Translations under genes and position numbers: made by a program | Shown here: piece after piece, positions 1 to 36,841 of the stretch | Layout of the letters: every line of letters starts with the position of its first letter | How positions within the stretch are numbered: position 1 is the stretch's first letter | The notes under the pieces: model-generated | What the model was told of the DNA's origin: nothing | Seen by the model: the letters and a program-made list of their open reading frames with translations, nothing else | Databases searched by the model: none | Source of the DNA: a virus | Lineage: Duplodnaviria > Heunggongvirae > Uroviricota > Caudoviricetes | Virus record (IMG/VR): IMGVR_UViG_2703718801_000025 | Length of the DNA: 36,841 nucleotides | Reading direction: 5' to 3' (one strand)

Positions 1-10387: not shown

Positions 10388-11515
10388 ATGCACATGACTA
10401 GAAAAGGATGGCTTCCTGAGCTTGAAGGTCTAAGAGGACTTGCCTCTGTATGGGTATTTATTGGCCATATAGCGATTTTAACAGAATGCAGAATACCTAT
10501 TCTTGGTGAACCAACTTATGGCGTTGATTTGTTCATTCTCTTATCAGGTTTCTTGATGACTAAAAACTATATTGAACGACAAGATATTGAACCATGGATT
10601 AAATTTAGTACAATGAGAAATTTTTGGATTAGGCGATTCTTCCGTATTGCTCCTCTATATTATATTTTATTAGCTATAGCTATCTATTTCGGCCCATATA
10701 TTGGAAATATGAGAGAAATCATTGCCGACTTCTATCCTCAAACGGCAACAGATGTAAATAGATTTTCTGACCAGTCAGTCAAAAACATAATGCTACATCT
10801 TTCCTTCATTTTTGGCGTGATTCCTGACTATAGTTTCAGAACTACCCTGCCTGACTGGAGCATAGGATTGGAAACTCAATATTATTTAATATTCCCATTT
10901 ATTATGATTGCCGCGGAAAAATTCGGAATGCGGCTTTCATTATTAATTACTTCTATACTATCCACTTTTATGTTTTTTATTTTCCCCGATTTTTTCAAAT
11001 CGTTTCACATGCCTTCATTTATTTTAATTAAGCTTCCTATTTTTATTGCCGGAATGCTCGTTTATATGTCTATTTTTAAACATAACAAATCATATCTAGC
11101 ACTCGCTATCTTTGTAATTATAATTGCATCAACAAGTCATATTCATATAAATACAAAACAATTGGTAATACAAATAATATTATGCGCTTTTATATTTTAT
11201 ATTGTCAATGGCGACGACGTATCAAAACAAAATGAATTAAAAAAACAAATCAAAAGAACATTAAATAATAAATTTAGCGTATGGCTTGGTGATGTTTCAT
11301 ACTCTGTGTACTTAATTCACTTACTGATTGTAACACCTGTTTGCGCCTTCCTGTTAAATCATTCCGAGATCCACCATGAACCAGCATTTTTAAGGTTATT
11401 CATAACATCTATAATATGTTTTCCCATAGTTTACTCTCTTTCATATATAAGTTACTTATCTATTGAAAAACCATGCATAAAGATTGGAAAAAAAATAATC
11501 AACACATTTAACTAA
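10388..11515 (+). CDS. acyltransferase family 3 integral membrane protein (O-antigen/LPS acetylase-like) cargo gene
   Basis: 375-aa polytopic membrane ORF with an N-terminal L-R-G...FIGH motif typical of acyltransferase-3 enzymes; strongly AT-rich; opposite strand to flanking tail genes, in the slot P2 uses for Z/fun. Confidence 0.75.
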   Translation: MHMTRKGWLPELEGLRGLASVWVFIGHIAILTECRIPILGEPTYGVDLFILLSGFLMTKNYIERQDIEPWIKFSTMRNFWIRRFFRIAPLYYILLAIAIYFGPYIGNMREIIADFYPQTATDVNRFSDQSVKNIMLHLSFIFGVIPDYSFRTTLPDWSIGLETQYYLIFPFIMIAAEKFGMRLSLLITSILSTFMFFIFPDFFKSFHMPSFILIKLPIFIAGMLVYMSIFKHNKSYLALAIFVIIIASTSHIHINTKQLVIQIILCAFIFYIVNGDDVSKQNELKKQIKRTLNNKFSVWLGDVSYSVYLIHLLIVTPVCAFLLNHSEIHHEPAFLRLFITSIICFPIVYSLSYISYLSIEKPCIKIGKKIINTFN

Positions 11516-11571
11516 ATCTCTACAAGTTACAAAAAAGAACAATCAAACATCATTAAGAAAGACTAATTTTT

Positions 11572-11600
11572 ATGATTCCCCGGTTTCACCGGGGGATCAT
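11572..11600. repeat. near-perfect 13-bp inverted repeat (hairpin) between the convergent acyltransferase and G genes
   Basis: atgattccccggt-ttc-accgggggatcat; no U-run on the correct side for a canonical terminator on either strand. Confidence 0.5.
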
Positions 11601-11695
11601 TAACAATCCAACAATAAAAACTTATTGCAAACGTTCGAGGCAATATAAAAATCGATAAATTAACATATATAAACCATTTTGTTAATGAATAATAA

Positions 11696-12115
11696 TTATT
11701 TTGGCGGTTTTGGCCAAATAATATCCGTCTCACTGGAAGTATCTATCGCAATTACCTCATCGAGATAATCTAACCATAAATGGTACTGCACTAGCTCTTC
11801 GCTTTTCAGACGACCAATGGCTGCTTTACCTGGCCACTGTTTACTGTTTATATACTCATTAGCAATAGAGATTAATTTTTGTTTTTGAGATTCATTTTTT
11901 ATTAATTTTTCCTCATACGATAGCTGGGGGGCATCAAGCCATGCCAGATTCCCATCATCACAAACTCCTAGTACTTTATTTTCTGGCCACGCAACGCCCG
12001 CATATTTTGCGTACTGTTCTGCTGTAATTTCAATAGATGACTTAGGTACAAAAGAACTACCAGGTAAAATATAAAAACCAGTATCTTCACTGCAAAAATA
12101 AAATCGAGTTTTCAT
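11696..12115 (-). CDS. G: tail fibre assembly protein G
   Basis: 139-aa ORF immediately downstream of the tail fibre gene, as in P2. Confidence 0.75.
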   Translation of the reverse strand: MKTRFYFCSEDTGFYILPGSSFVPKSSIEITAEQYAKYAGVAWPENKVLGVCDDGNLAWLDAPQLSYEEKLIKNESQKQKLISIANEYINSKQWPGKAAIGRLKSEELVQYHLWLDYLDEVIAIDTSSETDIIWPKPPK

Positions 12116-12116
12116 A

Positions 12117-13538
12117 TCAGTATCCTATTGCAAGTATACTTCCTGCTGCTGTCCCACCATACCAATTTCCATTCGCAAATTTTAATACTCGTGCAATTAC
12201 AGTTGTTCTTGACGAATTATAAAAATCACCCCCCCACGTTGTTCCAGAATTACCAGGCCATGCTGATTCACTGGCCCCACAATCAACAGCTACTGCATAC
12301 ATTAATGCATTAGAGAATGCCATTGGCAGTGTTATTTTCGCTACTCCGTTACCATCAGAGATGACCCCAGTTACCCACTGAATAATTAACTCCCTCTCTA
12401 CTCCCTCAACGAAGGTTGGAATCGAAATTCGCCCTGATGTGGAGGCCACTGTATTAGATGCCCTCATTTTCGCCGCTTCTCCCAAACCAAGGTATGCGAG
12501 AAGACCAGCTACATCCTTTCCACTCAAATTGGTAAGCGTATTGTCCAGCGGTTGTTTACCTGCCAGCGCATTAAGCATTGTCGTGGCAAAGTTCGGATCA
12601 TTCCCCAGTGCCGCCGCCAGTTCGTTCAGTGTATCCAGTGCCGCAGGTGCAGACCCCACCATTGCTGCAATCGCTGATTTCACAAAAGCTGTAGTGGCAA
12701 TCTGTGTATTGTTGACCGACTGTGCCGCAGTAGGTGCTGTTGGGGTTCCGGTGAGTGCCGGACTCGACAGCGGTGCTTTTAGTGCCAGCGCATTGTTAAT
12801 GGTGGTGCTGAATTTCGGGTCATTGTTAATGGCTGCGGCAATTTCTTTCAGTGTGTCCAGCGTGGCTGGCGCACCGTTAATCAGAGCAGTAATAGCGGCC
12901 TGAACAAACTCAGTGGTCGCAATCCGCGTGGTGTTATTTCCTGCTGCAGGCGTCGGCGCTTTTGGTTCTCCGGTAAATGTCGGATTATGTTTCTGCGCAT
13001 ACTGGGTATGAGGATCTTGTGCGGCAATGTGGTTTCTCATCTGGTCATCCACATACAGCTTTAATTCCAGGACTTCATCATCCACGTATTTACGGGTTGC
13101 CAGCACTACAGCAGGGTCGATTTTCAGGGTGATATTGTCCGTACTGCTGGTAATCAGCACCATGCGCACGGTCTGGGTGCGCCCGCTGCCTTCAGCCAGT
13201 TGCGGCTTATAGCTTTCCGGGCAGTTGCCCACGGCAATCAATGCCCCGGACTCATCAAACAGGCCCACTTCACGTATCCACCAACCACCCTCGTTTTCAG
13301 GGATCACCTGTTCAGCAATAATCTGGCTGCTGTTCTGCGGGTCGATATAAAGCATATTCAGCGCAGCCCGGCGTTTCTCATTTACCAGTGCCGTCTGCTT
13401 TGCGTCCGGCGTTGGCAATACTCCGCCGCCATCGCCCACCGCCATATGGGTAATTTTTAGCGGCACACCGAGCGCGGCGGCGCTGGCAAGTTTCGCCGCG
13501 CCAATATCCGTCAGCAGGGTATAAAATTTTGTGCTCAT
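12117..13538 (-). CDS. H: tail fibre protein H
   Basis: 473-aa ORF with a Gly/Ala/Thr-rich middle carrying two tandem repeats of about 50 aa and a conserved N-terminal baseplate-attachment region. Confidence 0.8.
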   Translation of the reverse strand: MSTKFYTLLTDIGAAKLASAAALGVPLKITHMAVGDGGGVLPTPDAKQTALVNEKRRAALNMLYIDPQNSSQIIAEQVIPENEGGWWIREVGLFDESGALIAVGNCPESYKPQLAEGSGRTQTVRMVLITSSTDNITLKIDPAVVLATRKYVDDEVLELKLYVDDQMRNHIAAQDPHTQYAQKHNPTFTGEPKAPTPAAGNNTTRIATTEFVQAAITALINGAPATLDTLKEIAAAINNDPKFSTTINNALALKAPLSSPALTGTPTAPTAAQSVNNTQIATTAFVKSAIAAMVGSAPAALDTLNELAAALGNDPNFATTMLNALAGKQPLDNTLTNLSGKDVAGLLAYLGLGEAAKMRASNTVASTSGRISIPTFVEGVERELIIQWVTGVISDGNGVAKITLPMAFSNALMYAVAVDCGASESAWPGNSGTTWGGDFYNSSRTTVIARVLKFANGNWYGGTAAGSILAIGY

Positions 13539-14140
13539 GGATTCACTCTCATTGTGTCAATAACATGGACCGCCCCGCCTTCATGCGCGGTGCCACCGGA
13601 AATAATCGTTTCGTTGATATACGGATAGATCGTGATTTCTTCGCCAAGATAGCTGGCGGCTCCCACCCAATGCGGGCCGCTGGTCTGCAGATTGATGGAC
13701 ATGCCGATCATGTGGCGGCTACATGGTTTGGCATCGCTTATCAGTCGCTCAAGTTCCAGATAGGTATCTTCAGTGATGCCCTGGTCCTTCACGCCGATAT
13801 CCAGGCGAAACGTGCCCGGTGCCTCTGCGGTCTGCCACCACTCAATAATGCGGATCAGAAAGCCGAACGGCTCCACCACCCGCCGCACGGCACTGGTGGT
13901 CCCTTTATGCTGATGAATATAAAAAGCATCCTTCACCACCTGGCGCTTGACGCTTTCTGTCCAGCCCTCGTCCCAGCGATCCACAGAGAACGCCCAGGCG
14001 AGATAAGGCAGGAAACTGACCGGACAGGTTGCCGGATTCCACAAGTCACGAAGCGGCACCTGCAGATCAGAAATCCCGCTGCAGGTTTGCGCCAGTCGGC
14101 GTTCCAGTGGTGTTGAACCCGGTGGCAGCAGACTATTCAT
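13535..14140 (-). CDS. I: baseplate protein I
   Basis: 201-aa ORF in the P2 J-I-H order with overlapping start/stop codons. Confidence 0.75.
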   Translation of the reverse strand: MNSLLPPGSTPLERRLAQTCSGISDLQVPLRDLWNPATCPVSFLPYLAWAFSVDRWDEGWTESVKRQVVKDAFYIHQHKGTTSAVRRVVEPFGFLIRIIEWWQTAEAPGTFRLDIGVKDQGITEDTYLELERLISDAKPCSRHMIGMSINLQTSGPHWVGAASYLGEEITIYPYINETIISGGTAHEGGAVHVIDTMRVNP

Positions 14141-15041
14141 CCGTTCCTCCGTTGGTTACGCTCCACTGCGTACATGATGCCGCCTGTGTTTTGTTCAGGA
14201 CCACATCCGCCAGAGGAGAAGCCAGCTCCACACGCTGCACACCCTCAACATGCAGGGCGGCAAAGATGGCGCTACGGCGAATATCCCGACCAAGACGCGT
14301 CTGACTGGCGATGTACTTCTGCAGGCTGGCTTTTGCCGCTGCCATTACCGGCTCTGCTTCCGGTCCAGGATAGAGAAAAATGGTGGCTTCCACACGATAC
14401 GGGATGATTTCTGCGCTGCGAACCGTAAGACGGTCAGCCACCGGGCGGACGTTCTCACTGTTCAGAGCTTTTTCCACCACGTCCAGCAGGTCTTTTTCTG
14501 CAGTTCCATCGCCTTCGCGGCTAAGGACAGTCAGCACCACCTCTGCAGGTGCTGGGCTGGTTGCACTGGCATCCGCCACCCGACCGTCGGCGCTTCGGGC
14601 ATGAAATTCATAAGCTGCAGTTGGCCCCGCAACTGAAAGCCCTTCAAAGGCTGCAGGCACACGCAGGCGTAACGCTTCATCGCTTTCCATCACAGCTGCA
14701 ACGGGCGGCACAGCGTCATTATCAGCAGGCGTCACCGTCAGGCGTTTCACGTTGTAGTTGGCAGCGAGCTGGTCAAGATCGCTGCCCATCGCGTAAGCCA
14801 CCATCACAGCCTGCGCGGCTTCGTTAATGCGCTGGCGCAGAAGCAACTCACGGTAAGCGTTCTCCTGCAGCAATTTGGTGACGGGTTCAGATTCCAGTTC
14901 CAGCGTGCGGATCACGGCTTCCTGCTCATCTTTCGGATGAAGCGCAACAAATTCGGCCTTGCGTTCGGCAAGCAGCGTCTCAAAGTCCGGCACATCCACA
15001 ATCTGCGGCGCAGGCAACTGCGAAAGGTCAATCACTGCCAT
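14133..15041 (-). CDS. J: baseplate protein J
   Basis: ORF starting MAVIDLSQLPAP (302 aa from the internal Met; the track ORF extends to 15080). Confidence 0.75.
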   Translation of the reverse strand: MAVIDLSQLPAPQIVDVPDFETLLAERKAEFVALHPKDEQEAVIRTLELESEPVTKLLQENAYRELLLRQRINEAAQAVMVAYAMGSDLDQLAANYNVKRLTVTPADNDAVPPVAAVMESDEALRLRVPAAFEGLSVAGPTAAYEFHARSADGRVADASATSPAPAEVVLTVLSREGDGTAEKDLLDVVEKALNSENVRPVADRLTVRSAEIIPYRVEATIFLYPGPEAEPVMAAAKASLQKYIASQTRLGRDIRRSAIFAALHVEGVQRVELASPLADVVLNKTQAASCTQWSVTNGGTDE

Positions 15042-15387
15042 TCTCTGCTCCTGTTGATACGGAAAGGGAAACAGGCACACCGTTATTACGCCGCCCGCTC
15101 AGCGCCACCACCATTGAACCGTCAAAATTGCTGTTGATGGTGATGGAATCCAGCGTCATCCGTGGTTCCCAGCGACTCAGCGCCACATACACTGCCGACA
15201 TGACCTGCAGGCGTAATGCCGGATTTTGTGGCTGGTCTATTAGCGACGACAGCAGGGAACCATATTCACGACGAGCAATGCGGCTACCCTGCGGCGTCAG
15301 CAGAATGTCCCGCACCGACTGGCGCAGATGGTCAATATCAGTAATGACTTTGCCGCTGGTATTGTTCATCCCACTATAAAGCGTCAT
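15028..15387 (-). CDS. W: baseplate wedge protein W (GPW/gp25 family)
   Basis: 119-aa ORF between V and J. Confidence 0.75.
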   Translation of the reverse strand: MTLYSGMNNTSGKVITDIDHLRQSVRDILLTPQGSRIARREYGSLLSSLIDQPQNPALRLQVMSAVYVALSRWEPRMTLDSITINSNFDGSMVVALSGRRNNGVPVSLSVSTGAENGSD

Positions 15388-15962
15388 ACCGGGCCTCCGG
15401 TTGTATCGCCGCCTTTCAGGACGCCAGTATGCTGATGCGTATCAACCACGATCCCGTTAGAACTCATCGCTCCGCCGCCCTGGGTAACGCCACCATTGAT
15501 CACCACTTCGCTGTTAATGCGCGTGCGGTCAGCCTCCAGTACAAACTCACTGGTTTTCATGGTGATGTTGTCAGCGGCCTCAATGACCATTGATTTGATG
15601 CCCCTGACATACCACCGCCCGGTGGCGGGTTCGTATTCAAACCAGCCACCGTCAGGATGTTCTGTCACGCAGGCGTTCGCCGACGTCGACGGTGGCGCGA
15701 ACTGATTCGAATAGATGGCGGGTAACGCAAAGGCGGTTTCCAGATTGCCGCCCAGACTCAGCAGCACCACCTGCTCACCTTCTGATGGTCGCCACCATGT
15801 GCGGGCATTCCCGGCACGCAGCGTCAGCCAGCTGATCCAGTTGGTTTCAAGCTCGCCTGTTTTCACCCGACAAAGCCAGTTTTCCCGGTCCACTTCGGTG
15901 ACTACACCTGTGCGGATCAGATTGGTGATAAGGCGCATGATTTCGGTTAATTGTGCGTTCAT
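15384..15962 (-). CDS. V: baseplate assembly/spike protein V
   Basis: 192-aa ORF that opens the V-W-J-I-H-G block. Confidence 0.75.
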   Translation of the reverse strand: MNAQLTEIMRLITNLIRTGVVTEVDRENWLCRVKTGELETNWISWLTLRAGNARTWWRPSEGEQVVLLSLGGNLETAFALPAIYSNQFAPPSTSANACVTEHPDGGWFEYEPATGRWYVRGIKSMVIEAADNITMKTSEFVLEADRTRINSEVVINGGVTQGGGAMSSNGIVVDTHQHTGVLKGGDTTGGPV

Positions 15963-16008
15963 AGGGAAAGGTTGCCATCAGGGGAAGAAAGGCGGCAGTG
16001 CTGCAACT

Positions 16009-16026
16009 TGTATCAGTGCTGATACA
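16009..16026. promoter_or_regulatory. TGT-N12-ACA dyad between S and V; possible Ogr site for the V operon
   Basis: Nearly perfect palindrome ttgtatcagtgctgatacaa, but only about 55 bp from the V ATG versus 85-87 bp for the F and O elements, so the geometry is uncertain. Confidence 0.3.
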
Positions 16027-16030
16027 AAGA

Positions 16031-16477
16031 TCACCCCGCCAGCCATTGTAGAATCATGTCGCGGGTCATTGCCTCAACATCATCATTTACACCCAGCAGG
16101 CGGCGCTCTGCGTAACGGACCTCCGGTCCTTTGCGACTGACGCGATCACGCAGACCGTAATGGTGAACACGGGCAATACGCTGCACCTTGCCTTCAAACT
16201 GTACGCTGGCAGAGTCGGCGCTGGCGGCAGTTTTCAGGTATTTTGTGGTGCGCAGCTTTGCAAACATCTGACGTTTGATGCGCCCCTTCTTGCTGCGTGC
16301 TGTTACCCTGCGCGGTTCATAACTGCTACCATCTGGATTGCGCTGCATCCTGATATTCTGCTGCTGTGTCCGGTGCAGTTCCTGCGCCAGCTGGCGCATC
16401 ATTCGGCTTCTTGCGGCTGGTTCCAGATTCGCCAGTAAAGCACTCAGCCAGTCGTCCACCTTCTGCAGTTCAGCCAC
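16031..16477 (-). CDS. S: tail completion protein S
   Basis: 148-aa ORF in the P2 R-S position. Confidence 0.7.
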   Translation of the reverse strand: MAELQKVDDWLSALLANLEPAARSRMMRQLAQELHRTQQQNIRMQRNPDGSSYEPRRVTARSKKGRIKRQMFAKLRTTKYLKTAASADSASVQFEGKVQRIARVHHYGLRDRVSRKGPEVRYAERRLLGVNDDVEAMTRDMILQWLAG

Positions 16478-16922
16478 GTTTCACCGTCCACATTTCTTCA
16501 GGTTCATCGGGTTCCGCTACCGCTTCAACGCTCGACACACTGCCGTCAGTGCTGACCAGCACACGCTCCGTCAGCTGCAGGTTCAGGCTGATATCACAGA
16601 CATCGTTGCGCAGAATATCCACCTCAAAGGTGAATAGCTTTTCCCGTAACGTCGGGTTATTGATGGCATCAGGCTGGTTATCCCGCAGCCACAGCAAAAC
16701 CGGGGCCATCAGCAGATTCTGGTCGCCGCTGAAATCTTCAATCACCGCGTTCAGGGTGTAACGGTACTCCCACGACATGGAGCTGGCCCCCGTGGCAACC
16801 AGCGAACCGTTATCCACAAACAGATGCAGTTTGTCCGGGTTATTGCGGACATAAGGCACCGCTTTATTGAGGGCGTGGCGCAGGGATTGTGGTTTGTTCA
16901 CTGTTTCGCTCCTGACACGCAA
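16470..16922 (-). CDS. R: tail completion protein R
   Basis: 150-aa ORF in the P2 R-S position. Confidence 0.7.
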   Translation of the reverse strand: MRVRSETVNKPQSLRHALNKAVPYVRNNPDKLHLFVDNGSLVATGASSMSWEYRYTLNAVIEDFSGDQNLLMAPVLLWLRDNQPDAINNPTLREKLFTFEVDILRNDVCDISLNLQLTERVLVSTDGSVSSVEAVAEPDEPEEMWTVKRG

Positions 16923-17154
16923 TAATCATGTCCACTTTGTCTGCACAGACCGCCCAGGCGGCCTCCGTTTCATCCAGCAACGCGTTCAGATCACCGTTAG
17001 TGCGCGGCGCTGCCTGATCCAGCCGACACGGCGTCACTCGCGGACAACCACTGACGGTAAGCTGCACCTCCGGTGAGCGTCGGACGTTCCCGCAGCCGGA
17101 TAATGTCAGCAGGCAAAGGAGTATCAGCCCAGCGGCGTAAATCCTCGTTCTCAC
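16864..17154 (-). CDS. lysC: outer-membrane spanin lipoprotein (Rz1-like)
   Basis: 96-aa ORF in an alternative frame over the 3' end of lysB; signal peptide plus lipobox LTLSGC. Confidence 0.65.
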   Translation of the reverse strand: MRTRIYAAGLILLCLLTLSGCGNVRRSPEVQLTVSGCPRVTPCRLDQAAPRTNGDLNALLDETEAAWAVCADKVDMIIACQERNSEQTTIPAPRPQ

Positions 17155-17425
17155 GTTTCAGTTCCTCAATCCGATGTTGTCGTTGTCTCAGCAGCGCGTT
17201 GGTCTGTTCTGCTTCGGCATAGAGCCGCGCCTGCTCCCGGTTATTGGTTTCAGTCAGAATGGACAGGCTGATAAGCTGGCTGTTGCTCTTTGCCAGTGCC
17301 TGGCTTTTGCTCCGCAGCTCGTCTGCCTGCGTGCTGATGGTCTGGCTGGCATCAGCCAGCCGCCACGTCTGCCAGCCCAGCGACGCCAGTAATAACGCCA
17401 GCACAACCAGCAGCAACCGGTTCAT
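16997..17425 (-). CDS. lysB: inner-membrane spanin (Rz-like)
   Basis: 142-aa ORF with one N-terminal transmembrane helix followed by a coiled-coil region. Confidence 0.7.
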   Translation of the reverse strand: MNRLLLVVLALLLASLGWQTWRLADASQTISTQADELRSKSQALAKSNSQLISLSILTETNNREQARLYAEAEQTNALLRQRQHRIEELKRENEDLRRWADTPLPADIIRLRERPTLTGGAAYRQWLSASDAVSAGSGSAAH

Positions 17426-17799
17426 GCTGCTACCTGTTGCGCCATCTGGTTACGAGTGATCCAGAAGGCAATAACGGTCAGCAGATAAAAGACCAGGGTA
17501 ATGGCCCACCCCGTCCAGGCGAGACTTACGATAATCAGCAATCGCATAACCCAGCTGATAAATACGTTTTCTTTTCGGGTAATGCTCTTCAGCAAAGATG
17601 CCCTCAACTCCTGCCAGAGCGGGCCGTTCTTAATTAACGCAACCAGTGCTACCGGAATTGCCCCCCATGTCAGCAGGCAGGCTACCCAGACACCGGACGC
17701 TGCCAGTACCGGAAAAATCCCCTGCGGATACACCATTGCTGCGATTAACAGCGCCATCCATAACATCAGAAACAGTCCGCTGATTAATTTCTTTTTCAT
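17422..17799 (-). CDS. lysA: lysis timing/regulatory membrane protein
   Basis: Multi-transmembrane ORF starting MKKKLISGLF after the endolysin gene; the track ORF extends to 17871. Confidence 0.6.
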   Translation of the reverse strand: MKKKLISGLFLMLWMALLIAAMVYPQGIFPVLAASGVWVACLLTWGAIPVALVALIKNGPLWQELRASLLKSITRKENVFISWVMRLLIIVSLAWTGWAITLVFYLLTVIAFWITRNQMAQQVAA

Positions 17800-17800
17800 T

Positions 17801-18313
17801 TCAGTTTGCTCCCTGTAAACACCAGGCCATCTCCCGCGCACGGCGGTTATCCAGCCCCTGATTAAACACACCTTTTACATAAACCCAGCGCGGCAACTGT
17901 CGGCACGCATCCGCCCAGCGCCGCTGATTGAGCAATTTCACCAGCGTGGAGCTGCAGGCATTGCCCGTCCCCACGTTGAAGGCAAACGACACCGTAGCGT
18001 CATACACCTTCTGTGGTGGCTGTTGCTTCACACACCTTTCCAGTGCCCGCTCCACACGCAGCACGTTGGAGATCAGCCCTTCTGCTGCCTGTCGTTCCGT
18101 GATTGTTTTGCCGGGAATGACGCCCGATGTATTACCAATGCCGTCGGTCCAGACACCCGCGCTGCACTGATACGGCTGCAGACGACAGCCTTCGTAATCG
18201 GCAATCAGTTTCAGCCCCTCCACGGAGGTGTGAAGCTGCTGAAAACCCGGCAGCGTGGCAGCAATAGCCAGCACAGCCCCGACAAGGCAGCGTTTAACGA
18301 TTGATGGATTCAT
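17801..18313 (-). CDS. K: endolysin (phage lysozyme)
   Basis: 170-aa ORF in the P2 K position. Confidence 0.8.
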   Translation of the reverse strand: MNPSIVKRCLVGAVLAIAATLPGFQQLHTSVEGLKLIADYEGCRLQPYQCSAGVWTDGIGNTSGVIPGKTITERQAAEGLISNVLRVERALERCVKQQPPQKVYDATVSFAFNVGTGNACSSTLVKLLNQRRWADACRQLPRWVYVKGVFNQGLDNRRAREMAWCLQGAN

Positions 18314-18509
18314 AGTCCTCCCGCGAGATCTGCCCGTCGCGCAGAAGCTGGTAGGCTTTGTGTTTGTAGTACCAGTTGATAGCCAGCATCAGCACACCGA
18401 TCATCAGGCCGCCCAGCGTTGAGGCATCCTTGATGGACAAATCGCCCAGCCAGGCCAGCACGACGGCGATGCAATACGTGATAAAGGCGCTGATTCGCTC
18501 AAGCGTCAT
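18294..18509 (-). CDS. Y: holin
   Basis: 71-aa ORF with two hydrophobic helices and a charged C-terminus, immediately upstream of the endolysin. Confidence 0.65.
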   Translation of the reverse strand: MTLERISAFITYCIAVVLAWLGDLSIKDASTLGGLMIGVLMLAINWYYKHKAYQLLRDGQISREDYESINR

Positions 18510-18512
18510 AAT

Positions 18513-18716
18513 TCAGTCCCATAGCTGGACGGTCTGCACGGTGGTGGTTGTCGGAATGTCCGGCAGCTCCACCTGCAGCCCGTGAGGTAAAAAGGGGCCG
18601 TATTCGGCAAGCCCCGGATTTGCCTTCAGTACCTGCTCCGTGACACCCTGCGTGCGCCCGTAATGACGCCAGCAAAGCGCGTCCACCGTGTCATACTGAT
18701 GCGCACGCACTTTCAT
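18513..18716 (-). CDS. X: tail protein X
   Basis: 67-aa ORF, same length and position as P2 gpX. Confidence 0.7.
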   Translation of the reverse strand: MKVRAHQYDTVDALCWRHYGRTQGVTEQVLKANPGLAEYGPFLPHGLQVELPDIPTTTTVQTVQLWD

Positions 18717-19243
18717 CAGATAAGCTCCACTGTGCAGTGCGGCGCATCCTGCACCCGACTGATGGCCCAGCGGGCGTCACGCCACAAATCACCGCTGGAT
18801 TCCGCCAGTTCCTCGCCCCGCTTCACACCGGATGCCGTGGCGTCATAGTCTTGGTATCGTTCGTTGAGCATGGCGCGTGCCCAGCAGTAAACCGCGTTGA
18901 AATAGTGCTGAATGCGCTCACTTTTGCCGTCCAGCTGTTCCGCCGGAACCTCAGCCAGCGACACATATCCCAGCATCTGCTGACGTCTACGAAACTCATA
19001 CAGCTCTGCGTTGACCTCCGAAATTGCCGACAGGGCAACCTGCTTTAAACGCGGCTGCGTCACCGTGCCGTCAGTGCGCATCACGCTGCGAAACTCCGAC
19101 AGGTCCACATCAGGCCAGAACGGCGTATTTCTGATGATTTCCGCCTGTTCCGGTGCCTGTTCTGGCGCAACAAACTTCATGCTGCTTTCTCCTGAAATAG
19201 AGGGCGGTGGACGGGATTTTGATGTGGCTGTGCCTTTCGCCAC
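18716..19243 (-). CDS. L: head completion/stabilisation protein L
   Basis: 175-aa ORF between M and X. Confidence 0.7.
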   Translation of the reverse strand: MAKGTATSKSRPPPSISGESSMKFVAPEQAPEQAEIIRNTPFWPDVDLSEFRSVMRTDGTVTQPRLKQVALSAISEVNAELYEFRRRQQMLGYVSLAEVPAEQLDGKSERIQHYFNAVYCWARAMLNERYQDYDATASGVKRGEELAESSGDLWRDARWAISRVQDAPHCTVELI

Positions 19244-19275
19244 CCCGTGCCGCCCGTGCGCGGGGGCACGTTCTG

Positions 19276-19926
19276 TCAGCGGCTGTCATTGCGCAGTCTG
19301 CGCTCCAGCTGCTGTTTGTCTTTTTTCACGCCACAGCGGGGATCGAGCTGTAACGCATGGTTGAGATGGTTAAGGGCAGAAGCCGGATTGCTTTCACTCA
19401 GGACAGCGCCAATCGCTTTATGCAGACGCGCCCGTGACTGGTCCGGCATATCCAGACCGTCTGTCAGCTCCAGCGTCTGCAACAACAGATCGGCATCAAA
19501 GCCGGTGGCGGCAAGCATTGCGCTCTGCGCCGCGTCTGCCATTTCCTCTGCCAGCACGGTCTGCACATTGCGGTTACCCAGCGGCATCACCCAGCCATGA
19601 CGCAGGGCATGACGCCCGATCTCCAACGCCCCGGCATAATCTCCGGCATCAATGCGCCACAGCATCACGTACATCAGCACGTCATCCTGCTGTGCGCCTC
19701 CGGCAGTCAGGACACCCTCTGCCCAGGCGGCGTACTTCGGCAGCAGCTCCACCTTGATTTCCGCTTTTTTGACCGTGGACTGAACGCCCTTGAGACGGCG
19801 GCGGTCTTCCGCCAGTTGCAGCAGCATCAGGTCATAGCCCGACGCGTGGCGAACACTGCCGCCCTCGCGGGCGGCCTGTTCAGCCTGAACGCGCAGGCGA
19901 TGCTGCCGTGCGGGACTCAGGCTCAT
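19276..19926 (-). CDS. M: terminase small (endonuclease) subunit M
   Basis: 216-aa ORF downstream of N. Confidence 0.7.
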   Translation of the reverse strand: MSLSPARQHRLRVQAEQAAREGGSVRHASGYDLMLLQLAEDRRRLKGVQSTVKKAEIKVELLPKYAAWAEGVLTAGGAQQDDVLMYVMLWRIDAGDYAGALEIGRHALRHGWVMPLGNRNVQTVLAEEMADAAQSAMLAATGFDADLLLQTLELTDGLDMPDQSRARLHKAIGAVLSESNPASALNHLNHALQLDPRCGVKKDKQQLERRLRNDSR

Positions 19927-19929
19927 GGT

Positions 19930-20988
19930 TTATGCTCCGGCTTCTGCGGCGGCGGCGCTGAAGTCGCCAATCTGGATGTTTTCCACCAGTGCTGCGCAGC
20001 GGTAGTCCTCAACCACATAGGCTTCGTTAACGGATTCAAAGTTTTCAATCCGGTCACGTTTCGGGTTGTCGATAACCGAACGGCGGCGGGTGTCCTCCTG
20101 CCAGTAAATGGACAGGTTATCCAGACGGGTGATCAGCAGCGCATTCGGCGGGAAGAACGGCGCACGCACGGCCTGCAGACCCCCCATGCGTTTCTGACTG
20201 ATGATCATATCGGCAGCCAGTTTTTCACTGTTTTCCTGCTCTTTGTTGACCAGCGGGAAATACTTGTCAGACAGCAGCTCACGACCGCAAATCACCACCA
20301 GATCGTCATCGTCCTGGTAGACCACGTCGATAAGCTCATTGACCGCATCCATCACCACGGCGTCCAGGTTGGCATATTCGCCACCTTTCCCGACTTTCAC
20401 CGCACCCGGTATGGTTTCACCGCCCGTGGTGGTGCTGCCCATGACGTGATCCGGTGCATCCTCACGGATTTTCTGCAGCCAGCCTTTGTTCACATCCTGC
20501 AGCAGCGGGTTTTCGCTACGGTTAGAGGTTTTCGCACGCTTCACTCCGTTAAAGCCAATCATGATGCGGTCCAGTGCCTGACGTTTCACGATGGCGTTAC
20601 GGATACGCACCTGGAAATCCTGAAACTTCGCCCACAGGTCCAGCTTCGCGTAGGTCAGCACCGTGTCAAAGTTGGTCTGTTCGCATTTGTATTCCACATC
20701 GACCATCAGCGTCGGATCGACAGGTTCACGCTCTTTCGCGGTGGTGTCAGTGGTTCCGGCAATGGTGCTGCCAACACCCAGCCCCAGCAGCTGACCGGAC
20801 TGCTCAGTCACTGGCGTGACGTTAATCAGCGTCAGGAAAGCGGCGGACTGCTGGATCTGGTCTTCCAGCGTCTGCTGCACAGACGGCTCTACAGTGAACT
20901 TGCTGGACAGTTCTTCAACTGCCACACCGTTCAGACGTGCCAGTTGCTGCAGGTAAGCGTTAAAAGCAAAGCGGGTATTCTTCTTCAT
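19930..20988 (-). CDS. N: major capsid protein N
   Basis: 352-aa ORF (P2 N is 357 aa) in the O-N-M order. Confidence 0.85.
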   Translation of the reverse strand: MKKNTRFAFNAYLQQLARLNGVAVEELSSKFTVEPSVQQTLEDQIQQSAAFLTLINVTPVTEQSGQLLGLGVGSTIAGTTDTTAKEREPVDPTLMVDVEYKCEQTNFDTVLTYAKLDLWAKFQDFQVRIRNAIVKRQALDRIMIGFNGVKRAKTSNRSENPLLQDVNKGWLQKIREDAPDHVMGSTTTGGETIPGAVKVGKGGEYANLDAVVMDAVNELIDVVYQDDDDLVVICGRELLSDKYFPLVNKEQENSEKLAADMIISQKRMGGLQAVRAPFFPPNALLITRLDNLSIYWQEDTRRRSVIDNPKRDRIENFESVNEAYVVEDYRCAALVENIQIGDFSAAAAEAGA

Positions 20989-21004
20989 CAGGTTTTGTGC
21001 TCCA

Positions 21005-21838
21005 TCAGCAATTGGTCAGAGTGTCAGCGGGGGCGTTACCGCCTGTTGCACGCTGGCGGTAGTCCTGGCGGCTGTCTTCATGACTCAGCTTATTCACCAG
21101 TTCGTTAAAGGCGGTTTGCTGCTCCTGCAGAGCAGTCTCCAGCTCAGACATGCGTTCTTCCTGCTCAGACAGGGATTTTTCGGTGCGTGCGCTCAGGTTC
21201 TGCTGCTCAGTGGCGACCAGCTCCACGGCCTTATGCACATCAGAGAACCGGGCGTCATCGGACTGCTCTTTTTTGGTAAACAGCGCCGTGACACGGGCAA
21301 ACAGGGACGGCTTGTCCTCCTGGATTTCTTCCAGTTCGATCACCGTTTCCTCTGCAGCGGTAAAAAGATTGGCGGGATTCTGCTTGCGGTTTGCCAGCGG
21401 GTTATAGGCTGCACTGGCGCTGAATGTCAGCATTTCAGTGCCCAGACTGGCAGGATCATCAGTGGCCGCCAGGCCGACTAGGTAGGCTTTGCCCGTATCA
21501 GCAAACTTCGGGCTGACTTCCATAGAGGTGAATAATTTCTGGCCTTTTTTCACCAGCTCCACCAGGGACTCCGTTGGCTCAACGTCGGCATACAGCGCCA
21601 TCTTGCCCGCCAGCGGACCTTCCGTGATTTCTTCAGCAAACAGCGCCGTCACCTTGCCGTAGCGGTTAAAGGTGCTGTCCGGCAGATAAGACTTGATGTG
21701 CTCAAGGTTAATCAGCGCGGTATACACCGCCGGGTTGTAGCTGGCTGCCATCTGTTCCAACCATTCACGCTGGATTTCACGTCCGTCGGTAGTGGCACCT
21801 TCCACCCCGATGCGAAAACGCTTTGCTTTCACTGTCAT
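21005..21838 (-). CDS. O: capsid scaffolding protein O
   Basis: 277-aa ORF with an acidic coiled-coil C-terminal half, divergent from P. Confidence 0.8.
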   Translation of the reverse strand: MTVKAKRFRIGVEGATTDGREIQREWLEQMAASYNPAVYTALINLEHIKSYLPDSTFNRYGKVTALFAEEITEGPLAGKMALYADVEPTESLVELVKKGQKLFTSMEVSPKFADTGKAYLVGLAATDDPASLGTEMLTFSASAAYNPLANRKQNPANLFTAAEETVIELEEIQEDKPSLFARVTALFTKKEQSDDARFSDVHKAVELVATEQQNLSARTEKSLSEQEERMSELETALQEQQTAFNELVNKLSHEDSRQDYRQRATGGNAPADTLTNC

Positions 21839-21916
21839 GAGCCGTGCTCCGTTAGAAAAAACTTACTGGAGCCTTATGGTTGCGGTGATGGGGGCAGTGA
21901 AACAATGCGCGGTATT

Positions 21917-21934
21917 TGTACCGACAACCACACA
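21917..21934. promoter_or_regulatory. candidate Ogr-dependent late promoter element (TGT-N12-ACA) in the O/P divergent region
   Basis: TGTaccgacaaccacACA centred about 87 bp upstream of the O ATG, matching the F element in sequence and spacing. Confidence 0.45.
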
Positions 21935-21980
21935 AACCGCAGGCGGGGAAAGCCGTCATTCAAGGCTGTAGGTTTGTGCC

Positions 21981-23747
21981 ATGAACACCACACTGACACC
22001 CGCAGATCTCGATCCCCGTCGGCAGGCCATGCTGCTGTACTTTCAGGGATACCGCGTAGCCCGCATTGCTGAAATGCTGGGCGAGAAAGTTGCAACCGTT
22101 CACAGCTGGAAAAAACGCGACAAGTGGGGTGACTATGGGCCGCTGGATCAGATGCAGCTCACCACCGCCGCACTCTACTGCCAGCTCATTATGAAGGAGC
22201 ACAAAGAAGGGAAAGATTTCAAAGAAATTGACCTGCTGGCGCGCCAGTCGGAACGCCACGCGCGCATCGGCAAGTTTAACAATGGCGGTAACGAAGCCGA
22301 CTTAAACCCTAACGTCGCCAACCGCAACAAAGGCCCGCGCCGTCAGCCGGAAAAGAATGTTTTCACCGATGAGCAGATTGAGAAGCTGGAAGAAATCTTC
22401 CATTCCTCCATGTTCAACTACCAGCGCCACTGGTGGGAAGCCGGAAAAACCAACCGCATCCGCAACCTGCTGAAGTCACGCCAGATCGGCGCGACCTTTT
22501 ACTTTGCCCGTGAAGCCCTGATTGACGCCCTTCTGACTGGACGTAACCAGATTTTCCTTTCCGCCAGTAAAGCACAGGCCCACGTCTTTAAACAGTACAT
22601 CATCGACTTCGCCAAAGAAGTGGAGGTGGAGCTGAAAGGCGATCCGATGGTGCTTCCCAACGGGGCCACGCTTTACTTCCTCGGCACCAATGCCCGCACA
22701 GCCCAGAGTTACCACGGCAACCTGTATCTGGATGAATATTTCTGGATACCGAAATTCCAGGAGCTGCGCAAAGTGGCTTCCGGTATGGCTATTCACAAAA
22801 AATGGCGACAAACCTATTTTTCCACGCCATCCAGCCTGACACACAGTGCTTATCCGTTCTGGTCCGGTGCGCTGTTCAACCGTGGGCGCAACAAAGCCGA
22901 TAAGGTGGACATCGACCTGTCCCACAGCAATCTGGCCCCCGGCCTGCTGTGCGCAGACGGGCAATACCGCCAGATAGTCACCGTGGAAGATGCAGTGCGC
23001 GGCGGATGTAACCTGTTCGACCTCGATCAGTTACGCATGGAGTACAGCCCGGACGAATACCAGAACCTGCTGATGTGCGAGTTTGTGGACGATCTCGCGT
23101 CTGTGTTCCCACTCAGCGAGCTGCAGGCGTGCATGGTGGACAGCTGGGAAGTCTGGACCGACTTTCATGCACTGGCACTGCGCCCATTTGGCTGGCGCGA
23201 AGTGTGGATCGGTTATGACCCGGCGAAAGGTACGCAGAACGGCGACAGTGCCGGATGCGTGGTGGTGGCACCGCCAGCCGTGCCGGGCGGCAAGTTCCGC
23301 ATTCTTGAGCGTCACCAGTGGCGCGGGATGGACTTTCGCGCCCAGGCTGACGCCATCAAAAAACTGACCGAACAGTACAACGTGACCTATATCGGTATCG
23401 ACTCAACCGGCGTTGGTCACGGGGTTTATGAGAACGTGAAAGCGTTCTTTCCTGCCGTCCGGGAGTTTGTCTACAACCCCAACGTTAAAAACGCCCTGGT
23501 ACTCAAGGCCTACGACATTATCAGCCACCGCCGTCTGGAGTTTGACGCCGGACACACCGACATAGCGCAGTCCTTTATGGCAATCCGTCGCTCCACCACC
23601 GCCAGTGGCAACCGCCCGACCTATGAAGCCAGCCGCAGCGAAGAAGCCAGCCACGCCGATCTGGCATGGGCAACGATGCACGCACTGTTTAACGAACCGC
23701 TGCAGGGCGAATCCGCCAATACCAGCAATATTGTGGAGATTTTTTGA
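21981..23747 (+). CDS. P: terminase large (ATPase) subunit P
   Basis: 588-aa ORF (P2 P is 590 aa), divergent from O. Confidence 0.85.
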   Translation: MNTTLTPADLDPRRQAMLLYFQGYRVARIAEMLGEKVATVHSWKKRDKWGDYGPLDQMQLTTAALYCQLIMKEHKEGKDFKEIDLLARQSERHARIGKFNNGGNEADLNPNVANRNKGPRRQPEKNVFTDEQIEKLEEIFHSSMFNYQRHWWEAGKTNRIRNLLKSRQIGATFYFAREALIDALLTGRNQIFLSASKAQAHVFKQYIIDFAKEVEVELKGDPMVLPNGATLYFLGTNARTAQSYHGNLYLDEYFWIPKFQELRKVASGMAIHKKWRQTYFSTPSSLTHSAYPFWSGALFNRGRNKADKVDIDLSHSNLAPGLLCADGQYRQIVTVEDAVRGGCNLFDLDQLRMEYSPDEYQNLLMCEFVDDLASVFPLSELQACMVDSWEVWTDFHALALRPFGWREVWIGYDPAKGTQNGDSAGCVVVAPPAVPGGKFRILERHQWRGMDFRAQADAIKKLTEQYNVTYIGIDSTGVGHGVYENVKAFFPAVREFVYNPNVKNALVLKAYDIISHRRLEFDAGHTDIAQSFMAIRRSTTASGNRPTYEASRSEEASHADLAWATMHALFNEPLQGESANTSNIVEIF

Positions 23748-24778
23748 TGGGAAAGAGTAAGAAGAACCGCGCTGCGGCGACGAATCAGATCCAGCTTAAA
23801 AGTCAAACTACAGCCGAAGCATTCAGCTTCGGCGATCCCGTTCCTGTTCTGGACCGCCGAGAATTACTGGACTATGTGGAATGCGTACAGATGGACCGTT
23901 GGTATGAGCCGCCCGTCAGCTTTGACGGACTGGCGCGCACCTTCCGCGCTGCCGTGCATCACAGTTCCCCGATTGCAGTAAAGTGCAACATTCTGACCAG
24001 TACCTATATCCCTCACCCGCTGCTCAGCCAGCAGGCTTTTTCACGTTTTGTGCAGGACTACCTGGTATTTGGTAACGCCTACCTGGAGAAACACACGAAC
24101 CGCTTCGGTGAAGTTATCGCCCTTGAGCCTGCCCTGGCAAAATATACCCGACGCGGGTTAGACCTAGATACCTACTGGTTTGTGCAATACGGTATGACAA
24201 CCCAGCCGTATCAGTTCACGAAAGGCAGCATTTTTCATCTGATGGAACCGGATATTAATCAGGAGATCTACGGCCTGCCCGGCTATCTTTCTGCCATCCC
24301 ATCCGCTTTGCTCAACGAGTCCGCCACGCTGTTCCGCCGCAAATATTACATTAACGGTAGTCATGCAGGCTTCATCATGTACATGACCGATGCCGCGCAG
24401 AACCAGGAGGATGTGAACAACCTCCGCAATGCGATGAAAAGCGCCAAAGGTCCTGGCAACTTCCGCAATCTGTTTATGTACTCGCCTAACGGCAAAAAAG
24501 ACGGGCTTCAGATTATCCCGTTGTCAGAGGTCGCGGCGAAGGATGAGTTTCTGAATATCAAAAATGTCAGCCGCGATGACATGATGGCTGCGCACCGCGT
24601 GCCGCCGCAAATGATGGGGATTATGCCTAATAATGTTGGGGGGTTTGGGGATGTGGAAAAGGCTAGTAAGGTATTCGTAAGAAACGAATTGATATCAATG
24701 CAAAAACGGATCAAGGAGATTAATGTCTGGTTAGGTACAGATATTATCGCATTTACAGAATATAACTTAGATATGTAA
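23744..24778 (+). CDS. Q: portal protein Q
   Basis: 344-aa ORF (P2 Q is 344 aa) overlapping the P stop. Confidence 0.85.
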   Translation: MMGKSKKNRAAATNQIQLKSQTTAEAFSFGDPVPVLDRRELLDYVECVQMDRWYEPPVSFDGLARTFRAAVHHSSPIAVKCNILTSTYIPHPLLSQQAFSRFVQDYLVFGNAYLEKHTNRFGEVIALEPALAKYTRRGLDLDTYWFVQYGMTTQPYQFTKGSIFHLMEPDINQEIYGLPGYLSAIPSALLNESATLFRRKYYINGSHAGFIMYMTDAAQNQEDVNNLRNAMKSAKGPGNFRNLFMYSPNGKKDGLQIIPLSEVAAKDEFLNIKNVSRDDMMAAHRVPPQMMGIMPNNVGGFGDVEKASKVFVRNELISMQKRIKEINVWLGTDIIAFTEYNLDM

Positions 24779-24827
24779 TCGTCCCACAATACAAGGCAAA
24801 GAGCATACTCTTTGCCTGTAATTACAG

Positions 24828-25163
24828 TTATACTTTGCACCTCTTTGAATAATCTGCAATAATTTCCTCAACACCATCAAAAATAACTTTAAACTTTTCA
24901 AAACTAATTGTTTTACAATTTGCCTTTATAACCTTTGTTGAAAACACATGCTTACCATATTCTGTTTTTGTATCCGTATCATTAGATTTATTAAATGTCT
25001 TTCCATCAAGCACCGTTGATAGTACCGTGCTATCAAATAAATCCTCCATACAAGACTCTTTCCCTCCAGGAAGCAATGGTGTTAATAACAAATAGAGATT
25101 GTCAAATATGTGGGTATACCTTGCCTTACGAATAGTATCAACATCATTTGGACAATTTTTACT
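24828..25163 (-). pseudogene. displaced C-terminal segment of the RT-Toprim gene (-1 frame relative to the RT ORF)
   Basis: This frame is open from 25163 and reads NCPNDVDTIRKARYTHIFDNLYLLLTPLLPGGKESCMEDLFD... with no ATG or RBS of its own. Adding one base in the homopolymer at 25156-25160 joins it to the RT ORF, giving about 585 codons. Confidence 0.6.
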
Positions 25164-26584
25164 TTATCCTTTAAGTGATTTAATAAATCTTTAGGGCCTG
25201 AGTCATTATCAAGAAGCATAATAACAGGGTGCTTTGGTTTAAATTTCTCGAACCTCTTTTTTTGTTCTTGGTATCTTAATATAAATCTTTTGAAGTCTGT
25301 AGCACCGCCAGAAATGTCAAGAAAATAGCTTGTTTTTTCAGTTGCTTTAAAAAAATTAACACGATACTCATTTTTAGAGCTATCATCAGAAGAATTAAAC
25401 AATAAAGGATATGAATTCGCCAATGACTTCAAAGCACACTTTAAATATACACGGTCTGTTTTACCCTCAGTGAGTATTGTTGGCATTTCCATTCCATGAA
25501 AATTTTTATAGTATAGAAAATAACTGTAGGCTTTTTCTCTCGAATTCAATTTTGCAGTGTAATTTAATCCATGATTTACACTTTGGTACTTTTCCAACTG
25601 TCTTGCATTCTTTAGTTTTAAATTATTATATTTATCTATTGAGTCAATGAATCCAAAACGGCCTTCTAATTTAGCACATGTACCTTTTTCAATCTTTCCT
25701 GATTCAGTAACAATAACAAAAGAACCATCTTTATAAAGAGAATGAGCCATGGCACGCGTTACTTTTGCATATTCTTTGCCAACATTCACTTTTTTATTAA
25801 CAGTCAACCCAGTAACATCTTGTCGTGATGTTTTATAACAAACCCTTGTCTTTTTATCATTTATTTTAAAGCCAGCCTTTATAATCTCTTTAATTAAAGT
25901 TGGACTTAGGGTTACAGACTCTCCGCCAACATCAGCAATCTCTTTTGGAAATGTTTTTTTATTAGTTGAAAATGTAAGATCATCAGCATACCGTGAATAA
26001 TTGCATCCGTATTTCTTTGCTAACTTTGATAATCTTATATCAAGAATTCCACTGATTAAGTTACTTATAATTGGAGAGCATGGGCTTCCTTGAGGAAGTC
26101 CATTCTGAAAACATGCAATTTGTGCGATCGTTGTAGCAACAGTATTATTTAATCTAAAATCTCTGTTTGATAAGAAAAAACCTCTAACACGTCCAAAATT
26201 AAAACTATCAAAATAATCCTCAAGATCTATATTTAGTAGTAGCGTTTTACCTCTATGCCGTTCAGCATTCGTAATAATTGACTTTTCTTTTTCAAACCCA
26301 TGAGATAAAACTGGATTAATATTATATTTTTTATAAATTTCTGCACGACATAAATATAAAACATCAGCTAATCTACGTTGAATATCTTTGAGCTTAGTGG
26401 TAGGTGCTGATATGACTCTCGGCGCTCCGTTTTTTTTAGGAATAGTAAATTGTGTATACTGCGTTTCAGCTTTTAAACGATAAATAACATCCGTAAGAAA
26501 AGCAGTTTTAAGATTCAAGATACTAGCCAAATCTTGCCTGTTAGCAGCGTTTTGTAAACGTTCTAAAATTGATAGGGGTGCCAT
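25082..26584 (-). CDS. retron-type reverse transcriptase fused to a Toprim domain; frame ends early through an apparent 1-nt frameshift
   Basis: RT motifs LLNIDLEDYF, NGLPQGSPCSPIISNL and YSRYADDLTF (YADD catalytic box), then Toprim-like TEGKTDRVY and MLLDNDSG. The last 24 codons (IVQMMLILFVRQGIPTYLTISICY) look non-native. Confidence 0.8.
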   Translation of the reverse strand: MAPLSILERLQNAANRQDLASILNLKTAFLTDVIYRLKAETQYTQFTIPKKNGAPRVISAPTTKLKDIQRRLADVLYLCRAEIYKKYNINPVLSHGFEKEKSIITNAERHRGKTLLLNIDLEDYFDSFNFGRVRGFFLSNRDFRLNNTVATTIAQIACFQNGLPQGSPCSPIISNLISGILDIRLSKLAKKYGCNYSRYADDLTFSTNKKTFPKEIADVGGESVTLSPTLIKEIIKAGFKINDKKTRVCYKTSRQDVTGLTVNKKVNVGKEYAKVTRAMAHSLYKDGSFVIVTESGKIEKGTCAKLEGRFGFIDSIDKYNNLKLKNARQLEKYQSVNHGLNYTAKLNSREKAYSYFLYYKNFHGMEMPTILTEGKTDRVYLKCALKSLANSYPLLFNSSDDSSKNEYRVNFFKATEKTSYFLDISGGATDFKRFILRYQEQKKRFEKFKPKHPVIMLLDNDSGPKDLLNHLKDKVKIVQMMLILFVRQGIPTYLTISICY

Positions 26585-26614
26585 ATCTAAAAATCAACCT
26601 TGATTATCAGTTAG

Positions 26615-26755
26615 GGTAGGCACATGTAGGCACTCTTACGCAAAGCATAGGACAGCCCAAGAATGGCTACAAGGATGTCAGAAGGCGAATCCATCTAACA
26701 TTTAGATCACTGATTGCGATACCACAACCAACAAATCTGCCTACATGTGCATGTT
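26615..26755 (-). ncRNA. msr-msd: retron msr/msd non-coding RNA (template for msDNA)
   Basis: 13-bp inverted repeats gcacatgtaggca (26738-26750) and its complement (26620-26632) flank about 105 nt just upstream of the RT start, the a1/a2 arrangement of retrons; internal short hairpins present. Confidence 0.55.
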
Positions 26756-26832
26756 TAAGCTACCATGATCATTTAAGAATGTGAAGAACCGTTAACAGTT
26801 TTGAAAGAGCCAGATCATAGCATTGCGCGCGC

Positions 26833-26851
26833 TCGTATCCCCGCCACGCCT
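26833..26851. other. candidate cos (cohesive-end) site
   Basis: Minus strand reads GGCGTGGCGGGGATACGAG, closely matching the start of the 19-nt P2/186 cohesive end (GGCG[A/T]GGCGGGGAAAGCA) as remembered. Confidence 0.45.
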
Positions 26852-27229
26852 GCCCGCTTTATGCAGTGGTTTTCATGCACATGCATGACATGAGCAAAAG
26901 CCCGCCAGTTCTGGCGGATCTGAGCAAAGACGATCCTCAATCGATCATGCGATTTCATGCAGCATAGTCATGCACTGTCAAAGAAGTAAAAATCCGTATC
27001 TGAATGGCCACTTGAAAAACGGATCATACGGGTTTACAAAGATGAATGTTCGCTGTGAACGGGAAGCGGAAGTTAACTTTCAGATAACATAATCCATATG
27101 CACGAGAACCTCTAAAATAGAATGGGACACCTAAGCGGGGTACTTACAACGATTCTTTCCATATTCACAGTTAACACTCTGTTTGGCGTATTTTTATTCA
27201 AATAGCAAACACCAATAAAAGGAGTTTCC

Positions 27230-27565
27230 ATGAACAATATTCCCCCTATACCACAGTTAGGAATTTATGTCTCAAAAATCGATCCCACCCTACGTATCAC
27301 TGTAACCGATGTTGATATTGTTGATGGTGAGGATGATTCTCCTGATGATGAATTGTTTTATTTAGTCCACTGGATCGAGGGGGAAGATGAAAGTGATATG
27401 ACAGCAATGGGATTTGAGCTAGACCCAGTAGAGTGGCAGGCTTTCGTTGAATCTGAGCAATTAGTGTTTGAGCGTGATCCGTACATGGATTCAATCCCCG
27501 AAAATTCAAACTTGGCAAAGATTCGGGATTTTCTCATGAAGACTAAACAGAATGATCATTCGTAA
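27230..27565 (+). CDS. small highly acidic hypothetical protein
   Basis: 111-aa ORF with a strong RBS (aaaaggag), about 26 Asp/Glu against 7 Lys/Arg; no recognisable family. Confidence 0.5.
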   Translation: MNNIPPIPQLGIYVSKIDPTLRITVTDVDIVDGEDDSPDDELFYLVHWIEGEDESDMTAMGFELDPVEWQAFVESEQLVFERDPYMDSIPENSNLAKIRDFLMKTKQNDHS

Positions 27566-27757
27566 GTGTAAGCATCCATCAGGAAAATGGTTTTGTAAGT
27601 GAATCATCAACTTTTAGAGAGTCTCAGACACTCCCACTTCTGCTTCTGACACAAAGCGGACGATCACTTATCAAAATAACCGCCCACCTTACGCCTTATT
27701 TCACTCATTGCCCAAACTAGCCCCCATCAGAATGAATCCTCCTGGGGGCAACATTTC

Positions 27758-27991
27758 TTAATGCAGCCAGCTGTCGTCCTCCCACACCTTCTGCATAATT
27801 TTCATCACTTGTTTTCTTTCTTCATCCAGTTGCAGTCCGGTTAGTTCCACACCGTTAGAGCTACCTTTGCGAACGCGAATTACCGTTTTGGGATACAGGG
27901 GGCGCAGATTGCGGTAAAGCTCGGATTCAAGGGCGTCCAGGGTAGACTGGCTAATCTTCTGCTCTTTATCGATCATTATTTCAATGCGCAT
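27758..27991 (-). CDS. DinI-like protein
   Basis: Starts MRIEIMIDKEQ and ends IMQKVWEDDSWLH, resembling E. coli DinI (MRIEVTIAK...ETWESADDWF); own SD (gaggtg) 6 nt upstream of the ATG. The track ORF extends to 28063. Confidence 0.65.
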   Translation of the reverse strand: MRIEIMIDKEQKISQSTLDALESELYRNLRPLYPKTVIRVRKGSSNGVELTGLQLDEERKQVMKIMQKVWEDDSWLH

Positions 27992-28001
27992 AAAAGTCAC
28001 C

Positions 28002-28190
28002 TCAGCTGATGACATCCATTGAGCGGTTGTATTCGTGGCTTCTGATTTTTGCCATGAGTTCATCAGTCAATTCAGAAACCCACTGCAGAGCCAGCCCCTT
28101 CTCTTCATCACTACACTCACTAGCCGCTACAAGCTTAAGAAAAAAATCAATGCGCTGGAGCTTCAAAGACTCCAAAAAATAGTCCTGCAT
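28002..28190 (-). CDS. small SOS-controlled hypothetical protein, possibly the N-terminal half of a Tum-like antirepressor
   Basis: 62-aa ORF with a perfect SD (aggagg), directly downstream of a LexA box and translationally coupled to the DinI-like ORF. Confidence 0.5.
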   Translation of the reverse strand: MQDYFLESLKLQRIDFFLKLVAASECSDEEKGLALQWVSELTDELMAKIRSHEYNRSMDVIS

Positions 28191-28232
28191 CTTTCCTCCT
28201 ATGACACCAAAACAATACTGTACACATAACCA

Positions 28233-28248
28233 CTGTTTATATTTACAG
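28233..28248. promoter_or_regulatory. LexA (SOS) box over the promoter of the small-ORF/DinI-like operon
   Basis: CTGTTTATATTTACAG fits CTG-N10-CAG with an AT-rich centre and sits among -35/-10-like hexamers upstream of the 28190 start. Confidence 0.6.
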
Positions 28249-28342
28249 TATATAATAATCTTACTGATGTAAAACGTTTTTTTACGTTCATCGGCCTGAT
28301 ATGCCTGGTATTATTAAGAGCACGAATTGTTAACCCGCGTAA

Positions 28343-36841: not shown

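What the first reader, a model, noticed from the sequence alone, without database searches (positions are those of the whole stretch)
24828..26755. Retron with RT-Toprim fusion and msr/msd beside cos
The reverse transcriptase has retron-type motifs and a C-terminal Toprim-like region, the architecture of the Ec67 (Eco2-type) retrons, which were reported in a P2-like prophage that also encodes a Dam methylase; this prophage has the same combination. The 13-bp a1/a2 inverted repeats flank about 105 nt upstream of the RT start. The start of the putative msr resembles what I recall of the Eco2 ncRNA, but the central msd part appears different, so this may be a variant with a distinct msDNA.
Basis: partly seen in the sequence, partly recalled or inferred. 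Interest (0 to 1): 0.65.

Follow-up and report, generated by a model that had tools for sequence, protein, structure and literature searches.

The report
Frameshifted Ec67-type retron in a prophage
This is a real retron of the well-studied Ec67/Eco2 (type I-C) anti-phage family, sitting in its known slot next to the cos site of a 186/P2-like prophage, but this copy has a one-base deletion that cuts off the end of its nuclease domain, so it is an ordinary and probably defence-dead family member.

Summary
They are part of a genuine retron ncRNA. Across seven Eco2-like variants every a1/a2 and msr-hairpin pair is kept, and five a1/a2 pairs show compensatory changes. The downstream gene is a type I-C RT-Toprim (PADLOC 2e-189). 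Its intact allele matches the solved Retron Ec67 protein at E=5e-217 and is 56.7% identical to it. The cassette is 31% GC. It lies between cos (26850..26832) and the portal-gene terminator of a 186-like prophage that also encodes a Dam methylase. That slot is the one published for Ec67 and Ec86. The msr resembles Eco2, the msd differs, and the predicted msDNA is 66 nt.

An A6 run is A5 at 25156-25160, so the ORF leaves frame after residue 476. This removes 109 residues of the Toprim domain that Eco2 needs for defence. The same allele occurs in 6 of 14 complete E. coli genomes carrying this variant and on 462 public contigs, so it is a real lineage mutation.

RefSeq already annotates the gene as "retron Ec67 family". 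Verdict: a new member of a known kind, likely still able to make msDNA but not to defend. Interest is low.

The parts
26832..26850 (-). Prophage cos site (19-nt cohesive-end sequence, GGCGTGGCGGGGATACGAG). It marks the upstream edge of the retron slot.
   Evidence: Aligns to the annotated cos (1-19) of phage 186 within a 65-nt, 80% identical block; 14 of 19 cos bases are identical.
26757..26785 (-). Inferred promoter of the msr-msd-RT transcript: -35 TTCACA (26785-26780), 17-nt spacer, extended -10 TGgTAGCTT (26765-26757).
   Evidence: Read directly from the sequence. TGnTAnnnT is conserved at the same distance upstream of a1 in all seven Eco2-like variants. The simple consensus scan missed it because the -10 hexamer matches only 3 of 6. 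Inference, not shown.
26738..26750 (-). a1 inverted repeat (GCACATGTAGGCA).
   Evidence: Perfect 13-nt complement of a2. 13 of 13 pairs are kept in 7 variants, and 5 pairs have compensatory changes.
26737..26737 (-). Predicted branching guanosine, the priming 2'-OH, in a CAGA context.
   Evidence: An invariant G lies immediately 3' of a1 in all 7 variants. It is homologous to rG15 of Eco2, and the CAGA context is reported for Ec67. Inferred by homology.
26710..26731 (-). msr stem-loop (8 bp, 6-nt loop), the element the RT recognises.
   Evidence: Present in the MFE fold. All 8 pairs are kept in 7 variants, 3 of them with one-sided G-C/G-U or U-G/U-A changes. Corresponds to the Eco2 RNA stem-loop rG20-rU42.
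26634..26699 (-). msd template region. The predicted msDNA is 66 nt (5'-TCTTACGCAAAGCATAGGACAGCCCAAGAATGGCTACAAGGATGTCAGAAGGCGAATCCATCTAAC-3').
   Evidence: Mapped by homology to the Eco2 start (dT1) and stop (G52:dC67) positions. The same mapping returns 67 nt for canonical Eco2, matching the published length. A conserved CGC/GCG pairing brackets the variable centre. The length is a prediction.
26620..26632 (-). a2 inverted repeat (TGCCTACATGTGC).
25082..26584 (-). RT-Toprim gene, upstream part: a 500-codon ORF. Residues 1-476 are in frame and carry the RT domain with NAERH 106, YADD 199 and VTG 257, plus Toprim TEGKTD 372 and DND 459. They are followed by 24 out-of-frame residues and a stop.
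   Evidence: PADLOC RT-Toprim_I-C 2.1e-189, covering profile positions 7-455 of 568. Pfam RVT_1. Identical to the intact allele up to residue 476.
25156..25160 (-). Frameshift site: an A5 run where intact alleles have A6.
   Evidence: Alignment with E. coli Ec1117. Intact 585-aa translation. The frameshift allele is shared by 6 complete genomes and its exact truncated product is found on 462 contigs.
24828..25091 (-). Orphaned 3' part of the RT-Toprim gene. It corresponds to residues ~499-585 of the intact protein, including MEDLF 513-517 and YGKH 543-546. It is no longer in frame with the RT.
   Evidence: PADLOC RT-Toprim_I-C 4.5e-24, covering profile positions 473-555 of 568. It differs from the intact allele by one substitution only.
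24794..24817 (-). Terminator hairpin (10-bp stem) between the retron and the converging portal gene. It marks the downstream edge of the retron slot.
   Evidence: Terminator scan. It is positionally equivalent to tW of phage 186. Flank identity to other 186-like prophages rises to 90% just beyond it.

Best explanation
The region is a type I-C (Ec67/Eco2-family) retron cassette carried as cargo of a 186/P2-like prophage. The prophage is integrated next to rcdA/ybjK in E. coli, and the cassette lies between cos and the portal-gene terminator.

How an intact copy works:
- A promoter just upstream of a1 would transcribe msr-msd-RT as one RNA (inferred).
- The a1/a2 stem and the msr hairpin position the RT. 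The RT primes from the 2'-OH of the G at 26737 and copies the msd into a branched msDNA of about 66 nt (inferred by homology).
- In an intact allele the msDNA would assemble RT-Toprim into a caged, inactive complex.
- A phage nuclease such as DenB degrades the msDNA. That frees the Toprim RNase, which cuts tRNAs and shuts down translation. This mechanism is established for Eco2 and inferred here.

What differs in this window:
- A 1-nt deletion (A6 to A5 at 25156-25160) truncates the protein after residue 476.
- The truncation removes the last 109 residues of the Toprim domain, including the metal-B ligands and the catalytic lysine region.
- This copy is therefore most likely unable to defend. 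Its RT domain and ncRNA are intact, so it may still make msDNA.
- The frameshift is a real, recent, clonally inherited mutation in a prophage that shows other inactivating lesions.
For: Identity of the gene:
- The top four PADLOC hits for the 500-aa ORF, and all four hits for the 87-aa ORF, are RT-Toprim_I-C. The two ORFs cover consecutive parts of one profile.
- The intact allele matches the PDB 'Retron Ec67 protein' over its full length at E=5e-217 and is 56.7% identical to it.
- NAxxH, YADD and VTG, plus Toprim E/D and DxD residues, are present upstream of the frameshift.

The ncRNA:
- The 13-bp a1/a2 repeat is confirmed and the region folds with z = -5.65.
- All pairs are kept in 7 variants, with 5 compensatory pairs, against 17-48% paired in the slid controls.
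- The homology mapping reproduces the published 67-nt msDNA for Eco2 and gives 66 nt here.

Location:
- cos is identified and the terminator is identified.
- The cassette is 31% GC against 52-58% in the flanks.
- The slot is the one published for Ec67 and Ec86. Dam is present in the same prophage.

The frameshift:
- It is shown. Six of 14 complete genomes share it, and the exact truncated product is on 462 contigs from several sources.
- The lost region carries residues whose alanine substitution abolishes Eco2 defence.
- An Eco2 variant with a catalytically dead Toprim still makes msDNA and trimerises.

Prophage decay:
- cI and the tape-measure gene are annotated as pseudogenes in a 99.99% identical record.
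- In the window only the C-terminal domain of cI is left.
Against: - No experiment here shows msDNA or the loss of defence.
- A truncated Toprim may misfold and destabilise the whole protein, so msDNA production is uncertain.
- A -1 slip of tRNA-Lys on A_AAA_A would restore the exact wild-type reading frame, so a trace of full-length protein cannot be excluded.
- The serine reported as a metal-B ligand in Eco2 (S513) is Cys in this variant and Ala in another natural variant. Residue-level inferences from Eco2 therefore do not transfer perfectly.
- The msDNA 3' end, and so its length, is assigned by homology only.
Confidence: 0.85

Rival explanations
1. The retron is fully functional. Either the A5 run is an assembly or homopolymer error, or the frame is efficiently restored by programmed -1 ribosomal frameshifting or transcriptional slippage at the A-run.
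For: - The lesion is in a homopolymer.
- A -1 slip on A_AAA_A would give exactly the wild-type sequence V-K-N-C-P (sequence).
- The orphaned 3' part has only one substitution relative to intact alleles.
- The allele is widespread.
Against: - The same A5 allele is present in 6 complete genomes from three countries, on a haplotype 100% identical over 2,121 nt. The 8 genomes on other haplotypes all have A6.
- The exact 500-aa product is called on 462 contigs from NCBI, ENA and Logan assemblies. That is not expected from random homopolymer errors.
- A5 is too short for efficient transcriptional slippage, and the site is not a canonical X_XXY_YYZ heptamer (established knowledge). Intact alleles have no need for recoding.
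- The same prophage carries other pseudogenes.
Confidence: 0.07
2. The locus is completely dead. The truncated RT-Toprim is unstable, so neither msDNA nor defence is produced, and the cassette is simply a decaying pseudogene.
For: - 109 residues of a compact Toprim fold are missing and are replaced by 24 unrelated residues.
- Several Eco2 point mutants near the RT/Toprim interface could not be recovered, suggesting fragility.
- Other prophage genes are pseudogenes.
Against: - The RT domain, thumb, ncRNA and inferred promoter are all unchanged relative to intact alleles. The ncRNA is 100% identical over 139 nt, and residues 1-476 are identical.
- Toprim catalysis is not needed for msDNA synthesis in Eco2.
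Confidence: 0.3
3. The RT is not a retron RT but belongs to another RT class (group II intron, DRT/UG, Abi, or retron-related type XI/XII fusions), and the inverted repeat is coincidental.
For: - PADLOC also reports RT-TIR_XII (8e-102) and RT-Protease_XI (3e-98) over the RT part.
- Rfam has no match for the ncRNA.
Against: - The top four PADLOC hits are RT-Toprim_I-C, with much higher scores and coverage into the Toprim part. The 87-aa ORF matches only I-C profiles.
- The intact allele matches the Ec67 protein in the PDB over its full length.
- The a1/a2 stem covaries and the branching G is invariant.
Confidence: 0.01

Closest known systems
Retron-Eco2 (Ec67), type I-C1; structures PDB 9LM3, 9I2F/9I2G/9S1F
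   Same: - Single-gene RT-Toprim architecture downstream of msr-msd, with a full-length protein match (E=5e-217).
- 13-bp a1/a2, branching G in CAGA, and a near-identical msr hairpin.
- Same insertion slot between cos and the packaging-gene terminator of a 186-like prophage that also carries Dam.
- Predicted msDNA of similar length, 66 nt against 67 nt.
   Different: - Only 56.7% protein identity for the intact allele.
- The msd and msDNA sequence diverge from about 26670 onward.
- Cys replaces the Eco2 S513.
- In this window the Toprim domain is truncated after residue 476 by a frameshift.
Other Ec67-family retron variants in E. coli, for example the dhaR-adjacent variant common in ST131-type genomes (L005), the variant in L003, and the 186-like prophage variant in GF4-3 (L004)
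   Same: - Same architecture and a conserved msr.
- RefSeq gives all of them the same product name.
- L004 sits in the same cos/portal slot.
   Different: - 53-55% protein identity to the intact allele and 75-80% ncRNA identity with different msd centres.
- These variants are far more frequent. 541 of 5,426 genomes carry some Eco2-like ncRNA, against 14 for this variant.
- Some are chromosomal islands rather than prophage cargo.
Retron-Eco1 (Ec86)
   Same: It occupies the same cos-terminator slot of a 186-related prophage and its RT domain is homologous (E=6e-33).
   Different: The RT is ~320-350 aa in the solved chains and has no fused Toprim. Its ncRNA and msDNA are unrelated (from memory, not compared here).
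OLD-family / Gabija / PARIS Toprim nucleases
   Same: The effector fold and the two-metal active-site logic of the Toprim domain, as reported for Eco2.
   Different: Here the domain is fused to a retron RT and regulated by msDNA. In this copy it lacks its C-terminal third.

Membership tests
Retron (general) | RT of the retron clade with YADD catalytic motif and retron-specific NAxxH and VTG motifs | tested here: met
   NAERH at 106, YADD at 199 and VTG at 257. RVT_1 3.5e-27. PADLOC retron RT profiles. Matches to solved retron RTs Ec67, Ec86, Ec83 and Ec78.
Retron (general) | ncRNA immediately upstream on the same strand, closed by a1/a2 inverted repeats, with a conserved G directly 3' of a1 | tested here: met
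   13-bp perfect repeat with 105 nt between the arms. 13 of 13 pairs kept in 7 variants, 5 of them compensatory. Invariant G at 26737.
Retron (general) | Production of branched RNA-linked msDNA | not testable with these tools
   Only predicted by homology to Eco2: 66 nt.
Retron type I-C (Ec67/Eco2 family) | Single protein with an N-terminal RT fused to a C-terminal Toprim (OLD-like) nuclease, and no separate effector gene | tested here: inconclusive
   The architecture is clearly ancestral. Two ORFs cover one RT-Toprim_I-C profile, sister genomes have one 585-aa ORF, and no other ORF lies between cos and the terminator. In this window the fusion is interrupted by a frameshift after residue 476, so the encoded protein lacks a complete Toprim domain.
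Retron type I-C (Ec67/Eco2 family) | Complete Toprim active site (Eco2 E374, D378, D460/D462, S513, E515, catalytic Lys) | tested here: not met
   E373, D377, D459 and D461 are retained. Everything from residue 477 on, including MEDLF 513-517 and GK 544-545, is out of frame. The site is met in the intact allele, except that Ser is replaced by Cys at the S513 position.
Retron type I-C (Ec67/Eco2 family) | Eco2-like msr: a single RNA stem-loop after a short single-stranded spacer 3' of the branching G | tested here: met
   An 8-bp hairpin at 26731-26710 is conserved in all 7 variants. It matches the Eco2 rG20-rU42 stem-loop.
Retron type I-C (Ec67/Eco2 family) | Anti-phage defence triggered by phage nucleases (DenB/A1) through msDNA degradation | not testable with these tools
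   Known for Eco2. Predicted to be lost for this allele.
186/P2-like prophage retron slot (Dodd & Egan 1996) | Cassette replaces the DNA between cos and the terminator of the portal/packaging gene | tested here: met
   cos lies at 26850..26832, the terminator at 24817..24794 and the portal gene ends at 24778. In phage 186 the same interval is about 145 bp. GC drops to 31% in the cassette. Literature statement.

The most novel reading that the evidence does not exclude
The widespread A5 frameshift allele (462 contigs) is not mere decay but a maintained state. One version: the truncated RT still makes msDNA, and occasional -1 slippage of tRNA-Lys on A_AAA_A produces a small, tightly dosed amount of full-length toxic RT-Toprim. 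Another version: the msDNA-producing, nuclease-less protein serves some other role for the host or prophage, for example as a decoy for phage nucleases.
Probability: 0.06. Interest if true: 0.45.

Novelty: new member of a known kind. Interest (0 to 1): 0.2.

Why it matters
The scientific value is modest.

- It documents a further natural Eco2-like variant. The RT-Toprim is 56.7% identical to Eco2, the msd is distinct, and the predicted msDNA is 66 nt.
- Because the msDNA is the sensor that phage nucleases cut in Eco2, natural msd variants with a conserved msr could help define what the sensor tolerates. They could also serve as alternative scaffolds for retron engineering.
- The natural A5/A6 allele pair is a ready-made isogenic test of whether the C-terminal third of the Toprim domain is needed for msDNA synthesis, for complex assembly and for defence.
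- For annotation, the two CDSs called here ('retron Ec67 family...' plus 'hypothetical protein') should be one pseudogene.
- The ncRNA is unannotated in every genome record examined.

Tried and rejected
- Rfam (E up to 1) over 24000-28500 gave no match, so no curated RNA family covers this ncRNA.
- The single genome-contig scan with an alignment of four E. coli RT-Toprims returned only five distant loci, 33-41% identical, mostly from Firmicutes. I did not use them for the ncRNA analysis.
- A 15-mer msr pattern scan of viral contigs returned 120 stretches. Only 11 were real Eco2-like ncRNAs, filtered by blastn, and the rest were chance matches, including L080.
- The consensus promoter scan found nothing upstream of msr. 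I inferred the promoter by eye and from its conservation instead.
- DNA folding of the predicted msDNAs gives only weak structures (-3 to -7.5 kcal/mol) in all variants, so no claim is made about a long msd hairpin.
- I skipped structure prediction and the large protein-homology searches. A solved structure at 57% identity and the RefSeq annotation already settle the family, and only window-encoded sequences could have been submitted.
- I considered non-retron RT classes, the type XI/XII retron fusions and sequencing error, and rejected them (see the rival explanations).
- One inconsistency noted: the 'catalytic lysine K562' quoted for Eco2 in PMC12405507 does not fall on a lysine when I count along the PDB chain. 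The conserved G-K is at 545/546. I therefore refer only to 'the catalytic lysine region', which lies downstream of the frameshift under either numbering.
Full report
**Observation**

On the minus strand, a perfect 13-nt inverted repeat lies at 26750..26738 (a1, GCACATGTAGGCA) and 26632..26620 (a2), with 105 nt between the arms. An ATG at 26584 opens a 500-codon ORF (25082-26584). An 87-codon ORF follows at 24828-25091. However, the interval 24828-26584 is not one ORF.

**The protein**

- The 500-aa ORF has a Pfam RVT_1 domain (3.5e-27).
- Its four best PADLOC hits are all RT-Toprim_I-C. The top hit scores 2.1e-189 and covers profile positions 7-455 of 568.
- The 87-aa ORF matches only the same profiles, at positions 473-555 (4.5e-24). 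The two ORFs are therefore consecutive pieces of one gene.
- In E. coli Ec1117 the same locus is a single 585-codon ORF, annotated 'retron Ec67 family RNA-directed DNA polymerase/endonuclease'.
- Alignment shows one difference that matters: GTAAAAAATTGT (A6) in Ec1117 against GTAAAAATTGT (A5) in the window, at 25156-25160.
- The window product is identical to the intact allele up to residue 476. It then reads 24 out-of-frame residues and stops.
- The intact allele matches the solved 'Retron Ec67 protein' (9LM3, 9I2F) over residues 4-579 at E=5e-217. It is 56.7% identical to the canonical Ec67 protein, whose N-terminus I checked against the PDB chain.
- The retron hallmarks NAERH (106), YADD (199) and VTG (257) lie upstream of the frameshift. 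So do the first Toprim motifs, TEGKTD (372) and DND (459). MEDLF (513) and YGKH (543) lie downstream and are lost.

**Is the frameshift real?**

- Fourteen of 5,426 complete E. coli genomes carry this cassette at 99% identity or more.
- Six of them, from cattle and human isolates in Germany, the USA and Japan, are 100% identical to the window over 2,121 nt. They are annotated with the same split (RT plus 'hypothetical protein').
- The other eight match over 2,122 nt or end-trimmed equivalents, and are annotated with a single CDS.
- The exact 500-aa product occurs on 462 contigs from NCBI, ENA and Logan assemblies. One intact 585-aa allele occurs on 510 contigs.
- This is a clonally inherited mutation, not a homopolymer read error.
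- It looks recent, because the orphaned 3' part differs from the intact allele by a single substitution.
- The window is 99.99% identical to the prophage of strain 2014C-3061. In that record cI and the tape-measure gene are also annotated as pseudogenes.
- In the window only the C-terminal domain of cI is left as an ORF.

**The ncRNA**

- The 141-nt region folds with the a1/a2 stem closing a structure that contains an msr hairpin (-54.8 kcal/mol, z = -5.65).
- From E. coli genomes and viral contigs I collected six other distinct Eco2-like ncRNAs. One of them lies next to the canonical Ec67 RT.
- In the seven-way alignment all 13 a1/a2 pairs and all 8 msr-hairpin pairs are kept in every variant. 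Five a1/a2 pairs show changes on both sides.
- Sliding the partners by 1-3 columns drops pairing to 17-48% and removes all compensatory changes.
- The G directly 3' of a1 (26737) is invariant and sits in CAGA. That is the context reported for the Ec67 branching G, and it is homologous to rG15 of Eco2.
- I placed the msDNA start at the A preceding the G that abuts a2, and the stop at the G homologous to Eco2 G52. This mapping gives 67 nt for canonical Eco2, which is the published length. It gives 66 nt for the window.
- The msr half is well conserved and the msd centre is not. Against a canonical Eco2 locus, identity is about 91% from 27300 through cos and msr down to about 26670. It then falls to about 70%.
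- Rfam has no family that matches.
- A TGnTAnnnT extended -10 is conserved in all seven variants just upstream of a1. In the window it is preceded by TTCACA at a 17-nt spacing. I infer that this is the retron promoter.

**Context**

- The 19-nt cos of phage 186 aligns to 26850..26832.
- A 10-bp terminator hairpin lies at 24817..24794.
- The converging portal gene ends at 24778, with the large terminase subunit gene upstream of it.
- On the other side of cos lie a DinI homologue, the gpA replication gene and a D12-class Dam methylase.
- The RT gene is 31% GC against 52-58% in the flanks.
- Flank identity to another 186-like prophage, which carries a different Ec67-family retron, jumps to 90% just beyond the terminator.
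- This is the slot in which Ec67 and Ec86 were shown to replace about 180 bp between cos and a packaging-gene terminator of a 186-related prophage (Dodd & Egan 1996, as cited in PMC6868368).
- Type I-C retrons make up about 11% of retrons and are often prophage-borne (PMC12916289).

**Mechanism**

For Eco2 the mechanism is now known:
- The RT makes a branched msDNA.
- Three RT-Toprim:msDNA units form a trimer in which the msDNA cages the Toprim domains.
- The phage nuclease DenB starts msDNA decay. The freed Toprim then acts as an RNase that cuts tRNAs and stops translation.
- Both active sites are required for defence. A catalytically dead Toprim variant still makes msDNA and trimerises.
- Alanine substitutions of E374, D378, D460/D462, S513, E515 and the catalytic lysine abolish defence.

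By homology, the intact allele of this variant should work the same way, with its own msDNA sequence as the sensor. That step is an inference.

The window allele lacks residues 477-585. I therefore predict no Toprim RNase activity and no defence. The RT and ncRNA are untouched, so msDNA synthesis is possibly retained, provided the truncated protein is stable. That point is uncertain.

One caveat is that a -1 slip of tRNA-Lys on A_AAA_A would recreate exactly the wild-type reading (V-K-N-C-P). The site is not a canonical slippery heptamer, and A5 is too short for efficient transcriptional slippage. I give a functional 'leaky' state only a small probability.

**Comparison and novelty**

- This is a member of the Ec67/Eco2 type I-C family by every sequence-level criterion. 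The exception in this copy is a complete Toprim domain.
- It is already recognised by RefSeq annotation.
- Eco2-like ncRNAs occur in 541 of 5,426 complete E. coli genomes. This particular variant occurs in 14.
- I found no paper on this specific variant, but I ran only two literature searches and neither was aimed at it. It may also be listed in large retron censuses, whose supplements I did not search.
- I rate it a new member of a known kind, of low interest. The most useful points are the natural A5/A6 allele pair and the unannotated ncRNA.

Noticed in passing
window 34029-35705 (+): A 558-aa DUF4041/T5orf172 (MUG113) protein lies between the integrase and the cI remnant. It matches the PADLOC defence family PD-Lambda-1 (7e-120) and appears intact. 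It is a second defence cargo in the same prophage.
   Followed up: partly
window 33721-34008 (+) and 4744-7821 (-): The prophage looks defective. Only the C-terminal domain of the CI repressor is left as an ORF. The tape-measure gene is annotated with an internal stop in the 99.99% identical record NZ_CP027548.1, and the window ORF there is 911 aa, starting at 7479 rather than about 7821.
   Followed up: partly
window 27230-27565 (+): A 111-aa, very acidic protein of unknown function (phrog_17127, no Pfam or PADLOC match) lies just outside cos, on the strand opposite to the retron. This is where phage 186 has orf97. The first ~70 nt of the ORF (27230-27300) fall inside a block about 91% identical to the locus next to canonical Eco2 (L030); the comparison did not extend beyond 27300. 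Its composition suggests a possible DNA mimic or anti-defence protein, which is pure speculation.
   Followed up: partly
window ~31863-31873: Relative to strain 2014C-3061, the window lacks about 86 bp inside the DUF2732-family gene region, with an 11-nt overlap of the two blast segments. This suggests a copy-number difference in a short repeat.
   Followed up: no
window 288-2620: The left end of the window is host chromosome (ybjM and an Asp-Al_Ex/TrkA_C permease, ybjL-like), and the integrase ORF ends at the last base of the window (36841). By homology to strain 2014C-3061, the prophage sits next to rcdA (ybjK). From memory, this is near the ~19-min position reported for the original Ec67 prophage.
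   Followed up: partly
intact allele residue 512 (window 25091-24828 ORF, 'ESCMEDLF'): The Eco2 residue S513 is reported as a metal-B ligand whose alanine substitution abolishes defence. It is Cys in this variant and naturally Ala in the GF4-3 variant (L004). Also, the 'K562' quoted for Eco2 does not fall on a lysine in the PDB chain by my count.
   Followed up: no
L003, L005 and 541 E. coli genomes: None of the E. coli genome records inspected annotates the Eco2-like ncRNA; the features under the match are 'none'. The commonest variant, about 76% identical to the window ncRNA, lies next to dhaR and an ABC-three-component system rather than in a prophage.
   Followed up: partly

Follow-up and report, generated by a model that had tools for sequence, protein, structure and literature searches.

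An inherited one-nucleotide deletion truncates the RT-Toprim gene of an Ec67/Eco2-family retron in a P2/186-like prophage

The DNA analyzed in this study (hereafter the window) is a stretch of 36,841 nucleotides and represents a P2/186-like prophage adjoining ybjL. In the slot between cos and the portal gene lies a retron, which consists of an RT-Toprim gene and an upstream ncRNA gene (Table 1). The GC content of the retron gene is 31.8%, against 49.7% for the window. The conserved block upstream of msr resembles the cos site of P2/186.

Table 1. Coordinates of the retron features and of the other prophage genes discussed in the text
Feature	Position	Strand	Remarks
Truncated RT-Toprim ORF, 500 codons and stop	25082..26584	-	ATG at 26584; ORF computation
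Lesion, A5 on the coding strand (T5 on the plus strand)	25156..25160	-	A6 in intact alleles
Out-of-frame tail, 24 junk codons (IVQMMLILFVRQGIPTYLTISICY) and premature TAA stop	25082..25155	-	
Last 109 codons of the Toprim domain, orphaned in the -1 frame	24828..25163	-	Opens just past TAA at 25166-25164; stop at 24830-24828
Last 73 codons, called as a separate ORF by PGAP	25049-24828	-	Hypothetical protein WP_097486404.1
Intrinsic-terminator-like hairpin	24794..24817	-	Directly after the original RT-Toprim stop; faces the portal gene 3' end
Retron ncRNA gene (msr-msd), apparently intact	26620..26750	-	Alignment with Ec67 and a third locus, folding
Inverted repeat a1/a2, first copy, GCACATGTAGGCA	26750-26738		13 nt, perfect
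Inverted repeat a1/a2, second copy, TGCCTACATGTGC	26632-26620		13 nt, perfect
Conserved block AAGCGGGCAGGCGTGGCGGGGATA	26836..26859	-	Upstream of msr; present in all four retron loci compared
Tape-measure gene	4744-7821	-	Internal TAG at 7648-7650, codon 58
Acyltransferase_3 family gene	10388-11515	+	Between tail-sheath and tail-fibre-assembly genes
Terminase large subunit gene	21981-23747	+	
Deletion in DUF2732 gene	~31873	-	In-frame, 96 bp, between 11-bp direct repeats (ATTGCTTCAGC)
186-type CI gene	33454-34008	+	Internal TAA at 33649-33651
PD-Lambda-1 defence gene	34029-35705	+	Between CI and integrase; apparently intact

Comparison of the sequences indicates that the gene is a member of the known Ec67/Eco2 family of type I-C1 retrons. 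Ec67 is retron Eco2, a one-protein retron that joins the RT to a Toprim domain bearing the motifs EGxxD (motif IV) and DxD (motif V) (PMC7736814). An ATPase partner gene was considered and rejected, Ec67/Eco2 being a single-protein type I-C1 system. In the protein of the window, the Pfam domain RVT_1 was found at residues 48-262 (E=5e-27), and the YADD motif at residues 199-202 was aligned with YADD 199-202 of Ec67. RVT_1 was the only Pfam match, and no Pfam Toprim model was matched at E<0.01. The assignment of the Toprim domain is thus based on NCBIfam, PADLOC, the Eco2 structures and conserved motifs, all of which agree with an initial reading of the DNA (the sequence-only reading) that had named the gene an Ec67-like RT-Toprim. 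The PADLOC model RT-Toprim_I-C matched the repaired protein, described below, from end to end (E=6e-223). A profile built from 37 members of the family matched PDB entries 9LM3 and 9I2F/9I2G/9S1F ("Retron Ec67 protein") with E ≈ 5e-279, and E373-G-K-T-D377 and D459-N-D461, both of which are located upstream of the frameshift, are invariant in the 37-sequence alignment. An AlphaFold2 model (mean pLDDT 83.7) gave a TM score of 0.75 to the cryo-EM structures of Eco2.

The msr halves of this ncRNA gene and of Ec67 are near-identical, and the changes seen in the inverted repeats are compensatory; the msd half is diverged. The predicted fold of msr-msd has a minimum free energy of -54.8 kcal/mol (z = -5.2), and the priming G is likely, by analogy, to be at 26737. 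A Rfam scan of positions 24000-29000 (E up to 1) matched no retron ncRNA family.

The RT-Toprim gene is divided into two frames. Codons 1-476 of the 500-codon ORF encode authentic RT-Toprim sequence, and codons 477-500 are out of frame. The sequence-only reading had placed the stop of the RT frame at 25082 after 24 implausible codons, and three-frame translation gave the same coordinates and the same junk tail. It had also described about 109 protein-like codons in the -1 frame, open from 25163. The translation of this frame starts with SKNCPNDVDTIRKARYTHIFDNLYLLLTPLLPGGKESCMEDLF, contains KNCPNDVDTIRKARYTHIFDNLYLLLTPL and ends with SKRCKV. In a BLASTP search, the match of the 500-aa product to the full-length protein ended at residue 476. 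The NCBIfam model NF038237 (retron_Ec67_fus, 572 positions) matched residues 7-478 of the 500-aa ORF at model positions 1-465 (E=2.4e-188, 627.2 bits) and the -1-frame piece at model positions 472-572 (E=7.2e-25); the intact allele of strain Ec1117 was matched over model positions 1-572 with 722.7 bits. Matches of this strength to the two frames are well outside what chance would produce. Since the two matches end at 465 and resume at 472, the frame change lies at most six model positions from the A-run. Alignment of both frames to the intact RT-Toprim family profile placed the frame change nowhere but in this run.

The A5 run is the sole homopolymer at the frame junction (the surrounding sequence is GUAAAAAUU). 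Intact alleles have A6 here and read GTA AAA AAT TGT (V K N C), and the equivalent position of canonical Ec67 has A4 only (GTT AAA AGC). It had been proposed that one base added to the T5 run at 25156-25160 would fuse the frames into about 585 codons, near the 586 aa of the Ec67 RT. Insertion of one A in silico indeed produced an ORF of 585 aa, and the canonical Ec67 RT is 586 aa in length. The repaired protein and the Ec67 RT share 57% identity. Apart from two partial entries, each of the best 120 database homologues is encoded by one uninterrupted ORF, about 560-620 aa in length, and none of them is an intact protein ending at the position of the 25082 stop.

A one-base difference in a homopolymer could be an error of sequencing or assembly, the true genome having A6, and the sequence-only reading had offered this as one of two alternatives, the other being a genuine truncation of the effector domain in this strain. 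The first two complete genomes with A5 were in fact assembled from PacBio RSII reads only (PMC5427212). This platform is prone to homopolymer indels. Alleles were compared in public genomes. A megablast search of positions 24780-26900 against 5,426 complete E. coli genomes identified 14 that carry the retron, and the run was compared directly in all of them. T5 was observed in 6/14 and T6 in 8/14, with identical flanks. The T5 genomes are 13E0780 and 13E0725 (cattle, Germany), 2014C-3061 (human stool, USA), and OkiPb01680, OkiPb01683 and OkiPb01700 (bovine faeces, Okinawa); they are annotated with a 500-aa protein and a 73-aa hypothetical protein. The T6 genomes, which are annotated with a single 1758-nt CDS, are Ec1117, 2547, PS3Tanimalfeces2, ES2, WP3-S18-ESBL-09, ECCTRSRTH03, OkiPb01678 and OkiPb01712. 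Intact relatives include WP_023145585.1 and its relatives in E. coli Ec1117, 2547 and ES2, and were found in Salmonella enterica too.

The six complete genomes with the A5 allele thus come from three countries and were obtained on several platforms. The single Okinawa sequencing project reported both A5 and A6, and the difference is therefore not a platform artefact. In a collection of 15 billion proteins, the exact 500-aa product was present in 462 contigs, listed in 712 index blocks; most of them are short-read draft contigs with lengths of 50-200 kb. A T293P derivative of the product was present in 66 further contigs. The protein that we had repaired in silico occurs naturally in 38 contigs (75 index blocks). 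Moreover, the gene contains runs longer than this one (A8, two A7 and T7), none of which breaks the frame, and the A5 allele has acquired derived substitutions of its own. These facts make a sequencing error extremely improbable, and that alternative was discarded. A5 is a real inherited mutation present in hundreds of cattle-associated E. coli assemblies, and the effector domain of the retron is truly truncated in the strain. Two of the A5 hosts are Shiga-toxin-producing E. coli of ST300, O182:H25 and O156:H25, which have been described as colonising cattle persistently (PMC5427212).

The history of the mutation was analyzed on the basis of the flanking substitutions. Against all eight complete A6 genomes, the A5 genomes have four SNPs in common (24872, 25562, 25607 and 26754), the sole amino-acid change among them being V572I. 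One of the loci that encode the repaired protein, an A6 prophage of the same V572 haplotype (GCA_036974935.1, loci L018/L024; hereafter the A6 sister), was compared with the window over 21.7 kb; the only differences were the A-run indel, three SNPs and an indel of 96 bp. Four SNPs, together with this 96-bp indel, separate the window from 13E0725 over 36.8 kb, both having A5. The intact progenitor is therefore as near to the A5 alleles as the A5 alleles are to each other. Within the A5 clade, 25118 changed from A to G (Y490H in the dead frame) in 2014C-3061, OkiPb01680 and OkiPb01700, and T293P is found in the OkiPb01683 sub-lineage. The A6 sister has the ancestral 25118A, as a progenitor should. 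The window is identical to none of the six complete A5 genomes, having private SNPs and the 96-bp deletion.

At 26754, the A5 clade and the A6 sister, which share the V572 haplotype, have A on the coding strand, and the V572I haplotypes have G. This position precedes the 5' inverted repeat of msr by four bases and possibly belongs to the promoter or transcription-start region of the retron; a promoter scan made no call at 26754.

The occurrence of A5 and A6 in almost identical prophage backgrounds is also what would be expected of reversible phase variation, in which the tract would serve as a contingency switch for a costly abortive-infection system, and Eco2 does have a growth cost. A5, however, was found on one haplotype only. 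The products of A4 or A7 tracts, or of A5 on the second haplotype (L011), were absent from the approximately 15 billion proteins. The revertant predicted by a switch, A6 with Y490H, was also absent from this collection, although absence there is not proof, and the 25118A of the A6 sister is the ancestral state. Tracts of 5-6 nt are, in addition, shorter than usual contingency loci. We therefore regard phase variation as decidedly unlikely. The haplotype SNPs, the near-identical A6 sister, the diversification of the A5 clade and the missing other tracts taken together fit a single A6 to A5 deletion followed by clonal spread.

Two candidates for recurrent disruption of the gene were rejected. 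Short cluster members annotated as "ribonuclease H, partial" (Salmonella and E. coli) proved to be N- or C-terminal fragments that end cleanly, with no junk tail. A 73-aa "I" variant (P0139) was located at contig ends only and lent no support to recurrence.

What the truncated protein lacks was examined in comparison with Eco2. The active site of the Eco2 Toprim domain consists of E374/D460/D462 (metal A), D378/S513/E515 (metal B) and a catalytic lysine, and alanine substitutions abolish defence (PMC12405507). E373, D377, D459 and D461 precede the frameshift and are kept, as are the RT domain and the initial three-quarters of the Toprim fold. Past codon 476, the gene loses C512 and E514, which are equivalent to S513 and E515 of Eco2, and the invariant K545. 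The lost segment contains eleven columns that are invariant in the 37-sequence alignment, including N496, L497, Y498, E514, F517, G528 and K545. In the AlphaFold2 model, the break falls just after the helix 465-474; the strands 491-494 and 497-501 (β4 of the four-stranded sheet, NLYLLLTP) and all later helices are gone. The window gene therefore does not encode a complete Toprim active site on one polypeptide. Since E514 and K545 are encoded past the frame change, it is a pseudogene of the RT-Toprim family. The metal-B site differs from that of Eco2 even in intact alleles, where C512 is aligned with S513.

The catalytic lysine of Eco2 is named "K562" in PMC12405507, yet Ec67 (PDB 9LM3) has Asp at residue 562. 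In the tail, the lysine that is invariant is K546 of Ec67, which corresponds to K545 of the window. K562 is probably the numbering of an OLD nuclease and K546 is meant; either residue would be downstream of the frameshift.

With these residues and strands lost, the nuclease should be dead and the retron should be without defence. The truncated Toprim domain is probably misfolded. In Eco2, RT-Toprim and msDNA form a trimer in which the Toprim domains are caged by msDNA, and phage nucleases of the DenB type degrade the msDNA, so that the freed Toprim cleaves tRNA (PMC12916289). A quadruple Toprim mutant of Eco2 (dTOPRIM) made msDNA and formed the trimer, but gave no defence (PMC12916289). Since msDNA is still made by dTOPRIM Eco2, its synthesis by the truncated protein is possible, and by this analogy it may persist. 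Expression of Eco2 slows growth (PMC12916289), and it is therefore conceivable, as a speculation, that loss of the effector is mildly advantageous.

The two frames could still give functional protein if a programmed or leaky -1 recoding event, namely a P-site slip on A-AAA or transcriptional slippage, restored a low dose of functional retron. At GUA AAA AUU, tRNA-Lys can re-pair perfectly one base back, and the product would be the A6 protein; a trace of full-length protein by slippage is therefore possible. The site, however, has no X XXY YYZ heptamer and allows only the slip of a single tRNA, and the fold of the 96 nt downstream was no better than those of shuffled sequences (z = +1.41). Transcriptional slippage of any efficiency usually takes a run longer than A5. 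The homologues do not share the two frames either; they and the sister allele are single ORFs. Both substitutions fixed since the event, T293P and Y490H, are radical, which fits relaxed constraint, although there are only two of them. Recoding is therefore very unlikely as a source of a working retron.

Another possibility is that the system is split and functional, with the 500-aa protein and the 73-aa peptide that starts at ATG 25049 reassembling an active Toprim domain. PGAP calls this ORF, and a GGAGG is located 13 nt upstream of its ATG, but the spacer is long for a ribosome-binding site and none of the best 120 homologues is naturally split. Complementation in trans by the peptide would be implausible because β4 and residues 477-512 would still be missing. 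The probability of a split system is practically negligible. We also considered it very unlikely that the A5 allele lets a successful STEC lineage of cattle hold a costly abortive-infection system, which cleaves tRNA, at low dose or on stand-by, through rare -1 slippage or through flip-back at a useful rate, with the msDNA made by the RT acting as a decoy for phage nucleases.

Other genes of the prophage also carry lesions. The tape-measure gene, interrupted at codon 58, is a PGAP pseudogene in 13E0725 and is intact in Ec1117. The CI gene has TTG*G in place of the intact TTGHG and is without a proper N-terminus. Both lesions are common to 13E0725, and the CI stop is also present in the A6 sister. 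The prophage was therefore defective before the retron was hit. In the prophage of Ec1117, which has the other haplotype, the tape-measure, CI and retron genes are all intact. The 96 bp missing from the DUF2732 gene are present in 13E0725 and in the A6 sister, and this deletion is private to the strain of the window among the sequences compared. A T3 to T4 insertion at 22671 frameshifts the terminase large subunit gene in 13E0780, OkiPb01683 and locus L015, and it is a second decay step in an A5 sub-clade; the window is unaffected.

Several cargo genes were also observed in the prophage. The PD-Lambda-1 gene (DUF4041 and T5orf172/MUG113; PADLOC E=7e-120) has two SNPs private to the window (34135 and 34459), and the corresponding slot of Ec1117 holds a KAP NTPase instead. 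The acyltransferase_3 family gene occupies a cargo slot of the P2 Z/fun type and could be a lysogenic-conversion gene that modifies O-antigen or LPS; Ec1117 has an invertase and alternative fibre genes in this slot. The slot across cos from the retron (26900-27700 in the window; compared in loci L008-L014) is a variable defence hotspot among retron-bearing prophages. Its cargo is a restriction endonuclease with ASCH in 2547, SIR2 with an ATPase in PS3T and ES2, an LA2681 HEPN protein in ECCTRSRTH03, a 433-aa hypothetical protein in WP3-S18 and OkiPb01678/01712, and DUF8087 alone in the window.

The known systems closest to the window gene include the intact allele of the same retron, whose DNA is 99-100% identical and which shares the prophage slot and the ncRNA. 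It differs by having A6 instead of A5, and the haplotypes are distinguished by V572I and three further SNPs. Eco2 (Ec67; PDB 9LM3, 9I2F/G and 9S1F) is likewise a single RT-Toprim fusion of nearly the same length as the repaired protein, in which the YADD, EGKTD and DxD motifs occupy corresponding positions. The same slot also houses the canonical Ec67 locus (L019), in the order GpA, 62-aa ORF, DinI, DUF8087, retron, portal and terminase. This is in line with the report of Dodd & Egan (1996), as it is cited in PMC6868368, that Ec67 replaces DNA between cos and a terminator of a 186-related prophage. Unlike Eco2, the window has a divergent msd, only moderate overall protein identity, C512 in place of S513, and the 1-nt deletion that removes the last 109 residues.

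Eco2 shares a two-metal Toprim site (E, DxD, a downstream acidic residue and lysine) with OLD-family nucleases (PMC12405507). With respect to the Toprim nucleases of this family (P2 Old, class 1/2 OLD, GajA and PARIS AriB), the likeness is as published for Eco2; the retron, in contrast, has no ATPase domain and has its Toprim fused to RT. The I-C Toprim was placed in a separate lineage by Mestre et al. (PMC7736814). The lesion is also similar to those by which defence genes are lost in decaying prophages, being a homopolymer indel in AT-rich cargo beside other pseudogenes, and there is nothing unusual in it.

Taken together, the observations are in all likelihood explained by a vertically inherited A6 to A5 deletion that inactivated the single protein gene of an Ec67/Eco2 retron in a P2/186-like prophage. 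In the intact system, as in Eco2, one RT-Toprim protein would make msDNA from the upstream msr-msd RNA and be held as an msDNA-caged trimer; once a DenB-like nuclease destroyed the msDNA, the Toprim RNase would cut tRNA and translation would halt. On the A5 allele, the ribosome would leave the true frame after codon 476, ten residues past the DxD motif, and meet a stop 24 codons on. The product would retain the RT domain and the metal-A ligands, without β4, the metal-B ligand E514, K545 and the C-terminal helices. The mutation would have had a single origin, on one haplotype and in an already defective prophage, and would then have spread by clonal expansion of cattle-associated STEC (ST300, O182:H25 / O156:H25 and relatives). 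This spread may have been neutral, or it may have been aided if the mutation lifted the cost that the retron imposes. The gene is an ordinary lineage-specific pseudogene of a well-characterised defence gene and involves no new mechanism.

The main value of the finding is in annotation and in the interpretation of defence repertoires. RefSeq/PGAP does not mark the 500-aa product (WP_231321746.1) as a pseudogene; the product is listed like that of any normal gene, under the name "retron Ec67 family RNA-directed DNA polymerase/endonuclease", and the last 73 codons have an entry of their own as a hypothetical protein. The RefSeq entries tied to the mis-annotated pieces are WP_231321746.1, WP_251988018.1 and WP_097486404.1. 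Since the truncated ORF scores 627 bits, above the curated cut-off of NF038237 (450 bits), profile-based defence finders count the retron as present. Several hundred STEC assemblies would thus be counted as having a retron that is very probably unable to act. The A5 allele is, at the same time, a natural C-terminal truncation of the RT-Toprim protein, and it offers a means of finding out whether a folded Toprim domain is needed for msDNA synthesis and for assembly of the trimer.

What the first reader, a model, noticed from the sequence alone, without database searches (positions are those of the whole stretch)
27230..27565. Strongly acidic small protein next to cos
This 111-aa ORF has a net charge near -19 with clustered Asp/Glu stretches (DVDIVDGEDDSPDDE, EGEDESD), a strong RBS, and lies on the opposite strand to its neighbours in the accessory region between cos and the SOS operon. 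Small, very acidic phage proteins are often DNA mimics that block restriction or other nucleic-acid-sensing defences.
Basis: inference. Interest (0 to 1): 0.55.

Follow-up and report, generated by a model that had tools for sequence, protein, structure and literature searches.

The report
Acidic prophage protein of unknown function
This is a real, conserved and very acidic 111-residue prophage protein (family DUF8087, "Ybl33" of E. coli B) that came from a phage lysogeny operon and now sits in the defence-gene hotspot beside the DNA-packaging site; nothing ties it to known DNA-mimic anti-restriction proteins, and its role is unknown but easy to test in common lab strains.

Summary
Window 27230-27565(+) encodes a 111-aa protein with net charge -19 and pI 4.05, behind an AAGGAG ribosome-binding site. 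It lies 380 bp from the cos cleavage site of a P2-like prophage and converges on a LexA-controlled orf62/DinI-like operon.

It belongs to Pfam DUF8087 / PHROG 17127, a small uncharacterised family. Acidity is conserved across the family (core charge -12 to -21), and stand-alone copies are under purifying selection (dN/dS about 0.14).

AlphaFold gives a small beta-barrel plus helices (pLDDT 76-79). No sequence or fold match to Ocr, ArdA or any solved protein was found.

Divergent relatives sit in the lysogeny operon of P2/186-like prophages (cI, Flk_N-like, DUF8087, int). The window copy is a relocated cassette that still carries a 16-codon integrase stub and the Flk_N-like gene's last codons. 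It occupies the slot and orientation of P2 old/tin.

The cassette recurs next to Mokosh, Lamassu, PD-T7-1, retrons and other defence genes. It is absent from 50,697 phage records and present in 1 of 72,556 plasmids.

My best reading (confidence about 0.35) is a resident-state conflict protein that acts as an electrostatic decoy. An anti-defence DNA mimic remains possible (about 0.25). No experimental evidence on function was found.

The parts
27230..27565 (+). DUF8087 (Ybl33, WP_001059831.1) coding sequence: 111 aa, net charge -19.
   Evidence: ORF and composition; PHROG 17127, 2e-70, full length; PF26332 = DUF8087 on all homologues; dN/dS about 0.14
27219..27224 (+). Ribosome-binding site AAGGAG, 5 nt before the ATG.
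   Evidence: the purine-rich block is kept in nearly all aligned cassette copies
27062..27229 (+). Upstream block conserved among cassette copies in different genera (73-87% identity). It presumably carries the cassette's own promoter, but no sigma-70 consensus site was found.
   Evidence: conservation reaches 127-184 nt upstream of the ATG; no promoter-like match here
27116..27205 (+). Remnant of the 3' end (transmembrane tail and stop codon) of an Flk_N-like gene. That gene precedes DUF8087 in the lysogeny-operon arrangement.
   Evidence...CTGTTTGGCGTATTTTTATTCAAATAG aligns with L054 ...CTGCTTGGTGCGGTTTTATTCAAATAG, with the same stop position; nucleotide homology to L054 starts at 27179; weak peptide match LSGVLTTILSIFTVNTL / LSGAIVGALLVVITNTL. 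Only the last ~9 codons are secure.
27552..27602 (+). Remnant of the 5' end of a P2/186-type integrase gene (MIIRKCKHPSGKWFCK*). It overlaps the end of the ORF, as intact int does in the lysogeny-operon arrangement.
   Evidence: L054 int MTVRKLPSGKWLSECY...; other cassette copies keep a 71-codon stub at 60-65% identity to int over ~40 aa
27720..27749 (.). GC-rich hairpin between the convergent DUF8087 and DinI-like genes, possibly a bidirectional terminator.
   Evidence: inverted repeat I10; -16.2 and -18.9 kcal/mol, z -2.6 and -1.6; no clear U-tract, so only suggestive
26832..26850 (-). cos cohesive-end sequence GGCGTGGCGGGGATACGAG, a landmark 380 bp from the ATG. The conserved cos region spans 26825-26974.
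   Evidence: alignment with the P2 cosR/cosL junction; 150-bp block conserved in P2-like phages and about 1800 E. coli genomes

Best explanation
The gene encodes a member of the uncharacterised family DUF8087. It is a resident-state (lysogen-expressed) accessory protein of P2-family integrated elements.

Shown: in the more divergent relatives the gene sits in the lysogenic operon, in the order cI repressor, Flk_N-like tail-anchored protein, DUF8087, integrase. The window copy is a cassette cut out of such an operon. It keeps an integrase 5' stub and the last codons of the Flk_N-like gene. It was inserted in the cos-proximal slot, in the place and orientation of the P2 lysogenic-conversion genes old and tin. 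The stand-alone protein is still under purifying selection.

Inferred mechanism: the protein has no enzymatic domain. It is a compact beta-barrel with a conserved core charge of about -16, a flexible poly-Asp/Glu loop and an invariant Trp69 within a near-invariant E-L-D-P-x-E-W motif. I propose that it acts stoichiometrically as an electrostatic decoy, occupying the nucleic-acid-binding surface of a basic protein.

Because it is expressed with repressor and integrase, always lies among anti-phage cargo, and is missing from phage isolates and plasmids, I think the target is most likely a protein brought in by a competing phage or mobile element. That would make it an exclusion or defence function comparable in logic to P2 Tin. 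I think an entry-phase anti-restriction role is less likely.
For: - Real, constrained gene: (dN/dS median 0.14 over 64 pairs of stand-alone copies).
- Acidity conserved down to 28% identity: core net charge -12 to -21, eight columns at least 80% D/E, invariant P8/G11/Y13/V25 and near-invariant D56/E63/W69.
- Lysogeny-operon home in six divergent lineages, with stop/start overlap to int.
- Integrase stub and Flk_N-like tail flank the window copy.
- Same slot and orientation as P2 old/tin, whose mRNA starts about 150 bp from cosR and reads inward.
- The slot between cos and DinI is itself variable in E. coli. Elsewhere it holds DarTG, a P-loop NTPase, DUF4145 or nothing.
- The repressor-integrase slot of this same prophage carries PD-Lambda-1.
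- Cassette neighbours elsewhere are defence genes: Mokosh II MkoC at 1497 bits, a TmtA/MkoA-like helicase with NACHT, Lamassu LmuB, PD-T7-1, PD-T4-7 and a GmrSD/NsnA-like protein. Betaproteobacterial copies sit beside SRA-HNH, Gabija, an R-M system and a TIR-NLR.
- Resident-element distribution: 0 of 50,697 phage records, 1 of 72,556 plasmids, but 214 of 5,426 complete E. coli genomes and 36 IMG/VR prophage-type contigs.
- The P2 cos-proximal locus is an experimentally supported defence hotspot (PMC9122126).
Against: - No experiment and no homology to any characterised protein supports any function.
- Known single-gene exclusion proteins of this size are mostly membrane proteins. A soluble 12.8-kDa acidic protein is more typical of inhibitors of host defence.
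- PADLOC models do not hit it.
- Co-location with defence genes is also seen for anti-defence genes and for passive hitch-hikers at recombination hotspots.
- No promoter was detected upstream, so expression of the relocated copy in lysogens is assumed, not shown.
- Rousset et al. list the protein only as 'hypothetical' in P2 loci (Table S5A). I found no test of it in the text and stored tables I searched.
- The structural model is of only moderate confidence (pLDDT 76-79).
Confidence: 0.35

Rival explanations
1. Anti-defence inhibitor. The acidic protein mimics nucleic acid and blocks a restriction enzyme or another nucleic-acid-sensing defence system. This would protect the prophage or island DNA, possibly in the resident state as prophage anti-CRISPRs do.
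For: Extreme acidity is conserved across the family, and the protein is small, soluble and non-enzymatic. It is carried only by mobile elements. In Morganella it lies on an island that also carries a PF03230 'Antirestrict' gene. It is a narrow family with specific conserved residues, as expected for an inhibitor of one particular target.
Against: There is no sequence or fold relation to Ocr, ArdA or any solved mimic. The main acidic cluster is a flexible loop of variable length. The gene is absent from sequenced phage genomes and essentially absent from plasmids, where anti-restriction mimics abound. Its ancestral position is the lysogenic operon, not an early or leading region. A DefenseFinder anti-defence survey of 1511 P2-like prophages found only Anti_RM and Anti_CRISPR hits, in 28 of them (PMC13586616). 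That shows no known model covers this protein; it does not show it is inactive.
Confidence: 0.25
2. Housekeeping co-factor of the element. It would modulate integrase, the excisionase (Cox/Apl/AlpA-like) or the GpA replication nuclease, for example by sequestering a basic DNA-binding protein to stabilise lysogeny.
For: It shows stop/start overlap with int in P2/186-like prophages. The linkage to int plus Phage_GPA elements extends to Betaproteobacteria. There the gene is divergent from the HTH_17-GPA operon, on the side where a repressor would sit, or directly follows int.
Against: Stand-alone copies are kept under purifying selection in islands and ICEs where no P2-type int or GPA lies within the 4-14 kb of flank examined. 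Only about 130 of roughly 1800 E. coli genomes that match this P2-like region carry it there, so P2-like phages do not need it. In the window it is separated from int by about 8 kb.
Confidence: 0.15
3. Partner, antidote or immunity protein of the Flk_N-like tail-anchored membrane protein, as a two-gene module. The window copy would be an orphan antidote left after loss of the partner.
For: An Flk_N-like gene lies 10-26 nt upstream in the three lysogeny-operon contexts measured, and directly upstream in all six lineages examined, although it has diverged to 40-47% identity. The window keeps only the truncated tail of that gene. Very acidic small proteins are typical immunity or antitoxin partners (general knowledge). 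Larger cassette copies carry a different 127-aa membrane protein downstream.
Against: No partner is present in the window or in the betaproteobacterial copies. An Flk_N-like gene occurs without DUF8087 in Escherichia phage 520873. No toxicity or interaction data exist.
Confidence: 0.15
4. Functionless relic that hitch-hikes with recombination at the cos hotspot.
For: It is flanked by gene stubs, no promoter was detected, and it has low GC (40% against 50%), typical of imported DNA.
Against: dN/dS is 0.10-0.22, the reading frame is intact, and the ribosome-binding site is conserved across genera. The protein is 100% identical next to at least 15 different left-hand cargos.
Confidence: 0.05

Closest known systems
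Pfam DUF8087 (PF26332) / PHROG 17127 / E. coli B 'Ybl33'
   Same: Full-length member: PHROG 17127 at 2e-70 over 1-111. All homologues carry the precomputed PF26332, and RefSeq now names it 'DUF8087 domain-containing protein'.
   Different: Nothing differs. However, the family is only a catalogue entry, and no paper in the searched library mentions DUF8087, PF26332 or ybl33 in this sense.
P2 lysogenic-conversion genes old and tin (cos-proximal 'TO' hotspot)
   Same: Same slot between cos and the A-side operon, same inward orientation from cos, variable between related prophages, low GC (PMC9122126).
   Different: There is no sequence relation. Old is a 586-aa ATPase-nuclease and Tin a 253-aa protein, whereas this is a 111-aa acidic barrel. 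An anti-phage phenotype has not been tested.
T7 Ocr and ArdA DNA-mimic anti-restriction proteins
   Same: Small, very acidic and carried by mobile elements.
   Different: No Pfam or PDB sequence match. The predicted fold is a beta-barrel, not a helical or three-domain dimer. The acidic cluster is in a variable loop. The gene is not found in phage isolates or conjugative plasmids and is lysogeny-linked rather than early or leading.
SH3-like / Tudor-like small beta-barrels (FeoA, DtxR C-terminal domain, DUF1653, UvrD/PcrA Tudor, CarD RID)
Prophage-mediated defence genes placed beside the immunity cassette (for example PD-Lambda-1 in this window; mycobacteriophage examples, from my own knowledge)
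   Same: They occupy the position between repressor and integrase and are expressed with the lysogeny genes.
   Different: No defence phenotype or effector domain is known for DUF8087.

Membership tests
Pfam DUF8087 / PHROG 17127 | Significant full-length match to the family profile | tested here: met
   PHROG 17127 at 2e-70 over 1-111/111. PF26332 is precomputed on 61 and 88 homologue clusters and named DUF8087. The local Pfam copy predates the model.
Ocr (T7 gp0.3) | Sequence homology to Ocr | tested here: not met
   No Pfam family at E<=0.1. The profile search against all PDB chain sequences (which I believe include Ocr) gave 0 hits at E<=10.
Ocr (T7 gp0.3) | All-helical elongated dimer with carboxylates arrayed like bent B-DNA | tested here: not met
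Ocr (T7 gp0.3) | Early gene of a phage, expressed from the first DNA to enter | tested here: not met
   Absent from 50,697 phage records. The ancestral context is the lysogenic operon. Which P2 end enters first was not established here.
ArdA | Sequence or fold homology to ArdA and location in leading regions of conjugative elements | tested here: not met
   No Pfam or PDB match. Found in 1 of 72,556 plasmids, and that one is non-mobilizable.
DNA-mimic proteins in general | High density of surface Asp/Glu | tested here: met
   Net charge -19 over 111 aa. The family core charge is -12 to -21.
DNA-mimic proteins in general | Charges fixed on a rigid surface with phosphate-like spacing | tested here: inconclusive
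   The largest cluster (residues 32-42) has pLDDT about 60 and varies from 5 to 13 residues among homologues.
DNA-mimic proteins in general | Binds and inhibits a DNA-binding protein | not testable with these tools
   Needs pull-down, EMSA competition or complex prediction.
P2 cos-proximal hotspot cargo (old/tin class) | Lies between cos and the gpA-side genes, is transcribed inward, and is replaced by other cargo in relatives | tested here: met
   cos at 26832-26850. P2 map. The slot holds DarTG, a P-loop NTPase, DUF4145 or nothing in other E. coli.
P2 cos-proximal hotspot cargo (old/tin class) | Confers resistance to other phages | not testable with these tools
   Listed as 'hypothetical' in Table S5A of PMC9122126. 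I found no test of it in the text and stored tables searched.
Known anti-phage defence proteins (PADLOC 2.0) | Match to a defence-protein model | tested here: not met
   0 families.
Toxin-antitoxin / immunity pair | Adjacent cognate toxin or effector gene | tested here: not met
   In the window only stubs flank it. The Flk_N-like neighbour in the lysogeny-operon context has no known activity.

The most novel reading that the evidence does not exclude
DUF8087 could be a new kind of conflict protein: a small acidic beta-barrel decoy with no relation to known mimics. In the resident prophage or island it would neutralise a conserved nucleic-acid-binding protein. That target could be an invader's replication, packaging or regulatory protein, making DUF8087 a new single-gene immunity. 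It could instead be a defence nuclease, making DUF8087 a new anti-defence fold. If so, it has spread as a self-contained cassette among defence hotspots of prophages, ICEs and islands from Beta- to Gammaproteobacteria, and it is already present in BL21, E. coli C, W and E2348/69.
Probability: 0.25. Interest if true: 0.7.

Novelty: new variant of a known kind. Interest (0 to 1): 0.42.

Why it matters
The cos-proximal locus of P2-like prophages is a proven reservoir of anti-phage systems, yet this protein is recorded there only as 'hypothetical'. It is one of the recurrent occupants, present in about 4% of complete E. coli genomes, including BL21/B, C, W and EPEC E2348/69. If it is an exclusion factor or a defence inhibitor, it affects phage work done daily in those strains. 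It would also add a new fold to the small set of protein decoys. The same cassette sits next to Mokosh, Lamassu, PD-T7-1, retrons and other systems in several genera, which makes it a useful marker of defence cargo. The integrase and Flk_N-like stubs document how a lysogeny-operon gene became a mobile single-gene cassette. If it has no phenotype, it is an ordinary orphan accessory gene.

Tried and rejected
- Pfam, NCBIfam and PADLOC scans of the ORF gave no hit. The local Pfam copy lacks PF26332.
- A profile search of all PDB sequences at E<=10 gave nothing.
- Foldseek against BFVD and against all PDB gave nothing at E<=0.001. The AFDB library was unavailable.
- tblastn against 50,697 phage records found nothing, and against plasmids a single record.
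- Literature searches for PF26332, DUF8087, ybl33 and 'P2-like' plus 'DNA mimic' found nothing relevant. The supplements of PMC13586616 are not held.
- The Rfam search at permissive threshold over 26400-27800 found no RNA family, so there is no evidence for an RNA gene instead of or beside the ORF.
- The promoter scan found no sigma-70 consensus upstream of the ORF, and manual inspection of the conserved upstream block gave no convincing -35/-10 pair.
- A specific link to retrons is rejected. The ORF is 100% identical next to Ec67-type and Ec86-type retrons, DprA-PRTase and at least a dozen other left-hand cargos.
- The imperfect inverted repeat bracketing the cassette (27104-27117 / 27612-27625) is at chance level among 21 such pairs and was not pursued.
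- The search for related loci with the diverse alignment A2 failed because no stretch was conserved enough.
- The look-up of P0035 returned no record.
- Complex prediction with Int, Cox, GpA or the Flk_N-like protein could not be run with the tools allowed.

Full report
**Observation**

It has 26 Asp+Glu and 7 Lys+Arg, giving net charge -19, pI 4.05 and 12.8 kDa. It is the most acidic of the 61 ORFs of at least 80 aa in the window, at -0.171 charge per residue against -0.108 for the next. AAGGAG lies 5 nt before the ATG. GC content is 40%, against 50% for the window. Both neighbouring genes are on the other strand.

**Locus**

The window is a P2-like prophage. It has gpA (Phage_GPA, 3.6e-127), portal and terminase genes, and a DinI-like gene, with the chromosomal sRNA RybB at one end.
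- Over 24779-28343 the window is identical to E. coli 13E0780.
- The P2-type 19-nt cohesive end GGCGTGGCGGGGATACGAG is at 26832-26850, inside a 150-bp block conserved in P2-like phages.
- To the left of cos, between cos and the portal gene, lies a retron of the Ec67 family: RT-Toprim, type I-C.
- To the right, 380 bp away, the acidic ORF starts and reads away from cos.
- It converges on orf62 and the DinI-like gene.
- In phage P2 the same place and orientation are occupied by old and tin. Their mRNA starts about 150 bp from cosR and reads inward.
- The stretch between cos and DinI is itself a variable slot. In other E. coli it holds DarTG, a P-loop NTPase, a DUF4145 protein, other hypothetical genes or nothing.

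**Family**

- The protein matches PHROG 17127 (unknown function) end to end at 2e-70.
- All homologues carry Pfam PF26332, which is DUF8087. Newer RefSeq records use that name, and UniRef calls it Ybl33.
- No paper in the searched library mentions any of these names in this sense.
- The family is small: 61 clusters at 90% identity in 5.8 billion proteins with the single sequence, and 88 with a profile. A profile search of 1.84 billion representatives found 35 clusters at 50% identity.
- All members are stand-alone proteins of about 44-150 aa with no fused domain.
- Close members (50-100% identity) come from E. coli, Klebsiella, Raoultella, Citrobacter, Enterobacter, Serratia, Morganella, Providencia, Proteus, Edwardsiella, Pectobacterium, Lonsdalea and Xenorhabdus. 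Distant ones (28-45%) include Nitrosospira.
- Acidity is a family trait. The core net charge is -12 to -21 (median -16) in 50 sequences, and eight columns are at least 80% Asp/Glu. The loop between strands 2 and 3 varies from 5 to 13 residues and is 58% Asp/Glu.
- P8, G11, Y13 and V25 are invariant. K16, R22, D56, E63 and W69 are nearly so.
- Pairwise dN/dS among stand-alone copies has a median of 0.14 over 64 pairs, and the window against the others gives 0.10-0.22. This is therefore a constrained protein-coding gene.

**Structure**

Two AlphaFold2 runs with different alignments agree (pLDDT 76.0 and 78.9; pTM 0.60 and 0.63). They give strands at 11-15, 22-31, 43-50, 61-64 and 78-82, and helices at 66-76, 84-87 and 94-108. 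The acidic loop at 32-42 has low confidence.
- Foldseek finds nothing significant in BFVD (best E 0.016) or in all of PDB (best E 0.3).
- A profile search of PDB sequences at E<=10 is empty.
- No known DNA mimic or anti-defence protein appears in any list.

**Contexts elsewhere**

(a) In the more divergent enterobacterial members (50-77% identity; six lineages, L004, L015, L017, L054, L055, L057) the gene lies in the lysogeny operon of P2/186-like prophages. The order is cI-type repressor, a 209-215-aa Flk_N-like protein with a C-terminal membrane anchor, DUF8087, then integrase. The DUF8087 stop overlaps the int start in most of them.

(b) The 85-100% clade is a mobile cassette. In the larger copies DUF8087 is followed by a 71-codon stub that is 60-65% identical to the first ~40 residues of the P2/186-type integrases used as probes (about 90% to the L054 integrase), and then by a 127-aa membrane protein.
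- The window keeps 16 codons of that stub (MIIRKCKHPSGKWFCK*, 27552-27602).
- Just upstream of the ORF it keeps the last codons and the stop codon of the Flk_N-like gene (27179-27205). These align base for base with the lysogeny-operon locus L054.
- Nucleotide homology to L054 runs from 27179 to 27601 at 79%.
- Conservation among cassette copies extends to about 27062.

In E. coli about 132 complete genomes carry the cassette in the cos slot, and 83 carry it in an island at ychF. That island also holds a TmtA/MkoA-like helicase, a NACHT protein and RadC. In 27 IMG/VR contigs the cos-slot copy is 96-100% identical, while the distance to the portal gene takes at least 15 values from 1.6 to 3.9 kb. 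The cargo left of cos therefore varies independently. BL21 has retron Ec86 there and E2348/69 has the DprA system.

In other genera the cassette sits beside:
- Mokosh type II (MkoC, 1497 bits) in Morganella;
- Lamassu LmuB in Serratia;
- PD-T7-1 in Proteus;
- PD-T4-7, a GmrSD/NsnA-like protein and PDC-S45 in IMG/VR viral contigs of unnamed host;
- a DUF4365-TPR protein in Lonsdalea, which like Symbiopectobacterium also carries a DUF2857 protein (a family I know from ICEs);
- a filamentous prophage (Zot, secretin) in Xenorhabdus.

(c) Betaproteobacterial members have a basic N-terminal extension (MGQAKLRGSKEERIAQSKARKQ). They lie in small integrative elements made of a P4-type integrase, an HTH_17 (AlpA-like) gene and a Phage_GPA gene. 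The DUF8087 gene is either divergent from HTH_17-GPA or directly after int. Variable defence cargo is always beside it: SRA-HNH, SMEK, Gabija, BglII R-M or TIR-NLR.

(d) The gene is missing from 50,697 GenBank phage records and present in one of 72,556 plasmids.

**Interpretation**

What is shown:
- The gene is real, constrained and acidic across the family.
- It originated in a lysogeny operon and moved as a cassette.
- It now occupies the old/tin slot of a hotspot experimentally linked to anti-phage defence (PMC9122126).
- It is a gene of integrated elements, not of virions or plasmids.

What is inferred:
- With no catalytic domain and a conserved charge, it most likely works by binding. It would act as an electrostatic decoy for the nucleic-acid-binding surface of a basic protein, with specificity supplied by the conserved barrel face (E63, W69).
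- Co-expression with repressor and integrase, the company of defence genes and the resident-element distribution favour a function exerted in the lysogen against incoming competitors. I give this about 0.35.

Rival explanations:
It is not an Ocr/ArdA relative and lacks the distribution and timing expected of entry-phase anti-restriction.
- A role in the element's own integration or replication control (0.15) fits the coupling to int and the deep linkage to GPA elements. It does not fit the maintenance of stand-alone copies in islands with no P2-type int or GPA nearby.
- A role as partner or antidote of the Flk_N-like protein (0.15) fits the lysogeny-operon arrangement. However, the partner is absent here and in Betaproteobacteria, and an Flk_N-like gene occurs without DUF8087 in phage 520873.
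- A dead relic (0.05) is contradicted by dN/dS.

**Novelty**

The family is catalogued but uncharacterised. The protein was listed as 'hypothetical' in Table S5A of PMC9122126, and I found no test of it. No known family membership beyond the DUF could be established. I rate it a new variant of a known kind (a small acidic accessory protein of mobile elements), of moderate interest. It is easy to test because the gene is in BL21, E. coli C, W and E2348/69.

Noticed in passing
window 24828-26584 (-): The retron Ec67-family RT-Toprim gene (type I-C; NF038237 at 627 bits, PADLOC RT-Toprim_I-C) is split. A 500-aa ORF (25082-26584) matches only positions 1-465 of the 572-position model. The rest of the Toprim domain lies in a separate 73-aa ORF (24828-25049), which RefSeq annotates as its own 'hypothetical protein'. 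This is either a frameshift that may inactivate the retron or a sequencing error.
   Followed up: partly
window 26620-26750: A perfect 13-nt inverted repeat (26620-26632 / 26738-26750, 105 nt apart) lies between the RT start and cos. It has the layout expected of retron a1/a2 arms around msr-msd. Rfam finds no family there even at E<=1.
   Followed up: partly
window 28233-28248: A perfect LexA box CTGTTTATATTTACAG sits in the 150-bp gap between gpA and the orf62 (phrog_698) / DinI-like genes. This is an SOS-controlled two-gene operon at the position of 186 tum.
   Followed up: partly
window 33721-36841: The lysogeny operon of this prophage carries a PD-Lambda-1 homologue (34029-35705; 399 bits; DUF4041 + T5orf172/MUG113) between the C repressor and integrase. 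This is the same slot in which DUF8087 sits in Klebsiella-type prophages.
   Followed up: partly
window 2700-2778: The RybB sRNA (105 bits) lies a few hundred bases from the prophage's late-gene end, so the prophage appears to be integrated next to rybB. The att sites were not mapped.
   Followed up: no
L003 6659-7042; L021, L022, L046 6538-6921; L052 538-921: A 127-aa predicted membrane protein (MDTLSI.GIFEVFVNNWVPGIF...) with no Pfam or PADLOC hit travels with the DUF8087-int' cassette in E. coli, Lonsdalea, Proteus and viral contigs. It is missing from the window copy. It could be a functional partner or a passenger.
   Followed up: partly
L059, L060, L061, L063: Small integrative elements were found in Nitrosospira and related metagenome contigs. 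They are built from a P4-type integrase, DUF8087, an HTH_17 (AlpA-like) gene and a P2 gpA-like replication gene. They carry swappable defence cargo (SRA-HNH, SMEK, Gabija, BglII R-M, TIR-NLR). They look like a P2-related mini-element or satellite family with its own defence hotspot.
   Followed up: partly
L004 5343-5990; L015 318-947; L017 3345-3974: Prophage proteins of 209-215 aa carry an Flk_N domain (PF27202) and a C-terminal membrane anchor. They lie between repressor and DUF8087 in P2/186-like lysogeny operons. Their function is unknown, and they are rare in sequenced phages (only Escherichia phage 520873 and a weak Ralstonia hit).
   Followed up: partly
L068 (E. coli DFL.5, island at ychF): In 83 complete E. 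coli genomes the DUF8087 cassette lies in an integrative island next to ychF. The island carries a very large NACHT protein, a 1589-aa Sacsin-like/SF1 helicase (TmtA/MkoA-like), an AAA ATPase, RadC, DUF2787 and two recombinases. It is a likely defence island.
   Followed up: partly
window 27104-27117 and 27612-27625: An imperfect 14-nt inverted repeat (86% complementary) brackets the cassette close to where homology with other copies ends. It is one of 21 similar pairs in 1.3 kb, so it is probably chance.
   Followed up: no

What the first reader, a model, noticed from the sequence alone, without database searches (positions are those of the whole stretch)
27758..28260. LexA-box-controlled small ORF plus DinI-like gene, resembling a split Tum antirepressor
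A CTG-N10-CAG LexA box overlaps promoter-like hexamers upstream of a 62-codon ORF that is translationally coupled (stop within the SD of the next gene) to a 77-codon DinI-like ORF. From memory, phage 186 Tum is a single 146-aa SOS-induced antirepressor with a DinI-like C-terminal half; here the same content appears as two cistrons. This is the likely SOS induction switch of the prophage and could also modulate host RecA.
Basis: partly seen in the sequence, partly recalled or inferred. Interest (0 to 1): 0.5.

Follow-up and report, generated by a model that had tools for sequence, protein, structure and literature searches.

The report
Known split Tum SOS operon
This is the DNA-damage "wake-up" switch of a Fels-2/186-type prophage of E. 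coli, a LexA-repressed two-gene operon (small antirepressor plus DinI-like protein) already described for phages Fels-2 and PSP3, so it is real but ordinary.

Summary
On the minus strand, just after replication gene A, there is one strong LexA box (28231..28250). It overlaps a promoter laid out like the 186 p95 promoter as annotated in that phage's GenBank record. A 62-codon ORF (28002..28190) follows, then a 77-codon DinI-family ORF (27758..27991) whose ribosome-binding site contains the first ORF's stop codon.

The DinI-like ORF aligns with 186 Tum residues 71-145 (43% identity, E 2e-24). The 62-aa ORF has no BLASTP match to Tum, but profile methods link it to Tum residues 3-43 (hhalign 92.8%, E 4e-7; cross-hits between PHROG families).

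It is not new. The locus is about 97% identical to Fels-2 STM2728/STM2726.1. PSP3 annotates the same pair as tumA/tumB. Lemire et al. 2011 (citing Bunny et al. 2002) state that Fels-2 and PSP3 carry tum split in two, and that the upstream PSP3 gene encodes the antirepressor.

The one twist is that the switch's presumed target, the cI repressor, carries an ochre codon at position 80 in this copy. The neighbouring retron Ec67 reverse transcriptase gene is also split. This prophage copy appears to be decaying, so the switch may no longer control it.

Novelty: already known. Interest is low.

The parts
28268..28273 (-). -35-like hexamer TTTACA of the p95-type SOS promoter
   Evidence: Read. Aligns with the annotated -35 (TTCACA) of 186 p95 and with TTTACA/TTCACA/TTCCCA in ESSI-2, ev129 and PSP3. 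Inferred from sequence; not detected by the generic scan.
28231..28250 (-). LexA operator (SOS box) TACTGTAAATATAAACAGTG. Its first six bases, TACTGT (28250..28245), are the -10 hexamer, 17 nt after the -35.
   Evidence: Unique in the window, with 0.00 expected by chance. TACTGT-N8-ACAGT is invariant in 9 related phages at the same position. The homologous site in 186 is annotated as a putative LexA site overlapping the p95 -10.
28002..28190 (-). tumA-type gene: a 62-aa predicted antirepressor, homologous to residues 3-43 of 186 Tum, with SD AGGAGG at 28195..28200. Coordinates include the TGA stop.
   Evidence: 96.8% identical to Fels-2 STM2728. Profile homology to the Tum N-half. Family of 87 clusters at 50% identity, mostly 50-75 aa. 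AlphaFold2 model is a helical hairpin, H2-23 and H28-61, pLDDT 90. Antirepressor function is inferred from 186 Tum and from the PSP3 upstream gene (PMC3121763).
27758..27991 (-). tumB/dinI-like gene: a 77-aa DinI-family protein. Its SD GAGGTGA (27997..28003) contains the tumA stop codon. Coordinates include the TAA stop.
   Evidence: Pfam DinI E 5.5e-23. 43% identity to 186 Tum 71-145, E 2e-24. Matches solved E. coli DinI 1GHH over its full length, E 2e-6. PHROG 189 'RecA filament binding protein DinI'. Some databases annotate a 101-aa form starting at ATG 28063; that start has no SD, and homology to DinI and TumB begins at MRIE.
27720..27749 (-). GC-rich hairpin (GCCCCCA...TGGGGGC) 8 nt after the dinI-like stop; a possible operon terminator
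   Evidence: Fold gives -20.5 kcal/mol for the 66-nt stretch, but z is only -1.45 against shuffles and the T-run is poor. It was not reported by the terminator scan. It lies past the point where homology with Fels-2 ends. Weak evidence.
33412..34008 (+). cI immunity repressor (186-CI type), the presumed target of the antirepressor. In this copy it is a pseudogene with TAA at codon 80 (33649..33651).
   Evidence: In-frame stop seen in translation. CAA in phages KP12 and vB_EcoM-813R9. PGAP marks it 'internal stop' in an E. coli chromosome that is 100% identical over the 1.4-kb tum-side query. The intact 198-aa protein is seen on at least 1000 contigs, the 79-aa truncated product on 51.

Best explanation
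This is the SOS operon of a Fels-2-like (186/P2-family) prophage of E. coli, in the two-cistron tumA-tumB form.

In undamaged cells, host LexA would sit on the operator that contains the promoter's -10 hexamer and keep the operon off. DNA damage activates RecA, LexA cleaves itself, and the operon is transcribed. The first cistron would make a 62-aa helical-hairpin antirepressor that binds the phage CI repressor and stops it binding its operators, which derepresses the lytic promoter. The second, closely spaced cistron would make a DinI-like protein that probably acts on RecA filaments and tunes the SOS signal.

Shown here: the sequence elements, their uniqueness in the window, homology of both cistrons to the two halves of 186 Tum, conserved position and operator across relatives, and near-identity to the Fels-2 locus.

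Inferred: LexA binding, SOS induction, CI binding and RecA binding. These rest on published 186, PSP3 and Fels-2 work and on family membership.

In this particular copy the cognate cI is truncated by a nonsense codon, so the switch may be vestigial in cis. It could still act on intact repressors of related co-resident prophages and on RecA.
For: - Position directly downstream of gene A, as in 186, PSP3 and Fels-2.
- A unique consensus-like LexA box overlapping the -10, in the same layout as the annotated 186 p95.
- About 97% DNA identity to Fels-2 STM2728 plus STM2726.1, whose DinI-family gene is annotated as similar to PSP3 TumB.
- PSP3 annotates tumA ('similar to 5' end 186 tum; UV induction of prophage') and tumB.
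- The DinI-like cistron aligns to Tum 71-145, E 2e-24.
- The upstream cistron aligns to the Tum N-half by HMM, hhalign and PHROG cross-hits.
- Every stand-alone, split or fused relative examined carries TACTGT-N8-ACAGT 20-40 nt upstream.
- Literature: Tum is a LexA-controlled antirepressor that binds CI. Fels-2 and PSP3 have tum split in two, and the upstream PSP3 gene encodes the antirepressor activity (PMC3121763). The title of Bunny et al. 2002 attributes lexA-null lethality in Salmonella to Fels-2. p95-tum alone confers UV-inducible derepression of the 186 switch (PMC7708051).
Against: - No pairwise BLASTP similarity between the 62-aa ORF and 186 Tum or PSP3 TumA. The link rests on profiles built from few sequences; the 186-type alignment has 4 rows.
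- The generic promoter scan finds no sigma-70 site.
- The antirepressor activity of the PSP3 upstream gene is reported only as a personal communication, and the Fels-2-type 62-aa protein itself has not been assayed in any paper I could read.
- The primary source, Bunny et al. 2002, is not in the held library.
- cI of this copy is a nonsense pseudogene, so the cis function is doubtful.
- The hairpins at the cistron junction and after the operon are no better than shuffles.
Confidence: 0.88

Rival explanations
1. The operon is retained mainly as a host-serving SOS modulator. The DinI-like protein, and perhaps the small protein, would tune RecA filament activity during DNA damage. Prophage induction would no longer be its function in this decaying prophage.
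For: cI is truncated at codon 80 and the retron RT/endonuclease gene is split, so this copy is degenerating while the tumA-dinI operon is intact. The DinI fold is conserved along the full length of solved DinI. In 186, N-terminally truncated Tum forms that consist of the DinI-like part are annotated as modulating SOS induction. The module occurs in 1167 of 5426 complete E. coli genomes.
Against: The truncated cI allele is a minority: 51 contigs against at least 1000 for the intact protein. Its loss is therefore probably recent, and there has been too little time for selection to redefine the operon's role. The NCBIfam DinI equivalog score is 44 bits against a cut-off of 111, so this is not a copy of host DinI. 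Non-polar dinI-homologue deletions in Gifsy prophages had no measurable effect on induction (PMC3121763), so the role of phage DinI-like proteins is undefined.
Confidence: 0.15
2. The antirepressor acts mainly in trans. On SOS induction it would inactivate the CI repressors of other co-resident Fels-2/186-type prophages or satellites (prophage crosstalk), whatever the state of its own cI.
For: TumA-type proteins that are 97-98% identical to this one sit next to CI repressors whose N-terminal domains are only 61-85% identical and whose C-terminal domains are 31-39% identical to this one. One antirepressor type therefore apparently serves several immunity types. Trans-acting antirepressors between Salmonella prophages are documented (PMC3121763). 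Up to 3 copies of the region occur per E. coli genome.
Against: No co-resident target is shown for the source strain. In Salmonella LT2, removing Fels-2 did not abolish Gifsy-2 induction, so no crosstalk from Fels-2 onto Gifsy repressors was seen. The cross-phage comparison is confounded by shared ancestry.
Confidence: 0.2
3. The 62-codon ORF is an unrelated small gene, or a non-functional remnant, that merely shares the SOS promoter with a dinI-like moron. Its resemblance to the Tum N-half would be convergent helical-hairpin composition.
For: No BLASTP alignment to Tum or TumA. No Pfam or NCBIfam family. All matching PHROG families are labelled 'unknown function'. The profile also hit a HEAT-repeat protein, which shows that the motif is low in information. 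The fold search gives only generic helical hairpins.
Against: The profile hit is collinear, starts at the same residue, and is far above shuffles and every other ORF of the window. Intermediate sequences such as P0165, P0175 and Yersinia phage vB_YenM_06.16-2 bridge the two types. Genomic position, operator and spacing are the same. The ORF is conserved as protein down to 41-49% identity in ESSI-2-type phages.
Confidence: 0.04

Closest known systems
Fels-2 prophage (Salmonella LT2) STM2728 + STM2726.1, the split tum locus
   Same: About 97% DNA identity over promoter, operator and both cistrons, and a 96.8% identical 62-aa protein. Same position after gene A, same LexA box, same two-cistron layout. 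Described in the literature as tum split in two (PMC3121763, citing Bunny et al. 2002).
   Different: Host is E. coli rather than Salmonella. Downstream, Fels-2 has an orf97-sized gene (STM2726, 732 nt), whereas this window has a retron Ec67 module; homology stops at the dinI-like stop codon. The cI is of a different immunity type (about 72-74% DNA identity over the HTH part only) and carries a nonsense codon.
PSP3 tumA / tumB
   Same: A two-cistron SOS operon after gene A, with the LexA box overlapping the -10. TumB is about 80% identical by eye to the 77-aa protein here. TumA is annotated as responsible for UV induction of the prophage.
   Different: TumA belongs to a different sequence type: PHROG 1993 against 698, and no BLASTP match. 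In PSP3 the cistrons are in the same frame, separated by TAG-ATT. Here they are in different frames with a 10-nt gap.
Coliphage 186 Tum (146 aa) and the p95-tum-orf97 SOS operon
   Same: Same promoter/operator layout and position. The Tum N-part (3-43) is homologous to ORF1 and the C-part (71-145) to ORF2. 186 also produces DinI-only products from internal starts, including a GTG start at residue 71.
   Different: Fused into one polypeptide with a roughly 25-aa linker. N-half identity is only about 20%. orf97 is present downstream in 186 and absent here.
Gifsy-1/-2/-3 dinI-gfoA/gftA LexA-controlled antirepressor operons
   Same: A LexA box next to a phage dinI homologue plus a small antirepressor that binds, rather than cleaves, the repressor (PMC3121763).
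   Different: The gene order is reversed (dinI first). The antirepressors and repressors belong to other families and the phages are lambdoid.
E. coli DinI (PDB 1GHH)
   Same: Same family and full-length alignment, including the acidic C-terminal helix region.
   Different: Low identity (E 2e-6). It scores below the NCBIfam equivalog cut-off, 44 against 111 bits. It is phage-borne and co-transcribed with an antirepressor.

Membership tests
186/Fels-2/PSP3 Tum-type SOS antirepressor operon | Located immediately downstream of replication gene A in a P2/186-like genome | tested here: met
   gpA (Pfam Phage_GPA, E 3.6e-127) ends at 28343 and the operon starts about 70 nt later. The order is the same in 186, PSP3, Fels-2 and six further phages.
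186/Fels-2/PSP3 Tum-type SOS antirepressor operon | Promoter whose -10 lies inside a LexA operator (CTGT-N8-ACAG) | tested here: met
   TTTACA, 17 nt, TACTGT; 20-nt box with 3 mismatches to consensus; unique in the window; aligned with the annotated 186 p95. This is sequence-level evidence only.
186/Fels-2/PSP3 Tum-type SOS antirepressor operon | LexA actually binds and transcription is SOS-inducible | not testable with these tools
   Needs EMSA or footprinting and reporter or RNA assays. Supported indirectly by published 186 and Fels-2 work.
186/Fels-2/PSP3 Tum-type SOS antirepressor operon | Antirepressor moiety homologous to the N-terminal part of 186 Tum | tested here: met
   BLASTP is negative. 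Profile tests are positive: HMM 20 bits, E 1.2e-7, top of 659 ORFs; hhalign 92.8%, E 4e-7; 186 Tum 7-44 hits PHROG 698 at 2.4e-5, and the window ORF hits PHROG 1993 at 0.002 and PHROG 8554 at 1e-8.
186/Fels-2/PSP3 Tum-type SOS antirepressor operon | DinI-like moiety, fused or as an adjacent cistron | tested here: met
   Pfam DinI 81.5 bits; 43% identity to Tum 71-145. This feature is not universal: ESSI-2, ENT90 and Yersinia relatives lack it.
186/Fels-2/PSP3 Tum-type SOS antirepressor operon | Product binds the CI repressor and prevents operator binding | not testable with these tools
   Needs a binding or derepression assay. The cognate cI is a nonsense pseudogene in this copy.
DinI family (Pfam PF06183) | Score above the Pfam gathering threshold over the whole domain | tested here: met
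   81.5 bits against 24.2; profile positions 1-63 of 63.
Host DinI orthologue (NCBIfam NF007893 equivalog) | Score above the curated equivalog cut-off | tested here: not met
   44.1 bits against a cut-off of 111. It is a DinI-like family member, not DinI itself.
DinI family (Pfam PF06183) | Binds RecA filaments | not testable with these tools
   Inferred from family membership only.

The most novel reading that the evidence does not exclude
The Fels-2-type TumA antirepressor may recognise the N-terminal DNA-binding (HTH) domain of CI rather than the oligomerising C-terminal domain, and one TumA type may serve several immunity types.

Across 13 phages, TumA similarity to this protein tracks CI N-domain similarity (Spearman 0.90) but not C-domain similarity (0.3-0.4). 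Near-identical TumA proteins accompany CIs whose C-domains are only 31-39% identical.

If so, the 79-aa CI fragment left by the ochre codon in this prophage would be the part TumA targets, and the operon could act as a broad, trans-acting SOS trigger among Fels-2-like prophages.
Probability: 0.25. Interest if true: 0.35.

Novelty: already known. Interest (0 to 1): 0.12.

Why it matters
It matters little as a discovery. The split tumA/tumB SOS operon is annotated in PSP3, and the split has been described in print for Fels-2 and PSP3 since at least 2011 (Lemire et al., who cite Bunny et al. 2002). This window carries a 97% identical copy.

There is some practical value.
- The 62-aa protein is labelled 'hypothetical', or spuriously 'levan regulatory protein', in nearly all databases, and its PHROG families are marked 'unknown function'. 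Yet it sits in about a fifth of complete E. coli genomes (1167 of 5426) and probably decides whether these prophages wake up after DNA damage or antibiotic exposure. Linking PHROGs 698, 8554 and 1993 to the Tum N-half would correct many annotations.
- This copy shows a prophage in which the trigger is intact but its repressor target is broken.

Tried and rejected
- BLASTP of the 62-aa ORF against 186 Tum and PSP3 TumA gave no alignment. PSP3 TumA against 186 Tum also gave none. Pairwise search is simply too weak for this fast-evolving hairpin.
- Pfam and NCBIfam have no family for the 62-aa ORF.
- The generic sigma-70 scan found no promoter. This is explained by the weak -10 embedded in the operator, as in 186 p95.
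- I tested whether the hairpin at the cistron junction (28013..27996, flagged as terminator-like) is a significant structure. It is not: z -1.64 for 41 nt and -0.15 for 81 nt. It is also absent in PSP3.
- The hairpin after the operon is likewise not significant.
- I looked for 'Rosetta-stone' fused proteins (Fels-2-type N-half plus DinI) among 87 representative clusters and found none. The longer hits are upstream mis-starts, chimeric contigs and one HEAT-repeat protein.
- I considered stop-codon read-through making a 186-like fused Tum. A +1 shift at AGC-TGA-G has no supporting slippery or re-pairing sequence, so I rejected it.
- Foldseek against the PDB with the AlphaFold model gave only generic helical hairpins, E at least 1.1.
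- The PDB sequence search found no solved structure for the antirepressor half.
- The primary paper, Bunny et al. 2002 (PMC151935), is not held. I could use only its title and what Lemire et al. say of it.
- A literature search for which CI domain Tum binds found nothing in the held library.
- The Rfam scan found no retron msr/msd or other RNA near the locus.

Full report
**1. What is there**

Everything below is on the minus strand of the window. The 806-codon gene at 28343..30763 is a P2/186-type replication gene A (Pfam Phage_GPA, E 3.6e-127).

About 70 nt after its stop codon comes the sequence TTTACA (28273..28268), 17 nt, TACTGT (28250..28245). TACTGT is the start of the 20-mer TACTGTAAATATAAACAGTG (28250..28231), which differs from the LexA consensus TACTGTATATATATACAGTA at three non-core positions.
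- It is the only such site in the 36.8-kb window; none is expected in shuffles.
- It is also the only CTGT-N8-ACAG, for which 0.47 are expected by chance.

An AGGAGG Shine-Dalgarno (28200..28195) precedes a 62-codon ORF (ATG 28190, TGA 28004..28002).

The TGA lies inside GAGGTGA (28003..27997), which sits 5 nt before the ATG (27991) of a 77-codon ORF ending at 27758. That ORF is a DinI-family protein (Pfam 81.5 bits, E 5.5e-23). It aligns along the full length of solved E. coli DinI (1GHH, E 2e-6).

**2. The promoter**

The generic sigma-70 scan reports no promoter, because TACTGT matches TATAAT at only three positions. The GenBank annotation of 186 places the -35 (TTCACA) and -10 (TACTGT) of the SOS promoter p95 in exactly this arrangement, with the putative LexA site beginning at the -10.

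An alignment of nine phages puts the window's hexamers and operator in the same columns. TACTGT and ACAGT are the only invariant blocks.

**3. Context and identity**

The 800-bp region is 96-98% identical to many Peduoviridae prophages of E. coli, Klebsiella and Salmonella. Among them is the type phage Fels-2 at 96.9%.
- In Fels-2 the two genes are STM2728 ('hypothetical') and STM2726.1 ('DinI family protein; similar to TumB of PsP3').
- PSP3 annotates the equivalent pair as tumA ('similar to 5' end 186 tum; UV induction of prophage') and tumB ('similar to dinI and 3' end of 186 tum').
- The 186 record shows the 146-aa Tum, LexA-repressed. It also lists internal start sites that yield shorter products down to a 76-aa DinI-like form said to modulate SOS induction.

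The region occurs in 1167 of 5426 complete E. coli genomes. PGAP calls the two genes 'hypothetical protein' and 'DinI family protein'.

**4. Is the upstream ORF really the other half of Tum?**

The downstream ORF plainly corresponds to the C-half: 43% identity to Tum 71-145, E 2e-24.

The upstream ORF gives no BLASTP alignment with 186 Tum or with PSP3 TumA. PSP3 TumA does not align with 186 Tum either, so this half evolves fast. Four more sensitive tests agree that it is homologous.
- **HMM test.** An HMM built only from four 186-type N-halves (186, ENT90, Yersinia phages vB_YenM_324 and vB_YenM_06.16-2) scores the window ORF at 20 bits (E 1.2e-7). It also scores PSP3 TumA, ESSI-2 and ev129. 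Run against all 659 stop-to-stop ORFs of the window, it picks this ORF alone (E 5e-5; next best 0.45). The best of 5000 shuffles reaches 9.3 bits.
- **Profile-profile test.** hhalign of the Fels-2-type family (28 sequences) against the 186-type alignment gives 92.8% probability and E 4e-7. Residues 3-43 pair with Tum 3-43.
- **Independent profiles.** In PHROGs, 186 Tum residues 7-44 hit PHROG 698 (the Fels-2-type family) at 2.4e-5. The window ORF hits PHROG 8554 (1e-8) and PHROG 1993 (0.002). PHROG 1993 is the family of PSP3 TumA and is also hit by the 186 Tum N-half at 1e-22.
- **Bridging sequences.** Intermediate proteins from the 1.84-billion-protein library connect the motifs. Examples are P0165 (…LQRIDLVARLVAAGGSTDGDRALAIAWIAELT…) and P0175.

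The shared core is a hydrophobic helix, a turn that often contains a Cys, then [DE][KR]x[LIV]AL-x-[WL][IV]-x-[ED][LI]. AlphaFold2 models the 62-aa protein as a confident two-helix hairpin (H2-23, H28-61, pLDDT 90). There is no informative structural neighbour and no solved relative.

**5. Family anatomy**

In nine phages the relative of this ORF lies after gene A, with a TACTGT-N8-ACAGT box 20-40 nt upstream. It occurs in three forms:
- alone (ESSI-2, ESSI2_ev129, ENT90 and the Yersinia phages);
- followed by a separate DinI-like cistron (Fels-2 group, PSP3);
- fused to the DinI-like part (186 and close relatives).

No fused Fels-2-type protein turned up among 87 representative clusters.

In this window the two cistrons are in different frames, with start codons 199 nt apart. 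In PSP3 they are in frame and separated by TAG-ATT. The two split forms therefore probably arose, or were reshaped, independently.

**6. What the literature says**

- Lemire et al. 2011 (PMC3121763, Discussion) describe Tum as a LexA-controlled antirepressor that binds its repressor and whose second half resembles DinI.
[quoted passage not shown] 2002).
- The title of Bunny et al. 2002 attributes the lethality of lexA null mutations in Salmonella to Fels-2. I could not read the paper itself.
- A p95-tum module is sufficient for UV-dependent derepression of the 186 switch (PMC7708051).
- The tum homologue of the P2-like Salmonella prophage BTP5 is its most highly expressed transcript, particularly under nitric oxide shock (PMC7067206).

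The split-Tum reading is therefore correct and already known. This window holds a new copy of a described locus.

**7. Mechanism**

| Step | Status |
|---|---|
| LexA occludes the -10 | Sequence shown here; binding inferred |
| DNA damage leads to LexA self-cleavage and transcription | Inferred from 186 and Fels-2 |
| 62-aa hairpin binds CI and blocks operator binding | Inferred from homology to Tum and the PSP3 report |
| DinI-like protein, translated from the tightly spaced second cistron, acts on RecA filaments and modulates the signal | Inferred from family membership; its role in phage is unresolved, since Gifsy dinI deletions had no phenotype |

Translational coupling is plausible from the stop-in-SD arrangement. 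The junction hairpin is not statistically notable.

**8. A twist in this copy**

The cI gene (33412..34008, plus strand) has TAA at codon 80 (33649..33651). Klebsiella phage KP12 (99.6% identical over the 671-nt cI region) and E. coli phage vB_EcoM-813R9 have CAA at that codon.
- PGAP marks the gene as a pseudogene in an E. coli chromosome that is 100% identical over the 1.4-kb tum-side query.
- The intact 198-aa protein, which UniProt names 'ORFi in retron Ec67', is seen on at least 1000 contigs. The 79-aa truncated product is seen on 51.
- The adjacent retron Ec67-family RT/endonuclease gene is also broken. A 500-aa ORF covers profile positions 1-465 of 572, and a separate 73-aa ORF covers positions 506-572.

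This is therefore a decaying copy of the retron-Ec67 prophage. Its SOS trigger is intact but its cognate target is not, so the rival readings (host SOS modulation, or trans action on other prophages) gain some weight for this copy.

**9. A hint on specificity**

I compared three quantities across 13 phages: identity of the TumA-type protein to this one, identity of the CI N-terminal domain and identity of the CI C-terminal domain.
- TumA similarity tracks the N-domain (Spearman 0.90).
- It does not track the C-domain (0.3-0.4).
- TumA proteins 97-98% identical to this one accompany CIs with N-domains of 61-85% identity and C-domains of 31-39%.

This suggests that TumA reads the HTH domain and that one TumA type serves several immunity types. 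The sample is small and is confounded by shared ancestry, so it is a lead and not a result.

**10. Verdict**

The feature is a member of a known and published kind, the Fels-2/PSP3 split tum SOS operon. Interest is low. The useful by-products are a firmer sequence link between three 'unknown function' PHROG families and the Tum N-half, and the note that this prophage copy has lost its repressor and its retron RT.

Noticed in passing
window 33412..34008 (+), stop at 33649..33651: The 186-type cI repressor has an in-frame ochre codon (TAA) at codon 80, at the boundary between the HTH domain and the C-terminal domain. Close relatives have CAA. The truncated 79-aa product is seen on 51 contigs, the intact protein on at least 1000. 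PGAP calls it a pseudogene.
   Followed up: yes
window 25082..26584 (-) and 24828..25049 (-): The retron Ec67-family reverse transcriptase/endonuclease gene is split. The 500-aa ORF matches NCBIfam NF038237 positions 1-465 of 572, and a separate 73-aa ORF matches positions 506-572. The endonuclease (C-terminal) part is therefore disrupted. No msr/msd RNA family was found by Rfam.
   Followed up: partly
window ~27748..27760 and downstream to ~24800: Homology with Fels-2 and relatives stops at the dinI-like stop codon. The orf97-type gene that follows tum in 186 and Fels-2 is replaced here by cargo: a 111-aa acidic ORF on the opposite strand (27230..27565, PHROG 17127, unknown function) and the retron. 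The intact CI of this prophage is UniProt 'ORFi in retron Ec67', so this is the retron-Ec67 prophage.
   Followed up: partly
window 27758..28063 (-): The dinI-like reading frame stays open 24 codons upstream of its ATG and overlaps the 3' end of the 62-codon ORF. Many databases therefore annotate a 101-aa 'DinI family protein', including the Fels-2 UniProt entry. The 77-aa start has the SD and matches DinI and TumB N-termini, so the 101-aa form is probably a mis-start.
   Followed up: partly
L004-L009 (Yersinia phages vB_YenM_06.16-2, vB_YenM_324 and vB_YenM_31.17; Erwinia ENT90; Cronobacter ESSI-2; ESSI2_ev129): Many P2-like phages carry a stand-alone TumA-type ORF with its LexA box after gene A and no DinI-like partner. 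In several records (vB_YenM_324, ESSI-2) the ORF is not annotated at all. ENT90's protein looks like a 186-type Tum that ends after the linker.
   Followed up: partly
window 34029..35705 (+): A 558-aa coiled-coil-rich DUF4041 protein lies between cI and the integrase. It is annotated 'chromosome segregation ATPase' in phage records and is likely a moron or defence cargo gene.
   Followed up: no
window 2700..2778 (+): RybB small RNA (Rfam RF00110, 105 bits). This marks host chromosome at the far end of the window. At the other end, the reference chromosome has the integrase followed by rcdA.
   Followed up: no
P0164 (1205-aa protein from the representative library): The TumA profile hits 10 tandem HEAT-like repeats (…AIDALVKLIADSNVDDxTK…) of a large NTPase-type protein. 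This is a chance resemblance, but it shows that the TumA core motif looks like a HEAT-repeat helical hairpin.
   Followed up: no
window 28276..28291 (-): A short palindrome, AACGT-AAAAAA-ACGTT followed by T's, lies between the end of gene A and the -35 hexamer. It may be a weak terminator insulating the SOS promoter from early lytic transcription. Lemire et al. note terminator-like palindromes before the LexA boxes of Gifsy prophages. It was not reported by the terminator scan.
   Followed up: no
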